Assembly (NCBI GenBank): GCA_037379345.1
Contig: CM074516.1
Coordinates: 248,001 to 312,000, forward strand
DNA length: 64,000 bases
Direction: 5' to 3'
Source: Perna viridis
Taxonomy: Eukaryota
The notes beneath the pieces were generated by a model. The model saw only the letters and a list, made by a program, of their open reading frames with translations. It did no database searches and had not been told where the DNA came from. The translations under genes and the position numbers were made by a program. This document shows positions 1-64,000 of the stretch, piece by piece. Every line of letters starts with the position of its first letter. Position 1 is the stretch's first letter.

Positions 1-1624
1 GGCTACAGACCTGCCACACATTACAGGCTGTACATATTATCTTACTTCATAGAAATTGAAACATGTTCAGATCTGTTTAATAGTATCTTCTGATATATTA
101 ATAAGAGGAAGACTTTCTCAAAATACAGAATGACAAAAATTAGAAAAAAAATATAACCTTTCATACATCATTTTTTTTCTCTAGTATGATTGCTTTTCCC
201 TAGTTAATCAACTGCTAGTATTGTTTATATACATAAAAAGCTAAGATTTAAACTTTGTTACTTCACACTAAGGTCATGACCTTTTAAAAGTTCTTTTTAA
301 GGCTATACTACTTGAAAGAGATTTCATGGTAGATATACCCTTGCATTAATTATCATATTTCAGGTTGGTGCTTTTTATATACAGTACAACCATTTATTGT
401 TGTTTTACATATGGTTTGTGAAAGTTCTGTTTTTATACACCCTTCTCTTTACTCATGTTTTATGGTATACAGTTGTCTGTCTGTCAACAACAAACTAAAA
501 TCTCTTTGAAATATTTTAATGTTGTTTTTTTTTATTCAACTTTTTCAAAGGAAAAAAGGGGAACTCAGTATATAAATAACATTTTCTGTAAGAGTCTCTA
601 TCTGCTAGTCTCGTTGACATCAGGAGGGATTCCAAATGTATTTAAAGAATAGATGCATGTCTGAATGCAAATGATACCAGCATGTGACTTTTCTTATAAT
701 AATTTGAAGCATCTTGTTGATTTAATTTTACTTCGTATCTTTTGCAATTTTTTGTTCATATTGAAAATAATCTTTTACAGTCTTTTTAAAAATATTTTAG
801 TGGTTGGTAGATAAAGTCACTGGAGTTATTGCATTATGATTGATAATCTACTAATTAGCTTACTTCCACTATTGTTTCTGTTTTCAAAATAATAAATTTC
901 CAGTGTAAATTTCTTCTGCATCTTGAATTAATAACATGACTGTTTATTTTTAGTGTGTACTGCCAGAAGAATCAGAAGTTTGGCAGACGTCAACCATTGA
1001 AGTTGGAGAACAGTTGCAGACGTTGGTTTGTGATGTAATATTTAGGTATAAAATTTTTGATTGAAAAGCATTCAAAAATGCTTGAATTTTTAGGTTTAGA
1101 TTAGAATACGTTTTTATTGCAGGCATGGCATATTCCATTATTTACAAAAATTAAATGAAACAAAACACAAAATGGTTCCCATAACAACAACTTCTAAAAT
1201 AGTTCCAATTTGTTCTATTATGACTGGAATTTATTACTTAGGTATTTCAGTAAAAATTTAAACTTTAAATCATCATAAATAGCACTTTTTATAGGAAAGG
1301 AATGAAGTGATACTTGATCACAATGGACATTTCAGGTTATTTAAAGGAAAGTAAAAAAAGAAAGTAGCCAGACCAATGTGTTCAGCTATATTACCATTTT
1401 TCTAGTAGTTAATTATATATATACACAAAATGATGAACCTTGAAGTAGAGTGCTTTTGGCAATCTTTCATTGTTTATTTCACAGCGACCTGGAAAATCAT
1501 TAGGTATTTATACACCATAGTATACCTGTATGCTGATTTCACTGTAGATTTATATACCTCAGGCTATTTGTAAATAATAGCTTCTTTAACTTGTGAGTCT
1601 ATAATACTGTGTTTTCCTCTACAG

Positions 1625-1819
1625 GTAAACCAGGATTTATGAATGGGTTACAAGCACCTGTTGAAATCTTACTCAATTAGTGAAATCAACGACCATTGTG
1701 TTTTATTTCACTTTAATTGGATAATTTGGTGACTTTGGATTAACTGTTTGAAGTGAAAATTTGATATCTTTGTTTTATCAATCATCCATAGTTAGCGAGA
1801 GATAGCTATCACTCTTCAG
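1625..1819 (+). other. Candidate non-coding (5'UTR) exon
   Basis: TTTTCCTCTACAG acceptor and CAG|GTAAGA donor 195 nt apart; stops in all three frames. Confidence 0.4.
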
Positions 1820-2474
1820 GTAAGAAATGCAATGAATCCTAATTGAATTAAATTTACGAGGCACTTTTCATTCTTCTACAGATGAAAATGAACTTTATTA
1901 GTTAAGAAAGTAAAATTAATGTGAAAACCAAGTGTTGTATCTTGTGTTGAATATTTTATTAGGATCAGGGAATATTTAGGTAGATTGAGAAGTAGAAAAT
2001 TTGTAAAATAGGGTATGGAATAAAATTTGTAAAGGTTGACATGGATTACAAGTGATATCTAATCTGAAGGTGTTTATTTTGGGATCTTTCTTACTGGTGC
2101 ACTGTTAATGCATGACTTTAATCAGTTTTATTGTTAAGTAAACCTTTTCAGGTCCAATTTTAAAACACTTGATGATTCTTCTTGCAGTAAATGTTAATTG
2201 TATATGTAAATATCAATCTACTACTTGTACTATTAGTTAATGCTTCATTAAGTAATGCATAATTGATTAGCATTCGTATTCTTAGTGAAATTATCACTTT
2301 AAAGAAATTTTAACTGAGATTAAACTTCAGTCTGTAGGTCTAAGGTAGTTGAAGACAGACAGACAGATAATCACAATCGTAAGTTAGAATGGCTCTTCCA
2401 CATGGAAGATCTCCAATCTGTAGGTCTAAGTTCATTTAAGTCAGATATACAGAGGACCACTCTCTTTACTGGCT

Positions 2475-3110
2475 AAAGCTGACAGTCACCTGTCTAGTTA
2501 GAGCAGACATTCACCAATCAGACAAGAGCTGACTGTCAGCAAACTGGCAAACTGGCTAGAGCTGACTTTAACAATTCAGACTAGAGCTGACTTTCACCAA
2601 TCAGACTAGAGCTGACTGTCATCAAACTGGCTAGAGCTGACAGTCACCAATCTGGTTAGAGCTGACTGTCATCAAACTGGCTAGAGCTGACAGTCACCAA
2701 TCTGGTTAGAGCTGACAGTCACCTATCTGACTAGAGCTGACAGTCACTCATCTGGCTAGAGCTGACAGTCACCAATCTGGCGAGAGCTGACAGTCACCAA
2801 TCTGACTTGAGCTGACAGTCACCAATCTGGTTAGAGCTGACAGTCACCTATCTGACTAGAGCTGACAGTCACCAATCTGACTTGAGCTGACAGTCACCAA
2901 TCTGGTTAGAGCTGACAGTCACCTATCTGACTAGAGCTGACAGTCACCAATCTAACTTGAGCTGACAGTCACTCATCTGGCTAGAGCTGACTCACCAATC
3001 TGACTCGATTTGATGTCACTCATCTAGCGAGAGCTGACAGTTACCAATCTGACTTGAGTTGACATCACTCATCTGGCGAGAGCCGACTGTCACCAATCTG
3101 ACCAAAGTTG
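2475..3110. repeat. Minisatellite, 25-bp unit GAGCTGACAGTCACCAATCTGGCTA
   Basis: About 25 tandem copies with degenerate edges. Confidence 0.95.
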
Positions 3111-4006
3111 ACATCCCTAATTTTGATTTATTTTTTATATTGAAGGCTGAATTTAGCCTATTTGTTTCATGTCTATTTTTTTGTTATCATTATAATTTTC
3201 ATGGGATTGTAATACATTGTTTTTCTGACATCACCTGTTTGGCTCACCTTAAACTGACAGAACTTTGATCAACCATGTACAGTGGAACAAAGTTTGCCAT
3301 AAACATTGAATACAAATTTGAAATAGACTTCACTTGGGTGAAGATTACGTATACAAATGTGAAATTGCCTACAAAAATTATGTTGGTTGGAATTTTAAGA
3401 TAAATGTGATACATCTTAATGTGTTTTTCCTATAAAAAGTTGTTGTTAAAACCCCATAACATTCTAGCCATCAACCCTTGTTTATAAGTTATGCTTAAAG
3501 TTTTAGGATAACAAGACAAAATGTTTCTAAGTTGCTTGGTTTTGTTAAAAAATAAAAACATCTCAGCTAAAAAAAAGAATGCCACAACATCATCCAATTT
3601 CAAGTTTATGAAAGGTATTAGTAGTTTTTCTTTATAATGATGATGAACTAAGTAAGTCTTGTCAACAGTATTAGATAATGTTGTCTATCTTCATTTATCA
3701 CAAAAAATTCATGTGTTCCTCAAAGAAGGCCCTTTTTCAAAACATGCCTAGCTTGAATCAAGTGATAATCGTAAGAATTATTGGTATTAAGATAAAAATA
3801 AAATCATTATTTTAATCCGTTATCTTCAAATATTTCAATTGAATAGTTCCTAAATCTGGTAGTATTAATGTTTTATACATTGTGTAGTTAACTCTTGTAA
3901 ACACAGTAATGGGATAAACAGCCAATATTTCTCTGTTAACACATTGATGGGATAATTTTCTGATTTTCTGTTTTGGTTTTACTCTGTTGAAGTCTGAGAG
4001 TTGAAA

Positions 4007-4570
4007 TACTGGAAGAGTCGACATACTGGTGAGAGTTGGCATACTGGTAAGAGTCATCATACTGGTGAGAGTTGACATACTGGTAAGAGTCATCATACTG
4101 GTGAGAATTGGCATACTGGTAAGAGTCGACATACTGGTGAGAGTTGGCATACTGGTAAGAGTCATCATACTGGTGAGAGTTGCCATACTGGTAAGAGTCA
4201 TCATTCTGGTGAGAGTCAACATACTGGTTAGAGTTGGCATACTGGTAAGGGTCATCATACTGGTGAGAGTTGGCATACTGGTAAGAGTCGACATACTGGT
4301 GAGAGTTGGCATACTGGTAAGAGTCGACATACTGGTGAGAGTCGATATACTGGTGAGAGTTGGCATATTGGTAAGAGTTGACATACTGGTGAGAGTTGGC
4401 ATACTGGTAAGAGTCATCTTAATGGTGAAAGTTGACATACCGGTAAGAGTCAACATGCTGGTGAGGGTTGGCATACTGGTAAGAGTCGACATACTGGTGA
4501 GAGTTGGCATACTGACGAGAGTTGAAATGCTGGTAAGAGTCGACATACTGGTGAGAGTTGACATACTGGT
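4007..4570. repeat. Minisatellite, 18-bp unit CATACTGGTGAGAGTTGG
   Basis: About 31 copies; source of spurious ORFs 3812-4564 and 4029-4580. Confidence 0.96.
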
Positions 4571-6835
4571 ACCTCTTTAAGCATTTGTCAACTGAATAGT
4601 TTATTGTTAAACATTGTCAGGCATTTAACATATGTATTATAATGATAACCTTTACAAGTGAAGTTCTACAGTCTTTTTTGTGCTGCTTGGTGTGTATTTT
4701 GTTTATCCTTCTGTTTCATCTGATGTCTCTGGTATTCTTATATTTTTTGTAGATCTCTTGCAATTATATCTTGGTTGTTTATTTCACAAACAGAAAAATG
4801 GAGGAGTACTTTACTTAAATTTCTTCCAGTTAATGGTTACAAGCTTTTTCATTGAAGTCCAGTAATACCATTATCTCTAAGATAATCAACATCATACAAT
4901 ATGAACACAATTTATTATGATCAATTTCATAATTTGACATAGCCCATGATCCCTCAATTTTACTTAGTATACAAATCCTACTAGCATGTTCTTCTGATAA
5001 TAGGTTATCACAGATTTGTACATGTTTTAAAGTTCATTTATGGAATGCAGATATGATGGTTTGTCGTAAATTCTGAAGGTAGTTTATAATCGGCCATTGA
5101 GTGTGTTTGTTCATGCCTTTGTATCTGGGTAATAATTTTCCGTTGGTAAATATATAGGACAAAGTTAATTTCTTTTTAAAAAGAATGGGCATCCTGTGTA
5201 ACGCTTTATTATAGTACTCTACACTCATATTTTCCTGAAGTGTTTGATGGGATGGGAACATTCAACAAACCTTTCATTACCAAGGGCTTCTTTGTCAATA
5301 GCTTAGTTTAAGAGCTCATCTTTGTAAAACTGAATATGCAATGTTATTTACATCACAATAGAAGAAATGTGCAGTGTCATCCATGTGAAACCAGGTTTCA
5401 TATTTTGATATTATAATCATAGCTTTGAAATTAGAGAATAAAGGATAGCTGACTACACTAATCATTTCTTACAAAAGTTAATACATGTATTATAAAATTA
5501 TGAAGCAATGGTATCCCTTACCATTTTAGACTTTTCCACTTTCATCACTGAAATTGAGATGGAGATCATTTGATGTTCAAGTATGTATGTGAAAAAAAAA
5601 AGATTTGCAGTACACAGTTTGTTTCTTTGTTTGCTGGGGTTTAATGTCCGAGCAGCAATATTTCAGTATATTTAGACGATGCAGTACGCAGGAAAACATG
5701 TATAAACTAAGTAATTGTATTGAGATTACCTGTCTAATGCAATACCTGTGTGATTAGGATGTAATCTTCATGAACATCAGACTTACGATTTACTTGTTTG
5801 ATTTTATAAGTTTTAAGTAATCACAATACATTGTATATATATACATATATCTATTTATGTTGTCTAAAGCTTGATGTGATTGAAAGTTATTGTAAAGAAT
5901 TATGACTTATTTTTACATTCTGGAACTTAAACCTTTGACATATGACCCCTCTGCCATTACTCTTTGACTCCTTAATGTCTTATGTTATTATTACATGTGT
6001 GTAGGTAATTAGACAGACCAGATTTGATATACATGATTCATAGACAGAACTGGCTCTAGTCTTTATACATGGATTAGAGGTCTGACAAGTCTGATATAGT
6101 CTTCATACATGGATTAGAGGTCTGACAAGTCTGATATAGTGTTTATATGCATAAAGAACTTTTTCATTTTGTTTTGAAAAAGCAAAGAAATCTTCTTACA
6201 ACAATTAAAAAAAAATATCAAAATAAAATATCAGTCTTTGACATTGAAATGATATAAACGAGTATTAAAGCATTTCTCTCCTGGGTAAGTTATTAGTATC
6301 TAGATATGTTTAGATAATGGTGGGTATCGGTTTGAACATTTTACACCTTGATGTCCACAGTATAGAGTGGTGTTTAACTTGTACTAAGAATTTGTTATTA
6401 ACATAGTTTTAGTCAATATGAACTGGGTCAAGTTTTCAATTTTTGCAGACTTTAACAGTTGAGTATGTTCTATTGTTTGACTTTAGGTTCTGTTGGACCA
6501 GACATATAGTCTCATTCATTGTAATATTTATTAAGTATGTCCACATTGATTTTTCACTGCTATACCCCACCACAGGAAGTGGTATTATGTGATAACCTCT
6601 ACACTTCTATCTGCCTGTCTGCCCTGTACGGTTATTGAGTATCCTTAATTTCAGTTTGATTAGATTATTCACACAAAAGTTATGGCCATTTTACCCTAAA
6701 AACAGTTTAATTTTGATGCTTAATTTGGGACTTCATTTCTGGATTATCTGAACTCTGAGGAAATAAAAAGCTGTCCTTTGTAACAACAAACAAAGGCACT
6801 TAGTTCACTTTGTGTATAAAAAATCTGTATATATA

Positions 6836-9304
6836 TATTTTATCTATGTTTTACCAAGTGCTCTAACATTTTATCTGCATTTTACCAAGTGCTCTAACAT
6901 TTTATCCACATTTTACCATGTGCTCTAACATTTTATCCATGTTTTACCAAGTGCTGTAACATTTTATCCATGTTTTACCAAGTGCTGTAACATTTTATCC
7001 ACGTTTTACCAGGTGCTCTAACATTTTATCCACATTTTCCATGTGCTCTAACATTTTATCTGTGTTTTACCAAGTGCTGTAACATTTTATCCATGTTTTA
7101 CCAGGTGCTCCAACATTTTGTCCTACCATGTGCTCTAACATTTTATCCATGTTTTACCAAGTGCTGTAACATTTTATCCATGTTTTACCAAGTGCTCTAA
7201 CATTTTATCCACGTTTTACCATGTGCTGTAACATTTTATCCATGTTTTACCAAGTGCTCCAACATTTTATCCACGTTTTACCAGGAGCTCTAACATTTTC
7301 TCCACATTTTACCATGTACTCTAACATTTTATCTGTGTTTTACCAAGTGCTGTAACATTTTATCCACGTTTTACCAAGTGTTCTAACATTTTGTCCTGAC
7401 ATGTGCTCTAACATTTTATCCACGTTTTACCAAGTGCTGTAACATTTTGTCCTTCCATGTGCTCTAACATTTTATCCATGTTTTACCAAGTGCTGTAACA
7501 TTTTATCCATATTTTACCAAGTGCTCTAACATTTTATCCACATTTTACCAGGTGCTCTAACATTTTCTCCACATTTTACCATGTGCTCTAACATTTTATC
7601 TGTGTTTTACCAAGTGCTGTAACATTTTATCCATGTTTTACCAAGTGCTCGAACATTTTATCTGCATTTTACCAAGTGCTCTAACATTTTATCTGTGTTT
7701 TACCAAGTGCTGTAACATTTTATCCATGTTTTACCAAGTGCTCCAACATTTTATCCACGTTTTACCAAGTGCTCTAACATTTTGTCCTGACATGTGCTCT
7801 AACATTTTATCCACGTTTTACCAAGTGCTCTAACATTTTGTCCTACCATGTGCTCTAACATTTTATCCATGTTTTACCAAGTGCTCTAACATTTTATCCA
7901 TGTTTTACCAAGTGCTCTAACATTTTATCCATGTTTTACCAAGTGCTCTAACATTTTGTCCTGACATGTGCTCTAACATTTTATCCACGTTTAACCAAGT
8001 GCTCTAACATTTTGTCCTACCATGTGCTCTAACATTTTATCCATGTTTTACCAAGTGCTGTAACATTTTATCTGTGTTTTACCAAGTGCTGTAACATTTT
8101 ATCCATGTTTTACCAAGTGCTCTAACATTTTATCCATGTTTTACCAAGTGCTCTAACATTTTGTCCTGACATGTGCTCTAACATTTTATCCATGTTTTAC
8201 CAAGTGCTGTAACATTTTATCCATGTTTTACCAAGTGCTCTAACATTTTATCCACGTTTTACCAGGTGCTCTAACATTTTATCCACATTTTACCATGTGC
8301 TCTAACATTTTATCTGTGTTTTACCAAGTGCTGTAACATTTTATCCATGTTTTACCAAGTGCTCTAACATTTTATCCACGTTTTACCAGGTGCTCTAACA
8401 TTTTATCCACATTTTACCATGTGCTCTAACATTTTATCCATGTTTTACCAAGTGCTGTAACATTTTATCCACGTTTTACCAGGTGCTCTAACATTTTATC
8501 CACATTTTACCATGTGCTCTAACATTTTATCTGTGTTTTACCAAGTGCTGTAACATTTTCTCCACATTTTACCATGTGCTCTAACATTTTATCCATGTTT
8601 TACCAAGTGCTGTAACATTTTATCCATGTTTTACCAGGTGCTCCAACATTTTGTCCTACCATGTGCTCTAACATTTTATCCATGTTTTACCAAGTGCTGT
8701 AACATTTTATCCACGTTTTACCATGTGCTCTAACATTTTATCTATGTTTTACCAAGTGCTGTAACATTTTATCCATGTTTTACCAAGTGCTGTAACATTT
8801 TATCCATGTTTTACCAGGTGCTCCAACATTTTGTCCTACCATGTGCTCTAACATTTTATCCATGTTTTACCAAGTGCTGTAACATTTTATCCACGTTTTA
8901 CCATGTGCTCTAACATTTTATCTATGTTTTACCAAGTGCTGTAACATTTTATCCATGTTCTACCATGTGCTCTAACATTTTATCTGCATTTTACCAAGTG
9001 CTTGAACATTTTGTCCTACCAAGTGCTGTAACATTTTATCCCTGTTTTACCAAGTGCTCTAACATTTTATCTGCATTTTACCAAGTGCTTGAACATTTTG
9101 TCCTACCAAGTGCTGTAACATTTTATCCCTGTTTTACCAAGTGCTCTAACATTTTATCCACATTTTACCAAGTGCTCAAACATTTTATCCCTGTTTTCCC
9201 ATGTGCTCTTATATTTTATCTGCATTTTACCAAGTGTTTGAACATTTTGTCCTACCATGTGCTCTAACATTTTATCCACGTTTTACCAAGTGCTCTAACA
9301 TTTT
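6836..9304. repeat. Minisatellite, 31-bp unit TTTTATCCATGTTTTACCAAGTGCTCTAACA with interspersed 25-bp deletion variant
   Basis: About 80 tandem copies. Confidence 0.97.
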
Positions 9305-10733
9305 AAAGTCTTAGTTATACAAAAGTATTTCACTCTGAGTTACTTAGAGGTACTTATTTTTTGTCTGAAGGTCAAAGTTCATTAGTAGCTACTTGTTATT
9401 TATTAGTTTTATAGTCTGACTGGTTTTGATTATACTGATTTTGTCATATTAATTTTTTGGCATTTTTTGGTATTTTTTTCTGCATGAACCATATACAATG
9501 TAACATAAAAAAAAATCTCATAAAACATGAGTCAAAGTATTACAGAAATACTTCTTATTCTTTTATTGGATATCTCTGAAATGCAAAAATAAAAATTAGA
9601 GGGAGAAGAGGTAAAAAGTGTTCAGAACATATTTGGTATGATATGGCATTTGGTATAAAGCAGTAACTTGGTGTTCACCTTTTTTCAGTTTGTACAGCAA
9701 TTTTGTAATCAGTAATTTTAAACATTAATTTAATTCCTACTTTTGCCCTCAATTATATGTTACTTCTAGATTTTCCAGATGCTCTGTTTTATCTAAAGTT
9801 TATCATCCATGTAAACTTTTAGTGCGTATTTATGACTATAATTGTCCAAGGAATAAAGACACAAAATAAAAAAAATACATGCTAGCCATTTGAAATACTT
9901 GATAATTTATCATTTTATCTTGCCATGAAAACAATTCTTTTCATTAGAATATAAAATGCAATGTTTACTTTGACCATGAAAAACTTCCTCAACCAGAAAT
10001 CATGAATAAATGATTCTTTAATGTTTTCCACCAAATCTAACCATTAAGAAAATCTCATCTCCATGAAGTATGCTTTTAAATCCATATCAATCAATCAGTG
10101 CAGTAAGTAGCCTTTGAAGTAGTGCATCACTTACAACCAACTGTTCATATACCCAAGAGATAATCGTCTCTAAAGTGAATTATTTTCAACACTGTACACT
10201 TCATGTGCATTATGGCAAGTGTAAGATTTAATCAAAACCACTATTCATTGAAATTTTTAATCCCTGATCAGCAGTTTAAGAAGCATGTTTGTGTAATAAG
10301 GCTCAAAAGTTTACATGTCTTATTAGTTCTGGCTGTCAAGTTTTTAAACTTGGATTTTAAGCTGAAAATGTAGAATGGATATGTATAACATATAAATATA
10401 AAGTTATAAACAACCTGAGCTAATGTACAGGAACTGTTAGCTACTGATTAAAGAGGTAACCTTTGGGATCTATATATTTTTGTTTTGTCAATGATGATGG
10501 AGCCGAGTTAAGGTTGAACATCATCAAACTTGTATGTAAGATTTTAAAGATTGAAGGAATCTTTGTGTACATTTGCACTTGCTAACATATAACTGACTTA
10601 AAGCATTGTTTTCTGAACAGAATGTAACTGTAGCAATATGGTGAGTGTTTCTGAAAGGTAGGAGATATTTAACCTTTAAGTCCATTTCCTCAGATTTTTT
10701 GTACCGCCTAATTGTGGTGGAGTCTAGAATGCT

Positions 10734-11012
10734 TATTGTCCCCCACGACATGTTGTAAGGGGACATAGAAATGCCAGGTGTCCGTCCATCCGTCTGCTGT
10801 CTGTCCGCGTTTTCCGCACTTTTTTTGTAATGCTTTTTCCAAATAAGTTTGTTTTTGATATGTGGCCTTATTATGAAGAGTTACAGATTAAGTTTGACTT
10901 TGGTTACGGTTGAATTATGGAAGGTATGGCCCTTGGACTTTTTCAGTGAATTTAAGTTTTCTGCACTTTTTTTTTCACAGGGGACATATGGGGCCATTGG
11001 AACGCTGTTCTT
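10734..11012 (+). mobile_element. Short HINE (Helentron-associated non-autonomous element)-like insertion
   Basis: TGTCCCC...GGGGACA short inverted repeat at the 5' end, GTCC microsatellite, terminal GGGGACA; interrupts a 24-bp minisatellite. Confidence 0.6.
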
Positions 11013-11315
11013 TTATTGTTGTGGAGTCTATAATGCTCATTTTTGTGGAGTCTAGGATGCTCATTGTTGTGAAGTCTATGATCCTCATTGTTGTGGAGTC
11101 TATGTTGTGCATTGATGTAGAGTCTGTAATGCTCACTGTGTTCTAATTTGGGATACTCATTATTTTGAAGTTTGTAATGCTACCTGTGGTAGAGTTTAGA
11201 GTCCTTGTGGTAAAATCTAGGAATCTCATTTCAGTGGAGTCTAGAGTTCTTATTGTTGTGGAGTTGAGGGTGCTATTTGTTGTGGAGTTTTAGAGTGCTA
11301 ATTGTGGTGGAGTAT
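11013..11315. repeat. Degenerate 24-bp minisatellite (TTGTTGTGGAGTCTATGATGCTCA)
   Basis: About 12 diverged copies; one more copy at ~10710-10735 on the other side of the HINE. Confidence 0.8.
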
Positions 11316-11799
11316 TCGATGGTCAATGTATTGAAATTATCTTTGTGTTTTATATGGTAGCTGTTCTATATATTTTTTTGTAACATTGACTGTAAAGTTT
11401 CTTATACTACATTGATTGAAATTACTTTCATTGGCAACTGTACATTAGATATCTCTTAAACCAATTGAAGTTGTATTTTATCCAGTAGGAATTAATACAG
11501 TGGGGATAATACAGTTACATGTAGAGGACCTCCCATCCAGTCGAAATTACAAAATTATACAATGGTGCATTAATCTGATTTTGTATTGTTGGGCCGATTT
11601 TTGGACATGTAGCTGTCCTAAGGTCAAATCAGGTGTCTTAAATGTGGTTTATGGGTATAACTAAGGCCTTATTGAACTGAATTTGTTACTCCTTTTAGAA
11701 TTTGTCATCTTGCCTAATTGCTTTAGGAATTAAGATTGTTGATCATATTGGTTTCATAAGTCTGGAGTTTTGCCTGTGAAAGTTTTTTGTTTTTGATTG

Positions 11800-12220
11800 T
11801 CATCAATGGCTTCTCACCTTATTTCATCTATTGCTTCTCAACTTATTTCATCCATGACTTCTCACCATATTTCATCCATTGCTTATCATCTTATTTCATC
11901 CATTGCATCTCACCTTATTTCATCCATTGCTTCTCACCTTATTTCATCCATGGCTTCTTTGCTGGTTTTCATCGTTGGCTTCTCTGCTGGTTTTCATCCA
12001 TGGCTTCTTAGCTGATTTCATCCATGGCTTCTCACCTTATTTCGTCCGTTGCTTATCACCGTATTTCATCCATGACTTCTCACCTTATTTCATCCATTGC
12101 TTCTCACCTTATTTCATCCATGGCTTCTTTGCTGGTTTTTATTGTTGGCTTCTCTGCTGGTTTTCATCCATGCTTCTGAACTGATTTCATCCATGGCTTC
12201 TTAGCTGATTTTTATCCATG
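11800..12220. repeat. Minisatellite, 24-bp unit TTTCATCCATTGCTTCTCACCTTA
   Basis: About 17 copies with higher-order variants. Confidence 0.92.
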
Positions 12221-14255
12221 TATTAGATGCTGTTTAGATTATCAGATTAGGAGATCATATTGGTATTTAATCACTCAAGTTTGTCAATCACGTAAGGAAC
12301 ATTTATTGAACTGTTTTGATTAACTCAAGGGACTTAAACACTTCTCTGTTTTATTGTTTTATTTTATTATGTAGCTCAAATATTTTTGTAACTATTATTT
12401 TACACAGCTCATCACATGTTTTCACAATTTTTTGGGGTAAAAATTGGCTGATCATTGACGACATTGTCAAATGTAGCCTGAGTGTCAGTTAACAGAAAAA
12501 TTCAGCATACATCCCCCCCTCCCCCACACCACTGATTCAAAAACTCTGGATGTAGGTGGACATATTAATAATATGACATCACAATAACCCTAGGGAGACT
12601 TACAGTAGACAGGGAGTAATTATATATGGTTAGGTTGTTCTCAACCTGTTGTAGTAAGTTACCTGAAGCCATTGGACGACAATAGGTCACATGTCATACA
12701 ACAATCCTGTACCTGATGATGATACAACAAATGAGAGGGTTATAGTAAAACCTGAAAGTCTATATGCAGGGTGTCAGTCTGCCTGTGATTAAGTTTTATA
12801 TATTGAAAGAAAAATGAAATTTTCAAAATTTTAACTGAACACTTGAACGCTTAAAATATTTGATAAGTTGATACCAATATAGAAACAGGAATACATCAGT
12901 CAATGTTGCTGTCAGGATTTTAATGCTTCTTGATTACAAATTGGTAGCATTTGGAAGCTTGAATAAGAACTTTTACTTATTTTCCTTGATGTTTTTGCAC
13001 TGTTTTAGGTTTCACAAACTACTATATACTTTTTACAATAGATAAGAAGAACATGTGCAGGTGTTTAACATTCTTTGGCATATCTATGTGCAAAACCTGT
13101 TTTTAAAAGGGTTGTTTAATATTCAAACTACTTTTTTCCCATGATTCTATTGTATGTACAATTCTTGAGGGGAATCAGATAATAGTTAAATCAGCGAAAC
13201 GAATAGAAGAAAGCCTGGAATTAAAAAAAAAAGAATAATTCAGAGAATTAGTTCAATCTGCTATCATTATCTATACTCCTGTAATCCTGAGAATTAGTCT
13301 GCTGTCATTATCTATACTCCTAAATTGTTGGTGATTTGTAAGCTGTTGTACACATATCTACGGCAGTTTGATCAGCCATTTCATATAACAGATTATATCA
13401 TATCCAAGATCTTAGAGAGCTAGGAACTAGTATATACCCTATCATATTCAATGATTTATTACATTCCTGGTAAAGGGGGGAATCAGTATCTTATCTAATC
13501 AAGCACCTGTTCTAGTTAGCCAATTATATAGCAATAAAATAATTCAATTAATTACAGATTAATAAGTGTGTAACTTGTATTGATGTTAAGGGTTGTCACT
13601 AAATGATTTATTGTTATAATGGTGTAATTTCTTGTTCTGGGTGTGTTCTTATCCCATGGTGTTTTAGATGTGTATAATATAGACTGCAGTGTAAGAGTGA
13701 TATAAGGTATGTTTTGTTTCAAAGGAACTTCAAAATATCAGTTTATTATTATTTTTTTTACTAATTTGCTTTCAATGATTGAAGTTTTTCTTTGAATTTG
13801 ATTGTTAAGGGTACTCTAGCTATGTTGGCTGTCTAAAATTACTGAACTACTATTCAACTGTTCAACGCATGTAATTACTTTAAGGACATTTTTTGATATA
13901 AGATGTTGGTGGTACAATCTAAATTTTAATGATTTTTGGTAGTAAAGTTTAAACTGGGAAAAAATGGTAAGGCATATACTATAAAAACATTAAATTGTCC
14001 TTGGTGTGATCCAACTGACAAATAGAGTTATCCCCCTTGCTATGAAACTGATTGTGATGTTTGTTTACCTAACTGATTGATTTATTAAAACAGTTATTAT
14101 TTATACACCCCTAATAGGTTTTTAGTTTGATTTTTCCACTTGATTACATATTTCTAACCACTTCTTTGGTACATGTAGTTTGAATTTATTGATTTTTCAG
14201 ATTGAATGGATTTTACTGAAGTGAAAAAAATGCTTATGGATTAAATGCTTCAAGA

Positions 14256-14349
14256 ATGGCAGCAAAGTTTACTGAAGATACAGAAATGCAGCTAGAAGCT
14301 GCAGAAAATTTAGAGGACACAGTTAAACAAAGAATGCTTGAAAATAAAG
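14256..14349 (+). CDS. DMD: Candidate alternative first coding exon A of dystrophin (MAAKFTEDTEMQLEAAENLEDTVKQRMLENK, phase-1 end); exon probably starts at 14201
   Basis: ATG at 14256 with in-frame upstream TGA (14217-14219). 94 nt to AAG|GTATAT = 31 codons +1 nt, which joins exon 2 as G+AT (Asp). Upstream acceptor TTTTTCAG ends at 14200. Confidence 0.7.
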
Positions 14350-14729
14350 GTATATATCTCATCCTTATATCCTATTTCAACAGTAGAGAGAGAGAGAGCT
14401 TTTTAAAGAGAGGTTTTTTCAAGAGAGATTTTTTCTAGAAAGAGCTTTTTCAAGAAAAGGGCTTTTTCAAGAGAGAGCTTTTCAACATAGTTAAGTATTT
14501 TCCCATCACTGTAAAAAATACTAGGAAAAACACTTCCTGTTTGGATCTGATGTGAAAACCATTTGATATCTCTACACAGAAAGACTGTAATAGAAATAAT
14601 GATGCCTTGATGTATGGTAATAAGATTAATTATTAGAACATAATGACTGACAAGAACTAACCTTTTTATAAAGAATCAACACCCTCATATTCTAATAATT
14701 ATATTAGCTGACATAAAAACCACAATAAA

Positions 14730-15205
14730 ATGCAAACACAAGAAGTCATAGTCTGCCACATATATATACAGTCAGTCATAGCCTGCCACACACAAACACA
14801 ATAAGTCATAGCCTGCCCCATACAAATGCAATAAGTCATAGCCTGCCTCATACAAACACGATAAGTCATAGTCTGCCACATACAAAAACAATCAGTTATA
14901 GCCTGCCACATACAAACACAATCAGTCATAGCCTGCCACACACAAACACAATAAGTCATAGCCTGCCACATATATACATGATAAGTCATAGCCTGCCACA
15001 TATGAACACAATCAGTCATAGTCTGCCATATACAAACACAATAAGTCATAGCCTGCCAGACACAAACACAATCAGTCATAGCCTGCCTTATACAAATACA
15101 ATTAAAGTCAAATCCTGCCACATACAAACACGATACATCATAGCCTGCCACATACAAACACAATAAGTTATAGCCTGCCAATACAAACACGATAAGTCAT
15201 AACCT
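14730..15205. repeat. Minisatellite, 30-bp unit ATACAAACACAATAAGTCATAGCCTGCCAC
   Basis: About 15 copies; source of ORF 14699-15190. Confidence 0.95.
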
Positions 15206-15257
15206 GGAAAGAATTTATATGACAAACTTCTATGGGCGAACAGTTTGTAAAGATTGA

Positions 15258-16185
15258 TCATGGGTACATTAATGGCTAGTACATGTGACAATTGTTCTGT
15301 GACATTGTGGGTACATTAGTGTCCAGTATGTGTGACAATTGTTCTGTGACATTATGTGTACATTAGTGTCCGGTATGTGTGACAATTGTTCTGTGACATT
15401 ATGGGTAAATTAACGGCCAGGATATGTGACAATTGTTCTGTGACATTATGTGTACATTAGTGTCTGGTATGTGTGACAATTGTTCTGTGACATTATGGGT
15501 AAATTAACGGCCAGTATATGTGACAATTGTTCTGTGACATTATGTGTACATTAGTGTCCAGTATATGTGACAATTGTTCTGTGACATTATGAGTACATTA
15601 GTGTCTGGTATGTGTGACAATTGTTCTGTGACATTATGGGTAAATTAATGGCCAGTACATGTGACAATTGTTTTGTGACATTATGGGTAAATTAATGGCC
15701 AGTATATGTAACAATTGTTCTGTGACATTATGTGTACATTAGTGTCCAGTATATGTGACAATTGTTCTGTGACATTATGTGTACATTAGTGTCTGGTATG
15801 TGTGACAATTGTTCTGTGACATTATGGGTAAATTAATGGCCAGTACATGTGACAATTGTTCTGTTACATTATGTGTACATTAGTATCCAGTATGTGTGAC
15901 AATTGTTCTGTGACATTATGTGTACATTAGTGTCCGGTATGTGTGACAATTGTTCTGTGACATTATGGGTAAATTAATGGCCAGTGTGTGTGACAATTGT
16001 TCTGTGACATTATGGGTACATCAGTGTCCAGTATGTGTGACAATTGTTCAGTGACATGGGTACATCAGTGTCCAGCATGTGTGACAATTGTTCTGTGACA
16101 TGGGTACATCAGTGTCCAGTACATGTGACAATTGTTCTGTGACATTATGTGTACATTAGTGTCCAGTATGTGTGACAATTGTTCT
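15258..16185. repeat. Minisatellite, 47-bp unit TGTGACAATTGTTCTGTGACATTATGTGTACATTAGTGTCCAGTATG
   Basis: About 20 copies, two alternating subtypes. Confidence 0.96.
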
Positions 16186-16476
16186 AGACACTGGTCATTT
16201 CACTGAAGCTTATTCACTTATATTTACTTCAATTTGTTATTTTTTAACATTAAAAACCACATGAATGACATCCATCAAACATGAACAATGTTGTCCACAT
16301 TCTTAAAGCAAATTGATATACTGTTTTCAGATTTATAATGGTTAATGAATAGATTGAGAGTTTATTATGAAATAATTAAAATTTTCTTATACAATTCTGT
16401 TGCTACATATGGAAATTCCTAAAGATATGTATGTCTAGTTAGTGAAAAAAGAATGCTGTTTAAAAAGATGCTTCAA

Positions 16477-16941
16477 GGCTAGAAACCACTAATTCCACTT
16501 CCCATAGGCTTCTATGCTAATTTCACAATATTCAATTGCTTCTCTGGACTTTACTTTAACTTTAACCTGCAGAGGACTATATATCAGCATGATTCTACAT
16601 ATGTCAGCTCACAATCCTCAGAATGGCATGTGGGGTTAGCAGACTTGCAGTGCAGTACTGGTCACCGGAAGTGAAGGGTCTATAAATAGCATGGGAAATC
16701 CCAGTGTTTTCACAAGATAGGGGTATATTTAGAAATCATTATGGAGATTAGGCTTCACATCACAAGAAGCAAAATGCACCTATAAAATGTACAGAAATGT
16801 TTTTCCTTTAAGAAACTGTTTAAATTTTTTAAATGAGATGAGAACTTTTTTCACAGCACTATGAGGAACGGGTAATTTCTGCGTAGGACTATTTTTGCGT
16901 ACGTTCCAAATGCTCATTGGTTGAATTGGTGGTCTGTAACC
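16477..16941 (+). mobile_element. ~465-bp non-autonomous DNA transposon (Kolobok-like), copy 1
   Basis: Near-identical to 30815-31281 and 32155-32620; imperfect TIRs GGCTAGAAACCACTAATTCCAC / GTTGAATTGGTGGTCTGTAACC; flanked by TCAA on both sides. Confidence 0.85.
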
Positions 16942-17535
16942 TCAATACTCTCTGTTAATAAGTTGTATACTTAAAAAAAGGGTTTTCAAAAGATGAAAGA
17001 GATGGGGTTGCTCCTGAAATCTTTGATGTGAAGAGGAAACAATACTAACTCTTGGTAATCTAACTTAATTAGTCACAATCATTACCTAATTGAACAGATT
17101 CTTTAATTTCTATATCATTTTTATGTAGATTTTAGGCGTTCAGATATTTCTTTTTCTGCTATTGTAACTAATAAGTTTATTTTACAATTATTGAAAGTTT
17201 AGCTTGTTGATAAGAAATCCTATCTTGAGTGACTCTCCATATATTTTAATTCTGGCCACCTAAATCCTTCTCTTTGTCAATTAGTCAGTGCTATTGATCA
17301 CTATACAGGACAATATTATACTGACAAAAACAGCCCCATATTAAGGAAGTCATGTAAGTAATTAAATGGCATCATTAACTTTTTACCTGCTATTCTGCTG
17401 TGTCCTGTAATGAATGTGTTACCATGGTTACTGTAAAGTTTATAATCTGTGGTTTCTAAGAATATGATCTTGGTTACTTAGTTCTGTGACATTAAAACTA
17501 ACTGTGAGTAATGAGTCAACTGTAAACTGTAAGAA

Positions 17536-17714
17536 TCTTCTTGTTTCACCTCCTGTCTCCTTTTCTAGGATCTTTTTGTTTCACCTCTTGTCTCCTTTTC
17601 TAGGATCCTCTTGTTTCACCTCCTGTCTCCTTTTCTAGGATCTTCTTGTTTCACCTCTTGTCTCCTTTTCTAGGATCTTTTTGTTTCACCTCTTGTCTCC
17701 TTTTCTAGGATCTT
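17536..17714. repeat. Minisatellite, 35-bp pyrimidine-rich unit
   Basis: 5 copies of GGATCTTCTTGTTTCACCTCCTGTCTCCTTTTCTA. Confidence 0.92.
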
Positions 17715-20700
17715 GATGGTTCTTTAGACTTCCTGTAGATAATTAGTGAGACCTATATACTTAGTGTTTGTATATAAGAGTTTCTGGCTGAAGCCAAAAG
17801 GCCTACTCTTATGGCATGTCAGAAACAAAAAAAAATTGCAGAATATTAGTGGAGAAGATATGAAAATAACAATCTTTGTACAGGAACTCAGAAAGACAGG
17901 ACTTTATTACTTTTTTTTATTTTTGTCATCTCAAATCAAGCTCATGTAGATTAAAAAAAAATTTACATATAGCTGCCATTTTTAAAAGTGCCAAGCTATA
18001 TGTAAATCTTCCATGTTTGGTAGATCTAGAGTTATTCTAAGGATCAAGGTTACAATACCTTTGTTCTAAATGATGGTTGTTTCTTAAGAAGCATGGTCAA
18101 CAATTGTCCTCTTCTGACTTACCACTTTATTGTATTAATTTATTATGTCTGGACATTTTAAGGGATTTTATCACAAATCATAAAATTGTGTTTGTTTGTA
18201 TATAGGTTCATATAAAACTTATTGTTCCTGTGATAATTATGTATGTAAACAAAGTTTGACCTTTACCGATGGTCCCTTTAATAAATGAAGTTACATCATA
18301 GTGACACTATGTAGGCCTCTCAGAGTAGTTATGTACAATATATACCAAAGGCTGGCAATGTAGTGTGTGCTATGGGCTAGCTGTCAATACTGAGAGTAGG
18401 GATGCATACTGAGAATAGGGATGCATACTATAGGCTGGCAATGCTGAGAAACCTTTGAGTACAACTTCAAGAAAATAATGCATTTCATCAACTCCCTTTT
18501 TCTGTGATATATATTATCAATCACACAAACCAATTTTAATTCTGAAGGAGATTTCAAAGGTGTTGATCAATAATTTTAAGAGAAGGTTGGCTGGTTGAAA
18601 AGGGAGGGGCACAGAGCACTGAACATTTGAATGATTTTTTTTTTAAAGAAGCACTTATTGTTTTTTATCTGTACTAAATAAAAGAAAGGGTGTTTATTTA
18701 TAATTTTATCGATCATAGCAGTTTTTAGTTGGTAGGAGGTCATTTTAGTCTGGGAATGGTTGTTTTAGTTCATTTCCATTGTTTTGTTCCAATGGATTTT
18801 AAAATTCTGACATATAGTATAATGATAGTGTCATATACCTTAACATAGATGAAGATTTCATATGATAAAAGGATTTTCTATCTACTTGGGAGAATAAGAG
18901 AAGACATTTTAGCCCTTAAACTTTCTTATGTCTTGGTTAAAATATATCTTGACTTACACTGAATCATATGAAAAGAAATGCTAGAGACTATTGTAAAACT
19001 ATAGATTTTTTTATTTATAATTGAATTCCTTTATTGTCATTGATTAGAACAGTAAATTCAGAAAGTGAAGTAAATCCTAGTTTCTAAGTTGAATATATTG
19101 TAAAATGCTTCTTTTATGGAAAAGTTAATTCATTTTAGTTTTCAACTAAAAATGTAAAATGGAAGAAGAATGTACCAGAACTGTTTTACATGAATTTTAT
19201 ATATTTTGACATACTACAAAAAAATCTTATATTATGCACCCTTAAGTAATGATATCTTACACACTTCAACAGTCATTGCTACACTTGAAAGAACAAATAC
19301 TCTCTAATTTAATTGACATGAACAGACTTTTTGAAACAAACTACATCTTGTATATGAACATTTTTTTTTCATTTCATATTTTGTTATCCCTTATAATATC
19401 ATTTCTCTAATGAGACTTTAAATTGCATATATACTGTACAGGAACAAATCCAGAAATTCATAATATAGAGGGGTTCTGACTTGGAAATATACACAAAATC
19501 AACAAAAATTTCCAACAAAAGGGGGAACCCCCTGGATCCTCACTCTGGATTTACCACTGTTGTCTTATTTTCACTATTTTTTTAAATTCCTATAAAAGTT
19601 GATTAAAACATAACCTGTATAGTGTACTTTGTGTATATATTCCTGTGTGGTATCAGTGGCATAAACACAAGATCCATGTTACATATTAAATTGCCTATAG
19701 TGTTATCATAAAGTTTTCTATCTATAAGAAGTTTAGGAAAACAATGTTAAGTGACTTTGTACAACCCATTAAAGTTGACACCATTGTCACAATTATTAAA
19801 GTTGACACCATTGTCACAATTAAATCAATGGAATAAGAAAAATTGTAATAGTTTTTGCACCTGTCAGAAATTTTATTCTAAATTATCTTCAACTTCCTTA
19901 AATTACTAATGAGTTACTTTTCTCATGCACTTTTCCAATTAACTCCATTTATGTCAACAGTCTTTTCAGATAAAAATCCATTATCTGGCAAAAGTTAAAT
20001 TTTGATTGACACTTTTATAGTCAAGATTTAACATATTATATAAGAGGTAATAGTATGTCTCTGGAGGGCTTAGCTAGATCTGTTTACACTGTAATATCAA
20101 TTGTTACACTATGCATTTTATCATTGTTTTTTATGCTTAATTCCCTATATCAGAGATAAACCCTAATTCCAAAAAGGGGTGTTAAATCAATAAAATTCTA
20201 ATGGGCATTAATTTATATTGGTGTTAAGTTTTTTGTATTGTTATTTGCCATATTTGAGATGGTCCCCAAACAAAGATAGCAGGAGTATGAATAGGATAAA
20301 TTGACAACAAAGCAAAGCTTAGGACACATGTTAGGAATCAATAACTGTTGGGGAAAAGTGCTGAGGATTGTATTAAAAAACTGTTTTTGTATTGTAAAAT
20401 CATCAAAATGTCAATTGTATTTCTGAACTGATTGAGAAACATTGAATAATTCTTATAAAATTCTATGTTCTATGGTGTAAATTTGGATTTACTCGATTAC
20501 AAGCTGTAATTTTTAGTGAAGAATTATTTGAACATTCAGGGCTACATAAATTTACTTAACCAAATGTAAATACTGCTTATAAATTTGAAGATTTAAATTA
20601 TTCAAAAGGGAATATGTAAACAAGAGCCATAATGCATGATATTTTAGAGGAAGCTCTTTGAAACATTTCAAGTGGAGTCTTATTACTACAGGAGTTGGTA

Positions 20701-20913
20701 CAAGGAGTTTGTACATGTACTAACACTTTCAACGGTCTCCGTCTGCCACTGTTCAAATGCCATGTGATTTGTCAACATTGTACACAACCTATAATTTTAT
20801 GTGAAGTTTTTCATCGGGGGCTATAAGTGCACTATTGGAGAAAGTCTTTTCTTGTATTGTTTTTGTTTATTCAGAACTTAATTTATGGATTCTGTAGTAA
20901 GTGGGATTAGAAA

Positions 20914-20956
20914 ATGGCATTGAATGATATTCAATCTAAATATCTCAGATTCAAAG
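20914..20956 (+). CDS. DMD: Candidate alternative first coding exon B of dystrophin (MALNDIQSKYLRFK, phase-1 end)
   Basis: AAAATGG start context; 43 nt to strong donor AAG|GTGAGT = 14 codons +1 nt, compatible with exon 2 phase. Confidence 0.65.
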
Positions 20957-22159
20957 GTGAGTGTACAGGACTTCGGTGATATATATTTGTTTATATTTTA
21001 TGGAAGTGAATTTTATCAATGTCTAATTGATACTTACTTACATGATACTATGAATAATACACTTAGAAGATAAAGAGTTCTCAAGATCACTAAGTTTTAC
21101 AGAGTAAACAAAATTTAATTGTTAACAAGTTTTGTTTTGAATTTCTGTCTCTTAAAACAACTGGTATTTTGTGATCTGTTTATTCTAAATATCATAAACA
21201 TTGCAAATCACCTTTTTTGTTTTCATTCCAAAGCAACCTTTTTTTTCTTCTACATATATATTTTTATAAGGAGATCCTACACACATGTTTATATCTTTTT
21301 GTGCATTAAAGGTTAAAAATAAGTTTATTGTTTTTCTGCTTTCTGATGTGTCTACCACATTCAGTGAGTGAAATAGCTTGTAGCAATAACTTGTCATTTC
21401 ATAATTTCATAATTATGGGTTTTATTTTTAATGACAAAGAAATTATATAATCTATTACTGCTAATTACATTAATTACTGAAACTTCTGTAGATATTACAT
21501 TATTTACAATGTAATAATCTGTAATTAGGTGATGGTTATTGATCAAAGTGAAGGTTTTGGTGTTGGGTTATTGAAGTAGAGACCATTTATATGGTTCAGA
21601 AGTAGATATTGTTAAATTCTTCTGAAATGTTTCTTAAACAATGTTTTTAAATGTTGCAACAAAATTTAAGTTAATGTAAATGGAAACAAGAGAAAAAAAC
21701 CTCTGAGAAATGAATTATACAAAGAAATGATATTAGAATATAGCTTCTTACATTGACTGTTCCTTAACCAAAGAATTTTACATCAAGCAAAGAATGATTT
21801 TTTTTTTCAAATTTCAGAAACTTTGTGTCAGAAATTATTTTTCATCTCAAGTTTGTTCTGTTCTATTTGTACTTCTTAAAGAATATTGCAAGTTACCTTC
21901 TTTCCTAAATATACAAATTCATGTAAAGAAGGGACCTCCATTTCTCTGTCAGATACATGTTTGATGATGGATGAATATAGAAATTGTTATTTAAATACAG
22001 CTGGTTCAATGAAATGTAGATTAAATATGCAAATTTGTCTCCATCTTTAAATTTATCTGCCATATGGCCTGTTCAGCTAGTGTGAAAGCACTGAAATTGT
22101 TCCATTGGGAATATAGTTCCTATTGGATTATTATTGAACTCTGATAGTCTTCCCTCATG

Positions 22160-22715
22160 CACACGATGTTTAAGCTTCCTAGATAATTCTAGAATACTCG
22201 TCATTGTACACGATGTTTAGGCTTCCTAGATAATTCTAGAATACTCGTCTTTGTACACGATGTTCAGGCTTCCTAGATAATTCTAGAATACTGATCATTG
22301 CACATGATGTTCAGGCTTCCTAGATAATTCTAGAATACTGATCATTGTACATGATGTTCAGGCTTCCTAGATAATTCTAGAGTACTGATCATTATACACG
22401 ATGTTCAGGCTTCCTAGATAATTCTAGAATACTGATCATTGTACATGATTTTTAGGCATCCTAGTTCCTGCTACATGTATTTGGATACTTACATGTAACC
22501 AGCTAACTGTTCCTGCTACATGTATGTGGATACTTACATGTGACCAGCGACAGTTCCTGCTACATGTACTAGGATACTTACATGTGACCAGCCTACAGTT
22601 CCTGCTACAAGTATCTGGATAATTACATGTAACCAGCCAACAGTTCCTGCTACATGTACATGGATATTTACATGTAACCAGCTAACAGTTCCTGCTACAT
22701 GTATATGGATATTTC
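22160..22715. repeat. Two abutting minisatellites (47-bp unit to ~22460, then ~45-bp unit)
   Basis: About 6 copies each; units ...GGCTTCCTAGATAATTCTAGAATACT... and CAGTTCCTGCTACATGTA... Confidence 0.9.
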
Positions 22716-24384
22716 AACCAAGTATTGCATTGTTGTTTTGAAGAAACTCATTGAAAGTTTTTAATTCATGTATTTTGTATTTAGGTTATATGCTGATGCA
22801 TTTGTTAACTTTCACCATATCTGTTCTCTTTTCCTCTATAAATTTGAATTATCGGTTGTTGTACTGTCTTAGAAATCTAAATTATTGGCTGTTATACTTG
22901 TAAATGGGTCTAATTATCTGGAGCTTTATTATTGTAACATTGAAAATCATTTACTATAAAGATGTGAAAATTGATGAAGTAAGAATAAACTGCTTCTGGT
23001 CAGTGAGCTTCTTGGTAGATTCATCTATGTGATTAAATTATTCATTGTCTTCCAAACGAAGTGAAACAGACAATTATACAAGATTATTTAACACTTCTTA
23101 AGGTAGGGATGTTGATGAGAACTGTAAATTATATATATTGTTTGTAAAGCTTCTTTACCTGAATACATCTTGGCAATGTTACTAGTTTTTGTTTGAGAAG
23201 TTACATTACTGTAGTTTGTTTTTTTTTCCGACACAGTCGGTATAGTTTTGCTTTTTACCCTTTGACCTTAAACAGGTGCTTCCATGGAAACACAAGTCAC
23301 CTGATCAAAATTCTGTTTCCAGATTGGCCAAATGCTGATAACTTAGTTGGGATCAAAAAAGGAAATTGACATTGCGTGCCATGCGTTATTATGTGATGAA
23401 AATTATAGTTAAAAAAAACAAATTTTACTGCGTCGGCTATCTTTTTTTAAAGCTAGTACTTGTTTACTTTAATTATGCTTAGGTTTCTGTTTTAAGTTGG
23501 CTTGTGTGTTTTGTCTCTTGACTTTCTAGTTACATATATGTACATGTCACTTATCTATTTACATGCAGAAGAGCCCTAAGATGATGTTTTTATCCTCATG
23601 GAACCAATTTTAATATTTTTTCCTTTTCAAAGTTCTTAAGTTGTTTTCTGAATGCCAACAGAGGTATAAAAGTTTGGAAATAAGTTCCTACAAAATAAAG
23701 TAAGAAACAAGTTGATTAATTTATATTTAGAGATCAACTGTTGTATCAGCCCTAAATTGATTATACAATTAATGAATTGCAATGATAATATTGGTTTATC
23801 AAGATTCAAATTTCACACTTTATCATGATATATACATTTTTATTAACTAATTATTGAATTAATACCCAAGTCAATAATATTATCTTGTATGACATTCCAA
23901 ATGTTGAGGAACAAAAAGGAATTGCCTTCAGAAATTCCAGAAATTTACATAAAAATTGGAAGAATGGAAACCAAGCTGGGAATTCCACATAATTTTCCTT
24001 TATTCCTCAACTTTTATCTTATTTTTTTTAAAATGTTTTTTGTTAAATGATTTTTTTTTTGTGCCCCTCTGTAACTATCAGTTTATCAAAGGTCTTTTTT
24101 TTTTACCTGTGTATGTTACCTTGTAATTACTCAGATAGAACCCTCTGAACTATCACCCATGCTTGGATAACCCTAAACCACCCATCAATTATAATAACTT
24201 TAAGTTACATGTCTCTTCTATTGTCATTGTAACAGTTTTTTTTTTAAAACATTGTCTAATCTTTTTGCTATATCAGATTTGATGAATGTAAAGAATCAGT
24301 AGCAGGATGCCTCCAGGTTTTAACCATTTCCTGTTCTCATTACAACAGAAGTGTTGAAGTGATTTTAAAGTGTCTACTTTAGTG

Positions 24385-24580
24385 TTTGCTAGTACACGTA
24401 TATACCGTATGATGTGCTAGTACATGTGTATACTGTATGGTTTGCTAGTACATGTATGCACTGTATGGTGTGCTAGTACATCTATACACCATGTGGTGTG
24501 CCAGTACATGTATACACCGTATGGTTTGCTCGTACAAGTATATACTGTATGGTTTGCCAGTACATGTATATACCGTATGG
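24385..24580. repeat. Degenerate ~28-bp minisatellite (TGCTAGTACATGTATACACTGTATGG)
   Basis: About 7 copies. Confidence 0.85.
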
Positions 24581-25344
24581 AAGGTTAGTTTGGTTGATGT
24601 ATAATTTATTTTGGTGTTTTATGCTTATTTTTTGTTGTGATTCTGGATGATATTTCCAATCAAAAAAAACACAGGAAAAAGTGTCATAATGTATGACATG
24701 GGTAACAATTTAACAGCTTAAAAGCTTTATTGTACTTCCTTATAGAAATAGATATCTGAAGAACATAATACAATAAAACATATCCCCATATAAAGCCATG
24801 CAGGAATACCTGGTATTGGTTAATTCCCTTTTCTTTCCTCCTTGTATCATCCAAGCCCTGAATACTGATGTATTAGGACTTTACCATCTTAGCATTAATC
24901 ATTTCTTTTTTTGCAGTTGCTTTTAAGTTACACACATATATACACTTCAAACTTGGACAGTTCAATCACTGTATATCATTGTGTTTCTCCAGAAATAGGT
25001 CTTGTTAAATTAGTTGAGGTTTAGATATTGACAAGATAAGGTTATTTTACTACTCAACTCTGCAGATAAGTTATCAGTGTTTTCTAAGGAATAGAAATGA
25101 AGTAGTAGTAGTCAGCAAACTAAGAATGTACAAGTAACAATATCATTGATGATAGACCTTTCCTTATGATATCAGGAGAGATTTTAATTAAACTTGAACA
25201 GCAGACTACTTGGAATGGTTCTGTTAATGGCTTGATAGAATCTTACTAGATCTAAGAGCTTGGAGAGAGCATCTATAATGAATTGAGCTAGGTTAGGCAA
25301 ATAATGGTAACTCTAATAATAATTTGATAGAGCTTCATGCATTT

Positions 25345-27631
25345 AGGGTGTTATTGGTATAATGGTTGATATACTAGTAGACTTAGGTTGTCATTGCTAT
25401 AATGGTTGATATACTAGTAGTCTTCTGGTGTTATTGGTATAATGGTTGATATACTAGTAGACTTAGGTTGTCATTGCTATAATGGTTGATATACTAGTAG
25501 TCTTCTGGTGTTATTGGTATAATGGTTGTTATACTAGTAGTCTTCTGGTGTTATTGGTATAATGGTTGATATACTAGTAGACTTAGGTTGTCATTGGTAT
25601 AATGGTTGATATACTAGTAGTCTTCTGGTGTTATTGGTATAATGGTTGATATACTAGTAGACTTAGGTTGTAATTGGTATAATGGTTGATATACTAGTAG
25701 TCTTCTGGTGTTATTGGTATAATGGTTGATATACTAGTAGACTTAGGTTGTAATTGGTATAATGGTTGATATACTAGTAGTCTTCTGGTGTTATTGGTAT
25801 AATGGTTGATATACTAGTAGACTTAGGTTGTCATTGCTATAATGGTTGATATACTAGTAGTCTTCTGGTGTTATTGGTATAATGGTTGTTATACTAGTAG
25901 TCTTCTGGTGTTATTGGTATAATGGTTGATATACTAGTAGACTTAGGTTGTCATTGGTATAATGGTTGATATACTAGTAGTCTTCTGGTGTTATTGGTAT
26001 AATGGTTGATATACTAGTAGACTTAGGTTGTAATTGGTATAATGGTTAATATACTAGTAGACTTAGGTTGTCATTGCTATAATGGTTGATATACTAGTAG
26101 TCTTCTGGTGTTATTGGTATAATGGTTGATATACTAGTAGACTTAGGTTGTCATTGCTATAATGGTTGATATACTAGTAGTCTTCTGGTGTTATTAGTAT
26201 AATGGTTGATATACTAGTAGACTTAGGTTGTAATTGGTATAATGGTTGATATACTAGTAGTCTTCTGGTGTTATTGGTATAATGGTTGTTATACTAGTAG
26301 ACTTAGGTTGTCATTGCTATAATGGTTGATATACTAGTAGTCTTCTGGTGTTATTGGTATAATGGTTGATATACTAGTAGTCTTCTGGTGTTATTGGTAT
26401 AATGGTTGTTATACTAGTAGTCTTCTGGTGTTATTGGTATAATGGTTGATATACTAGTAGACTTAGGTTGTCATTGGTATAATGGTTGATATACTAGTAG
26501 TCTTCTGGTGTTATTGGTATAATGGTTGATATACTAGTAGACTTAGGTTGTCATTGCTATAATGGTTGATATACTAGTAGTCTTCTGGTGTTATTGGTAT
26601 AATGGTTGATATACTAGTAGACTTAGGTTGTAATTGGTATAATGGTTGATATACTAGTAGTCTTCTGGTGTTATTGGTATAATGGTTGTTATACTAGTAG
26701 ACTTAGGTTGTCATTGCTATAATGGTTGATATACTAGTAGTCTTCTGGTGTTATTGGTATAATGGTTGATATACTAGTAGACTTAGGTTGTCATTGGTAT
26801 AATGGTTGATATACTAGTAGTCTTCTGGTGTTATTGGTATAATGGTTGTTATACTAGTAGACTTAGGTTGTCATTGCTATAATGGTTGATATACTAGTAG
26901 TCTTCTGGTGTTATTGGTATAATGGTTGTTATACTAGTAGTCTTCTGGTGTTATTGGTATAATGGTTGATATACTAGTAGACTTAGGTTGTCATTGCTAT
27001 AATGGTTGATATACTAGTAGTCTTCTGGTGTTATTGGTATAATGGTTGATATACTAGTAGACTTAGGTTGTCATTGCTATAATGGTTGATATACTAGTAG
27101 TCTTCTGGTGTTATTGGTATAATGGTTGTTATACTAGTAGTCTTCTGGTGTTATTGGTATAATGGTTGATATACTAGTAGACTTAGGTTGTCATTGGTAT
27201 AATGGTTGATATACTAGTAGTCTTCTGGTGTTATTGGTATAATGGTTGATATACTAGTAGACTTAGGTTGTAATTGGTATAATGGTTGATATACTAGTAG
27301 ACTTAGGTTGTAATTGGTATAATGGTTGATATACTAGTAGTCTTCTGGTGTTATTGGTATAATGGTTGATATACTAGTAGACTTAGGTTGTCATTGGTAT
27401 AATGGTTGATATACTAGTAGACTTAGGTTGTAATTGGTATAATGGTTGATATACTAGTAGTCTTCTGGTGTTATTGGTATAATGGTTGATATACTAGTAG
27501 ACTTAGGTTGTCATTGCTATAATGGTTGATATACTAGTAGTCTTCTGGTGTTATTGGTATAATGGTTGATATACTAGTAGACTTAGGTTGTAATTGGTGT
27601 AATGGTTGATATACTAGTAGACTTAGGTTGT
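25345..27631. repeat. Minisatellite, 40-bp unit with two alternating variants (80-bp higher-order repeat)
   Basis: About 57 highly homogeneous copies: ACTTAGGTTGTCATTGCTAT or TCTTCTGGTGTTATTGGTAT, each followed by AATGGTTGATATACTAGTAG. Confidence 0.98.
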
Positions 27632-28147
27632 GGGTTTCTGAGAATTACTTGATTTAATATAGTCTGAATTATGGTTACTCTAGACAAAGATTCTGAGAAT
27701 TACTTAACTTAATAATGTGGTTACCAAGGAGACTTAATGTTATAAGTTAGACTGGCTTTAGCCCTCCAGTGTAACAACTACTCTGTCATTTAGATAGATA
27801 GATTATAATATTATTAAGAACAAGATCTAAATCCCTCATTGATCATTCTTCAGTTGTAGTTAAGGTGTTTAACAAATAATTAACTTTATATAAACTTGTG
27901 ATGGCATTTGAGTTTATACATGTATGAGTTTATAGGGGAGGAATAGTGTTTTACTCAAAATATTCTTAACAACTCCACAATTTTGTAATGAGACCAAACA
28001 TCCTTGTTAAATTATTTAGGTATAGATGACTGTCTGTAAAAATCTTACAGTAATTGAATTTTGTGGTAAAGAGTATGATAGGATCCATTTATAATGGATG
28101 AATACCTTTGGTTCTTGTTTTATTGTTGAAATCAAAGAAGCTATGAA

Positions 28148-29093
28148 TATTTGTCCACAGTAAACCACTGTCCACGATTACTATACCAGTTTATCCATAT
28201 TGTAGTTATTTGTCCACAGTAAACCACTGTCCAGGATATTGCTATACTAGTTTATCCATATTGTAGTTATTTGTCTACAGTAAACCATTGTCCAGGATTA
28301 CTATACCAGTTTATACATATTGTAGTTATTTGTCTACAGTAAACCACCATCCAGGATTACTATACCAGTTTATCCATATTGTAGTTATTTGTCCACAGTA
28401 AACCACTGTCCAGGATTACTATACCAGTTTATCCATATTGTAGTTGTTTGTCCACAGTAAACCACTGTCCAGGATTACTACACTAGTTTATCCATATTGT
28501 AGTTGTTTGTCCACAGTAAACCACTGTCCAGGATTACTATACCAGTTTATCCATATTGTACTTATTTGTCTACAGTAAACCATTGTCCAGGATTACTATA
28601 CCAGTTTATACATATTGTAGTTATTTGTCTACAGTAAACCACCATCCAGGATTACTATACCAGTTTATCCATATTGTAGTTATTTGTCCACAGTAAACCA
28701 CTGTCCACGATTACTATACCAGTTTTTTCATATTGTAGTTATTTGTCCACAGTAAACCATTGTCCAGGATTACTATACCAGTTTTTCCATATTGTAGTTA
28801 TTTGTCCACAGTAAATCACTGTCCAGGATTACTATACCAGTTTATCCATATTGTAGTTATTTGTCTACAGTAAACCACTGTCCAGGATTACTATACCAGT
28901 TTTTCCATATTGTAGTTATTTGTCCACAGTAAACCATCATCCAGGATTACTATACCAGTTTATCCATATTGTAGTTGTTGTCCACAGTAAACCACTGTCC
29001 AGGATTACTACACTAGTTTATCCATATTGTAGTTATTTGTCCACAGTAAACCACTGTCCAGGATTACTATACCAGTTTATCCATATTGTAGTT
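28148..29093. repeat. Minisatellite, 59-bp unit
   Basis: About 16 copies of TTTGTCCACAGTAAACCACTGTCCAGGATTACTATACCAGTTTATCCATATTGTAGTTA. Confidence 0.96.
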
Positions 29094-29173
29094 TTAAAAT
29101 TGATAATTGTTATAAGTACTTGTTTATACTTCCCTTGTTTATACTTCCCTTGCTAATATGTTCTCTCCTACAG

Positions 29174-29206
29174 GAATTTTAGACCTTTCACACAGTACAC
29201 AACATG
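29174..29206 (+). CDS. DMD: Candidate 33-nt symmetric phase-1 cassette microexon ((G)ILDLSHSTQH) upstream of exon 2
   Basis: Branch-like CTAAT, then GTTCTCTCCTACAG acceptor; ATG|GTTTGT donor; open in the phase needed between first exons and exon 2. Confidence 0.5.
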
Positions 29207-29574
29207 GTTTGTCCCTGAAGCTAAACACCTCTAAGATTTATAAAGACACAATGCATTTATATAGCTGAAGTAATCCAACCATTCAGTAACATTGAGAAAT
29301 GAATTATTTTTTTATAATGAGATTTTTTATACAAAGGAACATATCAAAATACTTATTAGATTTTTTTTCCATTGTCCATCTTAGTTGAAAGAGTAACACA
29401 CATTCTTGTTGTATTTAATTGTTTAAGGGGTTATGTACAGGCTCTATCAACTTCATTCCCTGAAACAAAAAATATCTAGAAGTCACATGATGATCCCAAA
29501 TATTTTATAACAGGGGTGTGGGGTGCATTTTCATATTCTTTACTTTTTACATTTAAATTAATTGTGTTTTCCAG

Positions 29575-29636
29575 ATGAAAGGGAAGATGTTCAGAAAAAG
29601 ACATTTACGAAATGGATAAATTCACAGCTCTCAAAG
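29575..29636 (+). CDS. DMD: Dystrophin exon 2 equivalent, CH1 start (DEREDVQKKTFTKWINSQLSK)
   Basis: TTTTCCAG acceptor, AAG|GTAAGT donor. 62 nt like human DMD exon 2; canonical QKKTFTKW actin-binding motif. Confidence 0.97.
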
Positions 29637-30553
29637 GTAAGTCCAGAAGCTTTCATTGAAGCTGGAGAAAAAAAAATGGTTTATTCTTTCGAAATCAAGT
29701 GATATTCTTCACTTGCTTCATTAAGAAAAGTTTTGCTTAAAGTAATGGGAGTGAAATGTATGCCTCATTCTAACATAGTACACATTCAATTTACGTGATC
29801 CAATTCTAATATGACATGCTTCAAAGCACTTTAGACCACAGCCATAGTGAAAATGTGATAAAAACATGACCAACATGTCGTGCAACACATAGGCTTCATC
29901 TATTAAAAAATGTGAAGAAACCAGTAATATTAGAATAGAAATAAGTCATGAAAATTGCATTTTATCAATGTTTTACCATGGGCTGGACATTTATATGGTT
30001 ATTTAACCTATGGCTATCACTCTAGGTAAAACAATGCAACATAAATGGCCAACCCTGGGTAAAACAGTGATTAAATGGAGTTTTTGTGATTTATTTCTTA
30101 GTATTCAATAGGTGATTATTGATGGCTGTAAATTGAGTTCATAGGTGGTGCATCAGGGAAAGTCCATAAACTGTTAATTGTGACTGTCACATTTAGACTG
30201 ACAATTACATATTCAAATTTATACAATACAGTTTTATGCATTTTAAATCAAATATTGCATAAAATTATGAAAATTGAAATGTCTACACATATGTAACAGA
30301 TTTGAGGCAGCCATTGGTGGAATTTATATTCAGAGTTTTACATTTTTATCAAATGAAATTCAACTTTACAACAAACTCTCAAGTAAATGAAGGTGATTTC
30401 TTGGTGTTCATGTTGTAGAATGTATGTACATTCTGAGTCAAAGTAGAATTGACGTTATCATTTGAATAATTTACAGAGAACTATCACTTCAAATGTTATG
30501 TCATAGAAGTTTGTCAGGTTTGAGTTTATTATTGAGGTAAATTTATTTATCAT

Positions 30554-30773
30554 AGAAGCGACAACTTTAATTTTAATATTATTAATTTTCCTTACATGTG
30601 CAGCAATATACCTTCATCTCCTGCAAATGGTGTTTATATATTTCCCCCTAATCAGGGATATGAGGAAATGCGTCTTAAAAAGTTTCTTCCCAAATTTTAT
30701 TTCTAGATATCAGTCTTTGGTTGTAAAGTACTCAGTTTCTTCTGAAATAATGAGACATGATTGTTTTTGTTAA
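30554..30773 (+). mobile_element. Degraded Penelope-like retroelement RT C-terminal fragment
   Basis: Translates RSDNFNFNIINFPYMCSNIPSSPANGVYI..NQGYEEMRLKKFLPKF, then stop and frameshift; resembles the F-I-NFP-SNIP-PAYGVYISQL region of this RT type and the 57862-58085 fragment. Confidence 0.7.
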
Positions 30774-30814
30774 TTATTCTTTGTGCTGATACCAATGGCG
30801 GGTCCATAGTTTTA

Positions 30815-31281
30815 GGCTAAAAACCACTAATTCCACTTCCCATAGGCTTCTATGCTAATTTCACAATATTCAATGGCTTCTCTAGACTTTACCTTAACTT
30901 TAACCTGCAGAGGACTATATATCAGCATGATTCTACATATGTCAGCTCACAATCCTCAGAATGGCATGTGGGGTTAGCAGACTTGCAGTGCAGTACTGGT
31001 CACCGGAAGTGAAGGGTCTATAAATAGCATGGGAAATCCCAGTGTTTTCACAAGATAGGGGTATATTTAAAAATCATTATGGAGATTAGGCTTCACATCA
31101 CAAGAAGCAAAATGCACCTTTAAAATGTACAGAAATGTTTTTCCTTTCAGAAACTGTTTAAATTTTTTAAATAAGATGAGAGCTTTTTTCACAGCACTAT
31201 GAGGAACAGGGGTAATTTCTGCGTAGGACTATTTTTGTGTACGTTCCAAATGCTCATTGGTTGAATTGGTGGTCTGTAACC
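30815..31281 (+). mobile_element. ~465-bp non-autonomous DNA transposon (Kolobok-like), copy 2
   Basis: Near-identical to copies 1 and 3; flanks TTTA / TAAA. Confidence 0.85.
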
Positions 31282-32154
31282 TAAAGAGTCACTTTTTGTC
31301 TTAGAAAAAATAAATAACTATACAGGTATCTTCCTACACACATACTGAATGCATTTGCAAAGTTTCAGTGAAATGTGACAAGCACTTTTTTAAATATTTG
31401 ATTTTTAAATATAGGGTAACCAAGTTGTGCGAGCAAAAAAGTGACAATATTCTACCATACTTAAATGCATTAAATATTTGCAAAGAACTTTTTCTGACTT
31501 TTCAAATAAAAAATATCAATCACAACTTGTTTTTTAGCAATATTAATGAAGAAATAGTTTTAAAAGTAATCATTTTCTGAGAAATTGGTCTATGTTTAAA
31601 AATTTATTTCTGACATGCCTCCGCCTTTTTCTTGATCACATGTCAAAAATCCTAAATCTTTAAATTTTCACAAAAGGTGATATATTTGGCTTTAAATTTG
31701 TAAATACAGTGTTTTCACATTAAAACATGACCAGTAAAGGGCACCTAAAGCAAAAAAAGTACTCAATAATGGATTTTCCATGTTGCCATAGGGGAATGCT
31801 TATATGGCCTTAACCGCAGTAATGAAAGTGAGTTTTTCCTCATTTCTAACCTAATTTTTGCTCAAATCTACACAAAACTTGATTTAAAGTGCTTATTACC
31901 ACCATATTTAAGTAAATATAGCCCTCAAAGTTTAATATTTGATATTTTTACTAAATTTTCTACACTTTTTACAAGATAGGACATAAAAATCAGCCAAAAA
32001 GACCAATTTTCCATAATTTGGACCTCTAACTTAAAAAAATACATATTTTGAAGGATTTTTGTAGTGTAATCCTCTCATGGCAAAGTTAACAAGATCTTCA
32101 AGTAGTTTAAAGCTATTTCAAGAAACTTTTCATTTTGCCATGGCTTCAGCTTAA

Positions 32155-32620
32155 GGCTAAAAACCACTAATTCCACTTCCCATAGGCTTCTATGCTAATT
32201 TCACAATATTCAATGGCTTCTCTGGACTTTACCTTAACTTTAACCTGCAGAGGACTATATATCAGCATGATTCTACATATGTCAGCTCACAATCCTCAGA
32301 ATGGCATGTGGAGTTAGCAGACTTGCAGTGCAGTACTGGTCACCAGAAGTGAAGGGTCTATAAATAGCATGGGAAATCCCAGTGTTTTCACAAGATAGGG
32401 GTATATTTAAAAATCATTATGGAGATTAGGCTTCACATCACAAGAAGCAAAATGCACCTATAAAATGTACAGAAATGTTTTTCCTTTCAGAAACTGTTTA
32501 AATTTTTTTAATAAGATGAGAGCTTTTTTCACAGCACTATGAGGAACAGGAGTAATTTCTGCGTAGGACTATTTTTGCGTACGATCAAATGCTCATTGGT
32601 TGAATTGGTGGTCTGTAACC
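32155..32620 (+). mobile_element. ~465-bp non-autonomous DNA transposon (Kolobok-like), copy 3
   Basis: Near-identical to copies 1 and 2; flanks TTAA / TAAA. Confidence 0.85.
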
Positions 32621-33679
32621 TAAAATTTAGGTAAGGGGACCCCCAAAAAAATGTTCTGAGGCATGCCCCCCTCCCCCAAGAAAATTTTGAAATATTAAAC
32701 CACAAAACCTGCATTCTGAGGGTATCTTAAAAGAATTTTCAACAATTTTTTTTAAAAATTGTAGTTTTCTAAGGGGGGCCAGCCCCGCGGGGTCCCCTGG
32801 ATCCACCACATGCAAATTCTATTTAATTACTACTGGTCAGGACCAGTTAAAGCTGCTGGGGTAGTGTCTTTTTGGCCAGATTTGATTATAGATCTGATTA
32901 GTGTTCATTACTGTTATTTTGAAATATAGACCAAATGATAAGAACTAACCATAACAATAAAAAATGGTGTCATAATATATGTATTAAATTTATCAAAATT
33001 TGCAGTATTACAAATTTCAAAATACTGTAATCACTGAGGCTTCATTCCTTGTATTGCACTCTTAGTGATGGCTTTGGCTTCCTATTTCAATAGCCTTCTT
33101 GTATACAATTAAATTTTGGGATTTAATTCTTCCTATGTACAAGATATGGAAATTTGATTTATATACGATTCATATTTTTATATTCTATAATGCTGAAATT
33201 CTATTATTGTAATTAATTTGCTAGTATCAACCATAAATTTGATCTGAAATGCTAAATTATTGGAATTGCAAAGTGTCATGGAGTTCTGCACAAATAAAGT
33301 TATAGTTTTCTTTTCCTGCATCCTTTAATTCCCATAAGACTTCAACGTGGTTTTCATGGCAACACATAGCATCTGGAACAAATTAAGGAACCAAATCGTT
33401 TTGACATTATGGCTTAAAAAGATTAGTGACTTCCATTTAAAAGAAAGAGATGAGATATGTGGACTCTAATTAATGAGGAACCAGTAAGACATGTGACTAG
33501 ACCTTTGGTATGAATTGGTAATCATTTCAACAAAAAGTTAAATTAGATGGTTTTCTTTGTTACAAGTAATTGGTGAGTCATAATGGTTGAATTATGCAAA
33601 AGAACCTCTCCAATCATTTTTGATATGATCAAATGATTATAATAAGTTTTTGGTGAGAAGTCATATTGATTCTTATAAC

Positions 33680-35802
33680 GTATTGGTAAAGTCGTATTGA
33701 TTGTTATAAGTTATTGGTGAAGTTGTTATTGATTGTTATAAGTTATTGGTGAAGTTGTTATTTATTGTTATAAGTTATTGGTGAAGTCGTATTGATTGTT
33801 ATAAGTTATTGGTGAAGTCGTATTGATTGTTATAAGTTATTGGTGAAGTTGTTATTGATTGTTATAAGTTATTGGTGAAGTTGTTATTTATTGTTATAAG
33901 TTATTAGTGAAGTTGTTATTTATTGTTACAAGTTATTAGTGAAGTCGTATTGATTGTTATAAGTTATTGATGGAGTTGTATTGATTGTTATAAGTTATTG
34001 GTGAAGTCGTATTGATTGTTATAAGTTATTGGTGAAGTCGTATTGATTGTTATAAGTTATTGGTGAAGTCGTATTGATTGTTATAAGTTATTGGTGAAGT
34101 CGTATTGATTGTTATAAGTTATTGGTGAAGTTGTTATTGATTGTTATAAGTTATTGGTGAAGTCGTATTGATTGTTATAAGTTATTTTATGGAGTTGTAT
34201 TGATTGTTTTAAGTTATTGGTGAAGTCGTATTGATTGTTATAAGTTATTGGTGAAGTCGTATTGATTGTTATAAGTTATTGGTGAAGTCGTATTGATTGT
34301 TATAAGTTATTGGTGAAGTTGTTATTGATTGTTATAAGTTATTTTATGGAGTCGTATTGATTGTTATAAGTTATTGGTGAAGTCGTATTGATTGTTATAA
34401 GTTATTGGTGAAGTCGTATTGATTGTTATAAGTTATTGGTGAAGTTGTTATTGATTGTTATAAGTTATTTTATGGAGTCGTATTGATTGTTATAAGTTAT
34501 TGGTGAAGTCGTATTGATTGTTATAAGTTATTGGTGAAGTCGTATTGATTGTTATAAGTTATTGGTGAAGTTGTTATTGATTGTTATAAGTTATTGGTGA
34601 AGTCGTATTGATTGTTATAAGTTATTTTATGGAGTTGTATTGATTGTTATAAGTTATTGGTGAAGTCGTATTGATTGTTATAAGTTATTGGTGAAGTCGT
34701 ATTGATTGTTATAAGTTATTGGTGAAGTCGTATTGATTGTTAGTGAAGTCGTATTGATTGTTATAAGTTAATGGTGAAGTCGTATTGTTTGTTATAACTT
34801 AATGGTGAAGTCATATTGATTGTTATAACCTAATGGTGAAGTCGTATTGATTGTTATAAGTTATTGGTGAAGTTGTTATTGATTGTTATAAGTTATTGGT
34901 GAAGTTGTTATTGATTGTTATAAGTTATTGGTGAAGTCGTATTGATTGTTATAAGTTATTGGTGAAGTCGTATTGATTGTTATAACCTAATGGTGAAGTC
35001 GTATTGATTGTTATCAGTTATTGGTGAAGTTGTATTGATTGTTAAAAGTTACTGGTGAAGTAGTAGTGATTGTTATAAGTTATTGGTGAAGTTGTTATTG
35101 ATTGTTATAAGTTATTGGTGAAGTCGTATTGTTTGTTATAAGTTATTGGTGAAGTCGTATTGTTTGTTATAAGTTATTGGTGAAGTCGTATTGATTGTTA
35201 TAAGTTATTGGTGAAGTTGTTATTGATTGTTATAAGTTATTTTATGGAGTTGTATTGATTGTTATTAACAAACTAGTCAAAATACGTTAAAATATGTCAA
35301 AAACTGACCAATTGATATGAATTCAAACTGGGCATCTATACAGGGCCAATATGGATCAAAGCAGGGCTAATACGGCATCATAACTTCCAGTCGTTTGACA
35401 CCGCCATTTTGAAATTAAAATTTATATAAAAAAGGATATTTAAGACTGATTAATGCAAATAATCCTACATGAAAACAACTGTTCTACAAATCATCTAGTC
35501 GAGTTGGTTAATAAAATTGTCAATAAATATGTAATTTCATATTGGCCCTGTTATAGGTTTCGGTCAATCATATTGGCCTTCACAGCCGTATTTGCCCTCG
35601 GCGATGCCTCAGGATCAATATGACGGCCTTGACCAGTATGACAGACCTCAAACCTATAAAAGGGCCAGTATGAAATTAAATAATTATTAATATATATTAT
35701 AAGTTATTGATGGAGTCGTATTGATTGTTATAACTTAATGGTGAAGTCGTATTGATTGTTATAACTTTATGGTGAAGTTGTATTGATTGCTATAAGTTAT
35801 TT
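33680..35802. repeat. Minisatellite, 31-32-bp unit GGTGAAGTCGTATTGATTGTTATAAGTTATT, interrupted at ~35267-35695
   Basis: More than 50 copies; resumes after the insertion and ends ~25 nt before the exon 3 acceptor. Confidence 0.96.
35267..35695. mobile_element. Non-autonomous element with long terminal palindrome, inserted into a minisatellite
   Basis: Unrelated ~430-bp sequence splitting the array; hairpin arms AATTTCATATTGGCCCTGTTATAGGTTT / AAACCTATAAAAGGGCCAGTATGAAATT. Confidence 0.7.
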
Positions 35803-35825
35803 GTATGATTTCTGTTGTTATTCAG

Positions 35826-35918
35826 GCCCATAGACCAACAGTTAACAACTTATTTGCGGATCTGAAGGATGGTACACAGTTGTTATCATTGTTGGAAGTT
35901 CTAGGAGGCATGACCTTG
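35826..35918 (+). CDS. DMD: Dystrophin exon 3 equivalent (AHRPTVNNLFADLKDGTQLLSLLEVLGGMTL)
   Basis: TTCAG acceptor, TTG|GTAAGT donor. 93 nt like human exon 3; DLxDG-xxLL-xLLE CH1 motif. Confidence 0.96.
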
Positions 35919-36262
35919 GTAAGTGATTACTGAAAGTTCTAGGAAGGATGACCTTGGTAAGTGATTACTGAAAGTTCTAGGAAGGATGACCTTGGTAAGG
36001 GATAACTGAAAGTTCTAGGAAGGATGACCTTGGTAAGGGATAACTGAAAGTTCTAGGAAGAATGACCCACAGGTAAGTGATTACTGAAATTCTGGGAAGC
36101 ATGATTTTGGTAAGTGATTACTGGAAGTTCTGGGGGTCTGGTAAAGGACTACTGGAAATTCTTGGAGGCATGATCTTGTTACTTGTGATTACTTTAAGTT
36201 CAAAGAGGCATGACTCTGGTAAGTGATTACTGTTCATTTGTTAAGGCATGACCATGGTATGT
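35895..36262 (+). repeat. Donor-echo array of exon 3 (38-bp unit)
   Basis: About 10 decaying copies of GAAGTTCTAGGAGGCATGACCTTG|GTAAGTGATTACT. Confidence 0.92.
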
Positions 36263-36596
36263 TTTAAGTAATGCAGGTGCTTTGCAATTTTTATTTGTTT
36301 TAAGTAAGGTACAAATGTTGGATATCACATTCTTGAAGGAAGATAATTACTGTCAGATGATTACAAGGTGAGATAATCTAACTAATTGGTTTGAATGTAA
36401 AGAGTTCAGGTGAAGCAGAAAAGACTTCTCATAGGATTTTGAGGCTTAAAATTCCACTGGCCATGAATGTGTATGCCATGAAACGGGCAAACATTAAAAG
36501 AATTCATCATTTTCTCAACAAATTAACTCAGATTTGCTAATTTTAATAAAGATAATGATGGAAACTCATTAAAAAGACATATACTGCAAAACCTGT

Positions 36597-36757
36597 ATAA
36601 AAGGAGCCAGAAAGACTCATTTCTGTATCAGTATTTATAAAAGGAGCCAGAAAGACTCATTTCTGTATCAGTATTTATAAAAGAAGCCAGAAAGACTCAT
36701 TTCTGTATCAGTATTTATAAAAGGAGCTAGAAAGACTCATTTCTGTATCAGTATTTA
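36597..36757. repeat. Minisatellite, 40-bp unit
   Basis: 4 copies of ATAAAAGGAGCCAGAAAGACTCATTTCTGTATCAGTATTT. Confidence 0.93.
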
Positions 36758-37571
36758 TGTATTTTGAACCGTGGTAAACCAGAAACCTGTTTAATCAATT
36801 TGAAAGTCCAGAAATAACTTCCATTTAGATAGGTTTTACTATAACTACATAAAACTATATCATTTTCAGTTATACCCTTTTTTGTTTGATCATTAAACCC
36901 ATCTGTCTGTCTGTCTGTCTGTCAATTTGTCCATCTTGATGAGTAAATTTTGTCACAATTATGTCAGTTGCCAGTAGATTATCTAATATCAAGTATTTGT
37001 TTTGTGGGACTTTTTTCACTATATGGAACCAATAGGAGTATACCTAACATCTTCATTTGTATTTTATGACAACTTTGGATGTGGGTAGGTAGGCTAGTAT
37101 TTTATTAACTTTTCCTACTAAGACTCATTTTTTTCAAAAGAAATTGGATAGGAATATGGCTATCGAGTCAGTTAATAAAATGTGAATTATGAATTTCTCA
37201 AGAATTGCCTTGACTGATATAAAATATTAAACCCACAAACCCTTAATATGATGAGAATATTATTTTGAACAGTTTCCTGCTATCATGAGCAACCATGCTG
37301 AGGCCAGATGTTTTAGGCAAATAGTTATCTGCTCTCTAGTATAAGATATCATAGTGAGGTGCTAATGGTATCTATCCGTCTGTCTGTTCACCCACAAATC
37401 TTGTAAATCTTCACTGAAACTGCATGGTGGATTACTTCTATAGATTGTTCTTTTATGAAGTGTAAATATGCATATAAAACCATCATTTTGATTTTAGAAA
37501 TTCTGTACATGTTTTGTGACATTTAACTATTGGCTGGAGACATGTAGTATTCTTGTACCTTTGATATATAA

Positions 37572-37714
37572 GGGTTCTCAATAAGTTATAAAGTAGGTGG
37601 CTCCATTGATAACCAAACATTTTTTTTTAATTTAATTTTTTTTTGAGCAACAAAATAGCCGGCGCCAATGTCAAAGTAGACGGCAAAATTGCCGGGTGCT
37701 GGCATATAACCCTG
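37572..37714 (+). mobile_element. Internally deleted MITE, same family as 57321-58209
   Basis: Shares the GGTTCTCAATAAGT..AAAGTAGGTGGC left end and the GAGCAACAAAATAGC..GGCGCCAATGTCAAAGTAGACGGCAAAA right part. Confidence 0.75.
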
Positions 37715-38219
37715 TAAGTGGATTCTTTTGTTGTCCTGTCAATATTTATTTACAACTATTTCCATACTTAGTCACATTTTCCATCATAAATTACAAATAA
37801 TCTTTGTTTTTGTTTACCATTATAGCTTTTAGACATTCTTGCTCTCAGTGTTGTTGTTTGTGTAGTATTTTATCTAAAATATTGTGGTGTGAAAAAATTA
37901 AATCATTTTTATGTAACAGACTTATTAGATTTCATACCCAAGGTTGAATCAATTTTGTTTGCCTTGCAATTTCCATAGACAAAGTTTATGTTCTTTCTAT
38001 AAGATTTATGAAGGCATTTTTAAATTAACTATTTATGTATGTTCAGAAGGTTGAAATTTAATACTTTCTTCTGGTTTATTATTCAATTTTATTCTTTTTG
38101 GCTGAAAAATATTAGATTTTTCTACTAATGTATTTTTGTTCTGTGTTTATTTAATGTGAGACAAAATATACATTTGAAGGTCTTTTTAAATCTTTTAAGA
38201 CATTTTTTTGTATTTTCAG

Positions 38220-38300
38220 AGAAGAGAGAAAGGCAGACTGAGAGTGCATCACATCAACAATGTAAACCAAGCCATTGCTGTACTCAGTAATAACTATAAT
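38220..38300 (+). CDS. DMD: Dystrophin exon 4 equivalent (RREKGRLRVHHINNVNQAIAVLSNNYN)
   Basis: TATTTTCAG acceptor, AAT|GTAAGT donor. 81 nt, phase 0-0; resembles human EKGSTRVHALNNVNKAL. Confidence 0.95.
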
Positions 38301-38562
38301 GTAAGTTCACCAACAATATAAACTTTGCCATTGCTGTACTCAGTAATAAGTGTAATATAAGTTCATCAACAATGTAACTGCTATACTCAGTAATAACTAT
38401 AATATAAGTTCATGAACAGTGCAAACCAAGCCATATTTGTACTCAGTAATAACTATAATGTGAGTTCATCAACTATGTAACCTTAGTCATTGCTGTACTC
38501 AGTAATTACTATAATGTAAGTACATGAACAGTGCAAACCAAACCATTTATGTACTCAGTAAT
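38252..38562 (+). repeat. Donor-echo array of exon 4 (~56-bp unit)
   Basis: 5-6 copies of CATCAACAATGTAAACCAAGCCATTGCTGTACTCAGTAATAACTATAAT|GTAAGTT. Confidence 0.9.
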
Positions 38563-39975
38563 ATGAATTTTTGACAGATTGAAAATAACATATAATATGA
38601 CTTGTTATTATCTAGAATGTTTGTAATTTGAAAATTTGAAGCATTTTACAATTTTGTGCCTGTGTGAAAAGTCTTAAGCCGTAGTTTTGTCCATTACTCC
38701 TAAAGATCCTTTTATTCTTAGGTCTATCCATAACTCCCAGTGAAAACTATAGAAACAACATACAATAGCACAACTGTCTGTCTGTCTGTCTGTCTGTCTG
38801 TCATAAGACCTGATTACTTGTATTTTTTCATTGTATTTTGCACCCATTTTGCCTGCAGTTTACACTCTTGTGATCTTGTGATTGTAAATCTTTTCCATAG
38901 TACCTATGTTAAGATTACAGAAGGTTCAGGATTTCCCAGATCATTTTCATAAAATATTGTAAAAAATATGGATTGTCATCAAGTAGTATAAACAGGTCAT
39001 TCCTTCCTTATGTTTCTTCACAGTGCTGTCTGTCTGCCTGTTCTTCTATCCATCGCCTTTCCTTTTGCTTATCTATATTTTTTTAACCCTCTGAAATCAA
39101 AATCTTTCATCATTACTGTCTGTCTGTCTGTGTAAGATCTTTTTGTTTTCTTGTTTATTTTTTCATCCTTATACTCATCCTTCAACAGATTTTCTCACTT
39201 AGTTTTTTCTGGCAATTAAAAATATCATCACAGATAACTAAAATTGGTCAAAACATGACTTATATGGCACTTTTTTGTTTTTGGAATAATTTTATATTAG
39301 TCCTTCAAATATAGTAATTTTCAAAACTAAATGTATTTTGATAAGCAACATCCTGAATTCCTGTTATGACTGGAATTATTGTATGTGACTCATTATTTCA
39401 CCAAATTGCTCCAAATTATCTGTTTCCTTTTGCTATGTAGTTGTACAGTACAAAATGGTGTCAATCTGTATGAAATTACTCTAACATTCAGTTTTGTTGG
39501 ATAGAATTACTGTCAATATCACATTATTTGTGCATTTTGGATAGGTAATTGGCCACTTATACCGAATGTATAGACATTCCTTATGAATGTCTATTTCCCA
39601 GACTTTAAACTGTTAAACAAGTTGCCATGTTGGAAGGGAGCTTTAAATGGACATTATTAGAAATTGTTTATAGGTTTTTGTCTGACAGTTTTAAACAAAA
39701 AAATAATAATTTTTGCAATTTCATGCAGAAAACCCCAAAACCCAACATTTTGCTTTAATTGATATAGAGTTTATTAGTTTACAGTGAGGAGTAAATTCAT
39801 TTAGACCGAATTTTTGCTCTTTATCATGTACCAGTAGTATAAAATCTAAAATAACAAACCCAATTATTCATCACTTTTGTATTGTAAGGACTTGTTAAGG
39901 TGATATTCTTGGGTTTCACTCCTAAATAAACTGTTGTAAATATCACCAAATAGTAACATTAAGTACATGAAGAAT

Positions 39976-40293
39976 CATGCAGTGGTTGATAAGAAGTGTG
40001 AAGCCATCCAGTATCCCCCATCATGCAGAGGTTGATAAGAAGTGTGAAGCCCTCCAGTATCCCCCATTATGCACAGGTTGATAAGAAGTGTGAAGCCATC
40101 CAGTATCTCCCATCATGCACAGGTTGATAAGAAGTGTGAAGCCCTCCAGTATCTCCCATCATGCACAGGTTGATAAGAAGTGTGAAGCCATCCAGTATCT
40201 CCCATCATGCACAGGTTGATAAGAAGTGTGAAGCCATCCAGTATCTCCCATCATGCACAGGTTGATAAGAAGTGTGAAGCCATCCAGTATCTC
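39976..40293. repeat. Minisatellite, 46-bp unit
   Basis: 7 copies of TCATGCACAGGTTGATAAGAAGTGTGAAGCCATCCAGTATCTCCCA. Confidence 0.95.
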
Positions 40294-40845
40294 CTATTAG
40301 AACCAATTCAAAGTATGAGGTTAGGTTACAGTATTCTTCCATGTATACCACGCTTTTTTCAACTTGTTCTTTTTTTCCAGGGGTGGGGGACAGTGTGTGC
40401 ACGATATGCACCAAAACAGTGAGTTTCTAGATTTTTTTTCTGGAGTCATAATTTTTGGGAATGAGAATAGAAGTTGTCAATGGAAGACAACTTGGAGCCA
40501 TTTTGTATTTTTGAGAACAATTTTACTGCTATTTAATAGATTTAATACATTTCCATCAATGCTGTTTTCTTGAATTTCATAGTTTGTACAAAAAACCTCG
40601 ACTGGCTTATTATGTTTCTCTCAATACATGCCATCCTAATTATAATTTCTTCACCTGTGTGCAGTGGTCTGTTGAATACACAATAATGGGAGAGCCAACC
40701 TGTCCTTGGGTCCATTGTCATTTAATTATCAAAAGTTCAATTTAAAAGGTGAAAACAATTGTCACTAATCCTTTAATCCACTTGATGAACTGTTTCCTGA
40801 TGTCAAATATCAATACACAAGCTTGGTAAATTTAAACATCTTTTT

Positions 40846-42082
40846 TTAGCTCACCTTGCCAAAGGCCATGTGAGCTATTGCCATCACTTGGCGACTGTCG
40901 TAGTTGTTAACAATTTTTCAAAACTCTTCTCCTCTGACACTATTTGACCAATTGGAACTAAACATGGTATGATTATTCCTTGGTGTATCCTGCATAGAAC
41001 AGATGTGGGGATTTTTGATCCGTAGAAAAACATAGCCGTTACTTAAAATAGAACATAGGAGTCAGACAGTAGTTTTTCGCATATATATTACCAAAACCAT
41101 TAGGTTTAACCAAATTCTAACGGGGAGGGGTAGGGGTAGGTTTAAAGCGTTCAGCATGATGAGATCTATCTGTATTCAAATTTTCATTTCAATCTGTTAA
41201 GCCATGTTGGAGTTATTGCCCTTTTTCGATTTTTTTTGCTATTTTTAATGTTATTTCTTTCAAATATTTTCTCCTCTGACACCACTTGACCAATTGGAAT
41301 CAAACTTGGTATAGAGCTGATGTGGGGATTTTAGATCCGTAGAAAAACATGGCCGCTGTTACTAAAAATAGAACAAAAGGGGTCTGACAGTAGTTTTTCA
41401 CATATACACGTATCTCCAAAACCAACAGATTTAGCCAAATTTTGACAGGGTTAAAGTGTTAAGCATGATGAGATCTATCTGTGGTCAAATTTTCATTTTC
41501 AGTCTGTTAAGCCATGTTGGAGTTATTGCCCTTTTTGGACGTTTTTTTGCTATTTTTAATGTTAGTTCTTTCAAAAACCTTCTCCTGACACTACTTGACC
41601 AATTAGAACAAATTTGGTATGAATGTTCCTTGGGGTATCCTGCATAGAACTGTTGTGGGGATTTTTGATCCGTCAAAAAGCATGGCTGCTGTTATTAAAA
41701 ATAGAACAAAGAGAGCAGACAGTAGATTTTTGCATATATCTCCAAAACCATTAAGTTTAGCAAAATTATTTCTCCAGCTCAAATGACCCTTATTATATGG
41801 CCTTCAAAAGTCTTCAGGGATCAAAGTTGTCAGGTGACTCCTTGTAAGAGTTATTGCCCTTGAAAGATGTGAAATGACAATATTTTTTTTACAATTTTTA
41901 GCCAATATCTTGAAAACTCTAATGTATAGAAAGAAACTTTTTATTGCTATAATGATCCTTAAGATAGTCCTACCAAAGTCTTATTGAGTCAAAATTGTTG
42001 GACAACTCCTTGTTAAATTTATTGCCCTTGAAAGACGAACTTTAACAAGGTGAGTGATTCAGGCCTTGGGAGCCTCTTGTTT
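40846..42082 (+). mobile_element. Complete HINE (non-autonomous Helentron) with internal tandem subrepeats
   Basis: 5' TTTTTAGCTCACCT...GTGAGCTA; 3' AGGTGAGTG plus hairpin AGGC..GCCT and CTTGTTT; T-rich flanks; three internal ~310-350-bp repeats. This matches the architecture described for bivalve HINEs. Confidence 0.85.
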
Positions 42083-42529
42083 ATAAACAGTCAGACATGA
42101 TACCATTGTTTTAGTGAAATACCTGATTTGCATATGAACAGGAAATGTAAACATTTAAGCTGACTCTTTGAATGGATCCAGTACATTGCTGTATTTTAAT
42201 CAATAAATGACTTGCAAACCCAGGGAAACATAAACAAAATACTTTTATTTGAAAGATTAATGATGAAAGGATACCATTTCATGGAAATTACTGGAATCCT
42301 TTCAACTCAATGTGTTCTTCTGCTGGTGATTTTTCCTCGCTTCTGAGTGTGCGTTTTACATGGAAACTAACTTTTTTTGTTGATCTCCTTTGCCAAGAAG
42401 GGGATGCCTGATATACACAATTGCGCTTAATACACAGAAGAATACGGTAAATCTGATCTGTAGAGAACAGTCTGGTAGGAAATATTTTCAACTAAACTGC
42501 TTGACTATATTTTCCTAGATATGACTGTT

Positions 42530-42800
42530 ATTATACACCCTGCTTGAAAGGTAGGAGGTATATAGTGATCATGGTGTTCATCTGTCCACTGTTGTAATCT
42601 GCTACTCCTCTGAAACCACTGAATTTGATGATACTTATTCACACAATCTTTATTACATAATCCAATTGTGCACCTTCTATTTTGATTTTCCATCTGAATG
42701 TTTAAATCACTTCTGGCATGGTGCCCTTTATGGTTTACTGGGGAGGGGAAGGGGATGTCTGGGTATCCCCAAGTGACCTTTGCTCACAGTTTTCTAGTTA
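42530..42800 (+). mobile_element. Degraded short HINE-like element
   Basis: TTATACACCC...GGTATATAG start, CTCCTCTGAAACCACTG core, terminal GTGAC..CTCAC hairpin + CTAGTT; related to 53818-54185. Confidence 0.5.
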
Positions 42801-43627
42801 AAATTGTAACTTTCTGAATGATTTATGGTTATTTAGAAAGTTGACAAAAGAACTTTTGTACTTTTTACAGGCTTAGCATTCTTCTCACTTTCCCACAAAT
42901 GACTACTGAGGTATAATTTTGTTTGTCAAGAAATTGAACTTTTATTATCCGTCTCAGTAGGGGTTCCGACCTTCCACATTTGTTTTAGATTTATTGATTT
43001 ATGTTTTAAGAATGCTCCTAAATCAATGACAAATACTTAAATGTGCCTTTTAGATATTTGAGGACTTAAAAATGAAATGTGACATTACAAAAATGTACAC
43101 ATATTTTGATAGAAGCCTCTGTTTAAAAACATTTAGACTTAAAGCCTAATCTTGTTTGATGATATTGCAATTTTCTATGACACAACTTGTTACTATATCG
43201 GAAAGAGGATTTGTCAGTTGTTTTTGGACCAAAAAACTTGTGTTGAAATTGAAACATGATGTTTTTATTGTGAGAAAGTGGAATTGAATTATAAATTATG
43301 GATTTACTTGACTTGCATTACTTTGAGTAAACACATTTTCAAGGATTTGTGTTTCCAAATTGCATGTTTAAATCTAGAATAACATTAATTTTACATTTAA
43401 ATATGAATTAGTGACAAGTAATATGCATTTACAATGTCATTGTTTTGTAACAGTGATGTCATTTAAAGTCAACTTTTGACACATTAAGATTATATCACTT
43501 AAATTTGGTGTTAGAAACTTTCTTAACTGTTATTTATCTCAATTTACAAAATTAAATCAACTTAACATGATACGTACAAAATAAGATACATTATATGTAA
43601 GTACAAATACTTATATCATTCAGTTAA

Positions 43628-44775
43628 TTACACCTATGTCCTTCGAGAGTTGTAGCATCTAGTACTGACACCGTGTTTAGACAGATCATTACACCCATGT
43701 CCTTCATGAGAGTTGTAGCATCTAGTACTGACACTGTGTTTAGACAGATCATTACACCCATGTTCTTCTCGAGAGTTGTAGCATCTAGTACTGACACCGT
43801 GTTTAGACAGATCATTACACCCATGTTCTTCACGAGAGTTGTAGCATCTAGTACTGACACCGTGTTTAGACAGATCATTACACCCATGTTCTTCACGAGA
43901 GTTGTAGCATCTAGTACTGACACCGTGTTGAGACAGATCATTACACCCATGTCCTTTCAAGAATTGTAGCATCTAGTACTGACACCGTGTTTAGACAGAT
44001 CATTACACCTGTGTCCTTCAAGAATTGTAGCATCTAGTACTGACACCGTGTTTAGACAGATCATTATACCCATGTCCTTCATGAGAGTTGTAGCATCTAG
44101 TACTGACACCGTGTTGAGACAAATCATTACACCATTGTCCTTCAAGATTTGTAGCATCTAGTACTGACACCATGTTGAGACAGATCATTACACCCATGTC
44201 CTTCGAGAGTTGTAGCATCTATTACTGACACAGTGTTGACACATATCATTACACCCATGTCCGTTGAGAAGTGTAGCACCTTGTACTGACACAAAGTAGA
44301 GACATTATTACACCCATGTCCCTTGAGAAGTAAGTATAGCACCTAGTACTGACACGAAGTGGAGACATTATTACACCCATGTCCCATGAGAAGTGTAACA
44401 CCTAGTACTGACACAAAGTGGAGACATTACATCCATGACTCCCTTGAGAAGTGTAGCACCTAGTTGAGACATTAATACATCCTTGTGTCTCAACAGTTGT
44501 AACATCTAGTACTGACACCATGTCTAGACAGATCATTACTCCTTTGTCCCGCAAGACGGTAGCATCTAGTACTGACACAGATTCTTGCACCCTTGTCCCT
44601 GGAATGGTGCAGCACCTAGTTGAGACAGTTAAGTGCACCCATGTCCTTTGAAAGATATAGTATCTAGTACTGACAACTTGTGGAGACACCATGTTGAGAC
44701 AATTAAGAGCACCCTTAACCCTTAATAGGCATAGCACCATATCTGGATAGTTTATCACACCTGTGACCCACATGA
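43628..44775. repeat. Minisatellite, 62-63-bp unit, progressively degenerate toward the 3' end
   Basis: GAGAGTTGTAGCATCTAGTACTGACACCGTGTTTAGACAGATCATTACACCCATGT..; source of ORFs 43624-44785. Confidence 0.93.
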
Positions 44776-45000
44776 GCCATAGCATAAAGAACTGATACCA
44801 TGATTTTCTGTTTAGTTCACCAGAAATATCTCAAAATTTATGCATTAAAAGACACCTTAAAGGAATTTTAATTATGTTGGGCATACAACAACAACTCTGT
44901 TCAGTCTTAGTATTGATAGGATAATACCCCTTAAGATGCTTGTTTCAATATCTACGTTATAAACAAAAGTTTTTGATGGCAATTTTTTTTGTCCTTTCAG

Positions 45001-45093
45001 ATAAAGTTGGTGAACATCAGTAGTAATGACATTGTAGATGGGAATCAGAAATTGACATTAGGTCTGGTGTGGAGTATCATACTTCACTGGCAG
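45001..45093 (+). CDS. DMD: Dystrophin exon 5 equivalent ([31 protein letters not shown])
   Basis: CCTTTCAG acceptor, CAG|GTATGT donor. 93 nt like human exon 5; DIVDGN-KLTLGL-W-IILHWQ motif. Confidence 0.97.
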
Positions 45094-45300
45094 GTATGTC
45101 ATGGTAAAAGGGGGAAGGGGAGTGGTGTGGAATATCATAATTCACTGGCAGGTATGCCATGATAAAGAGGAGGGGACTTGGATGGAGTATCATACTTCAC
45201 TGGCAGGTATGTCATGGTAGAAGGGGGAAGGGGAGTGGTATGGAGTATCATACTTCACTGGCAGGTGTGTCAAGGTAAAAAGGGGGATGGATGTGGAACA
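45065..45300 (+). repeat. Donor-echo array of exon 5 (55-58-bp G-rich unit)
   Basis: 4 copies of TGGAGTATCATACTTCACTGGCAG|GTATGTCATGGTAAAAGGGGGAAGGGG. Confidence 0.93.
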
Positions 45301-45475
45301 TCAACTTACTTATTTTCTCTTCAACTTTGTTATGTCATTAAACTGTAAAATTTCAATTGTGTTGGTCAGCATGTTTTTATTGGTCAGTTCTAATTTATTT
45401 GGTCTATAAAACTTATATTGAGCATTGTAATAGGGTTATTCTATTATTATTGACTGTAATTATGATTTTTACCAG

Positions 45476-45567
45476 GTGAAGGATGTAATGAAGGATTTGA
45501 TGGATGATTTAAGACAGACTAATCTTGAGAGGACCTTACTTAACTGGTGTAGACAATCTACTGAAGG
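45476..45567 (+). CDS. DMD: Dystrophin exon 6a ([31 protein letters not shown])
   Basis: TTTTTACCAG acceptor, GG|GTATGT donor. 92 nt; QTN-E-LL-W-RQST typical of the dystrophin/utrophin CH1-CH2 junction. Confidence 0.95.
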
Positions 45568-45818
45568 GTATGTAATCCCTTTCATCAAATAGTCTTATCA
45601 TGAAATTCATATTCTGCCAATAGTTATTAAGTCAGTCAAAATAATTTTGTTTGTTGTGTAGCTGAGTTGTATTGTATCCTTTATTGAAGTTTCTTTATTG
45701 TTACAATCTTAATTTCTAGAAGAATATTTATATGGTGATATACATTGCTTTTTTTGTCCTTATTATGTTGTTTACTTTAGATATATGTATTTATCTTCCT
45801 TTAATTGTATCTTACCAG

Positions 45819-45899
45819 GTACCAAGATGTGGATATAAGAAATTTTACTAACAGCTGGAGAGATGGACTTGGTTTTAATGCTCTTATCCACCACTTCAG
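45819..45899 (+). CDS. DMD: Dystrophin exon 6b (YQDVDIRNFTNSWRDGLGFNALIHHFR)
   Basis: CTTACCAG acceptor, CAG|GTATGA donor. 81 nt; NFT-SW-DGL-FNALIH CH2 motif; 92+81=173 nt, the size of human exon 6. Confidence 0.96.
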
Positions 45900-46652
45900 G
45901 TATGATGCTAAGGATGTAATGCTCTCATCATCACTCAGGTATAATGCTGAGCAATTAATGCTTTCACCCAACACTTCAGGTATGATGCTGAGGATTTAAT
46001 ACTCTCACCAAACACTTTAGGTATGATGCTGTGGATTTAATGCTCTAACCCAATGCTTCAGGTATGATGCTGAAGATGTAATGCTCTCATCCACCACTTC
46101 AGGTATGATGCTAAGGAATTAATGCTCTCTTCCACCTCTTTAGGTATGATGCCGAGGATGTAATGCTCTCATCCATCAATTCAGGTATGATGCTAAGGAA
46201 GTAATGCTCATATCCACCACTTCAGGTATGATGCTGAAGATTTAAAGCTGTCATTCAACACTTCAGGTATGATGCTGAGGATGTAATGCTCTAACCCAAC
46301 GCTTCAGGTATGATGCTGAGGATGTAATGCTCTAACCCACCACTTCGGGTTTGATGCTGAGGATTTAATGCTCTCATCCATCAATTCAGGTATGATGCTA
46401 AGGAATTAATGCTCTCATCCACCACTTTAGGCATGATGCTTAGGATTTAATGCTCTAACTCAATACTTCAGGTATGATGCTCAGGATGTAATGCTCTCAT
46501 CCACCACTTCAGGTATGGTGCTGTAGATGTAATGCTCTCATCTAACACTTCAGGTATGATGCTGAGGATGTAATGCTCTCATCCAACACTTCAGGTATGA
46601 TGCTGATGATTAAATCCCCTCAGCCACCACTTCAGGCATGATGTTGAGGATT
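45875..46652 (+). repeat. Donor-echo array of exon 6b (41-bp unit)
   Basis: About 19 copies of TTAATGCTCTCATCCACCACTTCAG|GTATGATGCTGAGGA. Confidence 0.95.
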
Positions 46653-46892
46653 TGTTCTTTTCTCTTGTGATTGCTGGCACTATCAAGGGAGATCATTGAT
46701 AGTGTTAATAGATTATGCAGTTTCCTAATACTGTAGTAAGTGTATAAGAACTATCAACTTGAAGTAAAAAAATAATTAGAAATAACACAATATGAAAATA
46801 AAAAAGGTTGTTATGGTTTTTGATATTTTCTCAAAATATTCTTAGCTCCTTTTGCAACAGTTTTCAATCAGCATTTTTTTGTACAATTACAG

Positions 46893-47008
46893 ACCAGACT
46901 TGTTTATATATGAAGATATACTGAACATGGACAAAGAAACAAGACTGAACCATGCATTTGATGTAGCAGAGAAATCTCTGAACATAGATCGACTTCTAGA
47001 TGCTGAAG
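46893..47008 (+). CDS. DMD: Dystrophin exon 7 equivalent (RPDLFIYEDILNMDKETRLNHAFDVAEKSLNIDRLLDAE)
   Basis: TTACAG acceptor, AAG|GTATGG donor. 116 nt, phase 2-1; RPDLF...RL-HAF-A...LLD-E CH2 motif. Confidence 0.95.
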
Positions 47009-48003
47009 GTATGGGTAGCCTACAATAACTGTATATAAACTTACAGAACCTAACAGTGTGGGGAAAAATGACTACAATTACTGTATATAAACTTACAGCG
47101 CCTGAAGGTGTGGGGAAAATGACTACAATTACTGTATATAAACTTACAGAACCTAACAGTGTGGGGAAAAATGACTACAATTACTGTATATAAACTTACA
47201 GTGCCTGATGGTGTGGGGAAAATGACTACAATTACTGTATATAAACTTACAGAACCTAACAGTGTGGGGAAAAATGACTACAATTACTGTACATAAACTT
47301 ACAGAGCCTGACAATGTGGGGAAAAATGACTACAATTACTGTATATAAACTTAAAGAACCTAACAGTGTGGGGAAAAATGACTACAATTACTGTATATAA
47401 ACTTATAGAGCCTGATGGTGTGGGGAAAAATGACTACAGTTACTGTATATAAACTTAAAGAACCTAACAGTGTGGGGAAAAATGACTACAATTACTGTAT
47501 ATAAACTTACAGAACCTAACAGTGTGGGGAAAATGACTACAATTACTGTATATAAACTTACAGAGCCTGACAATGTGGGGAAAAATGACTACAATTACTG
47601 TATATAAACTTACAGCGCCTGACAGTGTGGGGAAAATGACTACAATTACTGTATATAAACTTACAGAACCTGACGGTGTGGGGAAAAATGACTACAATTA
47701 CTGTATATAAACTTACAGAACCTGACAGTGTGGGGGAAAATGACTACAATTACTGTATATAAACTTACAGTGCCTGACAATGTGGGGAAAATGACTACAA
47801 TTACTGTATATAAACTTACAGAACCTAACTGTGGGGAAAATGACTACAATTACTGTATATAAACTTACAGAACCTGACAGTGTGGGGAAAAATGACTACA
47901 ATTACTGTATATAAACTTACAGAGCCTGACGGTGTGGGAAAAATGACTACAATTACTGTATATAAACTTACAGAGCCTGACAATGTTGGGAAAATGACTA
48001 CAA
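46993..48003 (+). repeat. Donor-echo array of exon 7 (~52-bp unit)
   Basis: About 19 copies; unit CTTACAGCGCCTGAAG|GTGTGGGGAAAATGACTACAATTACTGTATATAAA aligns to junction CTTCTAGATGCTGAAG|GTATGGGTAGCCTACAATAACTGTATATAAA. Confidence 0.85.
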
Positions 48004-48239
48004 ATGACTAGTGTCTGTGAAAACATTTATTTGTTTCATTTCTAGTGTCTTTGTAAATGTGTATATTTTGTGTCATTTCTAGTGTCTTTGACAGAGAAAT
48101 CTTAACTGAGTTTGTCTGGGATTATTTAGTCTCCACAGAGATGTCTTACATGAGGGTGTTTGAGATTTCCTAGTGTGCAAGACAGAGAAATCTTGCACAA
48201 GAGAAATCAGACACTTAGGTGTCTATGATTTCATTTGTA

Positions 48240-48412
48240 ACAGAAAGTCCTATCCGAGGGTGTCTGAGATTATCAAGTCTTACCTGAGGGTCTCTGAGAT
48301 TTCTGTCTTATGTGAGGTTCTCTGAGATTTCTTTGTCATACCTGAAGTGGTCTGAGATTTCTCTGTCTTACCTGAGGATGTCTGAAATTTCTATGTCTTA
48401 CCTGAGGGTCTC
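48240..48412. repeat. Degenerate ~29-bp minisatellite (TCTGAGATTTCTCTGTCTTACCTGAGGG)
   Basis: About 6 diverged copies. Confidence 0.7.
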
Positions 48413-49294
48413 ACATTGCTGAAATTAGGAATATCCTTGTCATAAACATGAATAAAAATATGACACCTACCTGTAATCCTTATAACAATGATATGGTATT
48501 GTACTTGGGTAAATTGAGAAAATAAGAGTCTTACAGCTTGCTGGCTTGGATATTGATTAGTGGTGATTTGTTTCTCTGAATGAATTAAACTAATAATTTC
48601 TTTTAAATAAAATTTGTGGATATTAAAAATATAGGCATTTAAAATTAAAGCAGATACAGTGTATAGATATCTTGATTGAAATGAGTTGTCTCCCCTTAAC
48701 CAGTTCTTTAATATATTGTTGATATGAACTGCACATCTATTTTAAGTTATTCAATGAAAACAAGAGACTTTATTAGCTGAATTCAAATGAAATATCCAAA
48801 AATAGATTTTGAATTGTCTGTTACATTTATATATAAGTTTTGGTTAGTCTGTTTTTACATGACATTAAGATAAAGCTATATGACAGTGGCATTGAAGACT
48901 AACAATTAACATGGAAATCAAAGTAAAAAATAAACAAGAAATTGACATGAAAGATCATTAAATCAATTAAAAGTTATAAGCATTAACATTTAGATTTTAT
49001 GTCATTGATAGTAAAGTCACTCAGAATTAAAATTTTAAATACAAAACACTAAGTGCTGTTTCACCAAGGCAGTGTGTCTTATAAGCAATAAGTATTCTTG
49101 TAAGTAGTGGATTTAGAAATTTTGAAAAGGGTGGGATTTCCAGTTTCTTCTATTTCATCAATGGAACTTCAGAGAAGAAAGCCCACTCTCCCAGTGGACC
49201 CTTGCTCGCTGATACAGTTCTATCAATAATTGAAGCTACTTATAGGAAAGATTGCAACACAAGTTTTTCAACTATCAGCCATATGTATTGTATA

Positions 49295-49735
49295 GATTAA
49301 CTTGAAAAAACTTGTGTACTCAAATCAAAAAGTAAACATATGTACTGGACTGAAAGATTAATTTGACTTGAAAAACATGTGTACTCAAATCAAACAGTAA
49401 ACATATGTACTGGACTGAAAGATTAATTTGACTTGAAAAACATGTGTACTCAAATCAAACAGTAAACATATGTACTGGACTGAAAGATTAATTTGACTTG
49501 AAAAACGTGTACTGTGTACTCAAATCAAACAGTAAACATATGTACTGGACTGAAAGATTAATTTGACTTGAAAAACGTGTACTGAAATCAAAAAGTAAAC
49601 ATATGTACTGGACTGTAAGATTAGTTAGACTTGAAAAACAGGTGTACTCAAATCAAACAGTAAACATATGTACTGGACTGAAAGATTAATTTGACTTGAA
49701 AAACATGAGTACACAGATCAAACAGTAAATATATG
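49295..49735. repeat. Minisatellite, 65-bp unit
   Basis: About 7 copies of CAAATCAAACAGTAAACATATGTACTGGACTGAAAGATTAATTTGACTTGAAAAACATGTGTACT. Confidence 0.94.
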
Positions 49736-51979
49736 TTTTCATGTGATTTCATGTACAAAATACATATTTTATAAGAATATGTTCTTATGACTACAAACTA
49801 CTGTCTTTCTGCACAAATTTGTCATCACATTTTACATTATTTTCCCTTCTCTTATGGTCATCTATTTGATATATATAAGAGGATAGCTTGTATGGTGGGT
49901 ATAATGTGGATAGTTCATTTGATGTGTATACCAAGGATCCAGAAACGGTCAGAAAAGGCTGGTCATTGACTGACAAAATTTGCAAATGACTGACAACCAT
50001 TTTCCAATGTTGGACATAAAAAAATGTTCATCCCTTGTAAATTAGTCAGCATGGTTCTATTACTGTATAAACATCTTGTCTACTTGTCTCCTAATTGTTT
50101 ATAGGAAATTATTTGACAGTACGTCAATATTAATTAGCCAATGTGCAGCCACCTGTGACTGTGATTTTACCTGTAACTGATTAGTTGATAATTAAATTAA
50201 CGCTACATGTACAGAACCATTGACGACTCAGAGAATTTTATAATCTATTACTTGATTTACATTAGACAAATCCATCATTTTCCCATCAATCTTTCAATGA
50301 AAGCACATGGTGCTGAAACTACGAATCAGTGATAGTTTGTAATTATTAATTCGTCAATTGGATCTTTTTAATACAAAAATCAACAATCCATTCAAATCAA
50401 TATACATCAAAATATATTTGTGATTTTATTAAAACAATCAACATTTTTTTCATCACTCAGAAGTTTTCAGCTGTTTGCTGATGTGATGAAAAAGTCGAGG
50501 GACACAGTGTTTTATTTACATGTCAGAACATCCAGGTGTGGTCGAAACCGAACTCGTTCACTTGTTCAGATATTTTGTAAAAGACAGAGTATGTGATGGA
50601 ATAACACAAATTCCAATATTTATCTTTAAATAACTACAAAAAAAGGGTTTTTACAGTTTATTCTCGATCTAGGCAGTTAAAAGACTGACACAAACATCTG
50701 CTGAAATTTGATAAAATGTCCGATACAGGCTGTCGAAATTTCCGGACCCTTGGTGTATTACGTGGATACCTTGTATTGTGGGTATTTAAGGATTGTTTTT
50801 AATTCTTGACCAGGTTATGTGATAAAGCAACTTTTGGGCAGCAAAGCAGTTCATGAACAAGCGTAAACTGCCCAAAAGTTGGTTATGCAAGCATAAAGGT
50901 CAAAAATTAAAAACTATCCTTATGATTTAATTCCTAATCAATTAAAGTCAAAGATTTGTCACTTTATTTAGTTTGGCATTATTTGAATTGCTTACTGTGA
51001 ACCGATTGACGTTAATGATGTCACAGTACCAAGTTAATATATTGAAAATAACTTATATTGCACAGATGAGAAATAAACTATCAAATTAAATTATATGTGG
51101 ATAGCTTGTATGGATAGCTTTTGTGGATAGCTTGTATGCAACTTGACTTAAATGATTAGTTGTGATATTAATTTTATTGTTTGAGAATATTGGGTTAGTA
51201 CACAGCAGCTTATACAATAGAGAAGGATTGATCTTGTTTGAATATTGGTTAAACAAACAGTTTGTTTAAGTCATTTCCATCTGGTAAGCAATCTGTTTAT
51301 GTAATACTTGTTGATTGATCAATTGATTTTCAGTCAAAAGTGTTGATTTAAGATCTTGTGGACTGAATACACATTGACAATTTCAAGGCTATGATTATGA
51401 GGGATGGAACTATTTTTAGTCAAGTAACATTTAACTTTGTTGATTATATGCACCTTTGATGTGTGGACTAATTGGACGAGACTTCTTGTAATACACACTG
51501 CTTCTGTTGTAAGTTCAAACAATCACTTCCTCATGGTATATGTCTTTTCCAAAATACATCACTTTGGACAGAACAATTTTGAGCAATTTAACATTTCTGA
51601 TTATTTACACAAATATAGGAAGTCTCTGATGCTATGTCCCTATTATATACATACTACTTTGTGGTTCACGGGTTGCTTTCGGAAATTTCCATCAACCTTA
51701 TTGCTAACAAAGTTAGCATCCTTATAAAATGTTGTGCATGCATCTAAGGAAATGATTGCAAAGCCTATTCTTTTTCATTTAAACTGGCTATAACATATGT
51801 GATGGTGAAAATATAGCATAAAATGAGTAGCATGAGTAAATACCTGAAATAAACCTGAAAATATACTGAAATAATCATTTCTGAAAAATAAGAATTAGAC
51901 GGGCTGTTTTTGAGGAACAGAATGGGATGACAATCTTGAAATTCATTTTGATTGGCCTCGCATGAAGATTTTTAACCTT

Positions 51980-52225
51980 AACCAAACCATCTCCTGCCCT
52001 TATGAGGCCTGATTTACCAAACCCATCTCCTGCCGTCATAAGGCCAGATTTACCAATCCATCTCTGCCCTTGTAAGGCCAGATTTACCCCTTATTAGGCC
52101 TATCCAAACCATCTCCTGCTCTTACAAGGCCAGATTTACCAAACCATCCCTGCCCTTATAAGGCTGGATTTACCAATCCATCTCCTGCCCTTATAAGGCC
52201 AATCCAAACCATTTCCTGCCCTTGC
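51980..52225. repeat. Degenerate ~35-bp minisatellite (ACCAAACCATCTCCTGCCCTTATAAGGCCAGATTT)
   Basis: About 7 copies ending ~95 nt before exon 8. Confidence 0.85.
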
Positions 52226-52319
52226 AAGTTTGCAATTTTGAAGGTGTTGTATTTTTCAACTAAGTTAATGAACTTGTGAATTTTACTTATGGTATTTGTG
52301 ATTTGTGACTTTTTTTCAG

Positions 52320-52492
52320 ATGTAAATGTTGATAACCCTGATAAGAAGTCAGTGATGATGTATTTGATGTGTTTCTTCCAAGTTTTACCACACTCCAACA
52401 TCCCTGATACTGAGTTACCTCCCCCTCAGCCTACACTGGTCCCCACCCCTACTGAGAAGTTCCAGTTTGCTGAACATGTCAAGAAATCAGAG
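52320..52492 (+). CDS. DMD: Dystrophin exon 8 equivalent, end of CH2 plus proline-rich hinge 1 (DVNVDNPDKKSVMMYLMCFFQVLPHSNIPDTELPPPQPTLVPTPTEKFQFAEHVKKSE)
   Basis: TTTTTTTCAG acceptor, GAG|GTAAGG donor. 173 nt, phase 1-0; PDKKS-MY...FQVLP motif. Confidence 0.95.
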
Positions 52493-52644
52493 GTAAGGTT
52501 CACTTGAATTTTATCCCTATGACTTCACTGTCGTCTGAGTCAATTTCTTTCCAGATTTGTTGTTGTCTCTAACATATCCATTCTTGTTATAGAGGTTTAT
52601 TTGCTATATAAACCTTTGCCAGACTAAGGACTGAACCCCTCCTT

Positions 52645-53595
52645 TATAGCTCACCTGGCCATAGGCCATATGAGCTATTGCCATAACTTGGTGTCCCTTG
52701 TCTGTTGTCATCGTTAACAGTTTTTCAAACATCTTCTCCTCTGAAACTACTGAATAGATGTGCAAGAAACTTATAATGATTGTTCCTTAGGGTATCCTGC
52801 ACAAAATTACAGTTTGGATTTTTGATCGGTTAAAAACATGGTCGCTGTTACTAAAAATAGAACATAGGGGTCAGACAGCAGATTTCTGCATGTATCTCCA
52901 AAACCTTTAGGTGAAACCAAATTTTGACTTGGGTGAAAGTATTCAGCATGATGAGATCTATCTGGTCAAGTTTTGGTGAAAATTTGTCAACCCATGTTGG
53001 AGTTATTACCCTTTTTTTACATTTTTGCTGTTTTTGTTACTTTTTAAAATCTTCTCCTCAGAAACTACTGTACAGAATTCAATAAAAGTTGGTATTTTTG
53101 GTTTTTTAGGGTATCCTTAACAAAATGAATGTCTGGATTTTTTATTGGTTAAAAAACATTGCCGCCTTTACTAAAAAAAGAACATAGCAGTCGTACAGTA
53201 TACATAGTTTTTTTGCATATATCTCCATAACCGTTAGGTTTTACCAACATCTTTCAATTGCTGAAATATCCTTATTATAAGGCCTACAAAGTCTTCAAGG
53301 ATCAAAGTTGTTAGACGATTCCATGTAAGGGTTATTGCCCTTGTGGGGTGAAGAAAATGACTTTTTTTACAGTTTTCAGCCTATATCTTGAAAACTATGA
53401 TAGATAGAATGAAACTTTCAATTGATGGAATGATTTTTATTATAAGGCCTACAAGTTTTCAGGCAACTCCATATAAGAGTTATTTCCTTTGAAAGGCAAA
53501 AAATTGTTTTTTACAGTTTTCAGTCAATATCTTGAAAACTATAGTAGATTGAATGAAACTTCCGATTGATGAAAGGATCCTCATCATAAGTCGTA
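52645..53595 (+). mobile_element. 3'-truncated HINE, same family as 40846-42082
   Basis: TAGCTCACCTGGCCATAGGCCATATGAGCTATTGCCAT start and shared internal blocks (GTTACTAAAAATAGAACATAGGGGTCAGACAG). Confidence 0.8.
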
Positions 53596-53760
53596 GAGAA
53601 TCTACTTGTTCATTGTTTTGCTGTTGTATCTATCTTACCAATGACAAATTATTAGTAATCTGTATTTTAAGCTGGATTTTAAGATAAATTTACATTATGT
53701 ACAAAACTCTCAAACTGAACTAATTTTAAAAGTTATTAGTCCAACATTTAAAAAGAATCT

Positions 53761-53792
<32 letters not shown>

Positions 53793-56404
53793 CAAACAAA
53801 CCAAAAAAAACAGCATTATATAGGGATCATTGTGTCTGTCAATTTGTCAGTCCATTTGTCTACCAGTAATTGTCAGTCCCAACTTCTAATTGGCAACTCC
53901 TCTGAAACCTCTTCATGGAATTTGATGAAGCCAGATTTTTTATTCTTGCCATTATGCATGTCCTATTTTGTTTTTCTATCTGAATGACTTATGGGGTTTC
54001 TTGATGCAAAAAATGAATTTGTCATGAGTAGACCAAAGGGAACCAACCCTCTCCTGATTGCAAGAACTCTGAAACTGCTGATTGGAATTTGATGAAACTT
54101 TCACAGATTCTTTATAACATGATGCTATTGTGCACCTCTTGTTTTTCCATTTGAATGTTAAAATCACTTATGGGGTATCCTGTATGGTTTTTGGGATTGT
54201 CACAATCCATACACAACTTTATAATGGTAATAAAGTGAAAGGCTAATAATTAAAACAAAATTAGGTATTTAATCTAAACCTATCTACACCAGCCTGACAG
54301 AAATGTTCCTGAATGTGTTATCAAATCTGTGCATAAAATTCTCTGTGTTCTGTAGTTCGTATAATCAGATTTAACTGTAAATAGAGCCTATAATGCCTGT
54401 AACATATTAATAGATAATGTTGTCTATAGATGGTACTTTTGTGTGGTTAAGGTCTTATCAGGAAGATTTGTCTAGAGTAAAAACTATGTATAGTACTTCA
54501 CAGTACTTTGGTCCAGTTTTAAGTCATTTACGATGAAGTGATTTGCTTGTTACTTGCTGATGTATAAGTTAATACCCTATTGCAAATAAATGATAGTGTA
54601 ACTGATACCTGTCCTTGATGGTGTAACAGATACCTGTCCTGAAGTGTTTTCTGTAGAATCTTAAGTGATGAGGTTCTCGATAAAAATGGGTCCTAATATT
54701 AATGTTTATCAAAAGGCAATTCACTCACATAAAATACTGTATACCTCTTAATAATGGTGTTTACCTCTAACTTTTACTATTATTAGACACATCTTTTAAT
54801 GTTATTGTTTTTCTCCATTTTTTGAATTTTTGTATCAGGAGTAGAATCAAAGTAAAAACTTCTTTTGCATTGTCTCATTTAAGTCATTTATAAGGGTGAA
54901 ATGTGAAAGTCATTTGGTCATTTTATGAGATATAAATGAAGGTCAAGGTCCTTTTCATTTAAGCCATTACTTCAGAAATTTATTTAACATACTGAAAACA
55001 AGAACTTACAATAGATGAAGAAATTAAAATATTTTTAAAAAGTAAAGGAGTAGACATAATGATAATAATATATATACGTCTGACTATGGTCTAGTGAACA
55101 AATTTACTATGATGTGAAATAAACTATGACATATGAACAATAGTATAATTGATTATGATTGGTAGAAATTATGTCATTTATTTTGGGATAATCAGAAAAG
55201 CACTGTAGATTATACCTGAGTTTCTCACCTGTGTTCAGTAAACAACGACCATTCATGTATTTATCGGAGGCGTATTTAATCTCTACCATGTTGAGATAGT
55301 TCGTTAGTTAATATAGTGATTGTCAAGTATTTGAATATTTTTGGAGTTATGATCATAATATGATTTTCCCAGTATCTTGTTGGTTCATTTTCGCAATGTC
55401 TTGATGCATTCATTTTGTACAACTTTCACATTATTGTCACAGCTCATTGATGTTGTGTACTGTGTTACATTTATTGTGACTTTGTGGTACCATGTAAAAA
55501 TAATTAGTTGTGCTAATTATCTATCTGGTTCTCCGTGTGATGGATATATTACTATGTGTTTGAATATTTTCGGAAGGAAATAACTTTATGAGGTTTTGAA
55601 ATTGACAGGTAGGCCTCTATTAAGGTGATGTATATGTCATGTTATAGTATTTATTGATAAAACCAGTTGAGACTATGCAAAGAAATGGTTACTACAAAAT
55701 ACTAATTAGAGTTTAGCACTTATGGCCCTCTATAGAATGTCTCTATCTTCAAAGCACTATCACTATTGCATTCAATTAAAGATATAAGAAGATTCCTTAT
55801 TGCTTCAGATTGATATTAGAGGAGACTGCATAGCTTTAGATTTGTTTTGTAATAATTTCATGCTTATTAAATGTATTTCGTTTGTAAACTTATTCCAAGT
55901 ATTATGTTGAATATTTTGGCATGGATCAGTGTTGATATTTTGACAGAGAAATGAAAGATACTGAAATATTTGGCAGATAACTTTGATGTTGATAGCAGTG
56001 GGTTGGGGATTTTGTATCTATTTGTTTAATACTAAACTTTCTACCTTACTGTAACAGACTATGAATATTTCAATTTTGTTCTGCAAATTCGCATTGAAGG
56101 CATTAACAGTATTATTTTATTGTGTTCATTCATTAGTGGTCAAAGGTTCTCCTACAAAAGTAATTCTCTCATTAAAAATTGGCCTATCTTGCATCCTATG
56201 TGTGAAAGATAGGCATGGATGTAGGCAGAATCATGACAGGGAAGTGCCTTTAAAAAAATTTAAAAATGATAGACACAGTATAAAATAAAAATGTGCGAAT
56301 TCATATTAGTAACTCAAAAAATTAGTAGGACATGTAAAATACTCCTTCAATTAATTTTGAAAATTATCAACAAATGCTCTCAAAAAATGTTTACCTAATT
56401 GATG

Positions 56405-56825
56405 AAGGATTAGGGGTAGGAACCTGACAACCTATGATCCGACTAACTCCTGGATCTGCCTCTTTGATCAAGGATTAGGGATAGGAACCTGACAACCTAT
56501 ACTCCTACTAACTCCTGGATCTGCCTCTTTGATCAAGGATTAGGGATAGGAACCTGACAACCTATACTCCTACTAACTCCTGGATCTGCCTCTTTGATCA
56601 AGGATTAGGGATAGGAACCTGACAACCTATGCTCAGACTAACTCCTGGATCTGCCTCTTTGATCAGGGGTTAGGGATAGGAACCTGACAACCTATACTCC
56701 AACTAACTCCTGGATCTACCTCTTGGATCAAGGGTTAGGGGTAGGAATCTGACAACCTATACTCCTACTAACTCCTGGATCTACCTCTTGGATCAAGGGT
56801 TAGGGGTAGGAACCTTTAACTCCTG
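56405..56825. repeat. Minisatellite, 65-bp unit
   Basis: About 6 copies of AGGATTAGGGATAGGAACCTGACAACCTATACTCCTACTAACTCCTGGATCTGCCTCTTTGATCA. Confidence 0.94.
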
Positions 56826-57320
56826 AATAAGTCTGTAACCGAAACAAACTGTTTATACCCACCACACAAAGGTCCAAGTTTCATGTCCATCTGCAGTCTA
56901 TACCCACCACACAAAGTGGTTAGGTCCAAGTTTCATGTCCATCTGTCCACTAAAAGCTGTTTGCTACATGGTGGCTTTCATTTAATGTCCTATCAGACAC
57001 TGTATCCTCCTTAAATCTTGTTGTAACTAGCCCTGGTTTCCTTCCATCTTTATAAGTCAATTAGGACTGGAATTTCCTTTAATGTCATATTGGATGTCAC
57101 ATTGCCATGATGTATGACTTTAATTTGATGTCACCTGACAATTCCATGCTGTGTTTTTCTTGCTTTTAAATCAAGTGTAAGTAAAACAGTTATTTTTTGA
57201 TAGATGTTACATTTAAACTGCTATGTATAGATGAGTTATTGGAGATTGTTATACAGAACACATTGGTCACACATACAAGTATATATGTATGGTATTGTAC
57301 ACATATTTAATGTCTTTTAT

Positions 57321-58209
57321 GGTTCTCAATAAGTTTTAAAGTAGGTGGCACTGTTGAGGGCCCTCAGGTGCAAACTGAGTGCTGAATTGATTCTAAAACT
57401 TCCCACATACGTAATCCGTGATATGGAATCAGTACTGTGTTTGAAAAAAAGAGGATTTGTCCGTTACAAAAACTCCGAATTAACCACGATTAAAGTTATT
57501 TTATTCGTACAGCTGATCTTGACAAAAAAACTAATCTACATTACAATAAACACCACAATTGAAGGTTTCTGATGCAATTTTTTTATGTATGAAAGAGTAA
57601 TCAAGGGAACCAAGGTTATAGAGGTAATCAAAAGAATGTAATCCAGGGACGAAGACCAGACATGGAAAACAGACATACACAACAAAGAACATAAAGTAAC
57701 TAAAATCATACATACAAAGTAACAAAAGCAAATGAGCAACACAGACTCCACTAAAAACTGGGAGCGTGGACCAGGTGCACCGGTAGGGTAAGCGTTTCTA
57801 GAAACACCTGCGAAGTGCTCATAAAAAGTTAAGTCTGGGTAGACAAACGAGGAAAGGAAAACTATGACTCGTTGAATAAATCAGTTTTCATGGTGCAGAT
57901 GGATACACCATAACGATCCATGAGTTCATAATGACGACCATAAAACTTCTGTAGTGATGACTTCAATCTTGTAGCAACATAACCCTGTTCCAGAAGCCTA
58001 TTTGTTAGAGTTCTAGCGGGATACAAAAAGTCTGCGTAGTTTCGGCAACCTCTGGCATAACATATGAGTTGTGATATGAACGTGATATGAAATGTGAAAT
58101 AACCAAACATTTTTTTTTCAATTTTATTTTTTTGAGCAACAAAATAGCTGGCGCCAATGTCAAAGTAGACGGCAAAATCGCCGGTCGCTGGGACTTATTG
58201 AGAATCCTG
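57321..58209 (+). mobile_element. TIR element carrying a nested retroelement fragment
   Basis: TIRs GGTTCTCAATAAGT / ACTTATTGAGAATCC; ends match the short copy at 37572-37714. Confidence 0.75.
57862..58085 (-). mobile_element. 5'-truncated Penelope-like retroelement RT C-terminus
   Basis: TFISQLICYARGCRNYADFLY..RLLEQGY..RLKSSLQKFYGRHYEL; matches the ISQL-RYAR-C..DF..LL-QGY..KFYGRH C-terminal region of this RT type (recognised from memory). Confidence 0.75.
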
Positions 58210-61200
58210 GTCTTTTGAAGTTTTATAATCCATCACTTCAAGGTTATTCAGTTTGTGTATTTGTTTGCTGTTTTTTTTTCTAGTAAAAATGCAAATAATA
58301 AATTTTTTATCAAGTTTTTATATATTAGACCTGCTGGTTGTAGATACAATGGACTGAAATGTTCCCTATCATCTTAAACTGAAATGAATACAGTGAAAGT
58401 CAGTGCACTAAACTGTTTTCTTTGTTTTTGGACCTGCCATTGTGCAATACACTGAGTACGTGAAATTCATCAGTCCTGCCGGTCCTGATTGTTAAAAAAC
58501 AGGGTTGTCAATGTCTTTATCATGAGCGACGGTTCGAGGACCACTGGTAAAAAATGGCTGTCACAGTGCTTTGTTGGTTTGATTATTTGTTTGGTTGTTA
58601 GATGTTGACTGGTTTGCGTAATTCCATTTCCGGTTTAACATCAGGTACCCAATTGTTGACATCGTGCTTATGACTAATGTGGCCTATTCAACACTTTACC
58701 AGTGCTGTTCCTGCTATACGACCAAACAACTCTCATATGTTCAGACAACGTCTATAAAAGATGATGATGATCATGGAGAAATGGCTGCGAAACGTAGCTT
58801 GAACTAGTTTTTTTGTGATTTTAACGTTAGATCGCAAAAACAGAAAAAATCAAGAGCTACAATTTAGCAGCAAATGGGGAAATGGACAGTGGGGATGACT
58901 TTGACTTTGAGCAGACTGAAGCAGAAAAACTTTTCATGGATTAAAAAATAAGCTTTTGAAGAATGATTATGATAAAATAAAATTATTGATATTCAGATAA
59001 TTATACTGATTCAAACTAAAGTTACTAAACTAATCACATGCATATTGGGAAATAAATAAACTTGTATTAATAGCCATTTCTGGAAACAGGTTGAAAAAAA
59101 AGCTCCACAACCAAGTCAATACAACAAAATGAAAAGCAACTTGGCATACCATTAAATCATTAAAGAATTTTAATTCGCTAACAGTAAATTTACAAAAATG
59201 ACTGGGACTGGCTAAATATCTGTGGGACTGACTGGACAATCTAACCAGCCAGTCCCATGACTGACAGGACAAAACAAGTTTTTGTGGACTCTGAATATAC
59301 ATATTTATCTCTTAAAACATAAAACACAAAATTTCCATGAACATGCATTTGAGCAGCCCTTAGCTTTCATACAGCCATGTTGTTTTTTAATGAGGTGAAG
59401 CACATGAAACCCTTTTTCCAGTATTTTTCTGTGACCTTACATATGTAAGTTAGAGTTACTCTTGAGGTAAAATCTTCCCCTGACAGGCTTAGAACATAGT
59501 CAATATTTTAATACACAACATAATATCTAAACATTAATAGACATGAACACAAATATTTGTATATACTGGTTAATCTTATGGAATAATGCCATTTAAATTA
59601 TATTGTCATTTCAACTAACAGAGAAGGCTTTAAGTTAGGTTAGTTATTTACATAATTCTCAGGAAACTTTACACATACTGGAGATTTTGATTTACAGTAT
59701 GTAGAATGATAGACTTATGATTTAATTTAATTAGGATATCTACAATGAACTGTAAACCTTTTCGTGGAATATTTATGTGTTATTTATGATGTCAGTCTAA
59801 TTTATAGTTGCTGTTTCCTTTTACATCTAACACTCACTTGCAAAGAAATAATTAATTACAGCACTGTATTCAATTACTGTATGTTTTTGTAAATTTTCTT
59901 AATTGCAGTTCTTTTTAGAAATTATTTTGAAAAAAGGTAAAATCAACTACTGAAGTCTTCAAAGTCACTAATCGTTAAATATTCGCTGTCACAGATTTTG
60001 GCTTAATTTCAACATTCGAAATGGTACAAATGCGATATGCTTTGAAATCGGGTGACTTCTGCTAAAACTTGGTTCCCTTGATATTATTGTATACTCTTTT
60101 GTAACTGTTATGACTTGAATGTTTTCAATCATCTGGAACAAGATTAAACAACTGGCAATGGCTATAGAACTGTTTATTCACCAATATAGGACCCATAGAG
60201 GGCATGATTACAGTACAATTTTTTTTACATAGAACAGTTTTGATTGAACATATATAATAACATATAATAGTTAATTTACAAACTAAATACAGATGTCAGT
60301 GTCCTGATAATATATATGACTTTTACATTATCAGTTGTAACAAATGCCTGTGTTTGATACGGAAACTGGGTAATATTACATTAATTCAATGCTAACCGAT
60401 CATTTTATCTTTTAATGTAAACTTCCCTTTCTAATACAAACAAAAAACATGCATAGACATGTGTATATGTTTTAAAGAAGGTATGTTGTAGCGATCTGTG
60501 GGTCGCTTATGGTATTGACCAGGGAACCAGTTTAGGAACCAGATTAAGCAGCTGGTAATGAATATTCATAAATATAGGGGCATGCTAATGTATATGACCT
60601 ATATAGTTTTGTAACAAGCCTCAGTGCCTGAATTTGAAACTGGGTAATATTCAAAGCTAACCGAACATTTCATGTAAACTTCCTGTTCTCTCACAAGCAA
60701 AAAACACACATAGAGCACATGTGTATGATATATAAGAGGTACATTTTTAAATCGTAAGAAGCTAGAACTATGATAGAGCGAAGATCTGCTGCATTTTGTG
60801 GCATATAAATACATATTTATGCAAATCATATGCGAATATTAAGTACTGAAATTCCGAGTGCAAGAAGTCTCTAACAATATTAGGAATTTAAACAGCTGTG
60901 ATTTTTTGTTGTTGTGTTTATTCACCAGAAGAGGAATTTTCTTGAAAATGAACTCTATGACATTTGAAATGATAAATACCTTAACCCATTTCTAAACTCA
61001 CAGAGAAATAGCTAATAATTATGTTTTTCATGTAATCAAAACATTATTTCAACAAATAGAGTGCACCTCTCCTGTTGTTCCAGATTTTAACCCTGACATA
61101 GATCAAAACAGTGAGTTGTCTTCTGTTTTACTTATAAATGTATAATACCTTGTCTTTAACCAATAGGAAGAAATATAATTAGGTTCTGTTCTGCCACTAT

Positions 61201-63417
61201 ATATGGACTTAACATTTGTTTTATATAAGGTTTACTATATTTCTTTGAACAAACAATACTTGAAGTCATTGAAGTTTGTGGTATTTGTGAGCTCTAAAAC
61301 TTATAAATGTGAAGATATGATACAACATACAGATATGCTTGAAGTTTAATTTTAGAGCAGGTAGTTGATGTTATTCTTTAGTAAACATTTTTAGTTTCTA
61401 GTTGCACAACTTCTTTATAAATCATATAATTATTGATCATTCATGATCTTAGCTGGATAATATCACATGTCTAGCCATTAGCTTTCTTAATTAACCAAAG
61501 ATAGATTACATTCATATAATTAAGATAACATATTTCTTGTTTGTTTATATATTAACTTTACAACAGAACAGTGATAATTACAATATATAACATCTTTGTA
61601 TACTGGAATTTTTGTCTTGACAAAGCATTTGACATCAGATGTGTGGACTTACATTTTTTAATCCCAGTCAGGGGTTGTTGTCTCTTTGATAGATTTCCAT
61701 TCCTTTTATATTAGTTCAGAAACTTTAATGGGGTCAATGTTAAAATTATTGGTTCAAAGGAGTAAGGATTGTACTATACCAGTTATAACATGCTGTATTT
61801 TTGGCAAGTTTTTTTTTAATATAAGCCAGGCATGCCTTGGGCATTAACTAATTTGACTTTGGAATGTGCACATAATAAACCTCCCTCAAAGAAGCAGAAA
61901 AAATGAAGACAAATTCTTAAGTACCCTACATCATACGATTGTCAATACACGTCAGTCATAAACAGGTACATGTATGATGTCTGGTACATATATATTGATC
62001 TACATCATATGTAAATTTATTGAATTTTGAGATATAGAAACATAATGGTCCTTTTTCATATTTATGGAATCTAATGTTGTCCAATGCTCCTATCAGACAG
62101 TCAATCAGTTAGGAATATGAAAAAGAACTTTTAAGGCTGCTTGCAATAGTCAGTATTACAGTAGGAAATTCTGCTCATAACATAAACTTTACTTAAGTTG
62201 AATATTTTATATAAAAATATAAACTTCATTAAAACAATATCTTATTATATGTATGATCTATTAATCAAACACACCCCTTCACCAGTTCATAAACTTCTAT
62301 CAGAATCATATCAAAATATTTGTAATTCTTTTCCACATATAGTATTCTGATAGATAGTATAGATTGCTGCATGTAATAACTAGTGATGATTCTAATCAGA
62401 CACAGATTTCTGGGTTTTAAGACATAATCCACCTATTAATACTTGTTTTGTGTCCTTCACCTTTGTGGATTGTTGGTTATGATTTAGTCTGTATTGGTAA
62501 TTAGCAGAATTATTTACCTTACACTTAGGAATTATCCTTCAACTTAAATATGAATGACATCACAATATAAAATTACATAGTTTCATTGATGTCAAAAGGT
62601 TATTTGGAGACAAATATTGGGTCATTGGAGCAAAATGACAAGAATGAATTCATGTGTTCTAGGGCAATCATATCACCTTTTCTGTCTGTCTGCCTGTCAT
62701 TCCATATCTAGGCTACTACTAATTGATTTTAGATTCGGTATATTGTTTCATAGTGATTGTGCATATGTTTTAAGTAATTTGTTTGATATTGACTTCCTGT
62801 TGAGTGGGTTATAAGATAACAATGTGTGTAGTTATAAGATAATGTAGTTTCATGCTTTTCCACACTATACCGGTATTTCAAAGTATAACAATTCTGTAAA
62901 CAAATGGCCCTACTTAATACTTAAGTCTTATTTAATGATTAATGTATGAAATGCACAAATCAGTCTCTGCATAGATGAAATATACTGTTCTCTTAGTAAT
63001 TCTGTGTTGCTCTGCCTGCCAAATTTGTGAAAAAAACTTGGATACAGGAAAAGTCCTATTTGTTTGGTAGAATAAAACTCTTGCCTCTTAAACCTGTCGT
63101 ATTCTCATTCAACTTTCATGTGTTGTCAAAACAAAAAGATTTTCCGATGTGTAATCATTTATGGTTCATGTAAGGTCAACCAAGTTTGGTAAACTGGGGA
63201 CAAATGTTTGGTTCAGTTTTCTTAAGAGTTATATTGACCCATATAAACAAAATGGTGACTATATACATGTAGAAGTTTTAAAAGAATGATAAGCTGAGGT
63301 TAAAGTACTTTTAAAAAGTTACAACATAACTGTCTCTGTTGCATTATATTTCCATTAAAATTTATCAGTGATACAAAATATGATTTAACAATGTTTGTTG
63401 GTGTTGTGCTGCCACAG

Positions 63418-63441
63418 GTCGCAACCATATTAAAAAGGGAG
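63418..63441 (+). CDS. DMD: Candidate 24-nt phase-0 microexon (VATILKRE)
   Basis: TTTAAC...TGTTGTGCTGCCACAG acceptor, GAG|GTAACT donor; open in phase 0, matching the exon 8 end. Confidence 0.4.
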
Positions 63442-64000
63442 GTAACTTCTATTGTCCATTAAATGGGGAAACTTTGACCAATATAGATATAACATACCAG
63501 TGGTAATAAATGGACTTTTGATTTCAGATTTTTGAAGTTAGCATTATTTGTTCTGCTTCTATTCATTTATCTTTTGTAGTAATTAACAGGTCTCTAAATA
63601 CATCAGCTATTTTATTTTTGTGATGTTTCATTCACAGACTAAATGCCTTTCAAGTTCAAATCAGTAAAGGAAATGAATTTAGCCTGAAATATTACATAAA
63701 CATCTGTGTTGTAATTGCTTACATGTAATTATCATCTGTTCAGAACGACTTAACTATTTTGTCAGTTTTTATTCCAAATATTTTGGTGCAAACATATTCA
63801 TCTCCAGTGCTAATAAAGATTAAAATAGATCCAAGGTGTATCCAAAGTACATTGCTGTGAGGAAACAGGGACTTTTCTATATTTTATTGTCAATTTTTTG
63901 TGAACTTTTTGATTGACTTGAATGCATCTTTGGTTGTTGGTAATTACAGTCGTTACTGTAGTACAAGATATATATGGTAATGTTTTGTAACCATTTGACT

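What the first reader, a model, noticed from the sequence alone, without database searches (positions are those of the whole stretch)
35895..48003. Systematic 'splice-donor echo' arrays: five consecutive-region dystrophin exons each spawn a tandem repeat of their own exon-end plus 5' splice site
Seen: exons 3, 4, 5, 6b and 7 are each immediately followed by an array (units of 38, 56, 55-58, 41 and ~52 bp, unrelated to each other). In each, the first unit straddles the real exon/intron junction and copies extend only into the intron. Exons 2, 6a and 8 lack one, and no array duplicates an acceptor junction. Other minisatellites in the window occur only about once per 3-4 kb, so five donor-anchored arrays look far from random. 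Inference: either a mutational process targets 5' splice junctions (e.g. co-transcriptional R-loop or pausing-associated breaks with slippage, or RNA-templated repair), or the ladders are retained because they act as decoy or extra U1-binding sites that tune splicing or suppress premature polyadenylation in long introns. I do not know of this as a described gene-wide pattern.
Basis: partly seen in the sequence, partly recalled or inferred. Interest (0 to 1): 0.9.

Follow-up and report, generated by a model that had tools for sequence, protein, structure and literature searches.

The report
Splice-donor minisatellites in a dystrophin gene
Four, probably five, of eight neighbouring exons of an invertebrate dystrophin gene are followed by a tandem repeat copied from their own last bases plus the splice signal. 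The cell uses only the first copy, so this is an unusually dense cluster of a known and apparently harmless kind of repeat.

Summary
Exons 3, 4, 5 and 6b of a dystrophin/utrophin-type gene are each followed by a minisatellite. Its first unit is the exon's last 23-49 bases plus the GT donor. The array after exon 7 shares only about 6 exon bases plus the donor with the junction, so it is marginal.

Chance placement predicts 0.23 donor-spanning arrays in this gene stretch, or 0.46 when weighted for base composition. Four or five are seen.

RNA contigs from three studies join every exon at the first donor only. Forty of 48 extra copies keep GT, and many match the real site exactly. Nearly all would add a frameshift or a stop if used. 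Splice-site columns are no better conserved than other columns.

This is the known exon-boundary minisatellite: amphioxus "mirages" and the human F7 intron 7 repeat, where the most upstream donor wins. This scan has already noted and twice followed up the same pattern elsewhere in this genome. I found three more in an unselected fn3-gene sample.

Units are GC-richer than intron DNA. That favours donor-side seeds and explains part of the donor bias. A donor-targeted mutation process or a decoy function is neither shown nor excluded. New member of a known kind; moderate interest.

The parts
29575..29636 (+). Exon 2 (62 bp), donor AAG|GTAAGT, no array
   Evidence: translation EREDVQKKTFTKWINSQLSK. 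No tandem repeat at the donor.
35826..35918 (+). Exon 3 (93 bp), CH domain, donor TTG|GTAAGT
   Evidence: One search gives the translation and splice signals. Weak Pfam CH match.
35896..36131 (+). Array 1: 38 bp x6.2, with degenerate copies to about 36260. The unit is 23 exon bases plus 15 intron bases.
   Evidence: All five TRF-called extra copies keep GT, and two of them carry the identical 9-mer TTG|GTAAGT.
38220..38300 (+). Exon 4 (81 bp), donor AAT|GTAAGT
   Evidence: The RNA contigs' loose end before 45001 equals 38271-38300, and that 30-mer is unique in the window.
38252..38563 (+). Array 2: 56 bp x5.7. The unit is 49 exon bases plus 7 intron bases.
   Evidence: Two of four extra copies keep GT.
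45001..45093 (+). Exon 5 (93 bp), CH domain, donor CAG|GTATGT
   Evidence: CH, E 9.7e-5. RNA joint 45093>45476 in three runs.
45065..45287 (+). Array 3: 58 bp x3.9. The unit is 29 exon bases plus 29 intron bases. It fills about half of the 382-base intron.
   Evidence: All three extra copies keep GT. Tiled by independent DNA contigs.
45476..45567 (+). Exon 6a (92 bp), no array
   Evidence: RNA joint 45567>45819. Solved-structure hits are utrophin and dystrophin only.
45819..45899 (+). Exon 6b (81 bp), donor CAG|GTATGA
   Evidence: RNA joint 45899>46893.
45874..46653 (+). Array 4: 41 bp x19. The unit is 26 exon bases plus 15 intron bases. It fills about three quarters of the 993-base intron.
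   Evidence: Sixteen of 17 extra copies keep GT, and 11 carry the identical 9-mer.
46893..47008 (+). Exon 7 (116 bp), donor AAG|GTATGG
   Evidence: The RNA loose end behind 47008 equals the start of exon 8.
47003..48003 (+). Array 5: 52 bp x19, called by TRF from 47020. Its homology to the junction reaches back only to about 47003.
   Evidence: Fourteen of 19 copies keep GT in register, and 5 have G at position -1. The link to the exon is marginal.
52318..52493 (+). Exon 8 (about 176 bp), donor GAG|GTAAGG, no array

Best explanation
These are exon-boundary minisatellites of the 'mirage' / F7-IVS7 type.

Origin (inferred). In a genome where minisatellites cover a quarter of this region, short segments of 30-60 bases are often duplicated in tandem, by replication slippage or unequal exchange, and then expand. 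A seed inside an exon destroys the gene and is lost. A seed that straddles the exon end and the donor is harmless, because every extra copy falls into the intron.

Splicing (shown at contig level). The splicing machinery takes the first, most upstream donor.

Direction of copying. The exon ends are ancient: their protein sequence matches dystrophin/utrophin, and by my recollection of the human gene their exon sizes match too. The arrays are young. So the arrays were copied from the exons, not the reverse.

Why donors. Donor-side junctions are favoured over acceptor-side ones partly because arrays here grow from GC-richer seeds. Donor-spanning segments are about 40% GC and acceptor-spanning ones, which carry the pyrimidine tract, about 31%.

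Function. The extra donors are silent passengers with no function of their own.

Open point. Composition does not explain the rest of the local excess of four to five arrays in eight donors. I attribute it to a high local rate of array birth plus selection of this window from a genome-wide scan. This is the weakest step.
For: - Arrays and exon overlap.
- Only the first donor appears in RNA contigs of three runs from three studies, including a 15.4-kb mRNA contig.
- Extra donors are often identical 9-mers to the real one. Nearly all would give a frameshift or an in-frame stop if used.
- Splice-site columns are not specially conserved: 4 mismatches seen vs 3.4 expected, 3 vs 6.4, 2 vs 3.6, 8 vs 16.7 and 15 vs 9.5. 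GT is kept in 40 of 48 copies, about what the overall unit identity predicts.
- Array units average 38.5% GC against 31.3% for other DNA. None comes from seeds below 28% GC. Relative propensity is 2.6 at donor junctions and 0.86 at acceptor junctions.
- The same kind of array occurs at three of 93 exon-like frames in unselected fn3-gene loci.
- Known precedents: mirages, which do not disturb splicing (PMC3087553), and F7 IVS7, where 5'-to-3' scanning selects the most upstream site (PMC1557585).
Against: - Even with GC weighting only 0.46 donor-spanning arrays are expected, against 4-5 seen. Neutral seeding alone does not reproduce the cluster without appeal to ascertainment or a locally raised rate.
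- Contigs cannot exclude rare transcripts that use later donors, especially if nonsense-mediated decay removes them.
- The GC-propensity estimate rests on only 26 arrays from one window.
- The unselected sample shows 3 donor-spanning arrays against about 1 expected by my own rough arithmetic, and 0 at acceptors. That is too small to fix the genome-wide rate or the donor:acceptor ratio.
Confidence: 0.6

Rival explanations
1. A mutational process raises the birth rate of tandem duplications right at 5' splice junctions. Candidates are polymerase pausing or U1 binding at donors in germline-transcribed genes, causing fork stalling and template switching. On this view donor arrays exceed any composition-matched expectation.
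For: - Four to five donor arrays are seen against 0.23-0.46 expected.
- All eight junction arrays in the sequence I hold are at donors and none at acceptors.
- Donor-motif ladders exceed the reversed motif genome-wide: GGTAAGT 1363 vs 618 and CAGGTAAGT 103 vs 37.
Against: - Array units show no coding-strand G excess (16 of 31 positive).
- Unit borders are scattered 15-49 bases upstream and 7-33 bases downstream of the junction rather than at it.
- The GGTATGT ladder is not enriched (1973 vs 1851).
- The acceptor-type ladder TTTTCAGG is enriched as much as donor motifs (223 vs 69). However, several listed matches read CAG|GT and so could be donor arrays.
- Acceptor arrays are noted elsewhere in this genome and in amphioxus.
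- The window was chosen for its arrays.
Confidence: 0.2
2. The ladders are kept by selection because extra U1-binding sites help. They might strengthen recognition of the upstream exon, or suppress premature cleavage and polyadenylation in AT-rich introns.
For: - Forty of 48 extra copies keep GT, and many are identical to the real donor.
- The F7 work suggests consecutive sites favour the most upstream one (PMC1557585).
- The introns are AT-rich.
Against: - Splice-site columns are no better conserved than the rest of the unit. In array 5 they are the most variable columns.
- Two arrays sit in short introns of 382 and 993 bases, which need no such protection.
- Exons 2 and 8, which precede long introns, have none.
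- The L029 array has mostly lost GT.
- An inverted copy of a junction array sits in another intron of the same gene, where it cannot act as a donor.
Confidence: 0.12
3. The cluster is chance in a minisatellite-rich region, or an assembly artefact.
For: Arrays cover 26% of the window. The window was picked from a scan of many windows.
Against: - P(>=4) is 4.5e-5 to 8e-4 per such region.
- The same pattern turns up in unselected loci.
- Copies have diverged from each other (74-91% matches).
- Independent DNA contigs tile arrays 3 and 4.
Confidence: 0.05

Closest known systems
Amphioxus 'mirages' (Adh3, globin genes BflGb6 and BflGb9)
   Same: Minisatellite-like tandem duplications whose unit spans an exon-intron boundary. 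Units run from tens to about 160 bases. Many copies keep the AG/GT signals, and normal splicing is undisturbed (PMC3087553).
   Different: The host is apparently not a cephalochordate. Here four to five neighbouring donors of one gene carry arrays. Both boundary types are described in amphioxus, whereas only donor arrays occur in the sequence I hold. Length instability was not tested here.
Human F7 intron 7 37-bp VNTR
   Same: The first element spans the exon-intron boundary. The real donor is followed by identical pseudo-sites that stay silent, and only the most upstream site is used (PMC1557585; compare).
   Different: F7 is a single locus with 5-8 copies (copy number from my own knowledge). 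Here there are several loci per gene and up to 19 copies. Whether the pseudo-sites can function when the first site is removed has not been tested here.
Recursive splice sites (ratchet points)
   Same: Units of array 4 read YAG|GTATGA, a juxtaposed acceptor-like and donor-like motif. Another note on this window raised this reading.
   Different: The intron is only 993 bases long. No RNA joint ends at any internal copy. The motif is simply the copied exon end CAG plus the donor.
Intron gain by tandem duplication of an AGGT-containing segment (Rogers model, cited in PMC3087553)
   Same: A tandem duplication copies splice signals, and the duplicated part is spliced out.
   Different: No new intron is made here. 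The copies lie in a pre-existing, anciently placed intron.

Membership tests
Exon-boundary minisatellite ('mirage' type) | Head-to-tail repeat with a unit of tens of bases | tested here: met
   periods 38, 56, 58, 41 and 52, with 3.9 to 19 copies and 74-91% matches.
Exon-boundary minisatellite ('mirage' type) | The unit spans an exon-intron boundary and includes the splice signal | tested here: met
   met for arrays 1-4, with 23-49 exon bases plus GT. Marginal for array 5, with about 6 exon bases.
Exon-boundary minisatellite ('mirage' type) | Regular splicing is not disturbed | tested here: met
   contigs of three RNA runs join exons at the first donor only. Rare isoforms cannot be excluded with contigs.
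Exon-boundary minisatellite ('mirage' type) | Copy number is unstable or polymorphic | tested here: inconclusive
   short-read contigs of another sample break inside the arrays, so copy number cannot be read.
F7 IVS7-type pseudo-donor VNTR | Pseudo-sites are identical or nearly identical to the real 5' splice site | tested here: met
   identical 9-mers in arrays 1, 2, 3 and 4 (for example 11 copies of CAG|GTATGA).
F7 IVS7-type pseudo-donor VNTR | Only the most upstream site is used | tested here: met
   joints at 45093>45476 and 45899>46893. Loose ends at 38300 and 47008 continue into the next exon.
F7 IVS7-type pseudo-donor VNTR | Pseudo-sites are functional when the first site is removed | not testable with these tools
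   Needs minigene mutagenesis.
Recursive splice sites | Stepwise removal of a long intron through internal YAG|GT sites | tested here: not met
   The intron is 993 bases long, and no joint reaches an internal copy.
Dystrophin/utrophin gene | N-terminal tandem calponin-homology domains with a dystrophin-type linker | tested here: met
   Pfam CH matches on exons 3, 5, 6b and 7, all below the curated cut-off because each exon was scanned singly. Exon 6a hits only utrophin and dystrophin among solved structures, E 2.5e-7 to 7e-5, at the homologous residues. Exon sizes 62, 93, 81, 93, 92+81 and 116 compare with human DMD 62, 93, 78, 93, 173 and 119; the human sizes are from my own knowledge.
Dystrophin/utrophin gene | Full-length architecture (spectrin repeats, WW, EF-hand, ZZ) | not tested
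A 15.4-kb mRNA contig covers these exons.

The most novel reading that the evidence does not exclude
In this lineage, exon-intron junctions, and donors above all, are true hotspots for minisatellite birth, beyond what composition and tolerance explain. The cause would be transcription- or splicing-coupled events in the germline. If so, the genome holds many hundreds of natural 'donor ladders', a built-in large-scale experiment on 5' splice site choice and a steady source of new exon ends and introns.
Probability: 0.2. Interest if true: 0.75.

Novelty: new member of a known kind. Interest (0 to 1): 0.42.

Why it matters
A single repeat of this kind in human F7 served as the model that showed 5' splice sites are chosen by first-come scanning. 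A genome with many such arrays offers hundreds of natural replicates of that experiment. Here they include four to five in a row in one conserved gene, with units of different length, strength and frame. The arrays also inflate short introns: they make up half to three quarters of introns 5 and 6b. They can supply raw material for shifted exon ends or new introns. For annotation they are a practical hazard, because gene predictors can pick a later copy of the donor. Working out whether the excess at donors is mutational or merely tolerated would say something general about how transcription and splicing shape repeat birth.

Tried and rejected
- Wider exon sample. I planned to fetch several hundred exons through Pfam searches of the window's own genome. 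The best Pkinase loci turned out to be intronless genes and a tandem gene cluster.
- Full-length dystrophin. Searching 1.84 billion representatives with exon 7 returned only fragments, so the rest of the gene could not be mapped.
- Motif ladders genome-wide. Counts are per match and are dominated by a few large arrays. GGTAAGT and CAGGTAAGT are enriched 2.2- and 2.8-fold over the reversed motif, but GGTATGT is not. The acceptor-type TTTTCAGG ladder is enriched 3.2-fold but overlaps CAG|GT donors. I treat all of this as suggestive only.
- Selection on the decoys. Per-column variation shows none.
- R-loop signature. There is no coding-strand G excess in the arrays.
- General link between arrays and donor-like motifs. 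Non-junction arrays carry GTAAG, GTATG or GTGAG about as often as random segments.
- Cañestro 2002, the first mirage paper, is not held. I cite it only through PMC3087553.
- The protein atlas was busy three times, so I have no check of my own on the organism.
- A literature search for the pattern in bivalves found nothing on point.
I redid it from references.


Full report
**What is there**

The window is AT-rich, about 32% G+C, and full of minisatellites. With period 15 or more and at least 2.5 copies there are 31 arrays covering 26% of the bases.

On the + strand lies the 5' part of a dystrophin/utrophin-type gene. I read eight exons from the sequence:

| Exon | Coordinates |
|---|---|
| e2 | 29575-29636 |
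| e3 | 35826-35918 |
| e4 | 38220-38300 |
| e5 | 45001-45093 |
| e6a | 45476-45567 |
| e6b | 45819-45899 |
| e7 | 46893-47008 |
| e8 | about 52318-52493 |

- All have AG...GT borders. The end of e6a is corrected by one base from the printed sequence.
- Scanned singly, exons 3, 5, 6b and 7 give calponin-homology matches.
- Exon 6a, the linker between the two CH domains, matches only utrophin and dystrophin among solved structures, at the homologous residues.
- Exon 7 matches actinin, utrophin and dystrophin.
- The exon sizes equal or nearly equal those of human DMD exons 2-8, with exon 6 split in two. The human sizes are from my own knowledge.

**The observation**

Tandem Repeats Finder places arrays directly behind exons 3, 4, 5, 6b and 7.

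- Arrays 1-4. Reading the sequence and aligning the units shows that these arrays begin 23, 49, 29 and 26 bases before the exon end. Each unit is 'exon end + GT donor + 7 to 29 intron bases'.
- Array 5. It begins 12 bases after the donor. A local alignment links the junction to the unit over 27 columns, of which only about 6 bases are exonic. Six of 2000 shuffles and 1 of 182 control segments reach that score. I count it as probable but marginal.
- Exons 2, 6a and 8 have no such array, and no array in the window spans an acceptor.

The clustering is nevertheless real. I collapsed the arrays to single units and re-seeded the 15 arrays of this gene stretch at random:

| Seeding model | Expected donor-spanning arrays | P(>=4) | P(>=5) |
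|---|---|---|---|
| Uniform | 0.23 | 4.5e-5 | - |
| GC-weighted | 0.46 | 8e-4 | 5.5e-5 |

The window was chosen because of the arrays, so these figures overstate the surprise genome-wide.

**Are the extra donors used?**

I laid contigs of three RNA runs from three studies, plus one DNA run of another sample, on 44950-48100.

- Joints run 45093>45476, 45567>45819 and 45899>46893.
- The letters before 45001 equal 38271-38300. The letters behind 47008 equal 52318-52347. Both 30-mers are unique in the window.
- So at all four donors that could be checked (e4, e5, e6b, e7), only the first copy is in the assembled transcripts. One of these transcripts is a 15.4-kb contig.
- Contigs cannot show rare forms.
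- Many later copies are 9-mers identical to the real site. Nearly every one would add a frameshift or run into a stop. The single exception is an in-frame +39 site in array 4.
- The DNA contigs of the other sample tile array 3 and parts of array 4, so the arrays are not an artefact of this assembly.

**Signs of selection or of a special mutation process**

- Within the arrays, the nine splice-site columns vary about as much as the others: 4 mismatches vs 3.4 expected, 3 vs 6.4, 2 vs 3.6, 8 vs 16.7 and 15 vs 9.5. GT survives in 40 of 48 extra copies, roughly what the overall identity predicts. That does not look like maintenance of decoys.
- Arrays show no G-over-C excess on the coding strand (16 of 31 positive).
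- Arrays away from junctions carry donor-like pentamers about as often as random segments.
- Unit borders are scattered around the junction rather than at it.

One regularity did appear. Array units are GC-richer (38.5%) than the remaining DNA (31.3%). None comes from seeds below 28% GC, while 40-46% GC seeds are over-represented four-fold. Donor-spanning 45-mers average about 40% GC, giving a relative propensity of 2.6. Acceptor-spanning ones, which carry the pyrimidine tract, average about 31% and a propensity of 0.86. Composition alone therefore predicts a roughly three-fold donor-over-acceptor bias and part of the enrichment, but not all of it.

**Beyond the window**

The window is C6:248001-312000 of a 723-Mb assembly.

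- Thirty loci around fn3 matches, mostly a titin-like gene with short introns, gave 70 kb with 93 exon-like open frames and 10 arrays.
- Three of the ten arrays are donor-spanning and none is acceptor-spanning:
  - 48 bp x4.9, with 15 exon bases;
  - 30 bp x10.2, with 22 exon bases and GTGAGT;
  - 35 bp x2.9, with 24 exon bases.
- About one donor-spanning array is expected there by my own rough arithmetic, so this sample is only suggestive. It puts the rate near 3% of donors.
- Genome-wide motif ladders, compared with the reversed motif, gave:

| Motif | Ladder matches | Reversed motif |
|---|---|---|
| GGTAAGT | 1363 | 618 |
| CAGGTAAGT | 103 | 37 |
| GGTATGT | 1973 | 1851 |
| TTTTCAGG | 223 | 69 |

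- These are match counts dominated by big arrays, so I take them as weak support that splice-motif ladders of both kinds are common.
- First-stage notes of this scan list the same pattern in many other genes of this genome, and some acceptor arrays too. Those notes are unchecked leads. Follow-ups on other loci reached the same reading as mine.

**What is known**

[quoted passage not shown] They occur at both boundary types, have an unclear origin and do not affect normal splicing (PMC3087553).
- The human F7 gene has a 37-bp VNTR whose first element spans the exon 7/intron 7 boundary. Its pseudo-sites are functional but silent, because the most upstream site is chosen by 5'-to-3' scanning (PMC1557585).
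- The arrays here meet the testable defining features of both.
- What is new is the host, which is apparently not a cephalochordate. The local density is also new: four to five neighbouring donors in one anciently conserved gene.

**Verdict**

It is a new member of a known kind.

- Best reading, about 0.6: tolerated by-products of a very active minisatellite-forming genome. They are silent because the first donor wins, and donor-biased partly through composition.
- About 0.2: a donor-targeted mutation process.
- About 0.1: a U1-recruiting function.

Both rivals remain open for the unexplained part of the excess.

No N runs were met, and no step needed referral.

Noticed in passing
L021:834-1177 and L029:573-814 (titin-like gene, C13:30.81 and 30.84 Mb): A junction array copied from an fn3 exon end (CTAAGAAACCAATTG|GTAAGG...) has a homologous array in inverted orientation about 27 kb away in another intron of the same gene. 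Such arrays can therefore be moved or duplicated as blocks.
   Followed up: partly
window 17535-17714: A 35-bp x5 array whose unit looks like a 3' splice site: a pyrimidine run followed by TTTTCTAG|G. It lies on the gene's strand, 12 kb upstream of exon 2. No exon is shown behind it, so it could be an acceptor-type junction array of an unannotated upstream exon, or chance.
   Followed up: no
window 52643-52697: A 54-base piece in intron 8 matches at least 40 places in the genome at 90-96% identity. It is a short dispersed element.
   Followed up: no
window 16483-16671, 30821-31009, 32161-32349: The same 63-codon open frame (KPLIPLPIGFYANFTIFN...) occurs three times on the + strand. It is a dispersed repeat present three times in this gene's upstream region and intron 2.
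   Followed up: no
G000 C6:22858357-22920325: At least 25 near-identical kinase-domain open frames of 248 codons lie in tandem on the minus strand, spaced about 2-4 kb apart. This is a large recent tandem gene cluster.
   Followed up: no
G000 C1:8270560-8274325: A 47-bp array of about 3.8 kb with at least 80 units reading GGAG|GTATGT. It may be another very long donor-type array.
   Followed up: no
G000 C7:1164463-1165668 and C7:1490013-1491217: The same CAGGTAAGT-bearing 38-bp array occurs twice, 325 kb apart, with identical matched strings. This looks like a segmental duplication.
   Followed up: no
window 45856-45887: A 32-base stretch of exon 6b matches long (6.5-7.4 kb), deeply covered RNA contigs of another gene with two differences. 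This is presumably a paralogous CH-domain gene.
   Followed up: no
window, all arrays: Minisatellite units are GC-richer (mean 38.5%) than the surrounding DNA (31.3%), and none has a unit below 28% GC. Either seeding or survival of arrays depends on composition.
   Followed up: partly
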